A stretch of 64,000 nucleotides of DNA from Myxococcota bacterium (GCA_039028615.1 JBCCHT010000033.1:64001-128000), one strand, 5' to 3'; shown: positions 1 through 64,000, counted from the first letter of the stretch. Numbers and translations are program-made. Notes: generated by a model from the letters alone, not told the origin.

Positions 1-238
1 CGGCGACTGGACGGACAACGGCTTCAACTGCGGCTGCATCGAAGCCACCGTGATCTCCGGGCGGCAGGCGGCACGCGCCCTGGCGGGCCTCTCGATGGAG
101 ATCCCGGGAGAAACGGACGCATGGCTGGCCGACCTGTTCGGCGTGCGCAGCCACGTGACCAATCGCCACGACTTTCCACGGCCCGCGATCACGACCGAGT
201 CACCATCGCTTCATTCCCAGCCGCGAGCGGCCGGCTAG
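1..238 (+). CDS. 3' end of FAD/NAD(P)-dependent oxidoreductase (phytoene desaturase/amine oxidase-like), partial
   Basis: Frame from base 2 reads GDWTDNGFNCGCIEATVISGRQAARA, the C-terminal GDW...G.(I/M)E.A..SG..AA motif of this family; stop at 238. Confidence 0.7.
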   Translation, partial: GDWTDNGFNCGCIEATVISGRQAARALAGLSMEIPGETDAWLADLFGVRSHVTNRHDFPRPAITTESPSLHSQPRAAG

Positions 239-259
239 ATCCACTCGACGCGCGTCGGC

Positions 260-1003
260 TCAGGTATCGCCCTGCACCGACAGCGTCCACTCGGACGGCG
301 GCATGCAGCTGTCGGTCTTCTCGACGATCTCCACCGCGACCCACACCGAGTCGTCGACCCCGTTGGCGAGCAAGGCCTCGCCCCAGTTCATGGAGACCGC
401 GTCGAGCCCGGCCAGGTTGGTCGACTGCTGTAGGAAGCCGCCGCAGCCCGAGGTGCCGCCCTCGACGCTGCGGTAGACGTACAGATCGAAATCGGTGCCG
501 CCGGGGCTCGCCAACGAGACGGTGAAGGACATGGCCGCCCCGTCGATGTCGTCGTCGTCTTCGGTGACGCGGAAGGTGATCCAGTCGGGATGCGCACCGC
601 TGATCTGGAGGTCCGTGGAGGCCAGGTCTCCGCTGACGGTTCCGATGGACATGGCCGAGGCGCAGACTCCCCCGTCGTTGCAGGTGCTCATGGGGCCGTC
701 GTCACCCGACGACTCTTCGCCCATCTCGCCCGTAGACTCGTCGGAGGCCGGGCCCGTGGTGCCGTCATCGAGGCTGCCCGTGGTCGTGCCTTCGCCCTCG
801 ACCTCGCCGGTCGTGGTCATCTCCTCGACCCCGGTAGAGGTCGATTCGCCCCCGCCGCTGGTGGTCACGTTCTCGGTGGGGGTGCCGCCCGGCGCGGCCG
901 GAGAGCCAAAGGGACTGTCGGGATCGGCTCCGCCCGCACAGCCCATCGCGAGCGTCATCCCCAGTCCCCAGCAGCAAATCCCCCGAGCCACTGCGTTCAC
1001 CAT
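260..1003 (-). CDS. Lipoprotein with Thr/Gly/Glu-rich linker and C-terminal beta-sandwich (PPC-like) domain
   Basis: Lipobox-like LAMGC, low-complexity linker, DFDLYVY motif; start uncertain. Confidence 0.6.
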   Translation of the reverse strand: MVNAVARGICCWGLGMTLAMGCAGGADPDSPFGSPAAPGGTPTENVTTSGGGESTSTGVEEMTTTGEVEGEGTTTGSLDDGTTGPASDESTGEMGEESSGDDGPMSTCNDGGVCASAMSIGTVSGDLASTDLQISGAHPDWITFRVTEDDDDIDGAAMSFTVSLASPGGTDFDLYVYRSVEGGTSGCGGFLQQSTNLAGLDAVSMNWGEALLANGVDDSVWVAVEIVEKTDSCMPPSEWTLSVQGDT

Positions 1004-1155
1004 AGCATCGCGGGCCGACGGAACGAAAAGTCGGCACGGGCTCGCGGCGAACCGTGGGCCAGCCCACGGCGTCTTCAATCACCGTCGCCGACCACGGCTC
1101 GGGCGTCGCCAACGCAAATCGTCTCGAGTGTGTGACCACGGCGGCGGAAGAGCGT

Positions 1156-1581
1156 ATGCATGAATGGACGATGCCGGACCTCGCCGAACGTATGGCCACG
1201 CGCGCCCTCGCGACGGCGAGTCGTTGGTTCGGCATCGGCGTGGCCGCGATGCCCATCGTGGACATCGCCGATCGCGCGAGCCTCTTCGTCCTGCTCAGCT
1301 CCCCGCAATCGCTCGCAGACGAGCCCCTGCTCGTCCCCTTCCTCCAGATCGGCTTCTTCGTCGCCGTGGGCATCGGCGCCAGCGCGACGATGCGGCGACA
1401 CCGACGGCACGTGCGGCCGTGGTTCTTCGCCGCCGCCGTGGTGCCCCTGGTCGCCTACGTCCTCAACGGCGGCCTCGGGCTCTCGGCCGGGGTGGCCGCC
1501 CTCGCCCTGGTGTTCTCGTACCTCCAGCTGCGGCTGGCCCACGACGCCCCCTACGAGGGTCCGCAGCGCCCTCCCCCCTGA
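1156..1581 (+). CDS. Hypothetical membrane protein (about 4 TM)
   Basis: Several hydrophobic segments in the ORF; start uncertain. Confidence 0.55.
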   Translation: MHEWTMPDLAERMATRALATASRWFGIGVAAMPIVDIADRASLFVLLSSPQSLADEPLLVPFLQIGFFVAVGIGASATMRRHRRHVRPWFFAAAVVPLVAYVLNGGLGLSAGVAALALVFSYLQLRLAHDAPYEGPQRPPP

Positions 1582-1609
1582 GGGCGCCGCCCCGACTCCA
1601 CCGCGGGGC

Positions 1610-3076
1610 CTAGGGACAGCTCGCGCCGCCGTTGCCCGAGATCGTCGCGACCCCGGCCCACCCCGCCGCCGTCTGGTCGGCCACGAAGGTCTCGGCGTCG
1701 CAGGTATCGAGCGCAGCGTTGTCGACCACCGTGATCGCCCCCGCCGGATCCACGGTGACGGCGAGGCCGAAGTCGGTGAAGACGTCGTTGTCCTGCACGA
1801 CCAGCGCCCCGACCGACAGCGACAGCGGCGTGAGGTGGACGATCTCCTGCACCTCGGTGTGATCGAGGGTGAGGGTGCCGCTGACCGTGTCCAGCGAATC
1901 GAAGAGGTCGCCGATCGGCGGTTGTTGGCTGTCGAAGAGCGTCAGGTCTCCGCCCACGCTCTGCAGCGCCCCGAACCCGGAGTTACTCGGCCCCCAAAAG
2001 CCGCCGTTGAGGGTCATGTCGCCGCCCACCGTCTCGAGACCCTGGAACATCCAGAACACGCCGTAGCCGGGCTCGAAGAGAAGGTCGCCGCCGATGGTCG
2101 TGAGCCCGCTGGCGAACGAGCTACCCGCGACGTCCCCCGATGAACCGATGATCGAGAAGTTCCCCGGGTGCGTGACCAGGGAGCCGAGCCCGATCATCGT
2201 GTAGTTGACGCTGTGCACGTCGACGGTGATGTCACCACCCACGCTGGTGATCGCGTCGAGCCCGAAGCCCAAGGTGGGGTTCGCCGTGGCGATGTCGTCC
2301 CAGTGCACGCCCAGGTCCCCGCCCACGGTGGCGAGCGCGGGGAGGTCGATGGTGCGCACGTAGGTCGGGCCGGCGCCGATCCAGTCGTAGTCGAGGGTCA
2401 GGTCCCCAGTGACCTCGGCCAGCTGATCCAGCTGCACGTCGAAGGTCGCGTTGGCGGGGACCTCGAGGTTCCCGTCGATGACCTCCACGCAGCGGTAGGT
2501 GTCGAGGTCGGCCGCCGCGGTGATGCTGACGTCGCCCACGTGCACGACCCCCGACGGACAGGGGCACGTGCTGCTGGCGGGCGCGGTCATCTCGACGACG
2601 GGGGAATCGGGCGACGAGCAGTTGCCGACGGCCGTGATGACGTCGTCGCCGTTGTTGATGACCGCATCGAGCACACACTCGATCCCGCTGACCGTGCCCG
2701 AGGTGGCCGCGGTGTCGAAGGTGATGAGCGTGAACCCGGCCGAGGCCAGGTGCGCCCGCACGTAGGTCTCGTAGCCGCTCGCGGTCGAGGCCCAGCCGGG
2801 GACCTCGGCCCGGACGCTGAAGCGGTACATGTCCACGCCGCCGAAGAGCACGCCGTTGGACGACGTGGTCGCGGTCGTGATCTCGGTCCACGGCCCCGTG
2901 GGCGAGGTGGAGTACTGGATGCTGACCGTGTCCCCCGGGTTGAGGGTGTAGCCGCTGAAGAGCACCTCGTCTTCGGTGCCGCAGCGCTCGCTGACGTTGG
3001 CGGGGGTCGTCAGGCAAGCACTGCTCAGCAAGAGGGCGGAGGCGAACGCGAGGGAGGCGGAGCGAGAGTTGGGCAT
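1610..3076 (-). CDS. Secreted/lipoprotein with receptor L-domain-like beta-solenoid repeats
   Basis: Signal ending LLSSAC; repeated L..VGGDL/M motifs (LATVGGDL, ITSVGGDI, LETVGGDM, LQSVGGDL). Confidence 0.7.
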   Translation of the reverse strand: MPNSRSASLAFASALLLSSACLTTPANVSERCGTEDEVLFSGYTLNPGDTVSIQYSTSPTGPWTEITTATTSSNGVLFGGVDMYRFSVRAEVPGWASTASGYETYVRAHLASAGFTLITFDTAATSGTVSGIECVLDAVINNGDDVITAVGNCSSPDSPVVEMTAPASSTCPCPSGVVHVGDVSITAAADLDTYRCVEVIDGNLEVPANATFDVQLDQLAEVTGDLTLDYDWIGAGPTYVRTIDLPALATVGGDLGVHWDDIATANPTLGFGLDAITSVGGDITVDVHSVNYTMIGLGSLVTHPGNFSIIGSSGDVAGSSFASGLTTIGGDLLFEPGYGVFWMFQGLETVGGDMTLNGGFWGPSNSGFGALQSVGGDLTLFDSQQPPIGDLFDSLDTVSGTLTLDHTEVQEIVHLTPLSLSVGALVVQDNDVFTDFGLAVTVDPAGAITVVDNAALDTCDAETFVADQTAAGWAGVATISGNGGASCP

Positions 3077-3247
3077 GGTGGGCAGCGGTATGGAGTCCCG
3101 AGCACACCGATCGGATCGGGACGAAATGGGGCCGGCTTCGATCGTGCGCTCACAGATCTGGACGGGGCTGGTCGCCGGTCGTTGCGGCCACCCCGGACGA
3201 ACGCCGTCCGACAAAACGACTTGCCGCTTCCTCGGCATGGTGCATGT

Positions 3248-3277
3248 TTAGACCATCAGTCTAACTAACAGTCTAAC
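3248..3277. promoter_or_regulatory. Probable TetR-family operator
   Basis: Inverted repeat TTAGAC-N5-GTCTAA (3248-3264) plus direct repeat CAGTCTAAC (3257-3265, 3269-3277) in an AT-rich patch upstream of the Rieske-TetR operon. Confidence 0.65.
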
Positions 3278-3325
3278 AAGACGAAAAATTCCGCCTCCAA
3301 CCTCACAAGAGCCGAGCAATTCCAA

Positions 3326-4378
3326 ATGATTCCAAACCGTTGGTACCCCATCACCACCTCGTCGACGGTCCGCAAGGCGCCAGTGCCGCTGCATCGCATG
3401 GGCCTGCGCCTGGTGGTCTTTCGCGGGGCCGATGGCCAGCTCCGGTGCCTCCGCGATCGCTGCTCCCACCGCGGCGCAGCCTTGAGCGCGGGCAAGGTGA
3501 AGGGCAACGAGATCGAGTGCCCCTATCACGGCTTCCGCTTCGACGGCGCCGGCCAGTGCACCGCCATGCCCTGCGAGGGCCGCGACGCCCGGATCCCCGG
3601 CGGCCTCGAGATCGACACCTTCCCCCTCCGCGAAGACCACGGGCTGGTGTGGCTGTGGTGGGGCGCCGCCCCGGCCGACGGCAACGTGGACTCGCTGCCG
3701 CCCGTGCCGTGGTTCTCCGAGCTGCCCGCCGACACTCGCTTTGCGTCGGGCGGTGAGCTCGAGTGGCCGCTCAACTATGTACGGGCCATCGAGTCGAACT
3801 TCGATCTTCACCACGGGCCCTTCGTGCACCCCAACCTCATGGGCGCGCTCACCCGCGTCGACCCCATCACCGTCCAGGTCGACGGCGACCGCATCGACAT
3901 GCGGGCCACCCTCGCACCCGAGCCCGGCGGCAAGGGCAAGCCCATGGACTTCCGCGCTCGCTTCGTCGCGCCGAGCCTCTCGTTGCTCAACCTCAGCGAG
4001 AACATGATGCTGCTGGTCGCCGACTGCCCCATCGACGACACCACCTGCTGGCGCTACGCCCGGCTCTACAACGAGGCCTTCAAGGTCCCCGTGCTCGGCA
4101 AGCTCATCGCGTGGCTCGCCATCAAGTTCGAGTGGGAGTACGTGCAAAAGCGCCAAGACCTGGTGGTCGTGAAGACCATGACGCCCAAGGTGCCCACGCC
4201 CGGGTCCGACAAGCTCGTGCGCGCCGACATGGGCACGGCCAAGTACCTCCGGCTGCGCCAACACCTGCTGACCGCGGCCGCGGCCGAGTACGACAGCTTC
4301 CCGCCCCACGTGCGCGCCGCTCTCCCGCCCCAAGCGGGCGCTCCGCGGTCGCTCCCCGTCCTGCCCCAGACGGGCTGA
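3326..4378 (+). CDS. Rieske non-heme iron oxygenase alpha subunit (VanA-like)
   Basis: Rieske ligands CSH and CPYH; mononuclear Fe motif ESNFDLHHGPFVH and downstream QD. Confidence 0.9.
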   Translation: MIPNRWYPITTSSTVRKAPVPLHRMGLRLVVFRGADGQLRCLRDRCSHRGAALSAGKVKGNEIECPYHGFRFDGAGQCTAMPCEGRDARIPGGLEIDTFPLREDHGLVWLWWGAAPADGNVDSLPPVPWFSELPADTRFASGGELEWPLNYVRAIESNFDLHHGPFVHPNLMGALTRVDPITVQVDGDRIDMRATLAPEPGGKGKPMDFRARFVAPSLSLLNLSENMMLLVADCPIDDTTCWRYARLYNEAFKVPVLGKLIAWLAIKFEWEYVQKRQDLVVVKTMTPKVPTPGSDKLVRADMGTAKYLRLRQHLLTAAAAEYDSFPPHVRAALPPQAGAPRSLPVLPQTG

Positions 4379-4395
4379 TAGCATGGCCGCCGCCC

Positions 4396-5007
4396 ATGCC
4401 CCGGCCGCGCTTCGAAAAACTCGACGCCAAAAAACGCGAGGCGATCCTCGACTCCGCCGAAGAAGAGTTCGCCGCCAAGGGCTTCGCGCAGGCGTCCTAC
4501 AACCTCATCATCGAGCGCGCGGGCGTCAGCAAGGGCGCCATGTACTACTACTTCGATGACAAGGCCGACCTGTACAGCACCGTCATCGGCCATCGCTTCG
4601 GCGACCTCGTCAACGCGGTGGGCGACGTCGGCGAGGTGAACACCCCCGAGGAGTTCTGGGCCGGCTGCAACGCGATGGTGGGCCGAGCCATGGTCTACAT
4701 CGCGGCCGACCCCGAGCAGGGCGAGCGCATGCGCGGCCTGGTGCGGTCGCTGGCCGAAGCCCCGCCCGGAGCCCGCGAGGTTTTGGCCATGGCGCGCGAG
4801 CCCACCCGGCAGTTGCTGGAGACCGGCCAAGACGTAGGTGCCGTGCGCTCGGACCTGCCCGTCGATCTGCTCGCCGCCATGGTGCTCGCGCTCGGCGAAG
4901 CGATGGACACCTGGCTGGCCGAGAACTGGGCGTCGCTCCCCCCCGAAGGCTTGGCCCCGCTGGAGGGCGAGCTCATGGGCGTGTTTCGACGGCTCTGCGA
5001 TCCATAG
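4396..5007 (+). CDS. TetR/AcrR family transcriptional regulator
   Basis: N-terminal HTH ILDSAEEEFAAKGF...AGVSKGAMYYYFDDK. Confidence 0.92.
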   Translation: MPRPRFEKLDAKKREAILDSAEEEFAAKGFAQASYNLIIERAGVSKGAMYYYFDDKADLYSTVIGHRFGDLVNAVGDVGEVNTPEEFWAGCNAMVGRAMVYIAADPEQGERMRGLVRSLAEAPPGAREVLAMAREPTRQLLETGQDVGAVRSDLPVDLLAAMVLALGEAMDTWLAENWASLPPEGLAPLEGELMGVFRRLCDP

Positions 5008-5031
5008 CGCGGCGTCACCCGGAACTACGAA

Positions 5032-5065
5032 GCCCCCGCCGCAGCGCGAAGCTGCATGCGGGGGC
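5032..5065 (-). terminator. GC-rich hairpin between convergent genes, likely terminator
   Basis: GCCCCCGC..GCAGC-loop-GCTGC..GCGGGGGC stem; second hairpin CACCGAGC/GCTCGGTG at 5070-5087. Confidence 0.5.
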
Positions 5066-5091
5066 CGGACACCGAGCGGGCTCGGTGAGGC

Positions 5092-6096
5092 TCAGTAGCG
5101 CAGCGACTGACCCGTCCAGGCGAAGTTGCCGTGGATCCAGTTGGACAGGCCCTGCACGTAGTGCTTCATGTGCGGCGGAGCATCACGCTCGAACTCGGCC
5201 CGCAGCGCCTCGAAGGCGCGCAGGTCGGCGTTGAACAGATCGGCCGCCCGCTCGTAGGACTCGGGCTCGCTCAGGCCGTACTCGTTGGCGATGACGCTGA
5301 CCAGGTTGAGCGGATCGCCGTCGCGCTTCTCCTTGCCGTACGAGTACACGTCGTTGACCCACGCGCAGAGCAAGGCGGTCAGCTCGCGCATGGAGGCGAT
5401 GTCCTCGCGCGACGCCTCTTCGGGCGACAGCAGGTCGTCGTTGGCCAGCTCGACCAGCTCGAGCACGGGCTGAATGCCGATGGCCCAGGCGCGCAGGCGA
5501 CGGTACTGCGGGAGGCTCGGCACCACGTCGCTGCGCCGCAGGGGGAACTCGAGCAAGCAGCCCCCGAAGTAGCGCGACATCGAGTCGGCGAAGCGCTCGA
5601 GCCACTCGGGCGTGGCCCGAAGTGCGCAATCTTGGCGGAGCTCGGCCAGGGCGTGATGGAAGGGCGTGGGGTCGTTGGGCAACCGGCCCGTGCGAAGCAG
5701 CGACTCGTAGGACGCGAAGGTCTCCATCAGGTCGCGAGCATCGAGGGCCTCGGTGCCCTCGCCATAGGCGTCGTCGAAGAGGAACAGCCAGGTGATGAGC
5801 TTGGCCGCGATCTCGGTGACCTCGGCGGACGCTTCGGGATAGGTATGGGCGGCACAGCTGCCGCAACGGATGGCGCGGAGCTTGAGCCAGGACGGTTCAC
5901 CATCGACGAGGCCGTGAACGAGGGCCCACTCGGCGCTACGCCGACTTGCTTCCTTGCCGTGGGGATTGGGGACCACGGCCCGCCCGTGCATTCGGGAGAT
6001 GCAGATCTCCACCCCCTGGGCTCGGGGAGAGGTTTCGTACAGGCGCAGCAGCGTGGAAGACGACTGCGCGGATACGACGGCTGAGCTTGTCATCAT
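5092..6096 (-). CDS. Class I terpene synthase (cyclase)
   Basis: Asp-rich FLFDDAYGE, NSE motif NDVYSYGKE, C-terminal WxxxxxRY (WTGQSLRY). Confidence 0.92.
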   Translation of the reverse strand: MMTSSAVVSAQSSSTLLRLYETSPRAQGVEICISRMHGRAVVPNPHGKEASRRSAEWALVHGLVDGEPSWLKLRAIRCGSCAAHTYPEASAEVTEIAAKLITWLFLFDDAYGEGTEALDARDLMETFASYESLLRTGRLPNDPTPFHHALAELRQDCALRATPEWLERFADSMSRYFGGCLLEFPLRRSDVVPSLPQYRRLRAWAIGIQPVLELVELANDDLLSPEEASREDIASMRELTALLCAWVNDVYSYGKEKRDGDPLNLVSVIANEYGLSEPESYERAADLFNADLRAFEALRAEFERDAPPHMKHYVQGLSNWIHGNFAWTGQSLRY

Positions 6097-6948
6097 CTTG
6101 ATTCTTTCTTCGGGCAGTCCTTGCCCGGGTCCTTCCCCCTGTGTTCACCCCAGTTGCGAACGCACCTATTCGACGATCGATCGGTGCGGTTGCATCAAAT
6201 CCGTGTCCACCCCACGGAAGTAGTCCGACCGCGAACGAAATTGGACGCAAACGCGCCCGTTCTTCGCCAACATCCTGTCGCGAAGAGATGGACGAAACGA
6301 ACGTGTCGCATCGAGGTACTCGCGTACGAGCGCCACCTGTGATGGTGCACAGCTTCATGATCGTTCGGTCCATCATCGTGGCCCCGACGGTCGTGTCGTA
6401 GAACACTGCCGCACGTGACCCGAGGAAAAACGACACACCGCATTCCTTCGCGGCGTCGCCATAATTCGAGTATGGGTCCAGCGTCCGGCGCCGCAACGGC
6501 GGGCGCTCGACGACGGAGAGCTTTTTTTGTAGCCGCCAAGTGCGGCCTTGGGGCCCGGCCAACAATGCCGACGACTGCACTGTCTCGGGCGGCCGGTCTG
6601 CCTCGATGAACGTGGATCCAACCATCGAGCTTGGACGTGTGGCTAGCGGCGAGAAGACGGTCGTTTTCGCCCAAAGTCCTACATGTAGATGAAGTGGCCG
6701 ATCTTGCAGTTCATCACGTCCGATCGCATGGGCTTCGGCCAACTGTCGACGGAGACGAAACGATGGTCATTGATGCAATTTGGTGTGATTCGGGACGCCT
6801 GCGACGATTGAGACCGCCCCTTCGAAGTCCGTCAATTCCAACGCGCGTCAGCCGCTAAAGGATCCGTCCCGGGACGAACCAATGGTACGATTGGCCGTAC
6901 CGGGGGGCCGGCTGCAGTTCGGCGAGGGGCCGAGCACGAGCCGAAATC

Positions 6949-7395
6949 ATGATGTTCGCAACGACCGAAACCGAGTCCGTGTCCAACTGGCCGCGCGAAG
7001 CTATCGATGTCCAACAATGGTCCGATGATACGGGCCTCGCTCGACTGTCACTGCTCAGTCCCGACGTGATGGGGGTCGAGCTCCACGGCTATGTGTCGGC
7101 GGGGGTCGCCGACTTCTTGCACGAGCACCTCACCAAGTTCTTCGACAGCTCCGGCCAGGCCCATATGTTCTGGGACACCGAGAAGCTGCAGGGCCACGCG
7201 GGGGCAGGCCGAGACGTGGTGGTCAAGATGTTGTTCCAGCGACGCTCGCAGTGGCAGAGCGTGCACGTGCTCTACCAGTCGGCGCTCATCGGCGTCACCG
7301 TCACCGCGCTCAGTCTCGCGCTCGGGTCCTCGTATCAGGGGCACAAGGACCGGGCGAAGTTCATGGCCGCGCTCGAGCAGACGCTCGCGGGCTGA
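6949..7395 (+). CDS. Small STAS/SEC14-like hypothetical protein
   Basis: Alpha/beta pattern (VELHGYVSA...HMFWD...VHVL) typical of myxobacterial STAS/SEC14-like proteins. Confidence 0.5.
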   Translation: MMFATTETESVSNWPREAIDVQQWSDDTGLARLSLLSPDVMGVELHGYVSAGVADFLHEHLTKFFDSSGQAHMFWDTEKLQGHAGAGRDVVVKMLFQRRSQWQSVHVLYQSALIGVTVTALSLALGSSYQGHKDRAKFMAALEQTLAG

Positions 7396-7564
7396 CCCGA
7401 CCGAGGCGATGCGGCCGCGGCCGCCTCGCCCGCGCCGCCGACCCATCGCCTCCGTTCAGCCGCTGAAGGCCAGCCACGGGGCCGTCGCCGCTATCGAACG
7501 CCGGCTCGGATCCGAGCGTTAGATCACGCGCTCATGGGCCACGTTCATGGAATCATGCTCTGCG

Positions 7565-10165
7565 ATGCGGAGAGCGTGGATTGTAGTAGCGAGCGCGTTG
7601 GCGCTGGGGGCATGTTCCGACGACGAGGGCGCGGTCATGAGCACCGGGTCCAGCACGGGCGGGGGTGCGACGACGGGCTCGGACAGCGGCGAGGGCACCG
7701 TCGACGATACCGGCACGTCGGGCGGCGAGGACATCGACGAGTTCCCCGGCCTGAGCGGACCGGTCGAGATCATCGTCGACGACCGCGGCATCCCCCACAT
7801 CTACGGGCAGACCGATGCCGACGTCATGTACGCGGCGGGCTACCAGCAAGCCACCGATCGCCTGTTCCAGATGGAGCTCATCCGCCGCCGGGCCCAGGGC
7901 ACCCAAGCCGCCTTGGTGGGCTCGGACAAGGTGGGCCAGGACCGAACCTCTCGCATGTTCGACCTGCCGCGCTGGGGTGCGGCCAACGCCGAGCGGCTGC
8001 GCGAGGAGGACCCCGACGGCTATCGGCTGATGGTCGCGTGGCTGGCCGGGGTCAACACGCGCGTCGACGAGGTCGTGGCCGGCGACGCTCCCCTGCCCCA
8101 TGGGTTCGGGCCCGACGAGACCAATGCCATGCCCGAGCAGTGGACGATGGCCGACCACTCGGCGATCGCCAAGCTGATGATGCTGGGCAACTCGAACTCG
8201 CTCGAGCGCGAGCTTTTGACCACGTTGGTGCAGCGCAACTTTCCCGAGGCGTGGGAGCGCGTGGAGCTGGCCCGGCCCGCGTTCAACGTGCCCACCATGC
8301 CGCCCGAGGAGCTGCCCGCCCCCGCGCCGTGGCGCCCCGGGCTGGACATCCCCGCCAAGCCGCCCGTGCCCGCCACCGGGGCGCAGCTCGTGGACGGCAT
8401 GGCGACGCTGCGAGACGCCCTCGGCCACATTCCCCGGGTGGGCAGCAACAACTGGGCGATCGACGGGCAGCACACCGACAACGGCCGACCCCTGATCGCC
8501 GGCGATCCGCACCAGCCCCTCGGGAGCCCCTCGCTGATGTACGCCCAGCACCTCAACAGCGCCGACGCGGGCGGCACCCTGAACGTGATCGGCTGGTCCT
8601 TCGTGGGCACGGCGGGGGTCCAGCTCGGACACAACGCCTCCCTGCACTGGACCGCCACCACCAACTTCGCCGACGTCATGGACATCTGGGAGGTCGACTT
8701 CGACGGCAGCAACGTGCGCATCGCGGGCGAGTCGATCGCGGTGGAGCGTCGCGACGAGGCCATCGAGGTCGCGGGCGGCGACACCGTCGCCTACGAGGTC
8801 TTCGATGTGCCCGGCTACGGCGTGCTGCTGCCCGACGACATCCTGCCGCTGCCCATCGCCGCGCCCGGCAACGCGCTGCTGTTGAACTGGACCGGCTTCG
8901 ACGCGACCCAAGAGGAGCGCACCTTCATGGCGATGGCCACCGCCGAGAACATCGACGAGTTCGATGCCGCCGCCGACACGATGCAGGTGGGTGGCTTCAA
9001 CTTCATCGCCGCGGACGCCAGCGGGATCACCTATCGCGTGCAGATCGACATCCCCGACCGCGGCGATCCCAGCGCGAGCCAGATGCCCTTCGTGGTCCTC
9101 GACGGAGAGGATGCAGACAGCTACTGGGACGGCACCATGCTGCCGCCCGAGCAGCTCCCCCGCAGCCGCGGCGGTGCCCGGGGCTGGCTGGCCACCGCCA
9201 ACAACGACCCCTGGGGCTTCACCTTCGACGGCGACGTCTCCAACGACCCCTGGTACTACGGCTACTTCTTCGCGGCCGGGCACCGGGCGCAACGCATGCA
9301 GGACGAGCTCGAGCGCATCGTCGGCGAGGGCAGCGTGTCCCGCCAGGACATGGAGCAGCTCCAGAGCGACACCGTCTCGCCGCTGGCCGAACAGATCCGC
9401 CCCCTGCTCGCCGAAGCGTGGGCCACGGTGGAGACCGATCCCGCGCTCGCCGAGTTCGTGGGCAACGCCGAGCTCGAGACCCTGGTGACGCTCATCACCG
9501 AGACCTGGGACGGCACGATGGAGCGCGACCAGCCCGGCGCGCTCGCCTTCCACCTGTACCTGATGCTGCTGACCGAGGACGTGGTGAGCGACGAGCTGTC
9601 GATCCTCTACTCGACGGTGCTCGGCGAAGAGACGCCCTTCGTGGTCAAGATTCCGGTGCTGGCCGTCACCGATCAGTACCCCGAGTCGGAGGCCCTGATG
9701 GGCTCGCCGCGGGACGTGCTGCTGCTCCAGACCCTCTCGCGGGTGGTGGGCGTGCTCGAGGCGCGCTACGGCGACGTCGACCCGGCCGGCTACTCCTGGG
9801 GCGACCTGCACGGCACCTCCTTCCGCAGCGCCTACGGAGAAGCGCTCTACGGCGGGTGGTGGCCCTCGGACGGCGGCGAGGACACGGTCAACGTCTCGTC
9901 GAGCCGATTCCTCGACGAGGACGGGGCCCTGGCCGACCGCTTCGACTCGTCGGCGGGCGCGATCTTCCGGGTCGTGACCTCCTTCGATGAAGACGGCACG
10001 CCGGTCGCCCACGCCAACTTCCCGCCGGGCAACTCCGCCGAGCCCGCCAGTACGCACTTCGACGACACGCGGGATGCCTGGCTCGAGGACGAGTACTCGG
10101 CGCTGCCCTTCCGGCGTAGCGACGTCGAGGCCGCGGCCGAGCAGACGATCATGCTCGAGCCGTAG
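7565..10165 (+). CDS. Penicillin acylase family Ntn-hydrolase (peptidase S45), lipoprotein
   Basis: DDRGIPHIYG, GYQQATDRLFQM, catalytic GSNNW, AGDPH, ATANN; lipobox LGAC. Confidence 0.92.
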   Translation: MRRAWIVVASALALGACSDDEGAVMSTGSSTGGGATTGSDSGEGTVDDTGTSGGEDIDEFPGLSGPVEIIVDDRGIPHIYGQTDADVMYAAGYQQATDRLFQMELIRRRAQGTQAALVGSDKVGQDRTSRMFDLPRWGAANAERLREEDPDGYRLMVAWLAGVNTRVDEVVAGDAPLPHGFGPDETNAMPEQWTMADHSAIAKLMMLGNSNSLERELLTTLVQRNFPEAWERVELARPAFNVPTMPPEELPAPAPWRPGLDIPAKPPVPATGAQLVDGMATLRDALGHIPRVGSNNWAIDGQHTDNGRPLIAGDPHQPLGSPSLMYAQHLNSADAGGTLNVIGWSFVGTAGVQLGHNASLHWTATTNFADVMDIWEVDFDGSNVRIAGESIAVERRDEAIEVAGGDTVAYEVFDVPGYGVLLPDDILPLPIAAPGNALLLNWTGFDATQEERTFMAMATAENIDEFDAAADTMQVGGFNFIAADASGITYRVQIDIPDRGDPSASQMPFVVLDGEDADSYWDGTMLPPEQLPRSRGGARGWLATANNDPWGFTFDGDVSNDPWYYGYFFAAGHRAQRMQDELERIVGEGSVSRQDMEQLQSDTVSPLAEQIRPLLAEAWATVETDPALAEFVGNAELETLVTLITETWDGTMERDQPGALAFHLYLMLLTEDVVSDELSILYSTVLGEETPFVVKIPVLAVTDQYPESEALMGSPRDVLLLQTLSRVVGVLEARYGDVDPAGYSWGDLHGTSFRSAYGEALYGGWWPSDGGEDTVNVSSSRFLDEDGALADRFDSSAGAIFRVVTSFDEDGTPVAHANFPPGNSAEPASTHFDDTRDAWLEDEYSALPFRRSDVEAAAEQTIMLEP

Positions 10166-10182
10166 TCGGCCGCAGCCAAGCC

Positions 10183-10893
10183 ATGGCCCTTCATCCCCTC
10201 CTCAATCACGTCGCGTTCCGAGCCGGAGCCGCGGCCTATGATGCGATGACGGGCCAGGACCTGTGGCGCGAGCAGATCGCCCAGGTCTTGGTGCACGCCC
10301 GACCCGCTCGGCCGCGACGGGTGCTCGACCTGGGCTGCGGGCCGGGCGTCAGCGCATTCGTGCTCGCCCGCCGCCTCGGGCCCGACACCGAGGTCGTGGG
10401 GATCGATCTGTCGCCCACCATGATCGAGCGCGCCCGAGCCCATCACCGCCGCGAGCACGCCGACCTGCGCAACTTGAGCTTCCAGGTCGGCGACGCGACC
10501 TCGCTGCCCTTTGACGACGACGCCTTCGAGCTCGCCGTGGGTCACAGCTTTCTGTATCTCGTGCCCGATCGTCCGGGGGTGCTCGCCGAAGCTCGGCGCG
10601 TGCTCGCTCCCGCGTCCAGCATCGTGCTGCTCGAGCCCAACCGAGAGGGCTCGCTCGTCCGCGCGGGCATGAGCACGATCGATCAACGACCACAAAGCCG
10701 CCACTCCACCACCGACCTGCTGCGCTTCGCGAGCTCGATGGTGGGATGGCGACTGTTCTCGAAAGCGGCGGGACGACTGTCTCCACAGATCGTCGCGCCG
10801 CTCATGCTCGAGGCCGGCTTCGTCGACCCCGAGTTTCACCCCACGCTGCGCGGGCTGGGCCTGCACTGCGTGGGGCGGGTGCCTCGAACCTGA
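10183..10893 (+). CDS. Class I SAM-dependent methyltransferase (UbiE-like)
   Basis: VLDLGCGPG, GIDLS, GDATSLPF. Confidence 0.9.
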   Translation: MALHPLLNHVAFRAGAAAYDAMTGQDLWREQIAQVLVHARPARPRRVLDLGCGPGVSAFVLARRLGPDTEVVGIDLSPTMIERARAHHRREHADLRNLSFQVGDATSLPFDDDAFELAVGHSFLYLVPDRPGVLAEARRVLAPASSIVLLEPNREGSLVRAGMSTIDQRPQSRHSTTDLLRFASSMVGWRLFSKAAGRLSPQIVAPLMLEAGFVDPEFHPTLRGLGLHCVGRVPRT

Positions 10894-10900
10894 GTTTTGC

Positions 10901-12325
10901 TTACCAGGTCGGCGGGGCCAGGCTCTGGTGTCCGCGGGCGATGAATGCGGCCAGCTGCTCGCGGGTGACCGAGTCATCGCCGCAGAAGCGTCGGGGACCG
11001 CAGCCGTTGGTCAGCCCCGCCTCGTAGAGACGGTTGTGGGCGTCCTGCTTCCAGCTCGACATGTCGTCGTCGTCGTCGAAGTGGTCGGCGGTGGCCTCCG
11101 CCAGGCCGTAGGTTCGCACGATGAAGGCCGCGACCTGGGTCCGCGTGGCCTCGAGCTGCGGACCGAACTCCGTCTCGCTGATGCCGTTGGTGATCCCGTA
11201 GTACTTCGCGGCATTGATGTACGGCTCGGCCCAGTGCCCGTCGTCGTCGTCGAAGGCGTCGGGGGCGTCCATGGGCGGCATGCCAGCCGCGCGACCGAGC
11301 ATGGTGATGACCATCGCTCGCGTGCCGGGGTCGGCGGGGCAGTACAGCGGCTCCCCGGAAAGGCCCGTGCCGCATCCCTCGGTGATGCCCGCGTCGGCGA
11401 TGTAGTCGATGTCGCCTTCGAAGCCGCTGCCCTCGTCGTCACAGAACGCGCCCGCGCAGCACAGCGCATCCCCGGGGTTGCCGTGGCACTGCTGCCCGCC
11501 CCCGCATGCGCTCTCTTCCTTCAGCTCGGTGCAGCCGTCGCCGTCGTGATCGGCACACGCCACCAGGCTCTCTCCGGCACCACAGTGGGTCCCCAGCTCC
11601 ATCGCAGGCCAGCAGGGATCGGGGCAGCCGTCTTGGGGCGGGGGCGGAGGCGGCTCGGGCGGAGGCTCGGGCAGGGGCGGAATGTCGGGGCCCGCTCCCG
11701 CGAACCAAGGCGTCAGCGCATGCGCTCCTTCGAGGTTCAGCTCGATGTGCAGGTGGTCGTTGTGCGGGTGACCACCGCCGTAGGTCGCCGTCTGGGCCAG
11801 CCCCTTCGCCTTCCAGTGCGAGGCATCCCAGATGATCCGCTGCACGCCGATCTCCTCGGCGTGCTCGATGAGCCAGTGCGCGACCGGGTCGCCGGTCTCG
11901 TTGTCCGCTTCACACCCGGCACAGGTGACGTGAATGTCGAGCGCCCGTCCGAGCCCGTGCACCGACGTCGGCTTGGACCAGTCGTGATCGATGGGCCGGC
12001 AGGCGTAGCCGCCAATGGAGATGACGCCGTCGAAGTTCTCCAGCAGGTAGTCGCGCAGGACCTGAGCACCCGGGAGGAAGGTCCCCGTGCAGTTGCTGGC
12101 CTGGTGCGCGCCCGCGGGCGAGCCGTCGATCTGCAGGTGCACGCCCTGGGAGACCTCGGCCACCGGATCCGACATGAACCACCGACCCGGCACCGCACCA
12201 CCGCGATCCTCCAAGCCTTCGACGGGCCGCCCGTCCTCGACGCCGCTATAGCAACCGGCAAACACCATCACCAGCGGCGCAACTAGACTCGTGACTCGCT
12301 TCGTAATCCCCTTCTCGCGTTTCAT
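10901..12325 (-). CDS. Lipoprotein: M15-type (zinc DD-peptidase-like) domain, Pro linker, Cys-rich region and SLH repeats
   Basis: SVHGLGRALD and HNDHLHIE zinc motifs; SLH signatures GITEGC..TRAMV, GITNG..FGP..TRTQ, GLTNGC..VTREQLAAF. Confidence 0.75.
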   Translation of the reverse strand: MKREKGITKRVTSLVAPLVMVFAGCYSGVEDGRPVEGLEDRGGAVPGRWFMSDPVAEVSQGVHLQIDGSPAGAHQASNCTGTFLPGAQVLRDYLLENFDGVISIGGYACRPIDHDWSKPTSVHGLGRALDIHVTCAGCEADNETGDPVAHWLIEHAEEIGVQRIIWDASHWKAKGLAQTATYGGGHPHNDHLHIELNLEGAHALTPWFAGAGPDIPPLPEPPPEPPPPPPQDGCPDPCWPAMELGTHCGAGESLVACADHDGDGCTELKEESACGGGQQCHGNPGDALCCAGAFCDDEGSGFEGDIDYIADAGITEGCGTGLSGEPLYCPADPGTRAMVITMLGRAAGMPPMDAPDAFDDDDGHWAEPYINAAKYYGITNGISETEFGPQLEATRTQVAAFIVRTYGLAEATADHFDDDDDMSSWKQDAHNRLYEAGLTNGCGPRRFCGDDSVTREQLAAFIARGHQSLAPPTW

Positions 12326-12427
12326 GCCCTGCCTCCAACGGCAAGACTCCGGCCGCCTTCCCAAGTCGCAGGCGGTGCGAGAAAAAAAGTCGAAGAGTTT
12401 CGCGCTCGGCCGCCGCCGTTAGCTGTC

Positions 12428-13270
12428 CTACGCGGGTTTCTCGTCCTTCGACCCCAGCACCCGCGCCACGCTGACCTCCAGACGCGAGTCGATGAGCCGC
12501 ATGATGCTGTCGAGCTCGTCTTCCTCGATCTCGAGCCGACTCCGCATACGAGCCCGCGTACCCGCCAATAGAGCCTGGCGCGCGCGCGTGATCCAGCGAG
12601 CGGCGGTGGCCCGGTGAACGTCGTAGAGCGCACCGATCTCGTCGATGCTGAGTCGATGCACCAGGTTGTGGCGCAGCACGTTGCGGGCGCGCAGCTCCAT
12701 GCCCTCCAGCGCCTCGGAGAACGCCGTCCCGAACTCTCGCCGGTAGTGTCGCTTGAGAAAGTCGAGCTCCAGATCTTGGCCCGCGGCACGCTCGACCAAC
12801 GTTCCATCGGACGCCGGCTCGTCTCTTCGCCGATCGATGCCGCGCGTCAGATCGAGATAGGCCCGACGCGCGGTGACCCGAACCCAGCCCTCGAGCGAGC
12901 CCCGCCCGGCGTAGTCGCGAATCTTGGCGCCCTCGCCCACGAACAGCTTATGGCGCAGATACTGCCGAAACTCGGTGCGTGCGGCTTCGGTCGCACCCCG
13001 CGATGCAACCCCGATGACATCGTCGAAACGCTGCTCGAACGCCGAAATCGCGGTGCTATCGCCCTCGGCACAGGCACACGCGACATAGATCCCCGACAGC
13101 TCGAGCGCCAGCAGTTCCTCTAGGGTGCGACGCGGCGGCGATAGTCGCTCGTCGATGTAGCGCGCGACGGTCTCCACCTCGACGACCACGCCCGGCCACT
13201 GCTCACGGGCCGCGGTCCATGCCTCGCGCAGGTGTTCGGTGACGGCACCGTCCCCCCACTGAGGCTCCAT
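12428..13270 (-). CDS. Sigma-70 family RNA polymerase sigma factor, Myxococcales kinase-associated type (TIGR03001-like)
   Basis: YVACACAEGD, YAGRGSLEGWVRV, LSIDEIGALYDVHRATAARW; divergent from a Ser/Thr kinase. Confidence 0.85.
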   Translation of the reverse strand: MEPQWGDGAVTEHLREAWTAAREQWPGVVVEVETVARYIDERLSPPRRTLEELLALELSGIYVACACAEGDSTAISAFEQRFDDVIGVASRGATEAARTEFRQYLRHKLFVGEGAKIRDYAGRGSLEGWVRVTARRAYLDLTRGIDRRRDEPASDGTLVERAAGQDLELDFLKRHYRREFGTAFSEALEGMELRARNVLRHNLVHRLSIDEIGALYDVHRATAARWITRARQALLAGTRARMRSRLEIEEDELDSIMRLIDSRLEVSVARVLGSKDEKPA

Positions 13271-13384
13271 GCCCCCGAGCGTCGCGGCGAGTTTCGATCC
13301 CGACACGTCGATCAGGGTCTCAACATCGATGCCAACTCGTCCACCACCGATCAGTTGGTTTCGCTATGCTCGTGGCAGCCTGCG

Positions 13385-16294
13385 ATGTCGTGCCCCGATG
13401 CGAACTCCTTGTCCGCATTCGGTGAAGGTTCATTGCCTTCGCCGGAGCGAGCCGTCATCGAGGCTCATATCGATGGATGTGCCGAGTGTGGCGAGCTCGT
13501 GGCCGACCTGGCTCGGGGCTCCGCCTCCGGCTCGGTGACGGGCTCCGACGATCATCCCACGATGTTCGATGGCGAGCCCTCGACCCAGCGCCCCGTGCCT
13601 GCACGCCGCCCGCCCCTGGCCGAGCGCCTCGGTCGCTACGTCCTGCTCGAGCGCCTCGGCGCGGGCGCGATGGGTGAGGTCTTCGCCGCCTACGACCCCG
13701 AGCTCGATCGCAAGGTCGCGCTGAAGATCCTGCGCCCCGACCTCCGCCGCGGCCAGTCGCTGAGCACGGGCCAGGCTCGCTTGCTCCGCGAAGCCCAGAC
13801 CGCCGCCTCGCTCACGCACCCCAATGTGGTGACGATCTACGACGTGGGCTCGATGGAGTCGCAGGTCTTCATCGCCATGGAGCTGGTCGACGGTACCGAC
13901 TTGCGGCAGTGGCAACGCACTGCGCACCCGTGGACCGAGGTCGTCGAGGTCTACCTGCAGGCCGGCCAGGGTCTCGCCGCCGCCCACGATGCCGAGCTAC
14001 TCCACCGCGACTTCAAGCCAGACAACGCCCTGCTCGGGCACGACGGCACGGTGCGGGTGCTCGACTTCGGCCTCGCCAAGTCGACCAACGAAGACAGCTT
14101 CGACGAGAGCTCACCGTCGCTGTCCATGCGCATGACCTCCGAAGAGCTGACGCTGACGGGCACCGTGCTGGGCACGCCCGCCTATATGTCGCCCGAGCAG
14201 CTGCTCGGGCAGCGCCTCGACGCACGCACCGACCAGTTCTCGTACTGCGTCTCGCTGTGGGAGGCCCTGCACGGCACGCGGCCCTTCATCGCCGACAGTT
14301 TCGAGGCGCTGCGGGTCGCGATCCTCAAGGGAGAGATCGAGCCGCCGAGCATGGGTCGGCACGTGCCCGCGTGGCTCGACCGGCTGCTACGTCGGGGGCT
14401 GTCCGTCGAGCCCGACCGCCGTCATCCGTCCATGCGGGCCTTGCTCGAGCAGCTGCGGCGAGGCTCGGGCCGTCGTCGCCGTCGCATGACGGTGGGAGCC
14501 CTGGGTGCGGGGTTCGTGGCCGTCGCAGGGCTGGCCTACCAAGGGGGCCGCGCCGAGCAGGCGCCCAGCACCGCGGCCACCACCGAGCCGTGTCGCGATG
14601 CCCAGGCCCACGTGGAGCGGGTGTGGTCCGACGAGCGCAAGGCGGAGATCGAGCGCGGGTTCGCGGGCACGGATGCCCCCTTTGCCACCACGTCGTGGGC
14701 CAGTGTGGCCAGCGCCGTCGACGGCTACGCCGAGCGCTGGCAGCAGGGTTACCAACAAGCCTGCGAGGCGACCCGGGTGCACGAGACACAGTCCGAGGAG
14801 CTGCTCGACAAGCGCATGGCGTGCCTCGATCGCCGCCTGGGCGAGCTCGACTCTCTGCTCACGCTGTTCACCACCGCCGATTCCTCGCTCGTGAGCCGGG
14901 CACCTCGTGCCGCCGCGGGCCTGCCCGGGGTCGACGCCTGCGCGGACACGGGCACGCTCGATCGACAGCAGCCGCCCCCCGACGATCCCGACCTCCGCGT
15001 CGCCATCCAAAGCGCCCGAGATCGCCTGTCCCGGGCGCGCGCGCTGGCCTTGGCGGCACGGTTCAAGGAAGCCGCCGCCGTCGCCGACGAAGTCGTGACG
15101 GTGTCCACAGATCTGGGGCATGCCCCGCTGCACGCGAACGCGCTGCTCCAGCAGGGCGACTACATCGATCGCCTGGGTGATCCCAAGCGCGCGGCCGAGG
15201 TGCTGCGCGAGGCCCTGGTCACCGCCGAAGTGGCGGGTGACGATCGGGCGGCCGCGTCGGCATGGGCCCTGCTCGTGTACATCGAAGGCGTCGAGCTAGG
15301 CGACGCGGCGCAGGGGCGCTTCATGGCGCGCTACGGCGAAGCCAAGGCCGAGCGCCTCTCCCCCGATACCGACCTGCGGCTGTCGTTCCTCACCAACCGG
15401 GGCATGATGGAGTACGCCGCCGGGGACCTCGACGCCGCGAACGAACACGTGCGGACGGCGATCGCTCTGGTCGAGGCCGAGCGCGGCCCCGACTCGCTCA
15501 GCCTGACCACGCTGCTCGACCTCCAGGGCTCGATCCATCGCGTCCGAGGCGAGCGTGAACAATCGGAGGCGTCCTTCCGCCGCGCGCTCCAGCTGGCCGA
15601 GACCAAACTCGGGCCGAAACACCCGGCCGTCGCCAACTCCCATGGCAACCTGGCCGCGCTCTACTACTCGGCCACGCGCTACGACGAAGCGCTCGAGCAC
15701 GGGCAGCGGGCGCTCGAGCTGTTCGAAGCCCTGAAGACCGACAGCCCCTTCGTCGCCCATGCGCTCAACAACCTGGCCAACGTCCACGTGGCGCGCGGGG
15801 ACTTCGAGCAGGCGCTGCAGATGCACGAGCGGGCGCTCGCGTTGCGCGAGACGATCTTCGGCCGCGAGAGCCCCGACGTCGGCATGTCGCTCGATGGCAT
15901 CGGTGGGGCCCTGCTGGCCATGGGCAAGGCGAGCGAGGCGCTGGAGCGACACCAGCAAGCCCTCGAGATCCGCCGCAAGGTCCACGGCGACGACAACCCG
16001 GTGCTCTACTACAGCCACCACGGAATGGGAGAGGCCCTGCTCGCGCTCGGTCGTGCCGAGGAAGCACTCGAGCCCCTCGAGCGCGCGTTGAGCCTGCGGG
16101 ACACCCCGGAGCCCGCGGACCCCTTGGAGCTGGGGGAGGCCGAGCTGGCGCTCGCCCGTGCACTGGTGGCGACCAAGGGAGACCGCGCACGCGCACGCAC
16201 GCTCATCGACCGAGCGAGCGAGCACCTCGCGGGAGACTCGGCCCACGCCGAAGCCCTCGAAGCAGTCGAACGAGACTGGAAGCGCGGCGCCTGA
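13385..16294 (+). CDS. Ser/Thr protein kinase with N-terminal zf-HC2, TM helix and C-terminal TPR repeats
   Basis: HIDGCAEC; GAGAMG, VALK, HRDFKPDN, DFG, GTPAYMSPE; TM segment; TPR helices (LGPKHPAVA). Confidence 0.93.
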   Translation: MSCPDANSLSAFGEGSLPSPERAVIEAHIDGCAECGELVADLARGSASGSVTGSDDHPTMFDGEPSTQRPVPARRPPLAERLGRYVLLERLGAGAMGEVFAAYDPELDRKVALKILRPDLRRGQSLSTGQARLLREAQTAASLTHPNVVTIYDVGSMESQVFIAMELVDGTDLRQWQRTAHPWTEVVEVYLQAGQGLAAAHDAELLHRDFKPDNALLGHDGTVRVLDFGLAKSTNEDSFDESSPSLSMRMTSEELTLTGTVLGTPAYMSPEQLLGQRLDARTDQFSYCVSLWEALHGTRPFIADSFEALRVAILKGEIEPPSMGRHVPAWLDRLLRRGLSVEPDRRHPSMRALLEQLRRGSGRRRRRMTVGALGAGFVAVAGLAYQGGRAEQAPSTAATTEPCRDAQAHVERVWSDERKAEIERGFAGTDAPFATTSWASVASAVDGYAERWQQGYQQACEATRVHETQSEELLDKRMACLDRRLGELDSLLTLFTTADSSLVSRAPRAAAGLPGVDACADTGTLDRQQPPPDDPDLRVAIQSARDRLSRARALALAARFKEAAAVADEVVTVSTDLGHAPLHANALLQQGDYIDRLGDPKRAAEVLREALVTAEVAGDDRAAASAWALLVYIEGVELGDAAQGRFMARYGEAKAERLSPDTDLRLSFLTNRGMMEYAAGDLDAANEHVRTAIALVEAERGPDSLSLTTLLDLQGSIHRVRGEREQSEASFRRALQLAETKLGPKHPAVANSHGNLAALYYSATRYDEALEHGQRALELFEALKTDSPFVAHALNNLANVHVARGDFEQALQMHERALALRETIFGRESPDVGMSLDGIGGALLAMGKASEALERHQQALEIRRKVHGDDNPVLYYSHHGMGEALLALGRAEEALEPLERALSLRDTPEPADPLELGEAELALARALVATKGDRARARTLIDRASEHLAGDSAHAEALEAVERDWKRGA

Positions 16295-16295
16295 C

Positions 16296-17366
16296 TCAGG
16301 GGCGGATGATCTCGAGGCCGAGCTCCACCCCGAGCGCGATCTCGAGCCCGCCGAAGTGACCGAGGCTCGTGGTCTCGCCGCGAGTCCCTGCGACCTGCAG
16401 CTCGGGCACGCCACCGTCGGGGCTCGCCGATCCGGAGACCTCGAGCAGCGGGCCGAGGCGGGCCCGAACCGGCGCGCCTTCCCGCCCGAACAGTCGCCCC
16501 GCCACCAACCGGAGGACGCCGCCGAGCATGGGCGCAGGGCGAACGAGCGTGGCGTTGCGCTGGACGTCGATCCGTCGCCCGCCTCGCAACGGCCACCAGG
16601 GCTCGGCCGTCAGCGCGCCCACGACCCCGAGCCGCCAGGGCCCGACGGCGTGCACGTAGCCGGCCCCCAGTGCGACGCGCAGGCGCAGCAGACCGATGCC
16701 CCGCGTGTAGTCCCGTCCGCTGGCCCGTAGCGCAGCGTGCAGCACGGCGCCGCTGTCGTGGCGGAGCTGGGCTCCGAGCTGACCGCCGATGCCCGAGACG
16801 ATCGTCGGGCGTCGATCGAGAAGCTCCAAGTGCACGACCGGCGCGGTGGTGACCGTAATGCCCCACGGTGGGCGCTCGTCCGGCGGCTCGGCTTCGGGCT
16901 CGGTCGGCTCCGGCTCCAGCTCGGCAGTGGGCTCCGGCTCCGGCTCCGTCGGAACGAGCTCGGGCTCCGGTTCGGGCTCGGCCGCGGGCGGCTCGGGCAC
17001 TCCCTCGTAGGACAGGGTCGTCACCAGGTTCGCCGTCGCGGTCGCGACTTCTTGCTCGAGGTCTCCGGTCAGGTCGCGCAGCTCCCGGGTCCAGCGGTCG
17101 GCACCCCGCCGGACGTCGACGACCGCACTGCCGTCTTCCGCCACCACGATTCGAACCGCGAAGCCCCGAGGCCCCGGCTCCTCCACCACCTCGAACCCAC
17201 GCAGCCGCACACCGACCGCAGCCCCCACCGCCGCAGCGTCGGCCCCCACCACCTCGATCGAGATCCGACCCGCCTCGGGCTTCGACGCGGCCGACTCGGG
17301 CGCATCCACGGGGTTCGGCGCGGCCGGTGCGAGCAGCAAGGCCACCGCGACCGCGGCTACAAGCAC
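16296..17366 (-). CDS. Secreted hypothetical protein, possible outer-membrane beta-barrel C-terminus
   Basis: Signal peptide, EP-rich linker, amphipathic beta strands; GTG start inferred; last gene of the ECF operon. Confidence 0.55.
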   Translation of the reverse strand: MLVAAVAVALLLAPAAPNPVDAPESAASKPEAGRISIEVVGADAAAVGAAVGVRLRGFEVVEEPGPRGFAVRIVVAEDGSAVVDVRRGADRWTRELRDLTGDLEQEVATATANLVTTLSYEGVPEPPAAEPEPEPELVPTEPEPEPTAELEPEPTEPEAEPPDERPPWGITVTTAPVVHLELLDRRPTIVSGIGGQLGAQLRHDSGAVLHAALRASGRDYTRGIGLLRLRVALGAGYVHAVGPWRLGVVGALTAEPWWPLRGGRRIDVQRNATLVRPAPMLGGVLRLVAGRLFGREGAPVRARLGPLLEVSGSASPDGGVPELQVAGTRGETTSLGHFGGLEIALGVELGLEIIRP

Positions 17367-18115
17367 TGCGGGTCTCCGTAGGGCGAGGGATCGAAGCAAT
17401 CGAGTTCCGCGATGTCGCAGTCCTCGCAGGGGCACGCGCGACAACGCGTGGCCTCGGCGACGATGCACTCTCCCCGGATGCACACGCTGTCGGCCGCGCA
17501 CACCATGCCGCAGCGCCCGCAGTTGCTCGGGTCGCTCGACACGTCGGTGCACGCGTCGACGCATTGGTCTGCAAAGCCGTCACAGTCGTCGCCGCAGGTA
17601 CCCGCTCGGCACAGCTCGCACGGAGAGTCGCAGGCACCGCAGTGTTCGGGGTCGATCCGCGGGTCGACACACCCGTCTCCGCAGCGGATGAAGCCCGGTC
17701 GGCAGCCGCACTGTCGATCGGTGCAGACCTCGGAGAACAGGTCGCAGCCGCCACCACACTGGTCCTGGCAGACCCCATCGACACAGGGCTGTCCGCGGTC
17801 GCAGGCCCGGCCACATGCGCCGCAGTTGTTCACCGAGACCTGGAGGTCGATGCAGGAGAGATCGCAACGTTCCGAGCGCACGTCGCACTCGGCCACGCAG
17901 CTCCCGTTGACACACTCGAGCCCCTCTCCACAGGCCTGGCCACACGCTCCGCAGTGATCGGGGTTGCTCAGCAGATCGAGGCAGACCCCTTCGCAGGCCA
18001 CCCGGTCGTCCTCACACGGCTCGGCTGGGATCACATAGGCCACCGTGCACGCGGGCAGCCCGGCGAACATGACCATGCAGGCGATGAGCCCGAGCCAACG
18101 CCGCCACTGCGTCAT
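17357..18115 (-). CDS. Cys-rich lipoprotein with Stig1-like repeats
   Basis: Four C.D...(N/D)..(H/N)CG.C...C repeats; lipobox LPAC. Confidence 0.8.
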   Translation of the reverse strand: MTQWRRWLGLIACMVMFAGLPACTVAYVIPAEPCEDDRVACEGVCLDLLSNPDHCGACGQACGEGLECVNGSCVAECDVRSERCDLSCIDLQVSVNNCGACGRACDRGQPCVDGVCQDQCGGGCDLFSEVCTDRQCGCRPGFIRCGDGCVDPRIDPEHCGACDSPCELCRAGTCGDDCDGFADQCVDACTDVSSDPSNCGRCGMVCAADSVCIRGECIVAEATRCRACPCEDCDIAELDCFDPSPYGDPQCL

Positions 18116-18128
18116 CGCGGGGCCGCGG

Positions 18129-19043
18129 TCACGGGACACCGGCTGCCGTGCGTGCCTGCTGTGCATGGGCGCTTCGAGGATACTCCTGCAGATGACGCTG
18201 CCAACACGCCTGTGCCTGGCTCGAGCCCGCCGTGCGACACAGCGCCGCGCTCCAGTCGTCGGCATAGCGCCCCGCTGGGAAGCGCTCGAGGTAGCGACGC
18301 CAGAGCTCGCGTTGCGCGGCGACGCCCTCGACTTCACCGACGATGAGCGACAGTTCTCCGTAGGCGAGCTGGGCGTAGCGAGCGGGACCCTGGCGTGCCA
18401 CCTCGTCGAAGATGCGTCGCGCTTCGGCGGTGCGTCCCGCCTCGCGGGCAGCCACGGCCTGCGCGTTGCGCTGCGCCCAGGGGTCGAGCGCGGGCTCCTG
18501 CGGCTCGGGTGGCGGGGCCCCGCGCACGGGCTCGCGGTGCTTGCCAGCCCGCTCGGTCCGAGGTGGTGATACCGCTTTGGGCGTGGGGGCAGGCTCGGCC
18601 TCGACGGGCTCCGGGGTGCGCGGCGGAGCGACGTTCGGCGGCGAGCGATGCTCGGCCGAACGAGCCGCGGGCGCCCGGCGAATGCCCACGCCCGAGGTCT
18701 CCTCGCCATCGGCCGTCTTGTTGAGCATGGACGGCGCCGTCTCGGGCGACAGCGTCATGCCCTCGGCGTTCAGCCGAACGATGAGCGAGATGCCCAAGAT
18801 CAGCAGGGCGCACGCCGCCGCACCGACGAACGCCCACCGCAGGTTGGACCCCCACGATCGCGACGGGGGCACCGGGCGCGGCTCGGATCGCGTGCCCCCC
18901 GGGAAGGGAATGACGCTCGCCTCGCGGTCCGTACCCATGCGCTCGAGCACGTCCTGAAAATCGGGCTCGGGCATCGCCGCCTCGGCCTCGGCCTCGAGCG
19001 CGACTCCGTAGCGCCGCAGCGAGCGTCGCAGTCGTTCGCTCAT
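18129..19043 (-). CDS. Putative membrane anti-sigma factor with C-terminal TPR-like helices
   Basis: ATGA overlap with the ECF gene; single TM, Pro-rich linker, YLERFPAGRY motif. Confidence 0.65.
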   Translation of the reverse strand: MSERLRRSLRRYGVALEAEAEAAMPEPDFQDVLERMGTDREASVIPFPGGTRSEPRPVPPSRSWGSNLRWAFVGAAACALLILGISLIVRLNAEGMTLSPETAPSMLNKTADGEETSGVGIRRAPAARSAEHRSPPNVAPPRTPEPVEAEPAPTPKAVSPPRTERAGKHREPVRGAPPPEPQEPALDPWAQRNAQAVAAREAGRTAEARRIFDEVARQGPARYAQLAYGELSLIVGEVEGVAAQRELWRRYLERFPAGRYADDWSAALCRTAGSSQAQACWQRHLQEYPRSAHAQQARTAAGVP

Positions 19044-19612
19044 GAGTTCACCTCCGAGCCGCCGAGCAAGCCCTGGAGGCGACGTCGCGCTCGATGGGCG
19101 CGCACACGAACATTGCCCGAGCTGATGCCCAAGCGCGCCCCCGCTTCCTCGGGGCTGAGCTGCTGGAGGTCGACCAAGACCAGGGCCTCGCGCTGCGAGG
19201 GGGGCAGGCGAGCGAGCGCCTCTTCGAGCGCGTCGAACTGCTCGTCGCGACCCAGCTGCGCCTCGAGGTCGGGCCCGGGCTGCCGCTGCACCAGCGCGCG
19301 CAGTCGGTCGACCAACCGCACCCCGCGATCCGATCGCCGCCAGTGCTCTCGACTCAGGTTCACCACGATGCCGTATAGCCACGTGGAGAAGGCCGATCGC
19401 TGCGGGTCGTAGTCGGCCAGTCCGCCGAGGGCCCGGGCGAAGGCCTCCTGGGCGAGGTCGTGCGCAACGTCGGCGTCTCGAACGAGCATGTAGGCCTGGC
19501 GAAAGATGCGGTCGTGAAAACGACGGTACAGCTGCGCGGTCGCGCGGCGGTCCCCTCCCTGCGCTCGCTCGACCAAGCCGTCGAGCTCGGATATTTCGTC
19601 CGCCAAGTGCAC
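19040..19612 (-). CDS. ECF sigma factor
   Basis: AHDLAQEAF, FSTWLYGIVVN, region 4 LPPSQREAL...GNVRVRAHRAR. Confidence 0.92.
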   Translation of the reverse strand: MHLADEISELDGLVERAQGGDRRATAQLYRRFHDRIFRQAYMLVRDADVAHDLAQEAFARALGGLADYDPQRSAFSTWLYGIVVNLSREHWRRSDRGVRLVDRLRALVQRQPGPDLEAQLGRDEQFDALEEALARLPPSQREALVLVDLQQLSPEEAGARLGISSGNVRVRAHRARRRLQGLLGGSEVNS

Positions 19613-19639
19613 GAGCGCCGGGGGTTCAGCCCATGATTG

Positions 19640-19732
19640 ATCGTTGAACGGCTCGCGTTACACCGGAACGAAAAAAACGACGCATTCGAAGATTCTGGTC
19701 GTACGGCGTAACGCGAGCCCTCCGAGCGACAA
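19640..19732. promoter_or_regulatory. Back-to-back ECF-type promoters
   Basis: GTAACGCGAGCC on both strands (19650-19661 minus, 19708-19719 plus), each with CAA 17 nt after GTAAC. Confidence 0.6.
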
Positions 19733-19742
19733 GCACGGGGCG

Positions 19743-20522
19743 ATGAAACCGATGACACGCCTCGTTCGCTCCCTCGTGCTCCTTTCGCCGCTGCTGGTCC
19801 CAACCGTGGCCGGATGTGATGCCTCGGGCGATGACGACGCATTTCGCGCGGCCGCCGAGGCAGCCGAGCTGGCGCTGGACGAAGCGATCGACTCGGCCGA
19901 GCAAACGGACGCGGGCGGCCTCGCGGTGGACGCCCATCTCGTCGAAGACGGCGGCGTCCCTTACTACGAGGTCACGCTGGTCCGAACCGACGAGACGCAA
20001 CGACTGCGCGTTCAGGGCATCGAAGGCGATGTCGAGTGGCGAAGCCCCGCCCCCCGCGGCGGTGACTTCGACGACAGCGAGCGGGCCCTCGCCGATCGAG
20101 GCAACCGACTGAGCGATGCGATCCGTGGGACCTGTGACCGCGACGGCGACATCCTCATCGGCGCTCGCATCAGCGACGGCCGTCTCGACCTCGAGCTGAT
20201 CGACGAGGACGGCGAACGCTACGAAGTGGCGGGCCGCGAGCTGGCCGACCGCACCGTATCGCGGCCGAGCCGAGGCCGCGGTGACGCCGATCGCGGTGAC
20301 ACCGATCGAAGCGATGCCGACCGTGGAGACATCGATCGCGGCGCGGGCAGCCGTGGTGATGCCGACCGCGGCGACCGAGGAGGCGGTCGAGCTGCGATGC
20401 CACGCTGCCGCGAGCTGGCGGGTGACCGTGGCAACCGCGAAGATCTCGGCGACCGGGGCGAGGCCGATCGCGGTGACTCCGATCGTGATGATGCTGGCCG
20501 CGGAGACGCCGGTCGGGGCTGA
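19743..20522 (+). CDS. Lipoprotein with PepSY-like domains and RGD-rich pentapeptide repeat tail
   Basis: Lipobox VAGC; LDEAIDSA...YYEVTL PepSY-like pattern; repeats of RGDxD. Confidence 0.6.
   Translation: MKPMTRLVRSLVLLSPLLVPTVAGCDASGDDDAFRAAAEAAELALDEAIDSAEQTDAGGLAVDAHLVEDGGVPYYEVTLVRTDETQRLRVQGIEGDVEWRSPAPRGGDFDDSERALADRGNRLSDAIRGTCDRDGDILIGARISDGRLDLELIDEDGERYEVAGRELADRTVSRPSRGRGDADRGDTDRSDADRGDIDRGAGSRGDADRGDRGGGRAAMPRCRELAGDRGNREDLGDRGEADRGDSDRDDAGRGDAGRG
20277..20519 (+). repeat. Degenerate 15-bp coding tandem repeat (RGDxD)
   Basis: cgcggtgacgccgat / cgcggtgacaccgat / cgtggagacatcgat / cgtggtgatgccgac. Confidence 0.7.
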
Positions 20523-20546
20523 ACTGGACCTTCTGCCCTTCCCGTT

Positions 20547-20584
20547 GGGGGCCAGGTCGCGCGTGCGGCTTGGCCCCCTTTTTT
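20547..20584 (+). terminator. Rho-independent terminator
   Basis: GGGGGCCA/TGGCCCCC stem followed by T6. Confidence 0.8.
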
Positions 20585-20588
20585 CGAC

Positions 20589-21488
20589 CTACGGGCGTTC
20601 GAACACGGTCTTCACGATGCGGGCGAAGGCGGGAGCCGACACCGAGCCGCCAAAGCCCCCCTTGCCCGCGCCGAGGACCGAGACGCCGATCCATGCCGTC
20701 GTCTCGCCATCGCTGACGCGCCCCACGAAGACCGCCACCCGAGAGCCCGGTTCCCCGCTGGTGCCCGTCTTGCCCAGGACGTCCAGGCCGGGAACCACCG
20801 CCTGATCTCCGGTGCCGTCGGGGCCCACCGCCCCGCGCAGCATGTCGAGAACCGGCTCACCGTCGGGCGCCGCCCCCATCTTCGCGTACGCCCGCACCAG
20901 GTCGTGCAGCGGCACCTCGCTGGAGAACCCGTCGAGCAACCCCACCGCCACACCCAGGCTCTCGTCGCCCGACTCCGGCAGGGGCACCATGGCCGCGACC
21001 CGGGCGTAGACCGCCTTCCACGGGGTGGCCTGGAGTACCCGAGCGAGCGCGATGTTCGAGGATCTCGCCACCGCCTGCGGCAGGGTGAGGACGCCGTTGT
21101 CGTGCGCATCGTAGATCTCGTGCCCGTCCACCACGACCGGCTGGGATGCATCGAGCGTGATCGACGGATCGAGTCCTTCGGCCAACGCGGCATAGATCGT
21201 CAGCGACTTCATCGTCGACCCGGTCGGGGTCGCCTGGTCGATGTCGCCATGAGACGCCAACACCGTGTCGCCTGACGCATCGAACACCACGATCTGAACC
21301 GTGCCGTCCGGGTATTCGGCCTCGAGCGTGGCGGCCTCGGCCTGCACCGCGGATGCCCAATCGAGCGCCGCCGCATTCGAGGAGGCCACAGGCTCGCTCG
21401 CCCCGGAGGCGGGTGTCGCCGCGGGAGTCGACGGAGATGCCGCGCATGCGGCCAGCAGGAGAACGCAGGAACTCAGTCCAATTCGCAT
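20589..21488 (-). CDS. Penicillin-binding transpeptidase-domain lipoprotein
   Basis: SxxK (GSTMK), SxN (SSN), KTG (KTGT); lipobox LAAC. Confidence 0.85.
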   Translation of the reverse strand: MRIGLSSCVLLLAACAASPSTPAATPASGASEPVASSNAAALDWASAVQAEAATLEAEYPDGTVQIVVFDASGDTVLASHGDIDQATPTGSTMKSLTIYAALAEGLDPSITLDASQPVVVDGHEIYDAHDNGVLTLPQAVARSSNIALARVLQATPWKAVYARVAAMVPLPESGDESLGVAVGLLDGFSSEVPLHDLVRAYAKMGAAPDGEPVLDMLRGAVGPDGTGDQAVVPGLDVLGKTGTSGEPGSRVAVFVGRVSDGETTAWIGVSVLGAGKGGFGGSVSAPAFARIVKTVFERP

Positions 21489-21557
21489 GGTCGGCGGCAT
21501 GACGCCCGGGTGCTTTGCTCCATTCCAGTTTGGGAGAAACTCTCGCACCCGGCCGGC

Positions 21558-22454
21558 TCACGAGGCGGGGATGGTGCTCTGGGAGGACGGCAGCTGCCGC
21601 TCGCGCAGCTCCATGATCTCGGTCATCAGCGCCCGCAAGCGCTCGGAGACCTCGGCCTCCAGTTCCTCTTCGGTGAGCCCGCGGCCGGTCTCTTCGCGGA
21701 ACCGATGCAGCGCGTCGTCGCGTCGCTGGCGGAGCTGCAGCAGGTGCAGCTTGATCTCGCTGTCGAGTCGAGCGATGCGCAGCTCCGCGTCGCGCTCGGC
21801 TTCGTGGGTCGCGATGCGATGCGCCGTGGTGGACTCGGTGATCGTGCGAATGCCTCGCGCGTCCATGATGTGGTTGGGATCGAGCTGCTCGATCGGCGTC
21901 TGCCCCAGCGACTCGATCGCAACGTCGTCGAGGACGTAGCCCTGCAGGTCGGACCCGATCTGCTCGACCACCTGATCGCGAAACTCCTCCCGCTGCGAGG
22001 CGAGCTGCTCGAAGCTCACCTCCTTGGCCACCGACTCCAGTGCTTCGGTGAAACGCCCGCGAAAGATTTCATCGATGGTCGTAACCTCGGTGGCGCGAGC
22101 GCACCCCACCCGCGCCGCGACCTTCAGGATGTCCTCGACGCTCGTACCGACCCGCACCGAGAACACCGCCCGAAGGTCGGCCCGGATGTCATCACGGCAT
22201 GACAAACCGTGCCTTCCCTGGCACTCGATTTTCAGCGTCCGAACCGAGACATCCATCAGTTCGGCCCGATGCACGATCGGCAAGACCATGGCGTTGTTCG
22301 ACGAAACCTCGATTCGATTGAGCCGATTGATGATCAGGACGTGACCCGACGGGACGGCGACGAACGAGTGCTTCGCCATGAGCCCGAGGACGATGGCCAT
22401 CAGCACCCCCACCCCCGCGAGCACCGCCACCATGGTCATCGTGGGATCGGACAC
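21558..22454 (-). CDS. SPFH/flotillin (YqiK-like) membrane protein, short form
   Basis: N-terminal TM; GLSCRDDIRAD, DLQGYVLDDVAIESL, DPNHIMDARGIR. Confidence 0.8.
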   Translation of the reverse strand: MSDPTMTMVAVLAGVGVLMAIVLGLMAKHSFVAVPSGHVLIINRLNRIEVSSNNAMVLPIVHRAELMDVSVRTLKIECQGRHGLSCRDDIRADLRAVFSVRVGTSVEDILKVAARVGCARATEVTTIDEIFRGRFTEALESVAKEVSFEQLASQREEFRDQVVEQIGSDLQGYVLDDVAIESLGQTPIEQLDPNHIMDARGIRTITESTTAHRIATHEAERDAELRIARLDSEIKLHLLQLRQRRDDALHRFREETGRGLTEEELEAEVSERLRALMTEIMELRERQLPSSQSTIPAS

Positions 22455-22536
22455 ACGTCATCATATCTTGGCTGGACGACCAGTCCGCGGGTTTTTGCAG
22501 TCTCGAAGAGGGCCGGGCTAGCATCTCGAACCACTC

Positions 22537-24471
22537 ATGGCCCACCGCCAAACCGCGCTACGAAACACCGTCGCCGGCCTCATCGGCCTGGCGCTCGCGG
22601 TCTCTGCCTGCAAGGACGACCGCGAAAGCTCGCCCCAGCGAGACGAGACCGCGGCCCCAGCCGCCGAGCCAGAGCCAGAGCCTTCGAGCGCATCCGACTA
22701 CGCCAACATCGAGCCGCCTCCGCCGACGAAGGTGGACTCGGTGCAGTGGCTCGAGCAGGGCTGGACCGACGAGCAACGCCGTCGCTTCTATTACCTGCAC
22801 CAAGGCGCGGAGACCTTCCCGCTGCCCTACGAGTGGTTCATGGCGCTCGAGCAGCCGAGCCCGAACCCGGCCGAAGAATCCCCGCTGCTGTCCGACCCTG
22901 CCTACCTCGAGCGCTTCGGCTTCATCCGCGGCGAGGCCGACCCCGAGCTCAACCCCGATGGCCTGCCGATCGGCTTCGCCCGCATCGAGCAGTTCGACAA
23001 CCCCATCGGCAACCAGGCCTTCCCCAACCTCGCCACCGGCAAGCGCTACGACGCGATCGGCTTCACCTGCGGGGCGTGTCACACGGGTCAGCTCGAGTAC
23101 CAGGGCAAGCGCGTCATCATCGACGGCGGCCAGGGGATGATCGACGTCTCGACGCTCTCCGATGCGGTCGTCGGCGCACTGGCGGGCCTGACCAGCCGTC
23201 CCCGGGGCATTCGCTTCGTGATGCGCGTGCTGCCCAAGGGATGGACCCTCGAGCAACAAGAGGCCCTGGTCGAGCAGCTCAAGTCGTTCCTGCTGCGCCT
23301 GAAGGCCTCGGGCGAGGACGCTCGGCGAGCGGCGTCGGCCCTCGGTGCCGAGACCGTTCCCGTCGAGGGCTTCATTCGCCTGGACGCCTTCGCGCGCATC
23401 GGCAACCAGCTGTTCTGGACGCAGCAGCGCAAGTCCAACGGCATCACCGGGCCGGAGCTCGACTTCAACTACGCGCTCACCAACGCGCCGGTCAACTACC
23501 CGCCCGCATGGACGGCGCCGTGGTTCGACTGGGTGCAGTTCAACGGCTCGCTCAAGCAGCCGATGTTCCGCAACTACTTCGAGTCGCTCGGCGGCGGCGC
23601 TCGCATGAACCTCGGGCCCGACCCCGAAAAGCAGCTGAGCGCGAGCCCGGACGTGCGGAACATTCGCAAGCTCGAGCACGACCTGGCTGGCGAGGCCCCC
23701 TTTGCCGCCAAGGCGTTCACCGGACTGCGTCCACCAAAGTGGCCCGCGGACGTGCTCGGGCCCGTGGACACCGCCCTGGTCGAAAAGGGCGCCACGCTCT
23801 ACGCCCAGCACTGCCAGCACTGCCACCTGCCCCCGCTCGGCTCGGACGGGATCTGGGACGACGAACAGTGGGTCACCGACACCTACCAGGGCAAGGAGAC
23901 CGGGATCCGCTACCTCAAGCTCGACTTGATCCCGCTCGACGTCATCGGCACCGACCCGGGCCAGGCCAAGAACATGGCCGAGCGCCAGATCCAGCTCCCC
24001 GAGTTCGCGGGCGGCACCAAGACCAGCTACCGCGAGGCCCTCATGGCCATGCAGGGCGCGATCACCAAGGCCTACGACGAAGCGGGCATCCCCGAGGACC
24101 AGCGCGCCGAATACGACGGCCACCGCGACAACGTCGTGCGCACCGAGCTGGCCTACCGACCTCGCCCCCTCGACGGCGTCTGGGCCACCGCTCCGTTCCT
24201 GCACAACGGCTCCGTGCCCAACCTCTACGCCCTGCTGTCGCCCGTATCCGAGCGGCCGGAGAAGTTCTACCTGGGCAGCCGACAGTTCGATCCCAAGCGG
24301 GTCGGCTACGAGCACGGCGAGGGCAAGGGCCTGACGCTGGTCGATACCAGCATCGGCGGTAACCTCAATACCGGGCACGAGTTCACCGAAGGCTCGGGTA
24401 AGGGAATCATCGGTCCCGCCCTGAGCGAAGATGACCGGTGGGCTCTGGTCGAATACCTCAAGACGCTCTGA
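22537..24471 (+). CDS. Di-heme cytochrome c lipoprotein (RoxA-like / di-heme cytochrome c peroxidase family)
   Basis: CGACH and CQHCH; LDGVWATAPFLHNGSVP; NTGHEF; lipobox VSAC. Confidence 0.85.
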   Translation: MAHRQTALRNTVAGLIGLALAVSACKDDRESSPQRDETAAPAAEPEPEPSSASDYANIEPPPPTKVDSVQWLEQGWTDEQRRRFYYLHQGAETFPLPYEWFMALEQPSPNPAEESPLLSDPAYLERFGFIRGEADPELNPDGLPIGFARIEQFDNPIGNQAFPNLATGKRYDAIGFTCGACHTGQLEYQGKRVIIDGGQGMIDVSTLSDAVVGALAGLTSRPRGIRFVMRVLPKGWTLEQQEALVEQLKSFLLRLKASGEDARRAASALGAETVPVEGFIRLDAFARIGNQLFWTQQRKSNGITGPELDFNYALTNAPVNYPPAWTAPWFDWVQFNGSLKQPMFRNYFESLGGGARMNLGPDPEKQLSASPDVRNIRKLEHDLAGEAPFAAKAFTGLRPPKWPADVLGPVDTALVEKGATLYAQHCQHCHLPPLGSDGIWDDEQWVTDTYQGKETGIRYLKLDLIPLDVIGTDPGQAKNMAERQIQLPEFAGGTKTSYREALMAMQGAITKAYDEAGIPEDQRAEYDGHRDNVVRTELAYRPRPLDGVWATAPFLHNGSVPNLYALLSPVSERPEKFYLGSRQFDPKRVGYEHGEGKGLTLVDTSIGGNLNTGHEFTEGSGKGIIGPALSEDDRWALVEYLKTL

Positions 24472-24510
24472 GCCCTTCCTACTTCCCGAGGGCTGAGATA
24501 GCGTGGGCCG

Positions 24511-27500
24511 ATGGCGAATGCCGCCCGCGTCGTCTTGCCTGGCCCCAGCGGCGAACGATTCGAGCTGAGCGCGAGTCGTGAGCTCGTCGAGACGCCAGGC
24601 TGGCCCGTCACCGATGGTCGCTACGCCGCGACCATCGTGCGATCCCACCTCCAAGGACCGGGGCCTCGGGTCCGGGCGGCCCTGCGGGCGCTCCGTGAGC
24701 TCTTCGAGCAATGGGCGCCCGCCGACACCTCGTTGTCGGACGAACAGGTCATCGAGCGCGCCGCGGCGGAGCTCGAGCAGAGCGACGGAGGCCGGCTGAT
24801 GCTGCGCCAGGTGGAGGCACCTCGGGTCCTGGCGAGCAGCTTCGACGCCGGCACCGAGCCCATCCAGGACCTCGTCGATCTGGCCGAGCCGGCCCCCGCC
24901 GAGGAGACCACTACTTGGTTCGAGGTTCACTTCGAAGACGAGCTCGGCGAGGCGCTGTCCGACGTGGGGCTCAGCCTCGCCATCGACGGGGGCATCGAGT
25001 CGGCCACCACCGACGGCAGCGGAACGGTGCGCCACGACGGAGCCCGCACGAGCTTCGCGTCGGCCAAGGTCGCCGATCTCTCCGCGCTGCGCGACGTCCT
25101 GATCGAGCGCTGGTCCGAGGCCCGGGGCCAGCCGTGGAAGACCCACGAAGGCCACACCGAGCACACCATCGTTCCCTACCGCGAGCCGCTCCCCGAGATC
25201 GCGCTCAGCAGCGAGACCCCGCACACGGTGGTGCTGCAGCCTCGGGTCACCCGGGCGCGGCTGGTCGGCGGGCTCTTCGACACCAACAAGGCCTTCCTGC
25301 TCCCCGACGCGCTGCGCCACGTACGATCGATTCGTTCGCTCTACGACCAGCACCCGGACGCCGAGCTGCTGCTAGTCGGCCATACCGATACCAGCGGAGA
25401 GATTCCCTACAACGAGACGCTATCGCTCGAGCGGGCCGAGTCGATGAAGGCCTACCTCACCGACGACGTCGACGCCTGGCTCGACTGGTACGGCTCGGGC
25501 AAGCCCTCGTCCAAGCGCTGGGGCGAGATGGAAGACCGCATGATGCTCGAGGCGGTGCTCTTCCGTCGCGGGCAGAGCCCGAGCTCGCAGTCGCTGAAGG
25601 ACTTCCAGCGCAGCGAAGGCCTGGTCGACGACGGCATCATCGGTCCGAATACCCGGCGGGCCCTCGTCACCGCGTACATGGGGATCGACGGCACGACCCT
25701 GCCCGAGGGGATCACCCCGGTCACCCATGGCTGCGGCGAGGCCTTCCCCCTCGCCGGCGACGGAGTCGCGCTCGACGACGCCGCGGCCGATGGCCAGAGC
25801 GATGCCGCCGACCGTCGGGTGGAGCTGTTCTTCTTCGACGGGCCGCTGGACATCCTGCCGCCCCCGCCCGGCTCGACCTCGGCCGCGGGCAGCACCGAGT
25901 ATCCCGAGTGGCGGCTGCGCGCGCAGCAGACCCGCGACTTCGTGGTCCGCGAGACCAAGGCCATCGCGGTCAAGGTCACCGATGCCGATACCGACGAGCC
26001 GCTGGCCGGCGCCCAGGTCACGCTGTCGGCCGCGGCGCCCGAGGGCGTCGACGCCAAGCCCGAAGGCGGCGGCTCGAAGGAGACCGACGACTTCGGCGTC
26101 GCCGTGTTCGACGACATGGACGACGGCAGCTACAGCGTGGGCGTCGAGCGGCCCAGCCACTCCGGCGAGGTGGTCGAGCACGAGATCGGGCCCGACGATC
26201 CGCCCACCGTGATCCCCATCGCCCTGGCCGCGGGCTTGGGCGACCTGCTGGTGTCGGTCACCGACCAGCACACGGGCGCCGCCCTCAAAGACATCGACGT
26301 GCGCATCGACGGCCCCGAAGCGCACGGGAAGCTGACCGCGGCCGACGGCTCCGCCACCTTCAGCGACATCCCCACCGGGTCCTACGACGTCGAGGTCGCC
26401 GCCAACGGCTTCAGCGCCTTCACGGGCACGGCCACGGTCGTCGCGGACTCGTCCGTCTCCCTGCCCGTGACGCTGGTGTCCACCAAGCCCCGCGAGGGCA
26501 ACCTCGCCATCGTCGTACAGGACAAGGGCGGCGCCCCCATCAAGGACGCCACCGTTCGCCTGCAAGGCATGACCTCCACCACGACCAACACCAACGCCAA
26601 GGGCGAAGCGTTGATCGGGCCCGTGAACGAGGGCACCCATCAGCTGGAGACCCTCGCCGAGTGGTTCGAGCTGAAGACCGAGAACGTGTCGGTCTTGCCC
26701 GATCAGACCACCAACGTGACCGTGGTGCTCTCGCCGCTGAAGGTCGACCTCGAGGCCACGCTCTTTTACAACCGCACCTGGGACTACAACGCGCACGCCA
26801 CCCCCATCGCGGCGGTCAAAGAGACCCTGCCCGGGGTCAAGGTGGAGCTGCGGATCAAGCCCAAGGGGGGCAGCTCGCTGTCCGTGCACGCCACCGAGCA
26901 CGCGAGCAAGGACGGCAAGGTCAAATTCAAGGCCGTGCCTCAGGCCGACGCCCTCGAGCTGCGGATCTTCCTCGAGCACGAGGGCGGCAAGATCGTCGCG
27001 TTCAAGGGAGACACCAACGCCGTCACCCAGGCCGATTTCGAGGTCAAGACCAACAAGTCGGCCTGGCATCAGCTGCCGCTGTCGGCCGCGCTCATGGGCA
27101 AGATCGACGGCAAGATGTCCGCCGTGGATCTCGGCGACATCGAGATCACCAAGGCGCTCTTCGTCGACATGTGCGACTGCTACAAGTCGATCTGGTTCGG
27201 CCACGGGCAGATCAAGAAGCTCGCCAACAGCACCCTGCCCTTCTGCGAGGTCCGCTACCCCTCCACCACCACCAGCTTCCACCGCGGCGGCAAGCTCACC
27301 GTCCTCAAGGACGACCTCAAAGACCGCGACGTGCTGCTCCACGAGTACGCGCACTTCATCATCGGCAAGAAGGTCGGCTCGAAGGGCGCGGGCTACAAGT
27401 ACGACGATGGCAACGGCACCATCGGCAAGCACAACCGCACGAGCAAAGAGCACTACGAGTCCGCCTGGGCCGAAGGCATCGCCACCTTCCTGTCTTGTGC

Positions 27501-28062
27501 GATGTCCAACGACCCGCACTACCACGACGGCTACGACGCCAACCTCAGTTATCACCTCGACAGCGACAACACGCAAATCGGGGCCCACTCCGAGGGGAGC
27601 ATCCAGGAGGCGCTGTGGGACACCTACAAGGTGCAGGGGGTGAGCTTCAAGAAGATGTGGGCCGCGCTGACCAACACCTCGAAGATGGTGGTCAACTCGG
27701 CGCCGAAGTATCACGAAAACTGGGGCAGCCTGGGCGTCGCCGACCACGCCAAGCTCGTGGCCGCGTACCACAAGTTCAGCATGAAGTACGTCTACGACTA
27801 CCGCAGCGGCGGTGATCGTTTCGAGGCGGTGGCCGCCCCCAAGAAGTTCTCGGCCTCGAGCAAGGAGTTCGCCACCATCGACGAGCTGTACGACAACTTC
27901 GGCAAGCTCGGCGGCGGCACCAAGGCGGACTACAAAGAAGAGTTCTACAACCGCAACGAGAAGTTCAACTCCGGGGCCATGGCGTCCGGCTCCTCGCGCA
28001 CCAACCCGAAGATCACCGCGGGCAAGAAGTACATCGTGCCCGAGCGTCGGGAGATCAAGTGA
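24511..28062 (+). CDS. OmpA-like / peptidoglycan-binding / carboxypeptidase-regulatory (Ig-like) repeat protein with C-terminal zinc metalloprotease
   Basis: GHTDTSG..YNETLSLERA and RRVE (OmpA); FQRSEGLVDDGIIGPNT (PG-binding); G.Y.V.V repeats; HEYAH at 27340-27354 plus AWAEG. Confidence 0.8.
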   Translation: MANAARVVLPGPSGERFELSASRELVETPGWPVTDGRYAATIVRSHLQGPGPRVRAALRALRELFEQWAPADTSLSDEQVIERAAAELEQSDGGRLMLRQVEAPRVLASSFDAGTEPIQDLVDLAEPAPAEETTTWFEVHFEDELGEALSDVGLSLAIDGGIESATTDGSGTVRHDGARTSFASAKVADLSALRDVLIERWSEARGQPWKTHEGHTEHTIVPYREPLPEIALSSETPHTVVLQPRVTRARLVGGLFDTNKAFLLPDALRHVRSIRSLYDQHPDAELLLVGHTDTSGEIPYNETLSLERAESMKAYLTDDVDAWLDWYGSGKPSSKRWGEMEDRMMLEAVLFRRGQSPSSQSLKDFQRSEGLVDDGIIGPNTRRALVTAYMGIDGTTLPEGITPVTHGCGEAFPLAGDGVALDDAAADGQSDAADRRVELFFFDGPLDILPPPPGSTSAAGSTEYPEWRLRAQQTRDFVVRETKAIAVKVTDADTDEPLAGAQVTLSAAAPEGVDAKPEGGGSKETDDFGVAVFDDMDDGSYSVGVERPSHSGEVVEHEIGPDDPPTVIPIALAAGLGDLLVSVTDQHTGAALKDIDVRIDGPEAHGKLTAADGSATFSDIPTGSYDVEVAANGFSAFTGTATVVADSSVSLPVTLVSTKPREGNLAIVVQDKGGAPIKDATVRLQGMTSTTTNTNAKGEALIGPVNEGTHQLETLAEWFELKTENVSVLPDQTTNVTVVLSPLKVDLEATLFYNRTWDYNAHATPIAAVKETLPGVKVELRIKPKGGSSLSVHATEHASKDGKVKFKAVPQADALELRIFLEHEGGKIVAFKGDTNAVTQADFEVKTNKSAWHQLPLSAALMGKIDGKMSAVDLGDIEITKALFVDMCDCYKSIWFGHGQIKKLANSTLPFCEVRYPSTTTSFHRGGKLTVLKDDLKDRDVLLHEYAHFIIGKKVGSKGAGYKYDDGNGTIGKHNRTSKEHYESAWAEGIATFLSCAMSNDPHYHDGYDANLSYHLDSDNTQIGAHSEGSIQEALWDTYKVQGVSFKKMWAALTNTSKMVVNSAPKYHENWGSLGVADHAKLVAAYHKFSMKYVYDYRSGGDRFEAVAAPKKFSASSKEFATIDELYDNFGKLGGGTKADYKEEFYNRNEKFNSGAMASGSSRTNPKITAGKKYIVPERREIK

Positions 28063-28697
28063 TGCGCCTCGGCCTGCTCGCGCTGGGGCTCGTGCTCGCG
28101 AGCTGCCGTTCTTCTGCCCCCTCCCTCGACGACCCCGATCCCACCGGTCGCGCGCAGCCCAAGCCCGCCGACGTCTCGGCCCCCGCCACCGCCGAGCCGG
28201 CCGCGCCCACGCCCGCGACCAAGGAACCCGCCATGCCCTTCTCCGACGACGTCCTCCCCTCGAAGCTCTCCGTCGAGCAGCTCGACAAAGTCGAGGTTCG
28301 GTACTCCTTCATGTCCCCCAAGACCGGTGCCGGCCGCCAAGAGCTGCACATCAAGGGCTCGGGCGAGGTGAAGCTGCTCCGCACCATGGCCTACGACCAG
28401 CCCGAAGAGCTCCGCGAGGGCCAGGCCCCGGCCGACGCCGCGCGGCGAATGCTCGAGGTCATGGAGGACGAGGGCTTCTTCACCCTCGAGGACGAGTACG
28501 AGCAAGAGCCTCCCCACGGCGGCACCTTCATCGTTCAGGTCGTCTTCCCCGGCGGGCAGGCCAAGTCCGTGGCCGTCGACGTCGTGCCCGACCACCGTCC
28601 GCCCGATGCCTTCGCCCGCGCGGTCGGGGCCATCAAGCTGGTTGCCGGCCTCGCCACCCCCGAGGCGCTGCACCACCGCTTCCTGCCGACGCTCTAG
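28059..28697 (+). CDS. Lipoprotein, DUF6438/emfourin-like; candidate protease inhibitor or immunity protein
   Basis: Lipobox LASC; start overlaps upstream stop (GTGATG); GFFTLEDEY...IVQV...KSV pattern. Confidence 0.55.
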   Translation: MMRLGLLALGLVLASCRSSAPSLDDPDPTGRAQPKPADVSAPATAEPAAPTPATKEPAMPFSDDVLPSKLSVEQLDKVEVRYSFMSPKTGAGRQELHIKGSGEVKLLRTMAYDQPEELREGQAPADAARRMLEVMEDEGFFTLEDEYEQEPPHGGTFIVQVVFPGGQAKSVAVDVVPDHRPPDAFARAVGAIKLVAGLATPEALHHRFLPTL

Positions 28698-29593
28698 CCC
28701 GCCAGTTCACGGGCGAGGAAGTCGAAGACCGCCCGCAGCCGGGCGTTGCGTCGCACCTCCCGGGTCGTAGCCAGCCAGATCGGGAAGTCCGGTCGGATCT
28801 CGTCGCCGAGCACGGGCTCCAGGTCGGGCTGCTCTCGCGCCGCGGCGAGCGGAGCCAGGCCGATGCCGAGCCCCGCGCACAACAGGCTCCACGTGGTGAG
28901 CCGGTTGTCGCAGCGCATGGCGAAGTCCGAGCGCTGCAGCGGCAGCTTCTGTTTGGCCAAGAACTCGTAGAACACGTCGTCGTCCGCGGCCCCGATGAGC
29001 ACGTGAGACTTCAGATCCGCCACCGTGGACGGCCGCCCCTTCGCACGGAGGTAGGAGGCCGCGGCGAAGAGTCCGATCTCGAACCGACCGACCTTGCGCG
29101 CGACCAGCTGCGCTTGCTTCGGACGAAAGTTCCGGATGGCGAGGTCCGCTTCGCCCACGGCCAGCTTCGCGGCCCGATCCGAGGCGATGAGCTCGATCTC
29201 GATCTCGGGGTACACGTGCCGCAGCTTCACCAAGATGCGGGGCAACAACGCACTCGCCACCGCGACCCCGGCGGAGATCCGAACGACCCCCGCGAGGTCC
29301 TCGGGCTGCCCGGTCGCGGCATCGAGGAACTGGGTCTTGGCCGCGACGACCCGAGCCGCATACTCGAGCAACCGCGTGCCCGACTCCGACAGGTGCAGCC
29401 CGTCACGGTGACGCTCGAACAAGACCAGGCCGAGCTGTTCTTGGAGCGCGGAGATGTGGCGGCTCAGGGTGGCGATGCTGCGACCACCGTCAGCGGCGGC
29501 GGACAGCGACCCGGCCGACGCCACCGCGAAGAAGGACTCGACCAGTGCGAGGTTGAGCGGCTCGTCCTTCGTATTTTTCATTTTTGAAAACAC
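28694..29593 (-). CDS. LysR family transcriptional regulator
   Basis: GSLSAAA...TLSRHISALQEQLGLVLFER; alternative start at 29581. Confidence 0.92.
   Translation of the reverse strand: MFSKMKNTKDEPLNLALVESFFAVASAGSLSAAADGGRSIATLSRHISALQEQLGLVLFERHRDGLHLSESGTRLLEYAARVVAAKTQFLDAATGQPEDLAGVVRISAGVAVASALLPRILVKLRHVYPEIEIELIASDRAAKLAVGEADLAIRNFRPKQAQLVARKVGRFEIGLFAAASYLRAKGRPSTVADLKSHVLIGAADDDVFYEFLAKQKLPLQRSDFAMRCDNRLTTWSLLCAGLGIGLAPLAAAREQPDLEPVLGDEIRPDFPIWLATTREVRRNARLRAVFDFLARELAG
29575..29590. promoter_or_regulatory. Probable LysR binding site
   Basis: AT-rich inverted repeat TTTTCA-N4-TGAAAA at the 5' end of lysR, divergent from the MDR gene. Confidence 0.5.
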
Positions 29594-29657
29594 ATCTTGC
29601 TAATACGGATATATTTTATCACTTTCGGAACACCGATGCAGGGCGTAACCCAAAGCC

Positions 29658-30713
29658 ATGGCATCGAAGCCGCTCGGTGAAAACGCAGACCAGGGATACC
29701 GCCGCGTCGTCATCTCGAAGTACGGGGGCCCCGAGGTCCTGCAGCTGATTCACGAGCCCGCCCTGCCCGAGCCGGGGCCCGGCGAAGTCCGCATCCGGGT
29801 GCGGGCCACCTCGGTGGCCTTCACGGACACCCTCATCCGGCGTGGCCTCTATCCCGCCACGCGACGCCAGCCCATGCCGCTGACTCCCGGCTACGACGTC
29901 GTGGGAGTCATCGACGCCCGGGGTGAGGGCGCCACGCGATTCGCGGTGGGAGAGATGGTCGCCGACCTCACCGCCACAGGCGGATACGCGGAGTTCATCT
30001 GCCTGCCCGAGGACCGCCTGACCCCCGTTCCCGAGGGCGTCGATCCAGCCGAGGCGGTGGCGATGATCTTGAGTGGGATCACCGCCTATCAGATGCTGCA
30101 TCGCATCGCGCAAGTACAGCCGGGCCAGCGCGTGTTGATCCACGGCGCCGGAGGAGCGGTGGGATCGGCCCTGCTGCAGCTGGGCAAGTCGATGAACCTG
30201 ACCATGTTCGCGACCGCGTCAGCGTCCAAGCACGACCTGCTCACCGCCCAGGGCGCGGTGCCCATCGACTACACGCGCGAAAACGCCGAGGACGTCATCC
30301 GAGCCACGGGACAGGGGCTCGACGCGGCCTTCGACGCCACCACGGCCGGGAGCTTCCATCGTTCCTTCTCGCTCCTGCGACGCGGCGGCACCCTGGTCTG
30401 GTACGGCATGATGCTCGACCGCGTCCCCTTGTGGCGCAAGCTGCTGACGCCCTTGCTGCTCGGGTTGGTCATGGTACGCGGGCTCGTGTCCCCATCGAAG
30501 ATGCTGCGCTTCTACTCGATCGCAGCGCTCCGTAAAGCCCACCCCGACTGGTTCCGCGACGACCTCTCCGCGTTGCTGCAGCGGCTCGCCGAAGGGAAGG
30601 TGACCCCCGTCATCGAGCGCCGGATCGACTTGTCCGAGGTCCAGCAGGCACACCGCGACATCGAGGCCGCCCGGGTTCGCGGGAAGCTGGTGATCACCAT
30701 GAACGAGCCCTGA
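29658..30713 (+). CDS. Medium-chain dehydrogenase/reductase (quinone oxidoreductase-like)
   Basis: GGPEVL, PGYDVVG, HGAGGAVG, GKLVI. Confidence 0.9.
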   Translation: MASKPLGENADQGYRRVVISKYGGPEVLQLIHEPALPEPGPGEVRIRVRATSVAFTDTLIRRGLYPATRRQPMPLTPGYDVVGVIDARGEGATRFAVGEMVADLTATGGYAEFICLPEDRLTPVPEGVDPAEAVAMILSGITAYQMLHRIAQVQPGQRVLIHGAGGAVGSALLQLGKSMNLTMFATASASKHDLLTAQGAVPIDYTRENAEDVIRATGQGLDAAFDATTAGSFHRSFSLLRRGGTLVWYGMMLDRVPLWRKLLTPLLLGLVMVRGLVSPSKMLRFYSIAALRKAHPDWFRDDLSALLQRLAEGKVTPVIERRIDLSEVQQAHRDIEAARVRGKLVITMNEP

Positions 30714-30734
30714 ACCCAGGGCCCGAGTGCCGAG

Positions 30735-32144
30735 CTACAGGCCCCAGCTGAGGTACTTGACCTCCGTATACTCCTCCATCACCCAGCGCCCGCCTTCGCG
30801 GCCGATCCCCGACTGCTTGACGCCGCCGAAGGGTGCTCGTGCGGTGGAGACCGCGGCATCGTTGGCGCCGATGATGCCGTACTCGAGGCCCTCGGAGACC
30901 CGCCACACCCGGCTCGCGTCGCGCGTATAGAAGTACGCGGCGAGCCCATAGTCGGTGTCGTTGGCCAGCGCGATGGCCTCGGCCTCAGTCTCGAACGCCC
31001 GCAAGCCGACGACGGGACCAAAGGTCTCCTCGCGGCTGATCAGCATCGACGCGTCGACGCCGTCGAGGATGGTGGGGCGGACGAAGCGTTCGGTGAGCTC
31101 GGGCGTGGGCCGCACCACATCGCCCCCGCAGCGCAGGGTGGCGCCGCGCTGCCGCGCGTCGGCGAGGTGGCGGCGAACCTTGGCGACCCCGGCGTCGTCG
31201 ATCAGCGGACCGGCGGTGACCCCCTCGGTGAGCCCGTGCCCCAGGCGCATGGCCGACAGCGCGGCCTCCAAGCGGGCGGCAAAGGCCTCGTAGACGCCCT
31301 TTTGCACGAAGAAGCGGTTGGGGCAGATGCAGGTCTGCCCCATGTTGCGGAACTTGCTGGCGATGGCCCCCGCCACGGCGGCATCGAGATCCGCGTCGTC
31401 GAACACGATGAAGGGGGCATGCCCGCCGAGCTCGAGCGAGACCCGGAGCACGCGCTGGGCTGCCTTGGCGGCGAGCAACTTGCCGACCTCGGTCGACCCG
31501 GTGAACGAGAGCTTGCGAAGGGCCGGGTGCGCGAGCAGGCCATCGGCGATCGGCTCGGGCTCGCCCGTCACCACCCCGAACACCCCCGGGGGCACGCCCG
31601 CGTCGGCGGCTCGCTCGGCCAGGGCCAACGCGGTGAGCGGGGTCTGCTCGGCCGGCTTGACCACCATGGTGCAGCCCACGGCCAGCGCCGGCCCGAGCTT
31701 GCGGGTGATCATCGCGGCGGGAAAGTTCCACGGGGTGATGGCCGCGGTCACGCCCACCGGCTGCCGCGTCACGACGATCCGCTTGTCGGCCGCGGCCGCG
31801 GGTACGACCTCGCCGTGCAGGCGCTTGGCGTCCTCGGCCGCCCACTCGATGAACGAAGCGGCATAGGCCACTTCCCCTTGCGCTTCGGCCAGCGGCTTGC
31901 CCTGCTCCCGCGTCATCAGGGTGGCGAGGGCGTCTCGGTCCGCGAGCATGCGGTCGGCCAAGCGCCGCAGGATCGTGGCGCGATCGTCCACGCTCCGGGC
32001 CCGCCAGGCAGGCAGAGCCTCGGCCGCGGCATCCACCGCAGCGTGGGCCTCCGCCCGGCCCTGCGCGGGTGCGCGCCCCACCTCCTCGTCGGTGGCGGGG
32101 TCGCGGACGATCAGCTCACCGTCGGCCAGCTCGAGCGTTTTCAT
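30735..32144 (-). CDS. gabD: NAD(P)-dependent succinate-semialdehyde dehydrogenase
   Basis: ITPWNFPAAMITRK, FTGSTEVG, LELGGHAPF, FRNMGQTCIC, EETFGP, GGVKQSGIGREG. Confidence 0.88.
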   Translation of the reverse strand: MKTLELADGELIVRDPATDEEVGRAPAQGRAEAHAAVDAAAEALPAWRARSVDDRATILRRLADRMLADRDALATLMTREQGKPLAEAQGEVAYAASFIEWAAEDAKRLHGEVVPAAAADKRIVVTRQPVGVTAAITPWNFPAAMITRKLGPALAVGCTMVVKPAEQTPLTALALAERAADAGVPPGVFGVVTGEPEPIADGLLAHPALRKLSFTGSTEVGKLLAAKAAQRVLRVSLELGGHAPFIVFDDADLDAAVAGAIASKFRNMGQTCICPNRFFVQKGVYEAFAARLEAALSAMRLGHGLTEGVTAGPLIDDAGVAKVRRHLADARQRGATLRCGGDVVRPTPELTERFVRPTILDGVDASMLISREETFGPVVGLRAFETEAEAIALANDTDYGLAAYFYTRDASRVWRVSEGLEYGIIGANDAAVSTARAPFGGVKQSGIGREGGRWVMEEYTEVKYLSWGL

Positions 32145-32165
32145 GGGTCTCGAGCCGGTCGGGAC

Positions 32166-33194
32166 TCAGGACTCGGGGGTCGCCTCGGCGGCTTCGGGAG
32201 CCGGCGCGGGGTCGGCCGCAGGCTCGGCGCCCTCTTCCACGCACTCGCCCATGCCCACGTAGTCGGGATCGCAGGGGTCGTCGATGGCCTGCACCTCGGG
32301 CTCGCTCTGCGCGGGCGCGGGCGCGACGTCTTGCTTGCCGCCCTTGCTCCACTCGGACTCGATCTCGATCAAGATCGTCGTCTGGCCCACGATCTCGTTG
32401 TTGATCTTGCGCTCGAGCGAGATGGGGTAGCCGCCGCTGGCGGAGAAGTTCGCCGTGGTCTCGACGTTCTGGTTGGCGGCGATCTCTTGCTCGCCGACCT
32501 TGCGCTTGGACTTGATGTCCGACAGGAAGCTCAGCTTGGCCACGTCCTCGCCGGCCTCGTTGCGGGCCATGCCCTCGAGCGTGCCCTTGCTCGAGGAGGA
32601 GAGGACCTCGGTGCCCTCGTCGTCGTCATCGTCGCGAGAGGCGTCCCAGGACTCGCCGCTGTCGACGTTCTCGTCGGGCAGGCTCACCGCCAGACCGGCC
32701 GTGAGCGCGGTGGTGATGAGACCGATGGCCGAGGCCACGGTCTGCGGCGCCCCCTCGGGCGGCTCGGGCGTGTTGCTCACCTTGCCCTGCGGGCTGAGGT
32801 TGAAGCGCATCTCCATCCCGTTGAGCGCGGTGGCGGCGTTGGGGTCCATGCCCGTGGCGCCGGCCGGGATGCCGTCGGGCGTCCGCACCGTCATCTCGAT
32901 GTCCTTGATGGTGGCGCGCACCAGCTTGCCGCCGTCCTCCTCCTTCGCGGCCACGACCAGCTGCGTGTTGAACTTGAGGTTGGTCGCGATGTCCCCCATC
33001 GGCGTCTGGATGGTGGTCCGCATCTGGATGCTGCCGCCGTACTCCTGTCCGGGCGTGAGGTCGTAGCGCAGGCTCACTCCGGCCTCGGGCACCTCGACCT
33101 CGGTGAGTTTCCCGTTCTTGTTGCAGCCGGTCCCGAAGGGCAGCGCGAGGGCGACGGCCAAGGCGAGCGGAGAGGCCATTGTGCGGACGAGCAT
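32166..33194 (-). CDS. Hypothetical lipoprotein (DUF6263-like beta-rich)
   Basis: Lipobox GTGC; LRYDLTPG and LPDENVDSGESW motifs. Confidence 0.6.
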   Translation of the reverse strand: MLVRTMASPLALAVALALPFGTGCNKNGKLTEVEVPEAGVSLRYDLTPGQEYGGSIQMRTTIQTPMGDIATNLKFNTQLVVAAKEEDGGKLVRATIKDIEMTVRTPDGIPAGATGMDPNAATALNGMEMRFNLSPQGKVSNTPEPPEGAPQTVASAIGLITTALTAGLAVSLPDENVDSGESWDASRDDDDDEGTEVLSSSSKGTLEGMARNEAGEDVAKLSFLSDIKSKRKVGEQEIAANQNVETTANFSASGGYPISLERKINNEIVGQTTILIEIESEWSKGGKQDVAPAPAQSEPEVQAIDDPCDPDYVGMGECVEEGAEPAADPAPAPEAAEATPES

Positions 33195-33388
33195 GGGCGC
33201 GTTTTATGCCAGTGCGCCCGCGACCGTCCATGCGCGTTCGCATCTGTGACCCACAAATGTGACCCAACGAGGCTCGATCCAGGCCAGTCCCCGTCGACCG
33301 CGTCGATACGGGTCCACGATGAAGCGCTCCCCGGGCGTAGGTCGCGCTGGCCGAGCCCTCTCACCCCCTGCCCGGGGCGTTGTCCCGG

Positions 33389-34816
33389 TTACTTCGCCGC
33401 GCCGAACAGGTAGTCCACCGCGAGGTGGCTCATGGCCCGAACCCCGATCTGCAGCGCTCCTTCGTCGGCGAAGAACTTCGGGGAGTGATTGCTGGGCGCC
33501 TCGCCGACCGGGGTGGTGGGCGGCACGATGCCCAGGAAGAAGAAGACCCCGGGGATCTCCTGCTGGTAGTAGGCGAAGTCCTCCGCGCCCAGCACCATCG
33601 AGCGCTCCCGCAGGTGCTCCGCCCCGGCCACGCGTCGCAGGGTGGGCAGCATGGCGTCGAGCAGCGCGGGGTCGTTGATCACCACCGGGTAGCCGCGCTC
33701 GATGGTCACCGTGGCCTCGGCCCCCGCCGCCGCGGCGAGGTGCGTGGCCGTCTGTTCGATCTGTCGGTGGATCTGATCGCGGACGTCGGCGTCGAAGGTT
33801 CGGATGGTCCCGACCAGCTCGACCTCGTCGGGGATGATGTTGCTGCGCACGCCTCCGTGGATGCTGCCCACCGAGACCACCGAGGCGGTCTTGGTCACGT
33901 CGAGCTGCCGCGACACGATGGTCTGCATGGCCAGTACGATCTGCGCGGACACAGTGATCGGGTCGACCCCCTTCCAGGGGTAGGCCCCGTGGGTCTGGCG
34001 GCCCTTCACCACGATCGTCATGCGATCCGAGCTCGCCATGGCCGGGCCCGACCGATAGAGCACGTCACCGACCGGCTCGGTGACCACGTGCAAACCGAAG
34101 ATCGCCTCGGGGGTGGGGTTGGACAGCGCACCTTCGGCCACCATCAGCTCGGCGCCGCCCTCCTCGCCCGGCGGGGCCCCCTCTTCGGCCGGCTGAAACA
34201 GCAACTTCACCGTCCCCGGCAGCTCTTCGCGCAGCTGCGGCAGCAGCTCGGCCACGCCCATCACGATGGCCATGTGCAGGTCGTGACCGCAGGCGTGCAT
34301 GACCGGGGCCTGCTCACCCCGCCACGACGCGGTCTGAGTCGAGGCGAAGGGCACGTCGACCTGTTCTTTGACCGGCAGCGCGTCCATCTCGGCCCGCAGC
34401 GCGACCACGGGGCCCGGCTTGCCGCCCTCGAGCACCGCGACCAGTCCGGTATGGGCGACTTCTCGACGCACCGTCCAGCCGTGCTTTTCGAGGTGCGCGG
34501 CGATCACCGTGGCCGTCCGATGCTCTCGGTTACCCAGCTCGGGGTGCTGGTGTAGGTCGCGGCGATACTCGATCACCGCGGGCACGAGCCCGGCCGCGAG
34601 CTCGTCGATCTTCGCCGCGAGCGGACTCGCCCCCACGGACCCCGTGAGACTGACGGGTGAGCCCTGCGGCGCCTTCGCCCGCGAAGACTCGGCGCTCGGC
34701 GGCGCCTCCAGGGGAGGCGGGGCCGACTCGGCGGGCGGCGGAATCGCAGCGGGCGCGGTCGCCCGGCAGGACAGTGCACCCAGGGCGAAGAGCGGACCGA
34801 GCAGGAGACCTCGCAT
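33389..34816 (-). CDS. M20D amidohydrolase with lipoprotein signal
   Basis: RRDLHQHPELG, ALRAEMDALP, MHACGHD, FQPAEEG, AEDF, NHSP; lipobox ALSC. Confidence 0.92.
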   Translation of the reverse strand: MRGLLLGPLFALGALSCRATAPAAIPPPAESAPPPLEAPPSAESSRAKAPQGSPVSLTGSVGASPLAAKIDELAAGLVPAVIEYRRDLHQHPELGNREHRTATVIAAHLEKHGWTVRREVAHTGLVAVLEGGKPGPVVALRAEMDALPVKEQVDVPFASTQTASWRGEQAPVMHACGHDLHMAIVMGVAELLPQLREELPGTVKLLFQPAEEGAPPGEEGGAELMVAEGALSNPTPEAIFGLHVVTEPVGDVLYRSGPAMASSDRMTIVVKGRQTHGAYPWKGVDPITVSAQIVLAMQTIVSRQLDVTKTASVVSVGSIHGGVRSNIIPDEVELVGTIRTFDADVRDQIHRQIEQTATHLAAAAGAEATVTIERGYPVVINDPALLDAMLPTLRRVAGAEHLRERSMVLGAEDFAYYQQEIPGVFFFLGIVPPTTPVGEAPSNHSPKFFADEGALQIGVRAMSHLAVDYLFGAAK

Positions 34817-35031
34817 CGCGGCCAAGCATACGCCCTCTGCCCCCGAGGCCGACAACGGGCCGCCCGCGCGCCACGGTGGTCGATTTTTTTCGATCACCCG
34901 CAATCTTCCGCTGGACCTCGGGCACTCCCCCACCGATTCACCGCGCTCTCGCGACCCGAGGACCACGTTCGTGCCCCACCCTACGCACCACGACTCGCCA
35001 CGCTGCCATCGATGTGTTGAGATCGACCGCA

Positions 35032-35640
35032 ATGGTCGAGGACACGGCGCTCATCGAGGCCTTCCGAGCGGGAGACCGGAACGCCGGAGCAAAACTCTTC
35101 GATCGCTACTACGCCTCGGTCGCCCGCTTCTTTCGCAACAAGGTGGGGCCCCAAGAGGCCAACGACCTGATCCAGAACACGTTCTTGGCCTGCTTCGAAG
35201 GCCTCGACCGCATGCGCACCACCAACTTTCGCAGCTACGTGTTCGCCGTGGGCTGCAACCTGCTGCGCAAGCACTTCCGAACCAAGCGCCGCCACCCGGT
35301 GGACTTCGGCACGGTGAGCGTGTTCGACATCGACCCCTCGCCCAGCTCCGTGATGGCCGAGAGCGAGCGCCAGCAGCACCTGCTCGAGGCCCTGCGCCGC
35401 ATCCCCATCGATCACCAGGTCGTGCTCGAGCTGTTCTATTGGGAGTCGATGACGGCGGCGGAGATCTCCGAGGTCATCGAGGTCCCAGTGGGCACGGTCA
35501 AGACCCGAATCCGGCGCGCCCGACAGCTGCTGCAGGAAAAGATGGTGGTGGTGGCGAACGATGGGCCGGCAGCGCAGTGCTCGGTGGAGGACCTCGATGA
35601 TTGGGCGGGCGCATTGCGACAGCAGATGGAGTCGACGTGA
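35032..35640 (+). CDS. ECF sigma factor (kinase-associated)
   Basis: DLIQNTFLAC, FRSYVF, LELFYWE...VGTVKTRIRRAR. Confidence 0.9.
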   Translation: MVEDTALIEAFRAGDRNAGAKLFDRYYASVARFFRNKVGPQEANDLIQNTFLACFEGLDRMRTTNFRSYVFAVGCNLLRKHFRTKRRHPVDFGTVSVFDIDPSPSSVMAESERQQHLLEALRRIPIDHQVVLELFYWESMTAAEISEVIEVPVGTVKTRIRRARQLLQEKMVVVANDGPAAQCSVEDLDDWAGALRQQMEST

Positions 35641-35662
35641 GCCCGCCGGGGATCGGTTGACG

Positions 35663-38545
35663 ATGACTTCCTCCCCCACGCCACGAGACCTCGAGCTGCC
35701 CATCCCCGACGGGCCGGCGATCGACCCCGCCCGCGACCGCCTGCGCGCACAGCTGTTTGGGACGCCGTCGTCGCCGACCCGGGTCGGTCGCTTCGTGGTG
35801 CTGCGAGAGTTGGGGGCCGGCGGCATGGGGCGGGTCTACGCCGCCTACGACGAGAAGCTCGACCGCAAGGTCGCGGTGAAGGTGCTGCACCAAGACGTCG
35901 CCTCGCGGCCGGGCAATCGGCAGCGCCTGCTTCGCGAGGCCCAGGCGCTGGCTCGGCTCTCGCACCCCAACGTGGTGGTGCTGTACGAGGTCGGTGAGAT
36001 CGACGAGCAGATCTTCTTGGCCATGGAGCTGGTGACCGGCCAGACCCTTCGCCAGTGGCAAACGGCGACCGAGCGCACGTGGCGAGAGACGCTGGTGCTG
36101 TACCTCGACGCGGGCCGGGGGCTGGCCGCCGCCCATGCGGCGGGGCTGGTCCATCGCGACTTCAAGCCGGACAACGTGCTGGTGGGTGACGACGGTCGCG
36201 TGCGCGTGGCCGACTTCGGGCTCGCCTTCGCCGACAACACCGCCTCGACCCTCCCCATCGGGACGGAGGTGGGCGCGCTCGATGCAACGCCGCCGTGCGA
36301 AGCGATCAGCGAACGCATCACGCGAACCGGTGCGCGCCTGGGTACCCCCGCCTATATGGCGCTCGAGCAGCTGCGCGGGCAGGCCACCGACGCCCGCACC
36401 GACCAATACAGCTTCTGCGTTTCGCTGTTCGAGGCCCTGGTCGGCGAGCACCCCTACGGGGGCGCCTCCGCCACGCAGCTGCTGACCCGAATGCTCGCGG
36501 GACGACGTCGACCCGTGCCCCGCAATCGGGTGCCCCGGGGCATCCTCGCCGTGCTCGAGCGCGGGCTCTCGCTCGAGCCGGGCGACCGCCACCCCACCAT
36601 GGACAGCCTGCTCACCGCGCTCGGTCGGCGCCTGCATCGGCGCCGACGCGGGGGGGCGCTCGCGGTCGCGGGCGGGCTGTGTGGCGCGGGTCTGCTGGCG
36701 CGAGGCAGCACGCCGCCGCCGTGTGCCGCGGCGGGCTCGGAGATCGGCGAGACCTGGAACGAGTCCCACGCCGACGCCCTGCACGAAGCCTTCGTCGCCA
36801 CCGGTCGCTCCTTCGCCGAGACGACCTGGCAGTCGACCACCCAGAGCCTCGATGCCTACGCCCGACGCTGGCGAGATGCTCAGGCGGACGCATGCGAGGC
36901 CACGCACGTCCGCCAAGAGCAATCGAGCGCGGCTCTCGATCTGCGCGGCGCCTGCCTCGACCAACGGCGGCGCGAGCTGGGTGCGCTGGTCGATGCCTTG
37001 GCCCAAGCCGATGCCACCGCGGTCGATTACGCCCACGAGGCCGTCGCCGACCTGCCCGGTCTGGACCGCTGTAGCGACCTCGACGCGCTCCGCAACCGCA
37101 TCGCGCCTCCCGAGGCCGAGGACGCGGCCGAAGTGGAGTCGATTCGCGAGGGCCTGGCCCATGCCCGCTCGGCGCTGGCGCTGGGCCAGCTCGAAGCCTC
37201 GGCGCAGCGGCTGGAGCCCCTGGTCGAGCGCGCCCGCGCCACCGCCTATGGCCCCCTACTCGCCGAGACGCTCTCCACCCAGGGTCAGGTCTGGGGCTGG
37301 CAAGGCCGGCTCGAAGCCGCCGAAGGTCGCTTGCTGGAGTCGCTCGATCTGGCCGAGGCCCATCACCACGACGAGCTCGCCGCCCACGCCTGGCAGCACC
37401 TGGGATGGCTGGCGCTCGACCGGCTTCGCGATCCGGTGCGAGGCCGGGGCTGGCTGCGTCGAGCCCGAGCCGCCATGCTGCGCGTCGGTCGGCCCCCGGG
37501 GCTCGAGGCCGATCTGCTCCAGCACGAAGGCCTGCTCTACCGCGTCGAACAACGCCTCGACGAAGCCGAGGCCGCCCAGCGCGAGGCCCTCGACCTCCGC
37601 CGCGAGCACCGAGGAGACACCCACGCCAAGGTCATCAGCTCGCGCGTGAGCCTGGCGAACCTGATGGCCACGCGAGGCGAGCTGCAGCCCGCTCGAGACG
37701 AGTACGTCGCGCTCATCGAGCAGCAGCAGCGCACGCTCGGCCCCGAGCACCCCGACGTCGGACGCCTGCGCTTCAACGTGGCGCGCGTCGAGCTCGACCT
37801 GGGGCTCCACGAGGCGGCGGCCAAGAACCTCGATGCCGCGGTGTCGATCTACGGCGAGGTCTACGGCCTCGACTCGTCGCGCTTGGTGGAGGTCTTGCTG
37901 CTGCGCTCGCTCGTCGAAGACCGACGGGGGCAGCTCGCGGCCGCGCTGCACTGGATCGGCCGCGCGCGGGCCATCGCGGAGCAGAGCACCGACCAACAGC
38001 CCACGCTGGCCTCCATCCTCACCATGACCGGGACCCTCGAGTACCGACAGGGTCACTGGGATCGCGCGCTCGAGTCCTTCCAGCGCGCGCTCGGGCTGCT
38101 CGAAGAGCAGCCCGAGCCGAGCCCCTTCGAGCTGGCCGCCGCGCGCTCCAATGTGGGCGACGCCCTGCTCGAGCTGGACCGCAGCGCCGAGTCCCTGCCC
38201 TACCACCAGCGCGCCCTGGACTCGATGCGGCGGGCCCTCCCCCCCGATCACCCGCACCTGGCCTATCCGCTACGGGGCATCGGCCAGGCCCACGTGCTGC
38301 AAGGGCACCCGGCGCAGGCCACCGACCCCCTGCGCACGGCCCTTTCGATCTTCGAGGCCAACCCGGGCAACCCGACGGACATGGCCACCACGAAGTGGTG
38401 GCTGGCCCGCGCGCTGGCCTCCACCGATCCCACCTCCGCCCTCGACCTCGCTCGGCAGGCCCGGGCCACCCTCTCCCAGCAGCATCAAAACGCCTTGGCC
38501 ACCACCATCGACACTTGGATCGCCGACACGGAAGCCTCTCCATGA
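35663..38545 (+). CDS. Ser/Thr protein kinase with TM helix and TPR repeats
   Basis: GAGGMG, VAVK, HRDFKPDN, DFG, GTPAYMALE; TPR (LGPEHPDV, LPPDHPHLA). Confidence 0.93.
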   Translation: MTSSPTPRDLELPIPDGPAIDPARDRLRAQLFGTPSSPTRVGRFVVLRELGAGGMGRVYAAYDEKLDRKVAVKVLHQDVASRPGNRQRLLREAQALARLSHPNVVVLYEVGEIDEQIFLAMELVTGQTLRQWQTATERTWRETLVLYLDAGRGLAAAHAAGLVHRDFKPDNVLVGDDGRVRVADFGLAFADNTASTLPIGTEVGALDATPPCEAISERITRTGARLGTPAYMALEQLRGQATDARTDQYSFCVSLFEALVGEHPYGGASATQLLTRMLAGRRRPVPRNRVPRGILAVLERGLSLEPGDRHPTMDSLLTALGRRLHRRRRGGALAVAGGLCGAGLLARGSTPPPCAAAGSEIGETWNESHADALHEAFVATGRSFAETTWQSTTQSLDAYARRWRDAQADACEATHVRQEQSSAALDLRGACLDQRRRELGALVDALAQADATAVDYAHEAVADLPGLDRCSDLDALRNRIAPPEAEDAAEVESIREGLAHARSALALGQLEASAQRLEPLVERARATAYGPLLAETLSTQGQVWGWQGRLEAAEGRLLESLDLAEAHHHDELAAHAWQHLGWLALDRLRDPVRGRGWLRRARAAMLRVGRPPGLEADLLQHEGLLYRVEQRLDEAEAAQREALDLRREHRGDTHAKVISSRVSLANLMATRGELQPARDEYVALIEQQQRTLGPEHPDVGRLRFNVARVELDLGLHEAAAKNLDAAVSIYGEVYGLDSSRLVEVLLLRSLVEDRRGQLAAALHWIGRARAIAEQSTDQQPTLASILTMTGTLEYRQGHWDRALESFQRALGLLEEQPEPSPFELAAARSNVGDALLELDRSAESLPYHQRALDSMRRALPPDHPHLAYPLRGIGQAHVLQGHPAQATDPLRTALSIFEANPGNPTDMATTKWWLARALASTDPTSALDLARQARATLSQQHQNALATTIDTWIADTEASP

Positions 38546-39111
38546 CCCACCGCCTTCGCTCCTTCGCCTCCGCCCTGTTCTCGCTCGCCGCCCTCGGCTG
38601 CGGGCCGACCCCGAGCGCCACGCAGTGCCCCGAACCGGCGGCGGCCGCCGAGGCTGCTCCGGCCCCTCACCAGATCCCCAGCCGCGACAACGCGCTGCAG
38701 ATCAGCGACGAGTCGATGGTCATGCTCACCCCTCGCGTCAGCGTGAACGCGGGGGAGCATGTGCTCAGCCTCTATCATGGCGGTGGAGACCTCGCGCAGT
38801 CGCTCGAGAACCAGCTGAGCACCATCGAGGAGTTCGCGGTGCAGGTCGCCGACTTCGAGCACGAAGGCCAACGCTTTCGCACCACGGTGATGACGGTGAA
38901 GTCCGACGGCACCGTCGAAGCGTGGGCCCGCAACGAGGAGGACACGGGCTGCGTCTCGCCGATGCTCGCCGCCCCGGCCGAGGGCTCGAGCGAAGTGCGA
39001 GAGATCTCATTCGTGGTGCTGGCCGTCGATCTCGACTCACATCTGGTGATCGCCGACCCCTACCCGTTGGTCTACGTCCCGCCGATGGCCCCGCCCACGC
39101 GCCGCGGATGA
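38542..39111 (+). CDS. Hypothetical lipoprotein
   Basis: ATGA overlap with the kinase stop; lipobox ALGC. Confidence 0.6.
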   Translation: MTHRLRSFASALFSLAALGCGPTPSATQCPEPAAAAEAAPAPHQIPSRDNALQISDESMVMLTPRVSVNAGEHVLSLYHGGGDLAQSLENQLSTIEEFAVQVADFEHEGQRFRTTVMTVKSDGTVEAWARNEEDTGCVSPMLAAPAEGSSEVREISFVVLAVDLDSHLVIADPYPLVYVPPMAPPTRRG

Positions 39112-39117
39112 GCGGGC

Positions 39118-39154
39118 AAAACAAAAGCGGCACCGCCGGAAACGAGCGTGCCGC
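39118..39154 (-). terminator. Rho-independent terminator of erpA/iscA
   Basis: GCGGCAC/GTGCCGC stem with TTTTGTTTT tail on the minus strand. Confidence 0.75.
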
Positions 39155-39216
39155 CTGAAATGCCGACCGGCTCGACCCACGATGCCGGGCCGAGTCGCCG
39201 ATGTGCGGAGCCGCAG

Positions 39217-39627
39217 CTAGACGGAGAACGACGAGCCGCAGCCGCAGCTGCCGGTCGTGTTCGGGTTGTTGAACTTGAAGCCCGCGCCCTGGAGCCCCTC
39301 GACGTAGTCGACGGAGGTGCCCATCAGGTACATGAAGCTCATCTGGTCGCTGAGCAGCTTCACGCCGCAGCTTTCGAACACGTAGTCGCCATCGGCGTAC
39401 TCGTCGAAGTACAGGTCGTACTGGAAGCCGGAGCAGCCGCCGCCCATGACCTTGACGCGCAAGGCGTAGTGCGGCTCGATGGTCTCGGCGTCGCGGATCT
39501 CTCGAACCTTCTCGGCTGCGCCTTCGGTGAGCGACAGAGCACCCGCCATGGCGGGGTCGGTGATCGCCTCCGGGGTTGCCTTCGGTTGGGTCTCGGGCGA
39601 AGTTTGGGTCGCGGTCTCGGTGGACAT
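39217..39627 (-). CDS. erpA: A-type iron-sulfur cluster carrier (ErpA/IscA, HesB family)
   Basis: GGGCSGFQY, GAGFKFNNPN, CGCGSSF. Confidence 0.9.
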   Translation of the reverse strand: MSTETATQTSPETQPKATPEAITDPAMAGALSLTEGAAEKVREIRDAETIEPHYALRVKVMGGGCSGFQYDLYFDEYADGDYVFESCGVKLLSDQMSFMYLMGTSVDYVEGLQGAGFKFNNPNTTGSCGCGSSFSV

Positions 39628-39786
39628 GAGCGTGCCGTCTCCGGGCGCCGCGCTTTGCGCGCCCAAAAGCTAACGTTAGGTAAGATGCGTCCCGGCTGGC
39701 CTCGGGTCAAGCCATTGACTCGTTTTCGGGCTCACAGCAATGGCACGAGGTATCGGCGCTCATCGCATCCTCCACCCATCCGCGGT

Positions 39787-39816
39787 TTGACACGCGCGGT
39801 AGCGGGCGCCTACCGT
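39787..39816 (+). promoter_or_regulatory. Sigma70-type promoter
   Basis: TTGACA-N18-TACCGT, 8 nt before ATG 39825. Confidence 0.6.
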
Positions 39817-39824
39817 GGGCGCAA

Positions 39825-41369
39825 ATGGCGGCTAGCGTCCTGAAATCGTGGAGTTTTGGCACAGCGTTGGGCCTCGCCATCGCGTTCGCAGGGGTCGGCT
39901 GTGACGGCCGCTCGGAGGCGATGAACCGTCAGGTCGAAGGCCTCAAGAAGCCCAAGGAAAAAGTCGAGCTGCCGGAGGAGCTGCCGCCGCACCCGCTTCG
40001 CGACAAGTTGATGCCGGTCTTGTCGAAGATCTACCCGCTCAACAAGCCGCCTGCGGTGGTCGACGCGGAGATCGCCCCGGCGGGTAAGTACAAGTACGAG
40101 CTGACCCCGGGTGTCATGTCCGTCGTGCGCGTGTCGGCCGGCTCGTCGCAAGGCGAGAAGATCAAGGCCATCGTGCAGGGCACGGCCGAGGCCGACGCGT
40201 GGGCCTACCGCAAGAATGCGCGCCGCGAGTACGCCGACCTCATCAACCGGGTGAAGAACAGCTTCGGCAAGCCGCAGCGCGACGCCATCCTCAAGGCCTA
40301 CGCCGAGCTTCGCCTGCTGCAGTACTTCAACGGCCCCGACGCCGAGGCCGAGGTCGCCTCGCTGCCCGCCGACGTCAAGGGTCCCGTCGAGGAGATGCGC
40401 AAGTACTACGTGGCCAACAAGGAGGCCGTGTGGGGCGAGTGGATGGCGGTCAAGATGTACGCCCGCCGCGGCGTCGCGGGTGAGGAGCCCTTCCTCAGCG
40501 TGCTGCGCGAGATCAAAAAGGAGCTCGGCCAAGAGGAGCCGCCGCCGCGCACCTGGGAGGACTCGATGAAGACGCCCCAGCTGCTCGCGTGGGCGGGGCA
40601 GATCCGCAAGGACGAGAAGCTCATGGAGATGGTCACCCATCTCCCCGACCTCCGCGATCGCGAGGCCTACCTCAGCGACACCCACTCGATCTGGGCCATC
40701 GAGGGCTCGTCCGACATCCCCAAGAAGGCCAAGAAGCTCCGCCCCGACAAGGACATGGGCTTCGGGGTGTTCCGCGAGGATCTGGGCGGCGGCTACAACG
40801 ACCTGACCTTCGTGTTCTCGAAGAAGCTGTCGGGCACCGACCTGCGCAAGGCCTTCGTCCGCTCGCTGCTGTACGGGCACATGCTGGTCGACTTCCAGCT
40901 GCTGGCCACCTCGGGCTCCGACTTCGCCAAGCGCACCGCCGACAACGTCATCGACGCGACCACGGCGATCGTGCCCGACGAGTACGACCCGCTCTACGCC
41001 CGCTGCGGCTCGGGTGCGGCCATCGACACCTTCATCAACCACTACGGCGACGACTTCGAGATCCTCCAGGGTCTGTCCTCGCAGTCCAACCCGGAGAAGA
41101 TCCTCGACGCCGCGCACCAGTGCGTGATCGAGGGCGCCCGCGGTGACATCCACATCCCGGCCAAGGACGACGACAAGGACGTCGAGGGTCCCGCCCCCGG
41201 CAGCCGGCTCGCGCTGTACCAGATGCTCGCGCGCTTCGAGAACATGGAAGCCGACCTCGCGGCCATGGGCCAGGACAAGCGCACCGCCGAGGACGACGTC
41301 ATCGACGAGGGCGAGGCGATCCTCCAGCGCATCAAGGCCAAGGAGAACGCGGGCAAGGGCATCAAGTAG
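39825..41369 (+). CDS. Hypothetical lipoprotein, Lys/Glu-rich and helical
   Basis: Lipobox GVGC; strong GC3 codon bias; own promoter and terminator. Confidence 0.7.
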   Translation: MAASVLKSWSFGTALGLAIAFAGVGCDGRSEAMNRQVEGLKKPKEKVELPEELPPHPLRDKLMPVLSKIYPLNKPPAVVDAEIAPAGKYKYELTPGVMSVVRVSAGSSQGEKIKAIVQGTAEADAWAYRKNARREYADLINRVKNSFGKPQRDAILKAYAELRLLQYFNGPDAEAEVASLPADVKGPVEEMRKYYVANKEAVWGEWMAVKMYARRGVAGEEPFLSVLREIKKELGQEEPPPRTWEDSMKTPQLLAWAGQIRKDEKLMEMVTHLPDLRDREAYLSDTHSIWAIEGSSDIPKKAKKLRPDKDMGFGVFREDLGGGYNDLTFVFSKKLSGTDLRKAFVRSLLYGHMLVDFQLLATSGSDFAKRTADNVIDATTAIVPDEYDPLYARCGSGAAIDTFINHYGDDFEILQGLSSQSNPEKILDAAHQCVIEGARGDIHIPAKDDDKDVEGPAPGSRLALYQMLARFENMEADLAAMGQDKRTAEDDVIDEGEAILQRIKAKENAGKGIK

Positions 41370-41413
41370 CGCCGCATCGACGGCGACGGTCCCCGCGTGC
41401 ATGCGGGGTCGAG

Positions 41414-41447
41414 CGAAGGGGGCACGATCGACGATCGGCCCCCTTCG
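41414..41447 (+). terminator. Hairpin terminator
   Basis: CGAAGGGGGC/GCCCCCTTCG stem followed by a T-containing tail. Confidence 0.55.
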
Positions 41448-41547
41448 TCGTTGGTTGGCCTCAAATGACCCTATCGATGTCTCGCAATGTCAATGACCGA
41501 CGACGAGCGCACGTCGTAGATTGGACTTCGACTTCGGGAGTCTGCTG

Positions 41548-43776
41548 ATGAAGATCCGTATCGCCGTATTCGCCTCCGTACTCGCCCCGCTGGCCTGCTC
41601 ACGCACCCCCCCGGAGAAGAACAACGACGAACGCGTCACCCCGAAGCAAGGCAAGGCCACCCCCATGGCCGAGACCGCCGAGCAACCGCTGCCTGCGCCC
41701 GACAAAGCCGCACTGCTGAAGTATCTCGAGCACGCGGACTACACCGAGTGGAACACCTTCCCCGTGGAGGACCCTCCCCCGATCCGCCTCGGCCTGCCCG
41801 TGCACGGGCGATGGGTCACGACCTACGCCAACCCTACCGCCTACCGAGCGCTGATCAAGGCGACGCAGCCGGACGAGCTCGACGAGCGCGTGAAGATGCC
41901 GCGCGGCTCCATCATCGTCAAAGAGAACCGCTTCAAGGCCCCCGACGGCCCGCCCGGCGTGCTGACGGTGATGTACAAGCCGATGGACCCCGAGTACTGC
42001 CAGTCGGGCGATCGGTTCAATGGTCGGGACTGCTTCGGCGGCGACTGGATGTACGTGTTCCACGAGTTGCCCGGCACCCCGCTCGACAAGGGTCACCCCG
42101 ATCTCGACGACGACGTGAACCCGCGGCCCTTCTGCATGGACTGCCACGCCGCGGGGGCGGCCGACGACTATGTGCGGAGCTTGCAGCGGCGGCGCCGAGC
42201 GCTGCAGCCCAGCCTCCGCGAGGCGCTGGCCGGCACCCGCCCCGCTCCGCCGGTCGACGATCCCTTCTGCGAGGCCATCACCCTGAAGCCCGACCTGCCC
42301 GCCGACGTGGCCATCGACCCGCGCACCATCTTCGCCGAGGAGAAGGACACCGGCATCGCCAAGACCAAGGCGCAGCGGCTCTTCGATTGCGTCTCGTGGA
42401 AGACCTTCGTCGCGCTCAACTGGCCCCGCGATCCCGACGCCCGGGGCGAGCCGGATCCCAAGGCCGCGGCGATCTGGAGCGCGGCCGACGAAGGCCCCGA
42501 GGGCGCGCGGACCCGCGTCTGGGAGACCTACAAGGAGGTCTACGAGGTATTCCAGAGCGGCTCCGACCGAGCGGGCTGGAACCCCTCGGCCCCGGCGCAG
42601 CCCTGGGATCGCAGCCAGCCCGATCCGGTGGGGGTGGGCTGCGACCAGGTGGGCGGGGACAAGCTCATCAGCATGATCACCAAGAACCGGGTCGCCGAGG
42701 TCGAGAACGAGATCGGCCAGGCCTTCGCCGGCCAGTTCGGCACCTTGGTCGATCGCAACGGCCGGCTCGTCCGCTACGACGTCCGCTTCAACCGATCGGA
42801 GTTCGAGTTCATCATCGACAACCAATACGCGACGACCAAGACCCTCACCCCCTCCGGGCCGATGTCCGTCCTGCCCACCGCGATGGCCTTGCCCGACAAC
42901 CGCTCCGAGAAGTACGGCGAGTGGGGCGGCGCGATCGAGGTCAAGGGCGCGTGGCGAGAGCTGGTGCCGCAGGCGGAGTGCAACAAACCCGAGTGCGAGT
43001 TCCCGGACGACCCCGAGGACTACTTTCACCAGCAGGTGTGGATCTTCGAGCCCGCGTCCGAGGGCAAGCCCGCCAAGTGTCGACAGACCACGATGGGCCT
43101 GGTGGGCCTGCACGTCGCTCACAAGACCCACTGGGCACCGCAGTGGATCTGGTCGACCTTCGAGCACGTCGACAACGTGCCCGGCAACGAAGGCGGGCCG
43201 CTCGACCCCTCCTCCTGGAAGGAGAACAAGGCGTTCTACAGCGCTCAGTGCCCCGACGAGGTCGCCGGGCTGAAGCCCGACTGCGCGCACCGACCCTTCC
43301 TGGGTGCTGCTCCGTGCTGCGCCAACGCGCCCTACGATCGCTTGCAGTACCCCGACCAGACCCGCAACCAGGTCACCCGGCTGTCCCCCATCGGCAGCGG
43401 CGCGCAACAGCTCAACGCAGCCTTCGCCGAGAAACTCGCGGGCACGCCCTTCGCCAACTACGTGCTCGTCGACACCCAGTGGCCGAAATTCGGGCGAACC
43501 GCCGACGGCACCCAGATGTATACGAAGCCCTGCAACTCCGATCCGCTCGTCGAGCCGCAGTCAGGCGAGTGCTTCGACATCGTGCCGCAAACGCTCCGCA
43601 ACACCTCGATGGAATCCTATATGGCGACCTACGTCGGTGAGGCCATTGGTGGAGGCACGGGCGACATCCACCAGATCAGCAACCGCGGCTGCATGAACTG
43701 CCACGGCGAGGCCGGAGCCGACTTCAGCTACCTGTGGCTCGACGGCTCCAACCAGCGGGTGCCCAGCGTGGAGTGA
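41548..43776 (+). CDS. Lipoprotein: cytochrome P460-like domain fused to a second c-type cytochrome domain
   Basis: MPRGSIIVKEN, LTVMYK, DWMY, CMDCH; C-terminal WIWSTFEHVDN...CMNCH; lipobox PLAC. Confidence 0.75.
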   Translation: MKIRIAVFASVLAPLACSRTPPEKNNDERVTPKQGKATPMAETAEQPLPAPDKAALLKYLEHADYTEWNTFPVEDPPPIRLGLPVHGRWVTTYANPTAYRALIKATQPDELDERVKMPRGSIIVKENRFKAPDGPPGVLTVMYKPMDPEYCQSGDRFNGRDCFGGDWMYVFHELPGTPLDKGHPDLDDDVNPRPFCMDCHAAGAADDYVRSLQRRRRALQPSLREALAGTRPAPPVDDPFCEAITLKPDLPADVAIDPRTIFAEEKDTGIAKTKAQRLFDCVSWKTFVALNWPRDPDARGEPDPKAAAIWSAADEGPEGARTRVWETYKEVYEVFQSGSDRAGWNPSAPAQPWDRSQPDPVGVGCDQVGGDKLISMITKNRVAEVENEIGQAFAGQFGTLVDRNGRLVRYDVRFNRSEFEFIIDNQYATTKTLTPSGPMSVLPTAMALPDNRSEKYGEWGGAIEVKGAWRELVPQAECNKPECEFPDDPEDYFHQQVWIFEPASEGKPAKCRQTTMGLVGLHVAHKTHWAPQWIWSTFEHVDNVPGNEGGPLDPSSWKENKAFYSAQCPDEVAGLKPDCAHRPFLGAAPCCANAPYDRLQYPDQTRNQVTRLSPIGSGAQQLNAAFAEKLAGTPFANYVLVDTQWPKFGRTADGTQMYTKPCNSDPLVEPQSGECFDIVPQTLRNTSMESYMATYVGEAIGGGTGDIHQISNRGCMNCHGEAGADFSYLWLDGSNQRVPSVE

Positions 43777-43786
43777 GGGCCACGCT

Positions 43787-45697
43787 TCAGCGGCCGTTGT
43801 AGCGCAGGCGTCCCCAGCCCAGGGCCCAGCCCACCGTGCCGTCGTCGCTCATGACCACCTCGTCGAGCTCGCGCCGCGTCTGTGCGCTGGCCGCCTCGTC
43901 GATGCGCCACTGCCCCTGCTCGAGGGTCAGCACCGTGCCCTCGTCGCCGACCATGAGGCCTCGCTGCCCCTCGGCGTCGATCCAGATGTCTTGCCAGGTC
44001 TCGTCGCTGAGCGCACTGGCGGCTTCGTCCTTTGTCCACACGCCGTCGCTCATGTTCACCACGAAGCCCTCGTAGCCCGCGACCCAACCGGATTGCCCGT
44101 CGTCGGCGATGTGCAACGCGTAAAAACCGGTATCGAAGTACTCGGGTCGGGGGCGCCACTGCTCCCCGTCGAGCTCGAGGATGCGACCGTTGCCGGTCAC
44201 CGCGTAGCCGTGCTCCTCGGTCGCGTCGAACCGGACCTCCTGGACGGAATATCGATCGAAGTCTTCGTGTGGCACTGGGACCCACTGTCCGTCCACGAAT
44301 CGCGAGGGGCCGTCCGACGTGAACAACCAGCCCGTGCTTCCGTCGGCGCTCATCCACAGGCTCTGGGCGCTCGGTGGCCACTCCTCGTCCGGGCGCGGCA
44401 GGGCCTCCCAACGGCCGTCTCGTAGCTGCGCTCCCGCCCCCATCGTGCCGAAGGCCCAGCCCTGCGAGCCGTCGTCGGAGACCCAGCCGCAGTTCAGGTA
44501 GTTGCTGTCATCGGCGAACTTTGGCTGGTGCTCGTCGAGACGCCAGCGGCCGTCTCGAAGCGCCAGCACCCCGCCCGTGGAGAAGGCCCAGCCCTTCGTT
44601 CCATCGGGACTGAGCCAGGCATCGAGCACGTGATCGGCATTGGCCGCGCCCCAGTCGTCGCGACGCCCGAACGCGCCGTCCTTGCGCTCGAAGATCTCGC
44701 CGTTGCCCACGAGCAGCACATCCTCGCCGTCGGGGCTCACCCACGGCATGAACAACAGCTGGCTCGAAAGAGCGCTGGCGACTTCGTCCACCGCCCATGT
44801 CTGGCCATCGAAGCGAAGCACCTGGCCACGATTGCCCGTGGCCCAGCCGGCCTGGCCGTCGTCGCGCAGCTGCAGCGCACCCATGGACTCACCGATGCGG
44901 CCCCGGTGCTCGGGGTCGATCGCCCAGTGCCCGTCGCGAAGCCGCAAGACCTCGATGAAGCCGTCCTCATCGCGATGGATGGTCATCGCCCAGCCCGTCG
45001 AGCCGTCCGCGCTCACGTCCATGGCCGCGATATGCCCAGTGGTCTGCCCCTTGGACGCCTCGTCGACCACCCATTGCCCCTTCTCCAGGCGCAGCAGCGT
45101 GCCGTTCAGGCCCGCCGCCCAGCCCTGCGTGCCGTCGTCCGAGACCCACAGCGACCACATCTCCGCCGGAACGCCGCCGTGGTAGCGCCAGGTGCCCGCC
45201 TCGAGGCGAAGGACGACGCCGAAGATCATCTTGCCTCCGACCGCCCAGCCCTGCGTGCCGTCGGCCGAGACCCAGAGGGCCGAGATGGGCACGTGCTCCA
45301 CCAGGTCGTAGCCGGCGACCGGCGCGGGCGTCCACTGGCCATCGACCAGGTGCATGACCTGATCGCTCGCCCCCAAGGCCCAGCCCTCGGCTCCGTCGTC
45401 TCGCACCCACAGCACGGACACCCCCTTCGAGGCCTCCGCGTTCGCTTCGGCGCCGACGCGCCACGTCCCGCCCTCGTAGCGCAGGATGTTGCGGCCGCTC
45501 GTCGCCCAGCCCGTTCGCTGCTCCGCGTCGAACCATGCCTGGCCAATGCCGCCGTCGATGAGGTTGGGTCGATGCCATCCGGTGGGGATCTCGGCCTCCG
45601 CCGTCCCGGGTGCGTCGGGCCCAGAGCTGACCGTCTTGGGGCCACAGCTCAGCAACGACACCGCAAAGCTCAGCGCGACGAGGCGGACGATCGACAT
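43787..45697 (-). CDS. Beta-propeller repeat lipoprotein (BNR/YVTN-like)
   Basis: More than ten repeats of WVS.DG..GWA.G..G..L......W; lipobox LLSC. Confidence 0.8.
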   Translation of the reverse strand: MSIVRLVALSFAVSLLSCGPKTVSSGPDAPGTAEAEIPTGWHRPNLIDGGIGQAWFDAEQRTGWATSGRNILRYEGGTWRVGAEANAEASKGVSVLWVRDDGAEGWALGASDQVMHLVDGQWTPAPVAGYDLVEHVPISALWVSADGTQGWAVGGKMIFGVVLRLEAGTWRYHGGVPAEMWSLWVSDDGTQGWAAGLNGTLLRLEKGQWVVDEASKGQTTGHIAAMDVSADGSTGWAMTIHRDEDGFIEVLRLRDGHWAIDPEHRGRIGESMGALQLRDDGQAGWATGNRGQVLRFDGQTWAVDEVASALSSQLLFMPWVSPDGEDVLLVGNGEIFERKDGAFGRRDDWGAANADHVLDAWLSPDGTKGWAFSTGGVLALRDGRWRLDEHQPKFADDSNYLNCGWVSDDGSQGWAFGTMGAGAQLRDGRWEALPRPDEEWPPSAQSLWMSADGSTGWLFTSDGPSRFVDGQWVPVPHEDFDRYSVQEVRFDATEEHGYAVTGNGRILELDGEQWRPRPEYFDTGFYALHIADDGQSGWVAGYEGFVVNMSDGVWTKDEAASALSDETWQDIWIDAEGQRGLMVGDEGTVLTLEQGQWRIDEAASAQTRRELDEVVMSDDGTVGWALGWGRLRYNGR

Positions 45698-45740
45698 GGG
45701 CCGACCATAGCCCAAGGGCTCGGCTGGGACGATGTACCGC

Positions 45741-46280
45741 TCACTCCGGGCAGATGCGCTGCACCGCTTCCTGGGCGGCCTCGCACGCGGGGACCAAGGT
45801 CCCGAGCGCCTTCGGGTTGGACGCCACGGTCCGATACGCCTCGATCGACTCCCGCAACGTCCGCTCGGCCAACGCTCGGGCCTCCGGGTCCATCTTCGCG
45901 ATGCACCCCTCGTAGAGCTTCACGTAGGCATCACACGCGGGCACACCGATGACGGGTTCCTCCTCCTCCCGCTCGACCGGCCGTTCCCGGGCCTCGGGCT
46001 CGCTCGGGCCCGGCCGCTGGGCGAGCGCCCGCCGCAGCTCGGCGACTTGCCGCGCGAGGTCGTCGTGGTCGGCTTCGAGTCGGGTCAGGCGCTCGTCCCG
46101 GGTCTTGCCGCGACCCACCAGCTCGTCGATCCGCTCCCGAGCCTCCCGCAGCTTCGCGTTCGCGTCATCGTCCTGCGCGCCGACCCGCGCCCGGAGGGCC
46201 TCGACCTGGCTCCGCGCCTCCGAGTCCTGGCACGCCGGGACGACCACGAGCATCACCACGCCGAGGAACACCGAGCGCAT
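45741..46280 (-). CDS. Coiled-coil lipoprotein with C-terminal Cys-helical domain
   Basis: Lipobox VPAC; heptad region; IGVPACDAYVKLYEGC. Confidence 0.65.
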   Translation of the reverse strand: MRSVFLGVVMLVVVPACQDSEARSQVEALRARVGAQDDDANAKLREARERIDELVGRGKTRDERLTRLEADHDDLARQVAELRRALAQRPGPSEPEARERPVEREEEEPVIGVPACDAYVKLYEGCIAKMDPEARALAERTLRESIEAYRTVASNPKALGTLVPACEAAQEAVQRICPE

Positions 46281-46322
46281 GGCTCACCATACGACCCGAC
46301 GCCGCGCCGACGCCATCGGGGC

Positions 46323-49300
46323 TCACTCGGAGGACAGCTCGGCCTCGAGGGCCTTCAAGCGACGAGCGGCCTCCTCGTGGAGGTGGCCGAAGCCGTGGGC
46401 CTCGAGCGCGAGCCGAAGCAACCGCATCGCCTGTCGCTTGCGACGAAGGGTCTCCATGGCGATCGCGGCCGCGAGCAAGCGGTAGTTCTCGGTCTCGTCG
46501 CTCCAGCTCCGTACCCCGCGGGCCCGGGTACGCCGTAGCAAGCGCAACGCGTCGGTCGGGGCGCAGCGCGCCACGAACTCCACGCTGTCGTAGTCCACGT
46601 AGCCGTACAGACGATGGGTCCGCCCCAGCGACTCGACCAGGGGGCGGACGAAGAACGAGCGCACCCGCGGGGTGGCCCCCGCTTCGATGAGCAAGCGGCT
46701 CGCCTGGAGGCACGTGGGCGCAGGGAGCCGCTCGGGATGGCGAAGCAGCGGCAGCAGGGACACGACCAGCTCGGGTCGCTCGGTGAGCTCGGGCAAGGCC
46801 AGCAGCTTCGGTCCGAGTCCCTCGTCGACGTGGGTGCGCCCGAAGGTCTCCATGAGCAGAGCAGACAAGCGGTTGGGTCGTACGGACGCCAGCGCGGCCC
46901 GAAACGCGGACTCGTCTTCCAGCTCGGCGTAGCGCCCGGTGATGTCGACGGGGCCGTCGTCGTACCAGTCTTCGGCCACGAGCTTCGGGATGGACCCGTG
47001 GGACACCAGCGGAGCCCCCATCGCCTCCGCGAGCCGGCGGACGAAGGCGTCGGAGTGCTCATCGAAATCCGAGTCGGCATCGTGGGCGTAGGGGTAAAAG
47101 GGCAGCAGCGCTCCTTGCTGCGTCAGGCAGACCAGCCGCCGACCTTGGACCCGACCCCGCTCGTCCCGGGCGTAGATCACCCGCTTGTTGATGTCGGCCG
47201 CGTTGGCGAAGACGGAGAAGAAGTTGCACTCGCCCGGGCTGAGGCAGGTGCCGAAGTGGCGCCCCATGTGAAAGACCTCGAGCGGGTCGTCCTCGAGGCT
47301 CAGGCGCAGCGATGCCTTCCGGCCGCCCACCACCACCTCGCCGATCCCGTCGAGCCACGGGCCGGGGTCGATGGGCGATTGCCGCAGCGTCTCGATGAAC
47401 CCCGCGTTGGCGGGGTGATCGCGAAGGTCCCAGGGTTCATCGCTCGCCCGACGCACGAGGAGCATCTCGAACAGCCGCCGGGTCTGCTTGGACTCCGAAG
47501 CCAGCGGCCCGAGCAGCCCGATGAGGCGGTCTTCGAGCAGCCACGGGGTCGCGGAATCGAGGCCGTAGTGCTCGGCCAACGCCGGGCGGAGGCGAGCCAC
47601 CGCAGCCTCCTCCAGGCCTGCGACCAGGGCCAAGCCGCTTCGCCGCTTCAGCTTGCCGCGCAGGGTGTCTCGCTTGACCTCCGAAAGCGCCGTGGCCGGC
47701 CCCTCGCGGCTCGCCAATCGCTGCTTCAGGGTCGCGCGACGCTTGCGGAGGGCGGCGGCTCGCTCGGCCGAAGCCTCGGACACCATCCGCTCCACGGCTC
47801 GTAGCTCGGCTTCGATGGACGCATCGCCCCGATGCACCGAGCGCAGCACCTTGGCCGCGATGGCCCGGGCCCGCGGCGTGAACCGGGTCAGGCGCTCGAG
47901 CTCGCCGCGCAGTTCTTCGGGGTATTCGGCGATCCAGTCGCTCTCCTCGGGCTCGCGCGTGATCGAGCCCGACGGCAGCGGCGCCCCCAAAAACTCGAGG
48001 GCCGCGAGCTTGCGGCCGCAGGACACCAGCGCACCGATGTCCTCCTCGAGCGTCAGCGCCCGCAGCAGCGTACGCTCCTCGTCGGTCACGCGGTCGAGGA
48101 CCTGGCGAAGCGCCTTGGCGATCAGCTCCGCGGAGTCCTCCCGGCGATTGAAGAAGTCGAAGACCCGGGCGAACACGTCCACATCGGGCTCGGCCACCAT
48201 CCACGCGGCACGCAGCTCATCGGCGTTGCACCACTGCTCGTGCCGATCGACCGTCGACAGCCCCACGAGCAAGCGGGCCGCGAGCTCGCCGTCGTGAAAG
48301 GCCCCCACCACCGCACACAAGGTCTCGGCGCTCTCGGTCAGGTCGATCTCGGGCGCATGCCGTCGTAGCCAGGCCAAGCCGGTGAAAAAACGCGGGATGT
48401 CGCGGGCCTCGAAGTCCTCCTCGAGCAGGTCCTCCAACAAGCCGTAGAACCCGGAGCCCTTGGTCGCCGCCCGAATCGTGTCCTCGCGCCAGGGTGCGAA
48501 GGCATCGTCGTCCGCGGAGGCCGTGGCCAGGTCGGCCGCCAGCGCGCGCAGCAAGACGGGGGCTCGGCTCGCCTCCCACCCGGGATCGTCGTGGCGAAGG
48601 CGCTCGAAGTGGATCAGCAACCCCGCGCGCGCGGCCACCCCGGGCGACTCCCCGACGTGGCGAAGCGCCTTCGAGGCCGCCGCGTGGTAGCCGGAGGGCT
48701 CGTCTGCGCTGGCGCCCTGGAGTGCAGCGGTCAGGCCCTCGAGGTCGAGCTCGTCGGGTGCTCGCTCGACGATGGCCTGGCGCTCTCTTCGGAGACGCTC
48801 GATGCGGTCGCTCTTGCCCTTCGACGGTTCCTCGTGCGCCTGGATGTGGTGAGCCTTGTGGGTCACTCGCGTCAGCGCGGGCCACCAGGCGTCCCACTCC
48901 CCGATCAGCGCCGACAGATCGCAATGCTCGAGCAGCCGAAGAAAACGCTTGGCGCGCGCGGTGTCGACCTGCAGCAGCCAATCGACCCAATCCTCGATCT
49001 GCGGGACCAGGCGCAGCTTCGCCGGCTCCGGCAGCGTTCCTCCTCGCTGAAAGATCGCGGCGCTCTGCTCGACGAAGGGCCGGCCGCCCTTGATCGCGGT
49101 GCGGTAGGTCGCCGGGTCGGCCAGCAAGCGCATCAACGGCTCGACCGCCTTGGGTCGCGCCGCCATCGCGAGATGAGCACAGCGAATGCTCAGCCGGACT
49201 GCCTCGTCGTGACTGCGCTGCTCGTGCACCACCGTCAGCGCGTCGGCTCGCCGTAGGACCCAGGCCAGGTACTTCGGCGCCAACGAGGCCCGGGTGGCCA

Positions 49301-49682
49301 GGACCCACGAGAGCGCATCCACCACGGGCTGCAACACAGGATGCTCGCGCCTCATCGCTCGCGCCCGATTGACGGCCGTGCGCGAGTACAGGTCCGCCGA
49401 CCACAGCTCGTCGGGCAGCGCTTCCCCGCGGTGCACCCAGGGCTTGAGCGTGCCCAAGACCCCGCTCACCGCCGCATGCCATGCCGCGACATCCCCCACC
49501 AACTTGGGCATCGCCCGCGGGAACTCGCCGCGCAGCTTGTTCGCCGTGAAGGTGGCCCGACGCAGATGGTTGCGATCGAGCGTCAGCACTTCCGGGCCAC
49601 GCTCCCCCTCTTCGGGCACCACCACCCAATCGTCGCCACGGGGATAGCCCTTCAGCCACCACAGCTTGGCCTTCATCAACAT
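46323..49682 (-). CDS. Large hypothetical protein (about 1120 aa) with conserved-Cys domain (possible PcfJ/GNAT-like)
   Basis: Long ORF with coding-like codon bias; DPLEVFHMGRHFGTCLS...NKRVIYARD..G...GR motif; start uncertain (49676, 49682 or 49829). Confidence 0.7.
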   Translation of the reverse strand: MLMKAKLWWLKGYPRGDDWVVVPEEGERGPEVLTLDRNHLRRATFTANKLRGEFPRAMPKLVGDVAAWHAAVSGVLGTLKPWVHRGEALPDELWSADLYSRTAVNRARAMRREHPVLQPVVDALSWVLATRASLAPKYLAWVLRRADALTVVHEQRSHDEAVRLSIRCAHLAMAARPKAVEPLMRLLADPATYRTAIKGGRPFVEQSAAIFQRGGTLPEPAKLRLVPQIEDWVDWLLQVDTARAKRFLRLLEHCDLSALIGEWDAWWPALTRVTHKAHHIQAHEEPSKGKSDRIERLRRERQAIVERAPDELDLEGLTAALQGASADEPSGYHAAASKALRHVGESPGVAARAGLLIHFERLRHDDPGWEASRAPVLLRALAADLATASADDDAFAPWREDTIRAATKGSGFYGLLEDLLEEDFEARDIPRFFTGLAWLRRHAPEIDLTESAETLCAVVGAFHDGELAARLLVGLSTVDRHEQWCNADELRAAWMVAEPDVDVFARVFDFFNRREDSAELIAKALRQVLDRVTDEERTLLRALTLEEDIGALVSCGRKLAALEFLGAPLPSGSITREPEESDWIAEYPEELRGELERLTRFTPRARAIAAKVLRSVHRGDASIEAELRAVERMVSEASAERAAALRKRRATLKQRLASREGPATALSEVKRDTLRGKLKRRSGLALVAGLEEAAVARLRPALAEHYGLDSATPWLLEDRLIGLLGPLASESKQTRRLFEMLLVRRASDEPWDLRDHPANAGFIETLRQSPIDPGPWLDGIGEVVVGGRKASLRLSLEDDPLEVFHMGRHFGTCLSPGECNFFSVFANAADINKRVIYARDERGRVQGRRLVCLTQQGALLPFYPYAHDADSDFDEHSDAFVRRLAEAMGAPLVSHGSIPKLVAEDWYDDGPVDITGRYAELEDESAFRAALASVRPNRLSALLMETFGRTHVDEGLGPKLLALPELTERPELVVSLLPLLRHPERLPAPTCLQASRLLIEAGATPRVRSFFVRPLVESLGRTHRLYGYVDYDSVEFVARCAPTDALRLLRRTRARGVRSWSDETENYRLLAAAIAMETLRRKRQAMRLLRLALEAHGFGHLHEEAARRLKALEAELSSE

Positions 49683-49767
49683 GCGGGCCCGAGCGAGTCC
49701 CGAGGCCCGGGTGTTGGCGGGGGAGTGCGGACGCATGATGAACGCGACTACGATGAGAGTACGTCGG

Positions 49768-49833
49768 CTCGATGTGAACACGCGAATCGGGCTCGTCTCC
49801 TCGACCAAACCCGATTCGCGGCGTTCCATCGAG
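49768..49833 (-). other. Long RNA hairpin in the leader of the large hypothetical gene
   Basis: CTCGATG/CATCGAG, GAAC/GTTC and 11-bp CGCGAATCGGG/CCCGATTCGCG; additional G-U pairs only on the minus strand. Confidence 0.6.
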
Positions 49834-50146
49834 TCATGCTCCAGGTCGTGCCGGTCCGCGCACGGGGCCTTCGGTGCGGGCGGCTCCAGCTCGGCGGAAC
49901 GACCGAGGAGCCGGCTCGGTCCTCGACGGCCGGCGTCATGCTCTTCGTTCCCGCTGCGCAAGGCGACCAATGCCGGGTGTGCCACGCTGCCCTTCCGTGC
50001 CAAAACTCGACGGTACGAGAGCAACTGAAATAGCCACGGGTCGGGAACGGGCCGTCGAAAGATTTCGACGAGGGTGACGTACCCACCGGGGCCCAATTTG
50101 CTCACTCACTCATCGTGAGTTGCACACTCTTCGTGGAGGTGCCGAT

Positions 50147-50166
50147 CGAAGTGTCACTACACTTCG
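50147..50166. promoter_or_regulatory. Palindromic operator-like site upstream of the toxin operon
   Basis: Perfect CGAAGTGT-N4-ACACTTCG just upstream of -10-like TACGTT (50173-50178). Confidence 0.5.
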
Positions 50167-50184
50167 CGCTGCTACGTTGAGTTC

Positions 50185-50571
50185 ATGGTCATGGGAGCGC
50201 AGCCGACGATTCGGCTTCGAGAAACACAGATCGACGCGCTGAGCGAGGTGCCGCGATTGGCCATCCTCGAGCGAGTCTGGCGCCTCGTCGAAGACGACTG
50301 GTTGGCCGAGAACGAAGGCGCCAGTCGACAGCTCGGCTACGAGCGAGTGATGGCGGGCATCGAGCGCGCCCGCGGCTATGGCATCGAGACCCCGTATGGA
50401 TGGGGTCGATTCGCCCAGCTGATGGTGATGCTGGGCGACGAGTTCGACCTCGATCTGCCCTGGGCCAAAGAGATCCTGGCGATCCCTCGGCTCCACGAAG
50501 AACACCGCCTCGATCTGGTGGAAGAGCGCGGACTCCAAGACACCGAAGACCTCGAGGGCTCCCAGGAGTAG
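50185..50571 (+). CDS. Small helical protein resembling T6SS effector adaptor/chaperone (DUF4123 C-terminal-like)
   Basis: IRLRETQIDAL...ERARGYGIE...LGDEFD..LPWA..IL pattern, recalled from effector-adjacent proteins. Confidence 0.5.
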   Translation: MVMGAQPTIRLRETQIDALSEVPRLAILERVWRLVEDDWLAENEGASRQLGYERVMAGIERARGYGIETPYGWGRFAQLMVMLGDEFDLDLPWAKEILAIPRLHEEHRLDLVEERGLQDTEDLEGSQE

Positions 50572-50575
50572 CGCC

Positions 50576-52879
50576 ATGGATCCCTTTCCCTACCAGAGCA
50601 AGGTCGAGACCAAGCCCAAGCCCGGCAACAAACCCAACGGCAAGGGCGACGAGAATAGGCAACGCAACAAGAGAAAACGCAACAGGAAAAAAAACAAGAA
50701 CCAGAACAACCTGTCCAAGTCGAAATCTTCGATCACGACGACCAAGTGCAAGAACAAGCAGCGGCTCACCGTCCACGTGAGCCCCTCGCCGCACGCGCTC
50801 ACGTTCGAGGACGACGACAGCGTCGTCGCCGAGATCAAGGCCATCACGACCCCCAAGAAGGTCAAGAGCATCAAGTGGTCGTTCGTGACCAACCCCATCG
50901 GCGCCAAGTTCATCAAGTCCAAGGGCAACACGGCGAGGATCGAGTCGGAGGAATCCGGCACGGTCAAGGTGCGGGTCGAAGCCAAGACGGAGGACCAGAC
51001 GGCTGTCGCCACGTCCGACGTGCATTTCGTGGACGTCTACCTCCCCGAGGTCGTCGCGAAGGTGCTGCCGCCCCAGGAAAAAGAGGCCACCCGCAGCATC
51101 CAGTTCGAGGCCGAGGGCACGCCGAACGATGGAACCTACGCGTGGGAAGACCTCGCCGAGACCAGCGGTGACGTCGCGATCTCCGGGCAGCAGAACAAGA
51201 AGAAGCTGAAGCTCCAGGCCAAGACCCCGGGGACGGCCCAGGTCGAGGTCGCCTTCACCCCGAGCGTCGCCGACGAGCTGACGGCCAACATCACGAGCAC
51301 CGCCGCGTTCTTCCGCATCGAGCCGGCCGTCCAGGCCGTGAAAGGAGCGGGTGCGAGGAGCTCCGGAAAGCTCGTGACGATGGAGGTCAAGGGCACCCCC
51401 GACGCGGGCACCCGCAAGTGGAGCCTGAGCAACAACACGATCGGGGCCACCATCGAAGGCGGCACCAACGGCACCAAGCTCAAGATCCGGAGCAAGAAGA
51501 GCGGCGTGGTCAAGGTCAAGTTCCAGTACACGCCCCCCGAAGCGAAACAGCCCCTGACGAGCCACGGGGCGGCCGTGTTCGTTGCCTGCCCCATCACCAA
51601 GTTCAAAGCCGGGGCGGCGACCGCCTACACCGACATCCCCACGTCGAGGCGCAAACCGATCGAGCTTCTCATCGATCACTCGCCCACGGGGACCAAGAAG
51701 GACCCGGCCGCCTTCAAGACGGGGCGGTTGCTCGTGGAGGCGGACCCCAAGCCCACGAGCATCCAGTCGACGGGCCTCGACGACGAACTCGGCACCTACG
51801 AGTGGAGCAAGCCCGCCAACAACAAGTTCATCCGCATCTCCGCGACGCAGCCCAACCAGCACGGCCGCGACCAGTCCAAGGTGGCGATCGATGCCCTCCC
51901 CAAGACGGGGACCGTGGGACCCACCAACGACTACGCCGTCGAGAAGGTCCAGATCAAGCGCAAGCTCCACAACGTCCCGGTCACCGACACCATCGACGTC
52001 CACGTGCACAAAAAGGGCTGCTCCCAGGTGAAGTGGCGTCGAGCACGGCTCAACAACGTGACGAGCGAGGACCGGCTGAAGGTCTGCAAGCACGCCGCGA
52101 ACCCGCAGTGGGACAACTGGGCGCTGAACATGACCGAGCCCCCGGGAGGAATTCCCGCGGTGGCCTCCAACGGGCACCAACACGGGGGCCCTTGCGGCCA
52201 GTGTTCGTCGGATGCCCGGACGATCTGGCACTACGTCGAGTCCCACAACGACGTCATCACCCACGCCAAGGACCTCGCCAACACGATCGCGACGTTCACG
52301 AGCCGAGAAGACTCGAACAGCGTGAGCTTCCAGAATGCACACGGGACCACGCTCCACGGCAACACGCTGTTCACCAACGAGATGTGGGCCACGTTTCGCC
52401 CGCAGTACTACGACAACGGGAGCAGCACCTACCGCTACCGCACCCGGGGTCGAATGCTCGGGGTCCTGCGGGGAAAGCCCTTGAACTCGAACGCCTGGCA
52501 GTGGATCTACGGGCTGTCCGGCGAGGGCAACCACGGCGGCACGTGGGCAGCCGAGGTCGATGTCCAGTCACAAGGGGGCGACACCAGCCGCGCCATCTCC
52601 GGCTACCTGGTCAACGCTCGGTACGGGCAGACCAGCGGGGTGTTCAACACGAACGCGATGACCTCGAGCTGGACTCGATTCGGCCGCTGCGCGGCAACCC
52701 GAGTCCTCCGTGCGGCCATCGCTGCCAACCTGTGCGACATCCAGCTCGCAGAAGTCTGGGTCTACCCCGGCGGCAACGATCTGTACGGCAACTACGACCA
52801 CGGGTACGAGATCGGCTCGTGTGAACAATGCCGTCGGTACCTGGGCCTCATGTTGTGTGAAACCGGGGTCCGCACCTAG
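50576..52879 (+). CDS. Putative polymorphic toxin: basic N-terminus, Ig-like repeats, C-terminal zinc deaminase-like domain
   Basis: Lys-rich beta repeats (GTY.W, G.VKV); GPCGQC; C-terminal RCAATRVL..LAEVW..SCEQC..MLC; SUKH gene follows. Confidence 0.65.
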   Translation: MDPFPYQSKVETKPKPGNKPNGKGDENRQRNKRKRNRKKNKNQNNLSKSKSSITTTKCKNKQRLTVHVSPSPHALTFEDDDSVVAEIKAITTPKKVKSIKWSFVTNPIGAKFIKSKGNTARIESEESGTVKVRVEAKTEDQTAVATSDVHFVDVYLPEVVAKVLPPQEKEATRSIQFEAEGTPNDGTYAWEDLAETSGDVAISGQQNKKKLKLQAKTPGTAQVEVAFTPSVADELTANITSTAAFFRIEPAVQAVKGAGARSSGKLVTMEVKGTPDAGTRKWSLSNNTIGATIEGGTNGTKLKIRSKKSGVVKVKFQYTPPEAKQPLTSHGAAVFVACPITKFKAGAATAYTDIPTSRRKPIELLIDHSPTGTKKDPAAFKTGRLLVEADPKPTSIQSTGLDDELGTYEWSKPANNKFIRISATQPNQHGRDQSKVAIDALPKTGTVGPTNDYAVEKVQIKRKLHNVPVTDTIDVHVHKKGCSQVKWRRARLNNVTSEDRLKVCKHAANPQWDNWALNMTEPPGGIPAVASNGHQHGGPCGQCSSDARTIWHYVESHNDVITHAKDLANTIATFTSREDSNSVSFQNAHGTTLHGNTLFTNEMWATFRPQYYDNGSSTYRYRTRGRMLGVLRGKPLNSNAWQWIYGLSGEGNHGGTWAAEVDVQSQGGDTSRAISGYLVNARYGQTSGVFNTNAMTSSWTRFGRCAATRVLRAAIAANLCDIQLAEVWVYPGGNDLYGNYDHGYEIGSCEQCRRYLGLMLCETGVRT

Positions 52880-52899
52880 TCCGGGACAGGCAGCTCCTC

Positions 52900-53622
52900 A
52901 TGAGTAGAATCAGCGACAGCATCGACTTCTGCACGCGGGCCAATCCCGCCTATGCCCAGAGCCTCCGCGGCAGCAGTGCGGCCGACATCGCAAAGGTGGA
53001 AGCCGCCATGGGTCGGCCATTGTCGGCCGAGCACCGCGAGTTCCTCGAGACGATGGGCGAGGGAAGCGGCAGTGACTTCGGCAACTTCACCGTCTCGCCT
53101 TCCGTGCTCCTGCAGCTGCGCTCCGCGACCTACGCTCGCCTGCCGCCCGGCGTCGAGCTGCTGGCCGCGCCCACGGACGACGACCTGATGGACGTATTCC
53201 TGGTCCACCGCCAAGACGCCGCCCCTCGCGTGCTTCGGCATCGCCCGCTCGAGTATGTGGACAGCGCCGACTTCGATGTCGCCAACACCGAGGCGATGGC
53301 GGGCGGCCTCGACGAAATGCTGTGCGCGGCCGAGCTGAGCAAGGTCGCCGTCCAGCAACCGCATCTGGTCACGCTCGACGACCACCATCGACGCCCCGAC
53401 TTGCTCGACGAGTTTCGCGCCTTGATGCTGTCGTTCGGCGTCACCCCCTACTTCTGGGCCAACGACTGGTCGTTCGCGGGCACCGCCAAAGGTACGATCG
53501 TGGTGGGCAATCAACCGCCGGGCTGTGGATTGTCGATCGGCGTGGCCGGGCCCGACCGGTGGGCGGTGGCCGCTCTCGCCGGGACCGCCCAGTGGCAGCT
53601 GGAGCTGTCACGCCCGCGTTGA
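52900..53622 (+). CDS. SMI1/KNR4 (SUKH) family immunity protein
   Basis: GSSAADIAKVEAAMGRPLSAEHREFLETMG matches the SUKH N-terminal signature. Confidence 0.8.
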   Translation: MSRISDSIDFCTRANPAYAQSLRGSSAADIAKVEAAMGRPLSAEHREFLETMGEGSGSDFGNFTVSPSVLLQLRSATYARLPPGVELLAAPTDDDLMDVFLVHRQDAAPRVLRHRPLEYVDSADFDVANTEAMAGGLDEMLCAAELSKVAVQQPHLVTLDDHHRRPDLLDEFRALMLSFGVTPYFWANDWSFAGTAKGTIVVGNQPPGCGLSIGVAGPDRWAVAALAGTAQWQLELSRPR

Positions 53623-53643
53623 TCCGGGCTGGTACGATGCCGC

Positions 53644-55824
53644 GTGCTTCAGTCGCGGCGCCTCGCAATCATCGCCGGCCTCCTGCCCGTGCTCGCCATC
53701 GGATGCCGACGCAATGATCCTCGCGGAGCGGGCCCGACTCCCGAAGCGGCGGTGACGGCCCCCGTGCGCGTCCCGGCCCCCGACACCGTGCCCGGCTTCG
53801 CGTTCCCGCTCGAGCCAGCCTCGCCTACCGCGCTGCAGGCCGTGCCCGCGTTCCCCGAGCTGCGCTTCGATCGACCGCTGTTTCTCACCCACGCGCCGGG
53901 AGACCCCGAGCACGTCTACGTCGTCGAGCAAGGCGGGACCGTGCGCCGCTTCGAAAACCGCCCCGACGTCACGGAGACCGAGCTTTTTCTCGACATCTCC
54001 GATCGCGTGCGCCAGCGCCACAACGAAGAGGGCCTGCTGGGCTTCGCCTTCGACCCCGACTACGCGAACAACCAACGGGTTTATGTCTACTACAGCGCCT
54101 CGCGGCCGCGGCGGACCCAGCTGTCGAGCTTCGTGGCCACGAGCGCGAGCTCGGTCGACGCCACCGACGAGCGCGAGCTGTTTCGCGTCGAGCAACCCTA
54201 CGGCAACCACAACGGAGGCATGATCGCGTTCGGCCCGGACGGGTACCTGTACGCGGGCATCGGAGACGGCGGGGCGGCCGACGATCCCCATGGCCACGGC
54301 CAGAACCTCGAGACCTGGCTCGGCACCATCCTTCGCATCCGCGTCGGCCCGGACATCCCGACCTACGAGGTCCCCGCCGACAACCCCTTCGTGGACACGC
54401 CCGGCGCCCGTCCGGAGATCTGGGCCCATGGCCTGCGCAACCCGTGGCGGTTTTCGTTCGATCGCCAGACCGGCCGACTGTGGTGCGGCGACGTGGGGCA
54501 GGACGCGATCGAAGAGATCGACATCATCGAGGGCGGGGGCAACTACGGCTGGAACCTCCGCGAGGGCACGCATGTGTTCCGTCGCGGCGAGGCCTCGACG
54601 CCCCTGCGCGAGCCGATCGCCGAATACGGCCACGACCAGGGCCAGAGCGTGACCGGGGGCAATGTGTACCGCGGCACGCGGCTGTCCGATCTGCGCGGCA
54701 CGTACTTCTACGGCGACTTCGTGACCGGCTACGTGTGGGCGCTGGACGCCGACGGAGACGAGGTGAAGTCCCACGCCCGCGTCGCCACCGTGCCGGGCCT
54801 TTCGTCGTTCGGCGAGGACGCGGGCGGTGAGCTGTACGCGATGAGCTTCGACGGGCGGATCTATCGCTTCGAGCCCAACGACACCGAGGCCGAGGGGCGC
54901 CAGTTCCCCACTCGGCTGTCGCAGACCGGTCTGTTTGCCGACACGGCCGCGCTCACGCCCAGCCCCGCGCTGCTGCCCTATGCGGTCACCGTGCCGCTGT
55001 GGTCGGACGAGGCGAGCAAGCAACGCTGGGTCTTCGTGCCCCCCGGCGAAAAAGTCGAGTACGACGAGCGCGGGCCCTGGTCGTTCCCCGTGGGCAGCCT
55101 GGCCGTCAAGCACTTCGAGTGGCCGGGCCCGGGCGACCGTCCGCTGCGACTCGAGACCCGCGTCATGATCCACGAGCGTCGCGGCTGGGCCGGCTACACC
55201 TACCGCTGGAACAAAGCGCAGACCGATGCCGAACTCGTCACCACCTCGACCGCGGCCCTGCACCCGGTGCCCGTGGGCAAGGGCGTCGAGCTACGGCCTT
55301 GGTACTACCCGGCCGGGGCCGACTGCCTGCGCTGCCACACGCCGGGCTACGGGCAAGCGCTCGGCCTGCGCACGCGACAGCTGGCGGGCACCGAGCAAGG
55401 ACGAGGCCTCATCGCGACGCTGGTCGAGCGAGGGCAGCTCGAGCCCGCCCCCACCCTCGACGGGCTGCCCGCTCACCCTCGCACCGACGACGCCGACATC
55501 GAGCTCGACGCTCGGGCGCGGGCCTATCTCGACGTCAACTGTGCTCCCTGCCATCACCCCGGCGGCCCGGCCCCGGGTGGGGTCGACTTGCGGATCGACA
55601 CGGCCCTGGCCGACGCCGCGGTGCTCGGGACCGCGCCCGAAGATCAGCTCGGGGTGGACGGCGAGCTGCGCCTGGCTCCAGGCGACCGCTCGCACAGCGC
55701 GATGTGGCTGCGGATGGGGCTGCGCGCGCAGCGAGGCGCCATGCCCCCGCTGGCCAGCCTACGGGTGGACGAGGCCGGCCGTGCGCTCGTCGGCGACTGG
55801 ATCGATGCGCTCGGTGCCCCGTGA
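53644..55824 (+). CDS. PQQ-dependent sugar dehydrogenase (GSDH) fused to di-heme cytochrome c (SO2930-like), lipoprotein
   Basis: EEGLLGFAFDP, NHNGG, GLRNPWR; LSQTGLF, PLWSD, LETR, CLRCH, CAPCH, MPP. Confidence 0.88.
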   Translation: MLQSRRLAIIAGLLPVLAIGCRRNDPRGAGPTPEAAVTAPVRVPAPDTVPGFAFPLEPASPTALQAVPAFPELRFDRPLFLTHAPGDPEHVYVVEQGGTVRRFENRPDVTETELFLDISDRVRQRHNEEGLLGFAFDPDYANNQRVYVYYSASRPRRTQLSSFVATSASSVDATDERELFRVEQPYGNHNGGMIAFGPDGYLYAGIGDGGAADDPHGHGQNLETWLGTILRIRVGPDIPTYEVPADNPFVDTPGARPEIWAHGLRNPWRFSFDRQTGRLWCGDVGQDAIEEIDIIEGGGNYGWNLREGTHVFRRGEASTPLREPIAEYGHDQGQSVTGGNVYRGTRLSDLRGTYFYGDFVTGYVWALDADGDEVKSHARVATVPGLSSFGEDAGGELYAMSFDGRIYRFEPNDTEAEGRQFPTRLSQTGLFADTAALTPSPALLPYAVTVPLWSDEASKQRWVFVPPGEKVEYDERGPWSFPVGSLAVKHFEWPGPGDRPLRLETRVMIHERRGWAGYTYRWNKAQTDAELVTTSTAALHPVPVGKGVELRPWYYPAGADCLRCHTPGYGQALGLRTRQLAGTEQGRGLIATLVERGQLEPAPTLDGLPAHPRTDDADIELDARARAYLDVNCAPCHHPGGPAPGGVDLRIDTALADAAVLGTAPEDQLGVDGELRLAPGDRSHSAMWLRMGLRAQRGAMPPLASLRVDEAGRALVGDWIDALGAP

Positions 55825-55897
55825 GCGCACGCTCGGCACCCCGGGCAGTCCGTCGTGCAACCGGACGGGCGCCGGTCCGTCTTCGTCTCGGGAACCC

Positions 55898-56551
55898 ATG
55901 AGCGCGACGCGAATCGGCATCTTGGTGAGCCTGTGTCTGGCGGCCTGCAACGTGGGCACGTCCGACGGCGCGACCAGCCTCAGCGGAGGCTTCAGCGCGG
56001 GCGAAGACAACGGCGACGGCTCGGCCACGACCGCCGGCAACGATGACTCCGACGAGCCCACCCAGGGCCCGACCGCACAAACCGGGGGCGGCACCGACGA
56101 GCCCACGCCGACGAGCGCGGCCGACGATACCGACGGCGCGGATGCGACCGCCACCGCCACCGCCACCGACGGCAACGACGACGAGGGCATGACCACCGAC
56201 TCGGGCACCGACCCCGGCTCGACCGGCGACGACCCCCCCGGCAGCCCGCTCGACCCCGGCCTCGACACCCCGGACGAAGGCGAGGCCTGCATGACCCCCG
56301 GCAGCCTGGGCGAGTGCCCCGCGCTGCAGGTCTGCCGCTTTCACACCACCGAGCAAGGTCGATGCGAGAGCTGTGATACCTGCGGCAACCTGGGCGCGCC
56401 CTGTGTCGAAGGCACGGACTGCGACATCCTCTTCGCCTGCTACCAGGGCCAGTGCACCAACATCTGCGAGCTGGGCACGTTCTTCTGCGGGCCGATCGAA
56501 GACTGCCTGAACGTCGGCCATCCGACGCATGGGGTCTGCGCGCCCTTCTGA
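55898..56551 (+). CDS. Cys-rich lipoprotein with acidic/Thr linker
   Basis: Lipobox LAAC; C-terminal Cys cluster. Confidence 0.65.
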   Translation: MSATRIGILVSLCLAACNVGTSDGATSLSGGFSAGEDNGDGSATTAGNDDSDEPTQGPTAQTGGGTDEPTPTSAADDTDGADATATATATDGNDDEGMTTDSGTDPGSTGDDPPGSPLDPGLDTPDEGEACMTPGSLGECPALQVCRFHTTEQGRCESCDTCGNLGAPCVEGTDCDILFACYQGQCTNICELGTFFCGPIEDCLNVGHPTHGVCAPF

Positions 56552-56708
56552 GCCGCCGGCCTCGGTCTTTCCCCCGCATCGGCTTCGGGCTCCCGCCAGG
56601 ACGTCGCCCGGTGGAACTTCCCCCCACGGCAAGCGCGCTCTTGCAGCTTCGACGAGATCGCGCGGGAATGGCCCGGGGCACCCCGGAGTTTGGGGACAAC
56701 CGCGCGCC

Positions 56709-56912
56709 ATGAAGTTCCTCCTGCTGCTCGTCCTCGTCGTGTTCTGCTGGCCGCTGGCCGTGCTGGCGCTGGTGCTCTACCCGGTCGTCTGGGTGCTCAT
56801 GCTGCCGTTCCGGCTGCTCGGCGTCGTCGTCGACGGGGTGCTGGAAACGGTGTGGGCGATAGTCACGCTCCCCGCCCGGCTGCTCGGCTACAAGCCCCGC
56901 CGTCGACGCTGA
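56709..56912 (+). CDS. Small membrane protein
   Basis: MKFLLLLVLVVFCWPLAVLALVLYP..LPFRLLG..LPARLL. Confidence 0.65.
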   Translation: MKFLLLLVLVVFCWPLAVLALVLYPVVWVLMLPFRLLGVVVDGVLETVWAIVTLPARLLGYKPRRRR

Positions 56913-56945
56913 GCGAGGGGCGATTCGGGGTATGCTCCAGCCCCC

Positions 56946-59000
56946 GTGACGCCCCCCATGAACGCCCCGGAGATCGAGTCACGCCTGCACGACTACAGCC
57001 GTGACGAGCTGGTCGAGCTGGTCACCCGCGCCAACGCCGAATACTGGGACACCCACAATCCCAGCCTGCCCGACACGCTCTACGACCGTCTCGTCGAGCG
57101 GCTGCGCGACCTCGATCCCGACGCGCCGATCTTGCAGAGCATGGGCCCCTCGGCCCCTAGCGGCCCCACCATCGACGCGGACGAGGTCGTGCGCCTCGAC
57201 CCCACCGAACGCTTCGGCACCGCGGTCCGGCACACCCGCCCCATGCTCTCGCTGGACAAGGCCTACTCGGCCGAAGAGGTCTCCAGCTGGGCCGAGAAGT
57301 TCGAGGGCGACATGATCGTGATGCCCAAGCTCGACGGCATCGCGTGCAGCATCCGCTACGACGCCGAGGGCCGGCTCGAGCTGGCCGCCACCCGCGGCTC
57401 GGGCACCGAGGGCGAGGACATCACCGCCAACGTGCTGCAGATCGAGTGCGTGCCGTCGAAGCTCCCGGCCGGCGTCGGCCCGCTCGAGGTCCGCGGCGAG
57501 ATCTACATGAAGCTGTCGGTCTTCGAGCGCTTCAAGGGCGAGTTCTCCAACCCCCGCAACCTCACCGCGGGCGCCGTGCGCAACAAGGACCAAGCCAAGG
57601 CCAAGCGCTTCGGACTGAGCTTCGGCGCCTACGACCTGCTCGAGCCGGGCCTCGCCAGCGAGCGCGACAAGATGGACCGCATGAAGGCCTTGAGCCTCCC
57701 CGCGGTCGACCACCACTTCGTCGACCGCGAGGGCATCGCGGAGATCTTCGAACGCTTCTCTCGCGAGCGCCCCGACCTCGACTACGAGATCGACGGCATC
57801 GTCTACCGCACCGACCGGGTCGACGAGCAAGAGCGCATGGGCTCCACCGCCCATCACCCGCGCTTCGCCATCGCCTTCAAGTTCCAGGGCGACACGGGCG
57901 AGACCACGCTGCACGACGTCGAGTGGGGCGTGTCGCGAACGGGCACCATTACCCCCATGGCCATGCTGGAGCCGATCGAGCTTTCCGGGGCCATGATCTC
58001 CCGCGCGGGGCTGCACAACCTCACCCGCTTTCGCGCCCTGGGCCTGACCCGCGGCGCCCGGGCCGAGGTCACCCGCCGCGGCGGCGTCATTCCCCACGTC
58101 GAGCGCGTGGTGAAGGCCGGCCCCGGCAAAGAAGCCTTCGAGATCCCCACCCACTGCCCCGCCTGCGACAGCGAGGTGGTCGTGAGGCAGAAGCGCGATG
58201 GCGAGTTCTTGCAGTGCGCCAAGCCGGAGAAGTGCACCGTGGCCCGCCTGCGCGAGCTGGAGCACTTCGCCAAGGTCGTCGACATCCAGGGCTTCGGCCC
58301 CAAGATCATCACCGCGGTGGTCGACGCGGGCCTGCTCCAGACCTCGGCCGACTTCTATCGGCTGAAGCTCGGCGACCTCGTGCAGCTCGAGCGCCTGGCC
58401 GAAAAGAGCGCGCAGAACCTGCTCGACCAGGTCGAGGCCCATCGCGAGCTGCCCCTGCCCACCTTCCTCGAGTCGCTGGGCATCGATCACCTGGGGCCTC
58501 AAAATGCACAGCTGGTCGCGGGCGCCTTCGGCAGCCTCGCCGCCGTCCGCACGCTGACCCAAGAGCAGCTGATGGAGGTCAAGGGCATCAAGGAAGCCAT
58601 CGCCGACGCGATCGTCGATGGCCTCGCCGCCCGGGCCGCGACCATCGAAGACCTGCTCACCTTGGTCACCGTGCCCGACCAGGAGATCGTCGCGCCGCCC
58701 GCCGAGGACGACCCCAAGGGCCCGCTCGCCGGTCGTAGCTTCGTGTTCACCGGGACCCTCGAGGGCTTCGATCGCAAGTCGGCCCAGGCCCGCGTCAAGG
58801 CGCTCGGCGGCGAGACCCCCTCCGGGGTCAGCAAGAGCCTCAGCGTGCTCGTGGTGGGCGCGGGTAAGGGCAAGCCCTCGAGCAAGCAGAAGAAGGCCGA
58901 GAAGTTCATCTCCGACGGCGCCAGCCTGGAGATCATCAGCGAGCAAGAGTTCGTGACCATGATGGAGCAGGCCGAGGCCGCTCCCGCGGAGGACGAATGA
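56946..59000 (+). CDS. ligA: NAD-dependent DNA ligase
   Basis: PMLSL, KLDG, ATRG, EVRGE, NPRN, DGIV, SRTG, Zn finger CPAC..C..C, HhH, BRCT VFTGTL. Confidence 0.95.
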   Translation: MTPPMNAPEIESRLHDYSRDELVELVTRANAEYWDTHNPSLPDTLYDRLVERLRDLDPDAPILQSMGPSAPSGPTIDADEVVRLDPTERFGTAVRHTRPMLSLDKAYSAEEVSSWAEKFEGDMIVMPKLDGIACSIRYDAEGRLELAATRGSGTEGEDITANVLQIECVPSKLPAGVGPLEVRGEIYMKLSVFERFKGEFSNPRNLTAGAVRNKDQAKAKRFGLSFGAYDLLEPGLASERDKMDRMKALSLPAVDHHFVDREGIAEIFERFSRERPDLDYEIDGIVYRTDRVDEQERMGSTAHHPRFAIAFKFQGDTGETTLHDVEWGVSRTGTITPMAMLEPIELSGAMISRAGLHNLTRFRALGLTRGARAEVTRRGGVIPHVERVVKAGPGKEAFEIPTHCPACDSEVVVRQKRDGEFLQCAKPEKCTVARLRELEHFAKVVDIQGFGPKIITAVVDAGLLQTSADFYRLKLGDLVQLERLAEKSAQNLLDQVEAHRELPLPTFLESLGIDHLGPQNAQLVAGAFGSLAAVRTLTQEQLMEVKGIKEAIADAIVDGLAARAATIEDLLTLVTVPDQEIVAPPAEDDPKGPLAGRSFVFTGTLEGFDRKSAQARVKALGGETPSGVSKSLSVLVVGAGKGKPSSKQKKAEKFISDGASLEIISEQEFVTMMEQAEAAPAEDE

Positions 59001-59698
59001 GCGACGACAGCACTCCCAGCAAGCTCGACCGCGTGGTCGAGGCCCGCATGAAGCTCCGCGCCCGCTTCGAGGCCAAGATGGCGGCGACCGCCAGCGTGGC
59101 CGACGAGCGACCCATGGGCGAGGGCGAGCCCAACCGCCACGGCATGCCCAAGCTGCCGCCAGGGCAGTACCTCACGGAAAAGTGGCCCGTGCTCGATCTG
59201 GGCAGCAAGCCGCAGATCCCCACCGAGCAGTGGACGCTCGAGGTCGACGGTGAGGTGCAAGAGCCGCTGAAGCTTCACTGGGCCGAGCTCAACGCCCTGC
59301 CGCAGGTCACCGAGGCCAGCGACTTCCACTGCGTCACCACCTGGTCGCGCATGGACATGACCTGGACCGGCGTGCGGCTGGCCGAGGTGCTCGCCCGGGC
59401 CCAGCCCACCGACGCCGCCCGCTTCGTGTTCTTCCACGGCTACGACGGCTACACCACCAACCTCCCGCTCGAAGAGGCGCTCAAGAGCGACGTACTTTTG
59501 GGGCACACCGTCGACGGCGGCCCGCTCCCGCCCGAGCACGGCGGCCCGGTGCGGGTGATCACCCCGCAGCTGTACGCGTGGAAGGGCACCAAGTGGGTCA
59601 AGCGCATCGAGGTGCTCACCGAAGACCGGCTGGGTTTCTGGGAGCAGCGCGGCTACTCGAACACCGCACTGCCCTGGCGCAACGATCGCTACAGCTGA
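58997..59698 (+). CDS. Molybdopterin-dependent (sulfite oxidase-like) oxidoreductase
   Basis: LPPGQ, DFHCVTTWS, EHGGPVR, YAWKGTKW, GFWEQRGY. Confidence 0.9.
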   Translation: MSDDSTPSKLDRVVEARMKLRARFEAKMAATASVADERPMGEGEPNRHGMPKLPPGQYLTEKWPVLDLGSKPQIPTEQWTLEVDGEVQEPLKLHWAELNALPQVTEASDFHCVTTWSRMDMTWTGVRLAEVLARAQPTDAARFVFFHGYDGYTTNLPLEEALKSDVLLGHTVDGGPLPPEHGGPVRVITPQLYAWKGTKWVKRIEVLTEDRLGFWEQRGYSNTALPWRNDRYS

Positions 59699-59710
59699 AA
59701 GCGCCGAGCC

Positions 59711-60157
59711 ATGCCCCGCCGCCCGCACGACTGTCGCCCCAACCACGGGCCCGGCCACGTCTCGAGCCAGGGCGGCAATATCGAGATCGCCGCGGGGGCC
59801 AAGGTCGAGGTCGCCCGCGGCGGACGACTCGACGTCGCCCGGGGCGGTCGCATCGAGCTCGACAAGGCGGCCAAGCTCTCGGTCGACGACGGCGGGTTGG
59901 TGGAGGTCGAACCCGGGGCGAGCATCGTCATGGGCCAGGCCTCGTCGATCTCCGTGTCCCGCAATGCGCGACTCATCGTGCGCGAAGACGGCCACATCGA
60001 GCTGCGCAAGGGCGGGAAGATCGTGATCTCCTCCCGAGGTGAGCTGGTGGTGGCCAGCGGCAGCACGGTGGTGGTGGCCATGAGCGGAACGCTCGACGTC
60101 GCCAGCGAAGCGGCGGTGCAGCTGCAGGGCGACGAGCCCGAGCCCGACTCGCGTTGA
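59711..60157 (+). CDS. Small octapeptide-repeat beta-solenoid protein
   Basis: About 15 tandem 8-residue units (GGNIEIAA GAKVEVAR GGRLDVAR GGRIELDK...). Confidence 0.65.
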   Translation: MPRRPHDCRPNHGPGHVSSQGGNIEIAAGAKVEVARGGRLDVARGGRIELDKAAKLSVDDGGLVEVEPGASIVMGQASSISVSRNARLIVREDGHIELRKGGKIVISSRGELVVASGSTVVVAMSGTLDVASEAAVQLQGDEPEPDSR

Positions 60158-60191
60158 CGAGCCGAGCCCCGGCCTGGTACGCCCATCGACG

Positions 60192-61298
60192 ATGTCTCGC
60201 GTCGGGTTGGTCACGGTCGGATTGAGCGTAGTTCTGTCGCTGGCGTGCGATCGCGGCGGAGGCGACAAAGCCGAGGCGAGCAAGGACGAAGCGGCCAAGA
60301 AGGACGACTTCATCAAGAAGGCCGACGACGCCAAGGCCGAGGCGAAGACCGACGCCAAGGACGACTCGGGCGTGACCCCGGTGGTGCTCGAGAAGAGCCA
60401 GACCCTGCAGCACCGCCCCGAGCCGACCGACGCCAAGGTCGAGCAGAAAACCGGCGACGCCAAGGCCCCCGTCGAGCCCGCGCCTCCCGTTCCGCCCGCG
60501 CCCCAGAGCAAGCCCGACCCGAAGGTCGTCACCCTGTCCGCGCCGCCCTTCGGCTACACGCTCGTGCGCGAGGCCCCGGTGTCGTCGACCGGTCCGCAGC
60601 CCAAGCTGAAGCGCACCTCGGCCAAGCGCAACGCGGTCACCGACGTGGATGCATGGTTCGCGTCCGTCGGACTGTCCCTGCCCGTCATCTCCAGCGCGAG
60701 ACCCGGTGGCCCCCCCTCCCCGAGCCTACCCGAGACGATCCCCGACGAGTTCCTGGGCGAAGCGTTCGTCACCGCGCTGAGCGATCCCGGTGGTCATACG
60801 ATCTCGTTCTACGGCCGCGGCAAGCACCTCGCCGTGGTCCGAGACTCCAAAGGTGACAGCCTCGGCGCCTTCGACTTCACCGCCTTCGAACACAGCCCCA
60901 AGGACGTCCCGGCCGATCGAGGCTTCACCAGTCAAGAGCCCGTGTGGGCCCAGGTCTCCGATGGCGTGCTCTACGTCTGCACCGGGCACCGCACCTACGC
61001 CAAGAGCTCGGGCGGGCTCACGGCCTTCGTCACCGCCCTCGAGCTTCCCACGGGCGAGCTGCTGTGGCAGAGCGACCCGCTGGTGTGCAACTCCCGGAAC
61101 TTCCTGCTCGACGATGGCTGGCTCATCACGGGCTATGGCTTCACCGCCGAACCCGACTTCATCTACGTGCTCGACATGAAGACGGGCAAGACGGTGAGCA
61201 AGCAGAAACTCGAGAGCGGCCCGGACGTCTTCCTGCGCAAGGACGACACGCTGTACGTGCGGACCTACAACCGCGACTACGAGTTCACGGTGAGATGA
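60192..61298 (+). CDS. Lipoprotein with C-terminal PQQ-like beta-propeller blades
   Basis: Lipobox SLAC; ALELPTGELLWQS, VLDMKTGK. Confidence 0.7.
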   Translation: MSRVGLVTVGLSVVLSLACDRGGGDKAEASKDEAAKKDDFIKKADDAKAEAKTDAKDDSGVTPVVLEKSQTLQHRPEPTDAKVEQKTGDAKAPVEPAPPVPPAPQSKPDPKVVTLSAPPFGYTLVREAPVSSTGPQPKLKRTSAKRNAVTDVDAWFASVGLSLPVISSARPGGPPSPSLPETIPDEFLGEAFVTALSDPGGHTISFYGRGKHLAVVRDSKGDSLGAFDFTAFEHSPKDVPADRGFTSQEPVWAQVSDGVLYVCTGHRTYAKSSGGLTAFVTALELPTGELLWQSDPLVCNSRNFLLDDGWLITGYGFTAEPDFIYVLDMKTGKTVSKQKLESGPDVFLRKDDTLYVRTYNRDYEFTVR

Positions 61299-61301
61299 GC
61301 T

Positions 61302-61706
61302 CTAGCCGAGGAACAGGGTCAGGAACGGCACGAAGGCGATCAGCGCGAAGATGCTGATCGCGCCGAGCATCAGCGAGCCCTTGACCCGGAAGACGATGGC
61401 CAGCCAGCGCAGGCTTCGTTCGATGAACTGAAAGTCCTGACCCGCGGCGGCGCGACGAATGCCCGAGATGTGGCGACCGGCCTGCAACACGACGAAGGCG
61501 AAGGCCGCCAAGCCGAGGTAGTAGATGAGCGCGGGCCACTCGAACCTCTCGAGCAGCGCGGTGGCCTGAAGCGCCGCGGCGACGATACCCACGATGCCAG
61601 CCCGCACCATCCACGTGCTGGCCTCGGCGATGGCGTCGCGCTCCTCGTCGTCGAGGGTGAGGCGGGTGTGGTCTTCGACTTCTCGATAGGGGGTTTGGGT
61701 CTGCAT
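61302..61706 (-). CDS. Membrane protein (DUF5362-like)
   Basis: 3 TM; AIAEASTWMVRAGIVG...LQAGRH pattern. Confidence 0.55.
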   Translation of the reverse strand: MQTQTPYREVEDHTRLTLDDEERDAIAEASTWMVRAGIVGIVAAALQATALLERFEWPALIYYLGLAAFAFVVLQAGRHISGIRRAAAGQDFQFIERSLRWLAIVFRVKGSLMLGAISIFALIAFVPFLTLFLG

Positions 61707-61712
61707 GGCGGC

Positions 61713-62114
61713 TCAGCTCCCCCAGCGCACGAACACGGGAACGAGGACGAAGACCGCGGCGACGCAGTCGTACATGAACACTCGGGCCAGCCGCGTGAAG
61801 CCGAGCATGAGGCGCTCGTGGGCTTCGTCGGGGTCGTCATCGGCCGCGGCCTTGAAGTGCTCCGCGCTGGCCTGAATCAACAAACCCTGGCGGAAGAAGA
61901 TCACGACCCCGGCCAGCTGCGCGACGGCGACGATCTGCAAGACACCGAATGTTTCAGAGAGCAGACCGAGCAGGCCGAGGCCCAAAAACAGCGAGGCGAG
62001 ACCGCCGATCGCGGCCTGGATGTAGCCGACGATCAGCATCCATTTGGCGATCGTCCGAGCCGAGGCCGCGAGGCCGGCCGACAACGGTATTCGCGTCGAG
62101 CGAGCAGCATCCAT
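61713..62114 (-). CDS. Membrane protein (DUF5362-like), paralogue of neighbour
   Basis: IAKWMLIVG...LIQASAEHFKAA...GFTRLARVF; TAGAGT 7 nt before ATG 62114. Confidence 0.55.
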   Translation of the reverse strand: MDAARSTRIPLSAGLAASARTIAKWMLIVGYIQAAIGGLASLFLGLGLLGLLSETFGVLQIVAVAQLAGVVIFFRQGLLIQASAEHFKAAADDDPDEAHERLMLGFTRLARVFMYDCVAAVFVLVPVFVRWGS

Positions 62115-62149
62115 CGCTTCGACTCTAGCACCCGAGATCGCCACGGCAC

Positions 62150-62728
62150 CTACGCTCGCCCGACGGCTCGATAGCCGATCGCCGGATCACACGACACGAG
62201 CGTGTCCTCGAACGCGACCAACGCCTGTCGAAGCTCGTTGCGCCAGCGCGCGGTGGCCATGACCGTGGGCTCGGCCGTCAACATGGCGCGCACCGGATCG
62301 ATCGCCCCACGATGCAGCTCGAGATACGCGTGCGCCATGGGCGAGACCTCGTCGACGTCGTGGGTCCAGTCCCACACCAGTCGCTGCCCTTCGTCGCCAT
62401 CGTGGGCGAGGCACTGCCGCACCGTTCGCGCGGAGTCGATGAGCTGGGCGACCTCGCGGCGAAGCTGCGGATCGAGATGCTCGAGCTTCGGCTCCGGCCA
62501 CACGGGACGGTTTTCAGCGACGGGGCTCACCGACATCCATCGCCACGCCCACGGTGCACTCATGCCCATGAGCACCACCCATAGGAGCGGCAAGATGAAC
62601 GGCCCCACGTAGAAACCGGACGACGAGTACAGAGGCAGGGTGGCAAAAGCCATGACGAGCAGCCCGGTAGCGGCGGCCCACAGGGCCATCAGCATCACCG
62701 AGCGCCCGCAAATGCGGAGCGGTCCCAT
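62150..62728 (-). CDS. Hypothetical membrane protein
   Basis: Two TM segments then a helical domain; start uncertain. Confidence 0.45.
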   Translation of the reverse strand: MGPLRICGRSVMLMALWAAATGLLVMAFATLPLYSSSGFYVGPFILPLLWVVLMGMSAPWAWRWMSVSPVAENRPVWPEPKLEHLDPQLRREVAQLIDSARTVRQCLAHDGDEGQRLVWDWTHDVDEVSPMAHAYLELHRGAIDPVRAMLTAEPTVMATARWRNELRQALVAFEDTLVSCDPAIGYRAVGRA

Positions 62729-63006
62729 CTGCTTGTTTGGGACACTCGGGGGCGGCACTGGGTTTTCAGTCGCCGAGCCATTGCCGATCCCGCGCGCTTC
62801 GCGTGGTTGTGGTCGGACACGAGGGAGTGCGATCAGCCACGGTGCGGGTCCCTTGCCGCACGGGCCGAACGTCGACCATCGGCCTCGCCGCGGCGATCTG
62901 AGCCGGCCCCGCCTTCGGCGCCCATCCATCCCATCGCGGGGTCTCCTCATCTGCCGCTTGCTGGCGTCCCGAGGCGGGACCTCGTACGATTCGGGACGAG
63001 GGCTCC

Positions 63007-63924
63007 GTGCCCGCACCCGGCATGCCCCTGCCTCTTCCCAAGCCCGACCGCCGGCCCCGCCGCCGGGTCGAACCGCGTCCCACGGTGCTGCGCGAGCCGC
63101 CGCAGCGCACGTATTCGTTCGATCCCAACGCTGCGCGAGCAGCGTGGCGCCAGGTTGCCCGCACCCGGGGCGCCCAGGGCATGCGTCTGGACGGTCGCGA
63201 CGGCGGCAATCGCCTCGCCCCCATCGCGCTGGGCCTCGTGCTCGCGGTGGGTCTCGGCCTTTGGTGGAGCAGCGACGACGACCCCGCGCCCGCCGCAAAG
63301 GACAACGCGGTCGTGGCCACCGACGCCGGGAACTCGCAGTCCGATCCCCGCGCCTTTGGAGGGTCGGGCGACGAGCGCGGAGCCGAAGGCCTCGCCGCCA
63401 CGCCCGAAAACGGCATCGTGCCGCCGACCTTCGCCGACTACGACGACGGCAGCGAGCCCAACCCGCTGCCCCCGTCCCTGCCCGTCTCCACCATCGCGCT
63501 CCCGCCGGGCACCTCGGCCGACAATGCGCTCGCGCTCCGCAAGCTGCCCCACAGCGTGCACGACCGGACCCCGGTCGGCGGCATCGGGGCCGAGGGCCTG
63601 CACGTCGATCGCATCACCATGGGCACCTCCTACGAGCGCCGGGCGTGCTCGGGCCCCGTGGGCAAGTTCTCGATCGAGACCGACGGCTTCGCCAACGTCT
63701 GCTTCCGCGCCGTGCATCGCCGCGTGGCGCAGCGGGTCGTCGTGCGCTGGGAGCAGGACGGCAAGCTCCGCCGCCGCACCTTCGTCAACATCGCCGACGG
63801 CCACGCCCACCGCACCAGGGCCGCGCTGGCCCTGCGACGCAAGTACGAGGGCAACTGGACGGTCCGCATCATGTCCCCCGACGGGGTCGAGCTGGCCTCC
63901 CAGTCGTTCACGGTCAACCCCTGA
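63007..63924 (+). CDS. Membrane-anchored DUF2914-domain protein
   Basis: TM helix; C-terminal VVRW..DG...GNWTVRIMSPDGVELASQSFTV. Confidence 0.7.
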   Translation: MPAPGMPLPLPKPDRRPRRRVEPRPTVLREPPQRTYSFDPNAARAAWRQVARTRGAQGMRLDGRDGGNRLAPIALGLVLAVGLGLWWSSDDDPAPAAKDNAVVATDAGNSQSDPRAFGGSGDERGAEGLAATPENGIVPPTFADYDDGSEPNPLPPSLPVSTIALPPGTSADNALALRKLPHSVHDRTPVGGIGAEGLHVDRITMGTSYERRACSGPVGKFSIETDGFANVCFRAVHRRVAQRVVVRWEQDGKLRRRTFVNIADGHAHRTRAALALRRKYEGNWTVRIMSPDGVELASQSFTVNP

Positions 63925-63925
63925 C

Positions 63926-64000
63926 ATGGCCATCGAGCCCGTCACCGTCGAGATCCCCGTCGCCTGGGGAGACATGGACTCCTTCTCCCATGTCAACAAC
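63926..64000 (+). CDS. Acyl-CoA thioesterase (4HBT/YbgC family), 5' partial
   Basis: MAIEPVTVEIPVAWGDMDSFSHVNN. Confidence 0.85.
   Translation, partial: MAIEPVTVEIPVAWGDMDSFSHVNN

Follow-up and report, generated by a model that had tools for sequence, protein, structure and literature searches.

A 64,000-nucleotide stretch of DNA from a Myxococcota bacterium (hereafter the window; host genome 12.3 Mb in 94 contigs) contains a three-gene cassette whose middle product ends in cysteine motifs reminiscent of zinc-dependent deaminases, with CAA where CxE would normally stand. This raises the questions of whether the cassette encodes a deaminase toxin, where its unusual active site belongs, and what such an enzyme would act on. 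A first-pass annotation, made from the sequence alone, had read the genes as an adaptor, a toxin and an immunity protein with possibly undescribed base-editing chemistry.

Cassette layout and toxin architecture

Re-reading the ORFs recovered the arrangement described in the first-pass annotation, with three packed, co-oriented genes separated by spacers of 4 and 20 nt (Table 1), and its motif positions were confirmed: nucleotides 52688-52690 are the TGC codon for C705 of RCAATRVL, and SCEQC lies at 52817-52831. The middle protein is indeed rich in lysine and asparagine (8.3% Lys and 5.9% Asn; across the five other genes measured the ranges are 0.8-4.8% for Lys and 0.8-2.2% for Asn). It also appears to lack a signal peptide, as proposed, with no hydrophobic stretch among residues 1-70 (the highest Kyte-Doolittle mean over 11 residues is -0.44). 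Codon usage of the toxin gene is native-like (GC3 = 0.90). Promoter and terminator scans of the cassette gave results near chance, Pfam and NCBIfam returned no match for gene 1 or the toxin gene, and PADLOC and PDB sequence searches returned nothing for the toxin. A divergent 1260-codon ORF on the minus strand (window 46323-50105) has no Pfam or NCBIfam match above cut-off, and falls outside the cassette at the three related loci read.

Table 1 Features of the cassette (window positions) and of a second family toxin in the host genome
Feature	Position	Strand	Description
ORF 1 (128 aa)	50185-50571	+	Small helical protein, candidate effector adaptor or chaperone
Toxin ORF (767 aa)	50576-52879	+	Basic disordered N-terminus, then four Ig-like domains and a TrcP-type deaminase warhead at the C-terminus
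N-terminal segment, residues 1-62	50576-50761	+	Disordered (pLDDT <50), Lys/Asn/Arg-rich, net charge +16
Stalk, ~residues 65-478	50768-52009	+	Four beta-sandwich (Ig-like) domains, from model and Foldseek
Warhead, residues 479-767	52010-52879	+	Predicted zinc-dependent cytidine-deaminase domain, TrcP type; model pLDDT 85.8, pTM 0.87
H536-G-G-P-C540-x-x-C543	52181-52204	+	With C761 (52856-52858), probable second, structural zinc site
C705-A-A, start of helix 2	52688-52696	+	Predicted first zinc ligand (aligns with TrcP C282); usual-place Glu absent
E726, strand 3	52751-52753	+	Predicted catalytic glutamate (aligns with TrcP E303)
C749-x-x-C752	52820-52831	+	Predicted second and third zinc ligands (align with TrcP C324/C328)
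Immunity ORF (240 aa)	52900-53622	+	N-terminal SUKH/SMI1-like part and C-terminal extension common to its family
Second family toxin (441 aa)	C23:90465-91790		PAAR-like fusion with CAA..E..CxxC

The basic N-terminal segment of the toxin may serve as a loading signal. Behind it, the Ig-like repeats reported earlier were recovered in part: the predicted model has four all-beta blocks and Foldseek pairs the stalk with the Ig arrays of titin, cadherin and contactin (E 1e-15 to 1e-10), but self-BLAST and Pfam did not detect repeats in the toxin itself. Two homologues of the toxin have Pfam Ig_3 and Big_2 matches. The exchange of C-termini on this stalk that had been raised as a possibility was not seen: of 73 genomes from the order, 4 carry the stalk, always with a TrcP-type warhead, and a wider search for it on other warheads returned only the query. 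PAAR-like carriers in the host genome bear different C-termini.

The warhead is related to the tRNA editor TrcP

By sequence comparison, toxin residues 479-767 are homologous to the CDA domain of TrcP (VCA0104), the Vibrio cholerae tRNA-Tyr C32 C-to-U/pseudouridine editor (Kimura et al. 2022, PMC9553926). Alignment with hhalign paired C705, E726, C749 and C752 with TrcP C282, E303, C324 and C328 at a probability of 99.1%, the comparator being the Vibrio sp. HDW18 homologue with identical numbering and not the V. cholerae sequence itself. All four of these TrcP residues are essential, and its displaced Glu has been shown to be necessary for C-to-U editing (PMC9553926). The likeness to the N-terminal domain of long RluA proteins noted in the first-pass annotation is supported, that domain being the TrcP CDA domain, and because it is already characterised (PMC9553926), a CAA motif with a displaced Glu is not the undescribed chemistry that had been suggested.

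The predicted warhead model shows the CDA/deaminase core that had been anticipated (helix, two strands, helix, strand, CxxC helix) and ends shortly past the CxxC helix. Its nearest solved structures are 3oj6, which is also the best structural neighbour of TrcP, and 3b8f; Foldseek of the warhead model against PDB and viral models was blank, and an Atlas search with the toxin gave leads that were all below 0.9. Like TrcP, the warhead has three zinc-ligand cysteines, a displaced Glu 21 residues past the first of them, and GxM(F/L)GVL and SG strands. The motifs are not chance occurrences, since an alignment of 29 rows, covering 28 of the 34 relatives found, shows no variation at C705, A706, A714 or E726. 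The invariance of E726 and its alignment with TrcP E303 support the earlier proposal that CAA replaces CxE and that the acid comes from the AE-x-W strand.

Unlike TrcP, the warhead lacks the long helical tRNA-binding arm and has a short insert at that position. The spacing between the MxGVL strand and CAA is 66-83 residues in Ig-type proteins, 120-156 in stand-alone forms (~250-310 residues long) and a median of 206 in TrcP-like proteins. PAAR-fused warheads have a total length of ~155-200 residues. The toxin also has no RluA pseudouridine synthase (no Pfam or NCBIfam match), and its zinc pair is CxxC instead of the CxxxC of TrcP, a replacement found in 34/34 warhead-type proteins without a PUS domain. 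Further differences are a delivery stalk, a downstream immunity gene and an extra Cys/His cluster. Among 152 proteins, 36 have the N-terminal (H/C)xGxCxxC motif together with a terminal Cys and 109 have neither, while 3 are discordant and 4 could not be scored; in 13 full-length homologues H536GGPC540xxC543 and C761 are invariant. This joint occurrence of the N-terminal CxxC and the terminal Cys suggests a second zinc site.

Distribution of the family

Warhead-family matches occur in 33 of 73 genomes of the order. We read 60 distinct loci, drawn from the 30 top-ranked of the 73-genome search, the 30 top-ranked in a sample of 401 genomes of the phylum and one extra host-genome locus, comprising 4 Ig-stalk toxins, 10 PAAR-like fusions, 20 TrcP-like proteins and 26 stand-alone forms. 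The warhead is C-terminal to varied N-termini, including Ig stalks, choice-of-anchor-D repeats and PAAR-like tips, with PF13665 matched in 5/5 PAAR-like N-termini tested. An RluA ORF lies beside 15 of the 26 stand-alone loci and, unlike TrcP, none of the 14 toxin loci, as scored by phmmer; a loose motif test gave chance matches. Eleven stand-alone loci (L021, L023, L024, L029, L038, L059, L066, L068, L078, L032 and L035) have neither an RluA match nor a SUKH gene within 1.5 kb, though at L032 and L035 a motif test flagged an adjoining ORF. No TrcP or split TrcP was detected in the host genome.

The host genome encodes a second family toxin within the locus G000:C23:88406-92536 (L048:6407-10537), where a DUF2169 gene is followed by the 441-aa PAAR-like fusion and a SUKH-type gene. 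This toxin is a very divergent warhead member that was missed by the first core profile and found via its PAAR-like domain. Named relatives of the Ig form occur in Sorangium (WP_437849388.1), an Acidoferrales and a Verrucomicrobiae bacterium. A pattern scan of genome contigs gave only one weak locus (L009, 39 residues, E 3e-4), a metagenome scan with P0021 (second Ig subgroup, P0020-P0036) confirmed 0 of 66 candidates, and a plasmid search returned no match to the warhead of the cassette. A search with a PAAR-type warhead returned only four records, two of them annotated as pseudouridine synthases.

In a 65-row tree, Ig-type cores (99/93) and PAAR-type cores (100/98) each fall on one side of a branch and TrcP and stand-alone forms interleave; because the tree is unrooted and has two long branches, it gives no direction from toxin to TrcP or the reverse. 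P0035 and P0038 (332 aa) combine an unrelated helical N-terminus with a warhead-like domain that has CxxC, and lie on a long branch between Ig toxins and TrcP. In P0026, P0031 and P0032, a Cys-rich CxxCxGxG repeat lies inside the warhead and Ig-like repeats follow it.

A SUKH-type partner is predicted to cap the active site

The SMI1/KNR4 signature attributed to gene 3 is weak in the protein itself, whose match to Pfam SMI1_KNR4 (PF09346) is sub-threshold (E 0.005, 17.8 bits, cut-off 25.4), and firmer in its family, as three homologues aligned over their full length exceed the cut-off. A SUKH-type gene lies directly downstream at 14/14 toxin-type loci versus 0/46 TrcP or stand-alone loci, although the former count is partly circular since 13 of those 14 loci supplied the genes for the SUKH profile; independent support for the pairing is therefore limited to the C23 match (E 7e-12), the empty control set and the three Pfam passes. 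The 14 immunity sequences align over their full length across Ig and PAAR forms, and two toxin loci have tandem SUKH-type genes. At two related PAAR-type loci (L045:9003-9797 and L017:32-742), an extra SUKH-type gene on the opposite strand faces the toxin-immunity pair. Another gene of the same family, at G000:C2:237353-238120 (L049:7354-8121), has no upstream toxin under the ORF filter used and is possibly an orphan immunity gene.

Co-folding of the warhead with the acidic gene 3 product (net charge -11) and two zinc ions, a check proposed in the first-pass annotation, scored 0.90 versus 0.00 for the best of three controls, and placed the immunity protein over the active site. Of 157 solved complexes 116 attain this mark, as do 2 of 215 mismatches, figures that apply only roughly to the alignments used here. 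Agreement between runs is 87% of contacts or higher and the pLDDT of the partner is no lower than 91; the predicted interface involves the SG motif, the loop before CAA, C705, W728 and C749. The model supports a predicted mode of inhibition in which the immunity protein caps the active site of the warhead; together with gene context, it also supports the toxin-immunity layout first proposed.

A candidate adaptor and the delivery route

Gene 1 resembles the DUF4123 T6SS adaptors (PMC7714669) in being a small gene directly upstream of an effector, and the Atlas model of its product aligns (TM 0.64 over 117 residues) with that portion of a DUF4123-containing protein which no Pfam domain covers. 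Unlike those adaptors it has no PF13503 domain, the sole match to which in the host genome is on C19. The adaptor role assigned to it earlier is thus favoured by structure and upstream placing and not by Pfam, and we infer that role. A gene 1 homologue lies just upstream at 4/4 Ig-stalk toxin loci, and the family numbers 20 ORFs in the host genome, many ahead of effector-like genes. Its members are small helical genes with no Pfam model, some in tandem doubles, before diverse effector-like ORFs, and the family could mark loci of unknown effectors.

The expectation that a T6SS or eCIS is encoded elsewhere was borne out by the detection of parts of both: TssC, TssF, 7 VgrG/gp5 OB-fold matches, two Pvc16-marked eCIS loci and four DUF2169 genes. 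TssC is split between the end of G000:C34 and the start of C19, so the T6SS cluster spans an assembly gap. PAAR-like forms adjoin DUF2169 genes and genes that we take by recognition to be ketoacyl-synthase-like, Pfam having given them no label. Genes of both kinds are treated as T6SS adaptors in PMC7714669, as are DUF4123 proteins. Given the DUF2169 gene before the second toxin and the DUF4123-type likeness of gene 1, the T6SS is more likely than an eCIS to be the delivery route, which the cassette's own neighbours do not fix.

Proposed function and alternatives

We consider it probable that the cassette is an adaptor-toxin-immunity unit for contact-dependent killing of other bacteria, with a deaminase warhead directed at nucleic acid. 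Homology, conserved catalytic residues, gene context and the predicted fold and complex support this reading, from which activity, toxicity and export are predicted. In the proposed mechanism, gene 1 would act as chaperone of the 767-aa effector or load it onto a contractile injection system whose genes lie elsewhere. In the target cell, C705, C749 and C752 of the warhead would bind zinc and E726 on strand 3 would act as the acid, as in TrcP, converting cytidine to uridine, and gene 3 would protect the producer through capping of the active site. That the warhead deaminates cytidine in nucleic acid is what we infer from its homology to TrcP, a tested enzyme.

Loss of the long helical arm that TrcP needs for holding tRNA-Tyr should make the toxin less selective than that enzyme. 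Our tentative choice of substrate is DNA, most likely single-stranded; tRNA or other RNA is almost as likely, and free nucleotides or another substrate seem improbable. Each of the three deaminase toxins tested in PMC7901873 is a DNA mutator, even SsdA, whose DYW relatives are editors of RNA. A specific version of the RNA reading, that the toxins kill by C-to-U editing of RNA and that TrcP was recruited from this toxin lineage, gaining its arm and pseudouridine synthase partner, we regard as rather unlikely; our search found no report of interbacterial toxin killing by RNA C-to-U editing. If true, PAAR-fused warheads would represent compact RNA C-to-U editors whose active site is non-canonical.

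Other functions fit the evidence less well. A toxin whose zinc site now serves different chemistry, for example that of a nuclease or the deamination of free nucleotides or cofactors, would account for the missing tRNA-binding arm, the uniform CxxC of proteins without a PUS domain and the small-molecule activities of the closest solved structures. We judge it distinctly improbable, as all four catalytic positions are conserved, the toxins tested in PMC7901873 act on DNA, and SUKH proteins accompany several deaminase toxin clades in Table 1 of PMC3239186. Still less probable is a TrcP-related housekeeping or regulatory RNA editor with gene 3 as its regulator and no role as a weapon. Close kinship to TrcP, the lack of a detected TrcP in the host genome and a stalk never seen with another warhead would suit such an editor, but it is at odds with PAAR-like fusions, strict SUKH pairing that is absent from TrcP loci, tandem SUKH-type genes, patchy presence (4/73 genomes of the order) and the absence of an RluA partner from all toxin loci. 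An effector against eukaryotic prey or grazers that one of the two eCIS loci would deliver, with the Ig-like stalk as a targeting or spacer part, is suggested by those loci, the stalk and the unfixed route of the Ig form, but is very improbable given the T6SS-adaptor-type genes beside PAAR-like forms (PMC7714669) and a dedicated cytoplasmic immunity protein, which implies that bacteria, the producer included, are sensitive.

Relation to known deaminase toxins

The antibacterial toxin proposed here differs from the clades of DddA (BaDTF1), SsdA (BaDTF2) and BaDTF3 (PMC7901873), which have (H/C/D)xE in helix 2 (PMC3239186, Table 1), and the warhead family had no sequence match to their Pfam models. 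With CAA invariant in 29 rows, it lacks the (H/C/D)xE of the clades of Iyer et al. 2011 (YwqJ, SCP1.201, Pput_2613, BURPS668_1122, MafB19, DYW, XOO_2897 and OTT_1508), whose Table 1 contains no CAA clade (PMC3239186). Deaminase Pfam models likewise gave no match to the 29 members at E<=0.1.

Similarities to YwqJ-like toxins (PF14431; PMC3239186) are a Gx[CH] motif at helix 2, insertions ahead of that helix and of CxxC, a domain truncated past helix 3 and SUKH-type immunity; a weak Atlas lead (0.78) and one YwqJ-like protein matching the warhead profile (E 9e-4) point the same way. However, GxCAA replaces Gx[CH]xE, and YwqJ membership is not supported, hhalign to 10 YwqJ-like domains having given probabilities of 0.4-2.5%. 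Canonical YwqJ-like deaminase domains (L085-L097) occur in 9/46 genomes of the same family, most ending 1500-1900-codon frames.

A search of full-text literature found no paper with TrcP-type domains as toxins, and subscription papers and survey supplements may hold members. Detection of deaminase toxins normally relies on the (H/C)xE motif, and a family with CAA therefore escapes Pfam, NCBIfam and PADLOC. The toxin use of a TrcP-type CDA domain appears to be new, deaminase toxin-immunity pairs and the TrcP active site each being known, and the evidence points to an unrecognised family of base-editing deaminase toxins. Small, arm-less C-to-U catalytic domains with their own inhibitor could be a starting point for base editing, as DddA was, and the Sorangium homologues would free follow-up from dependence on the host genome. 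Editing enzymes with origins in toxin clades are documented (PMC3239186). The CAA toxins would add toxins to a deaminase family so far represented by a single tRNA enzyme, and would give a direct test of the suggestion by Kimura et al. that the active site of TrcP had an independent origin (PMC9553926).
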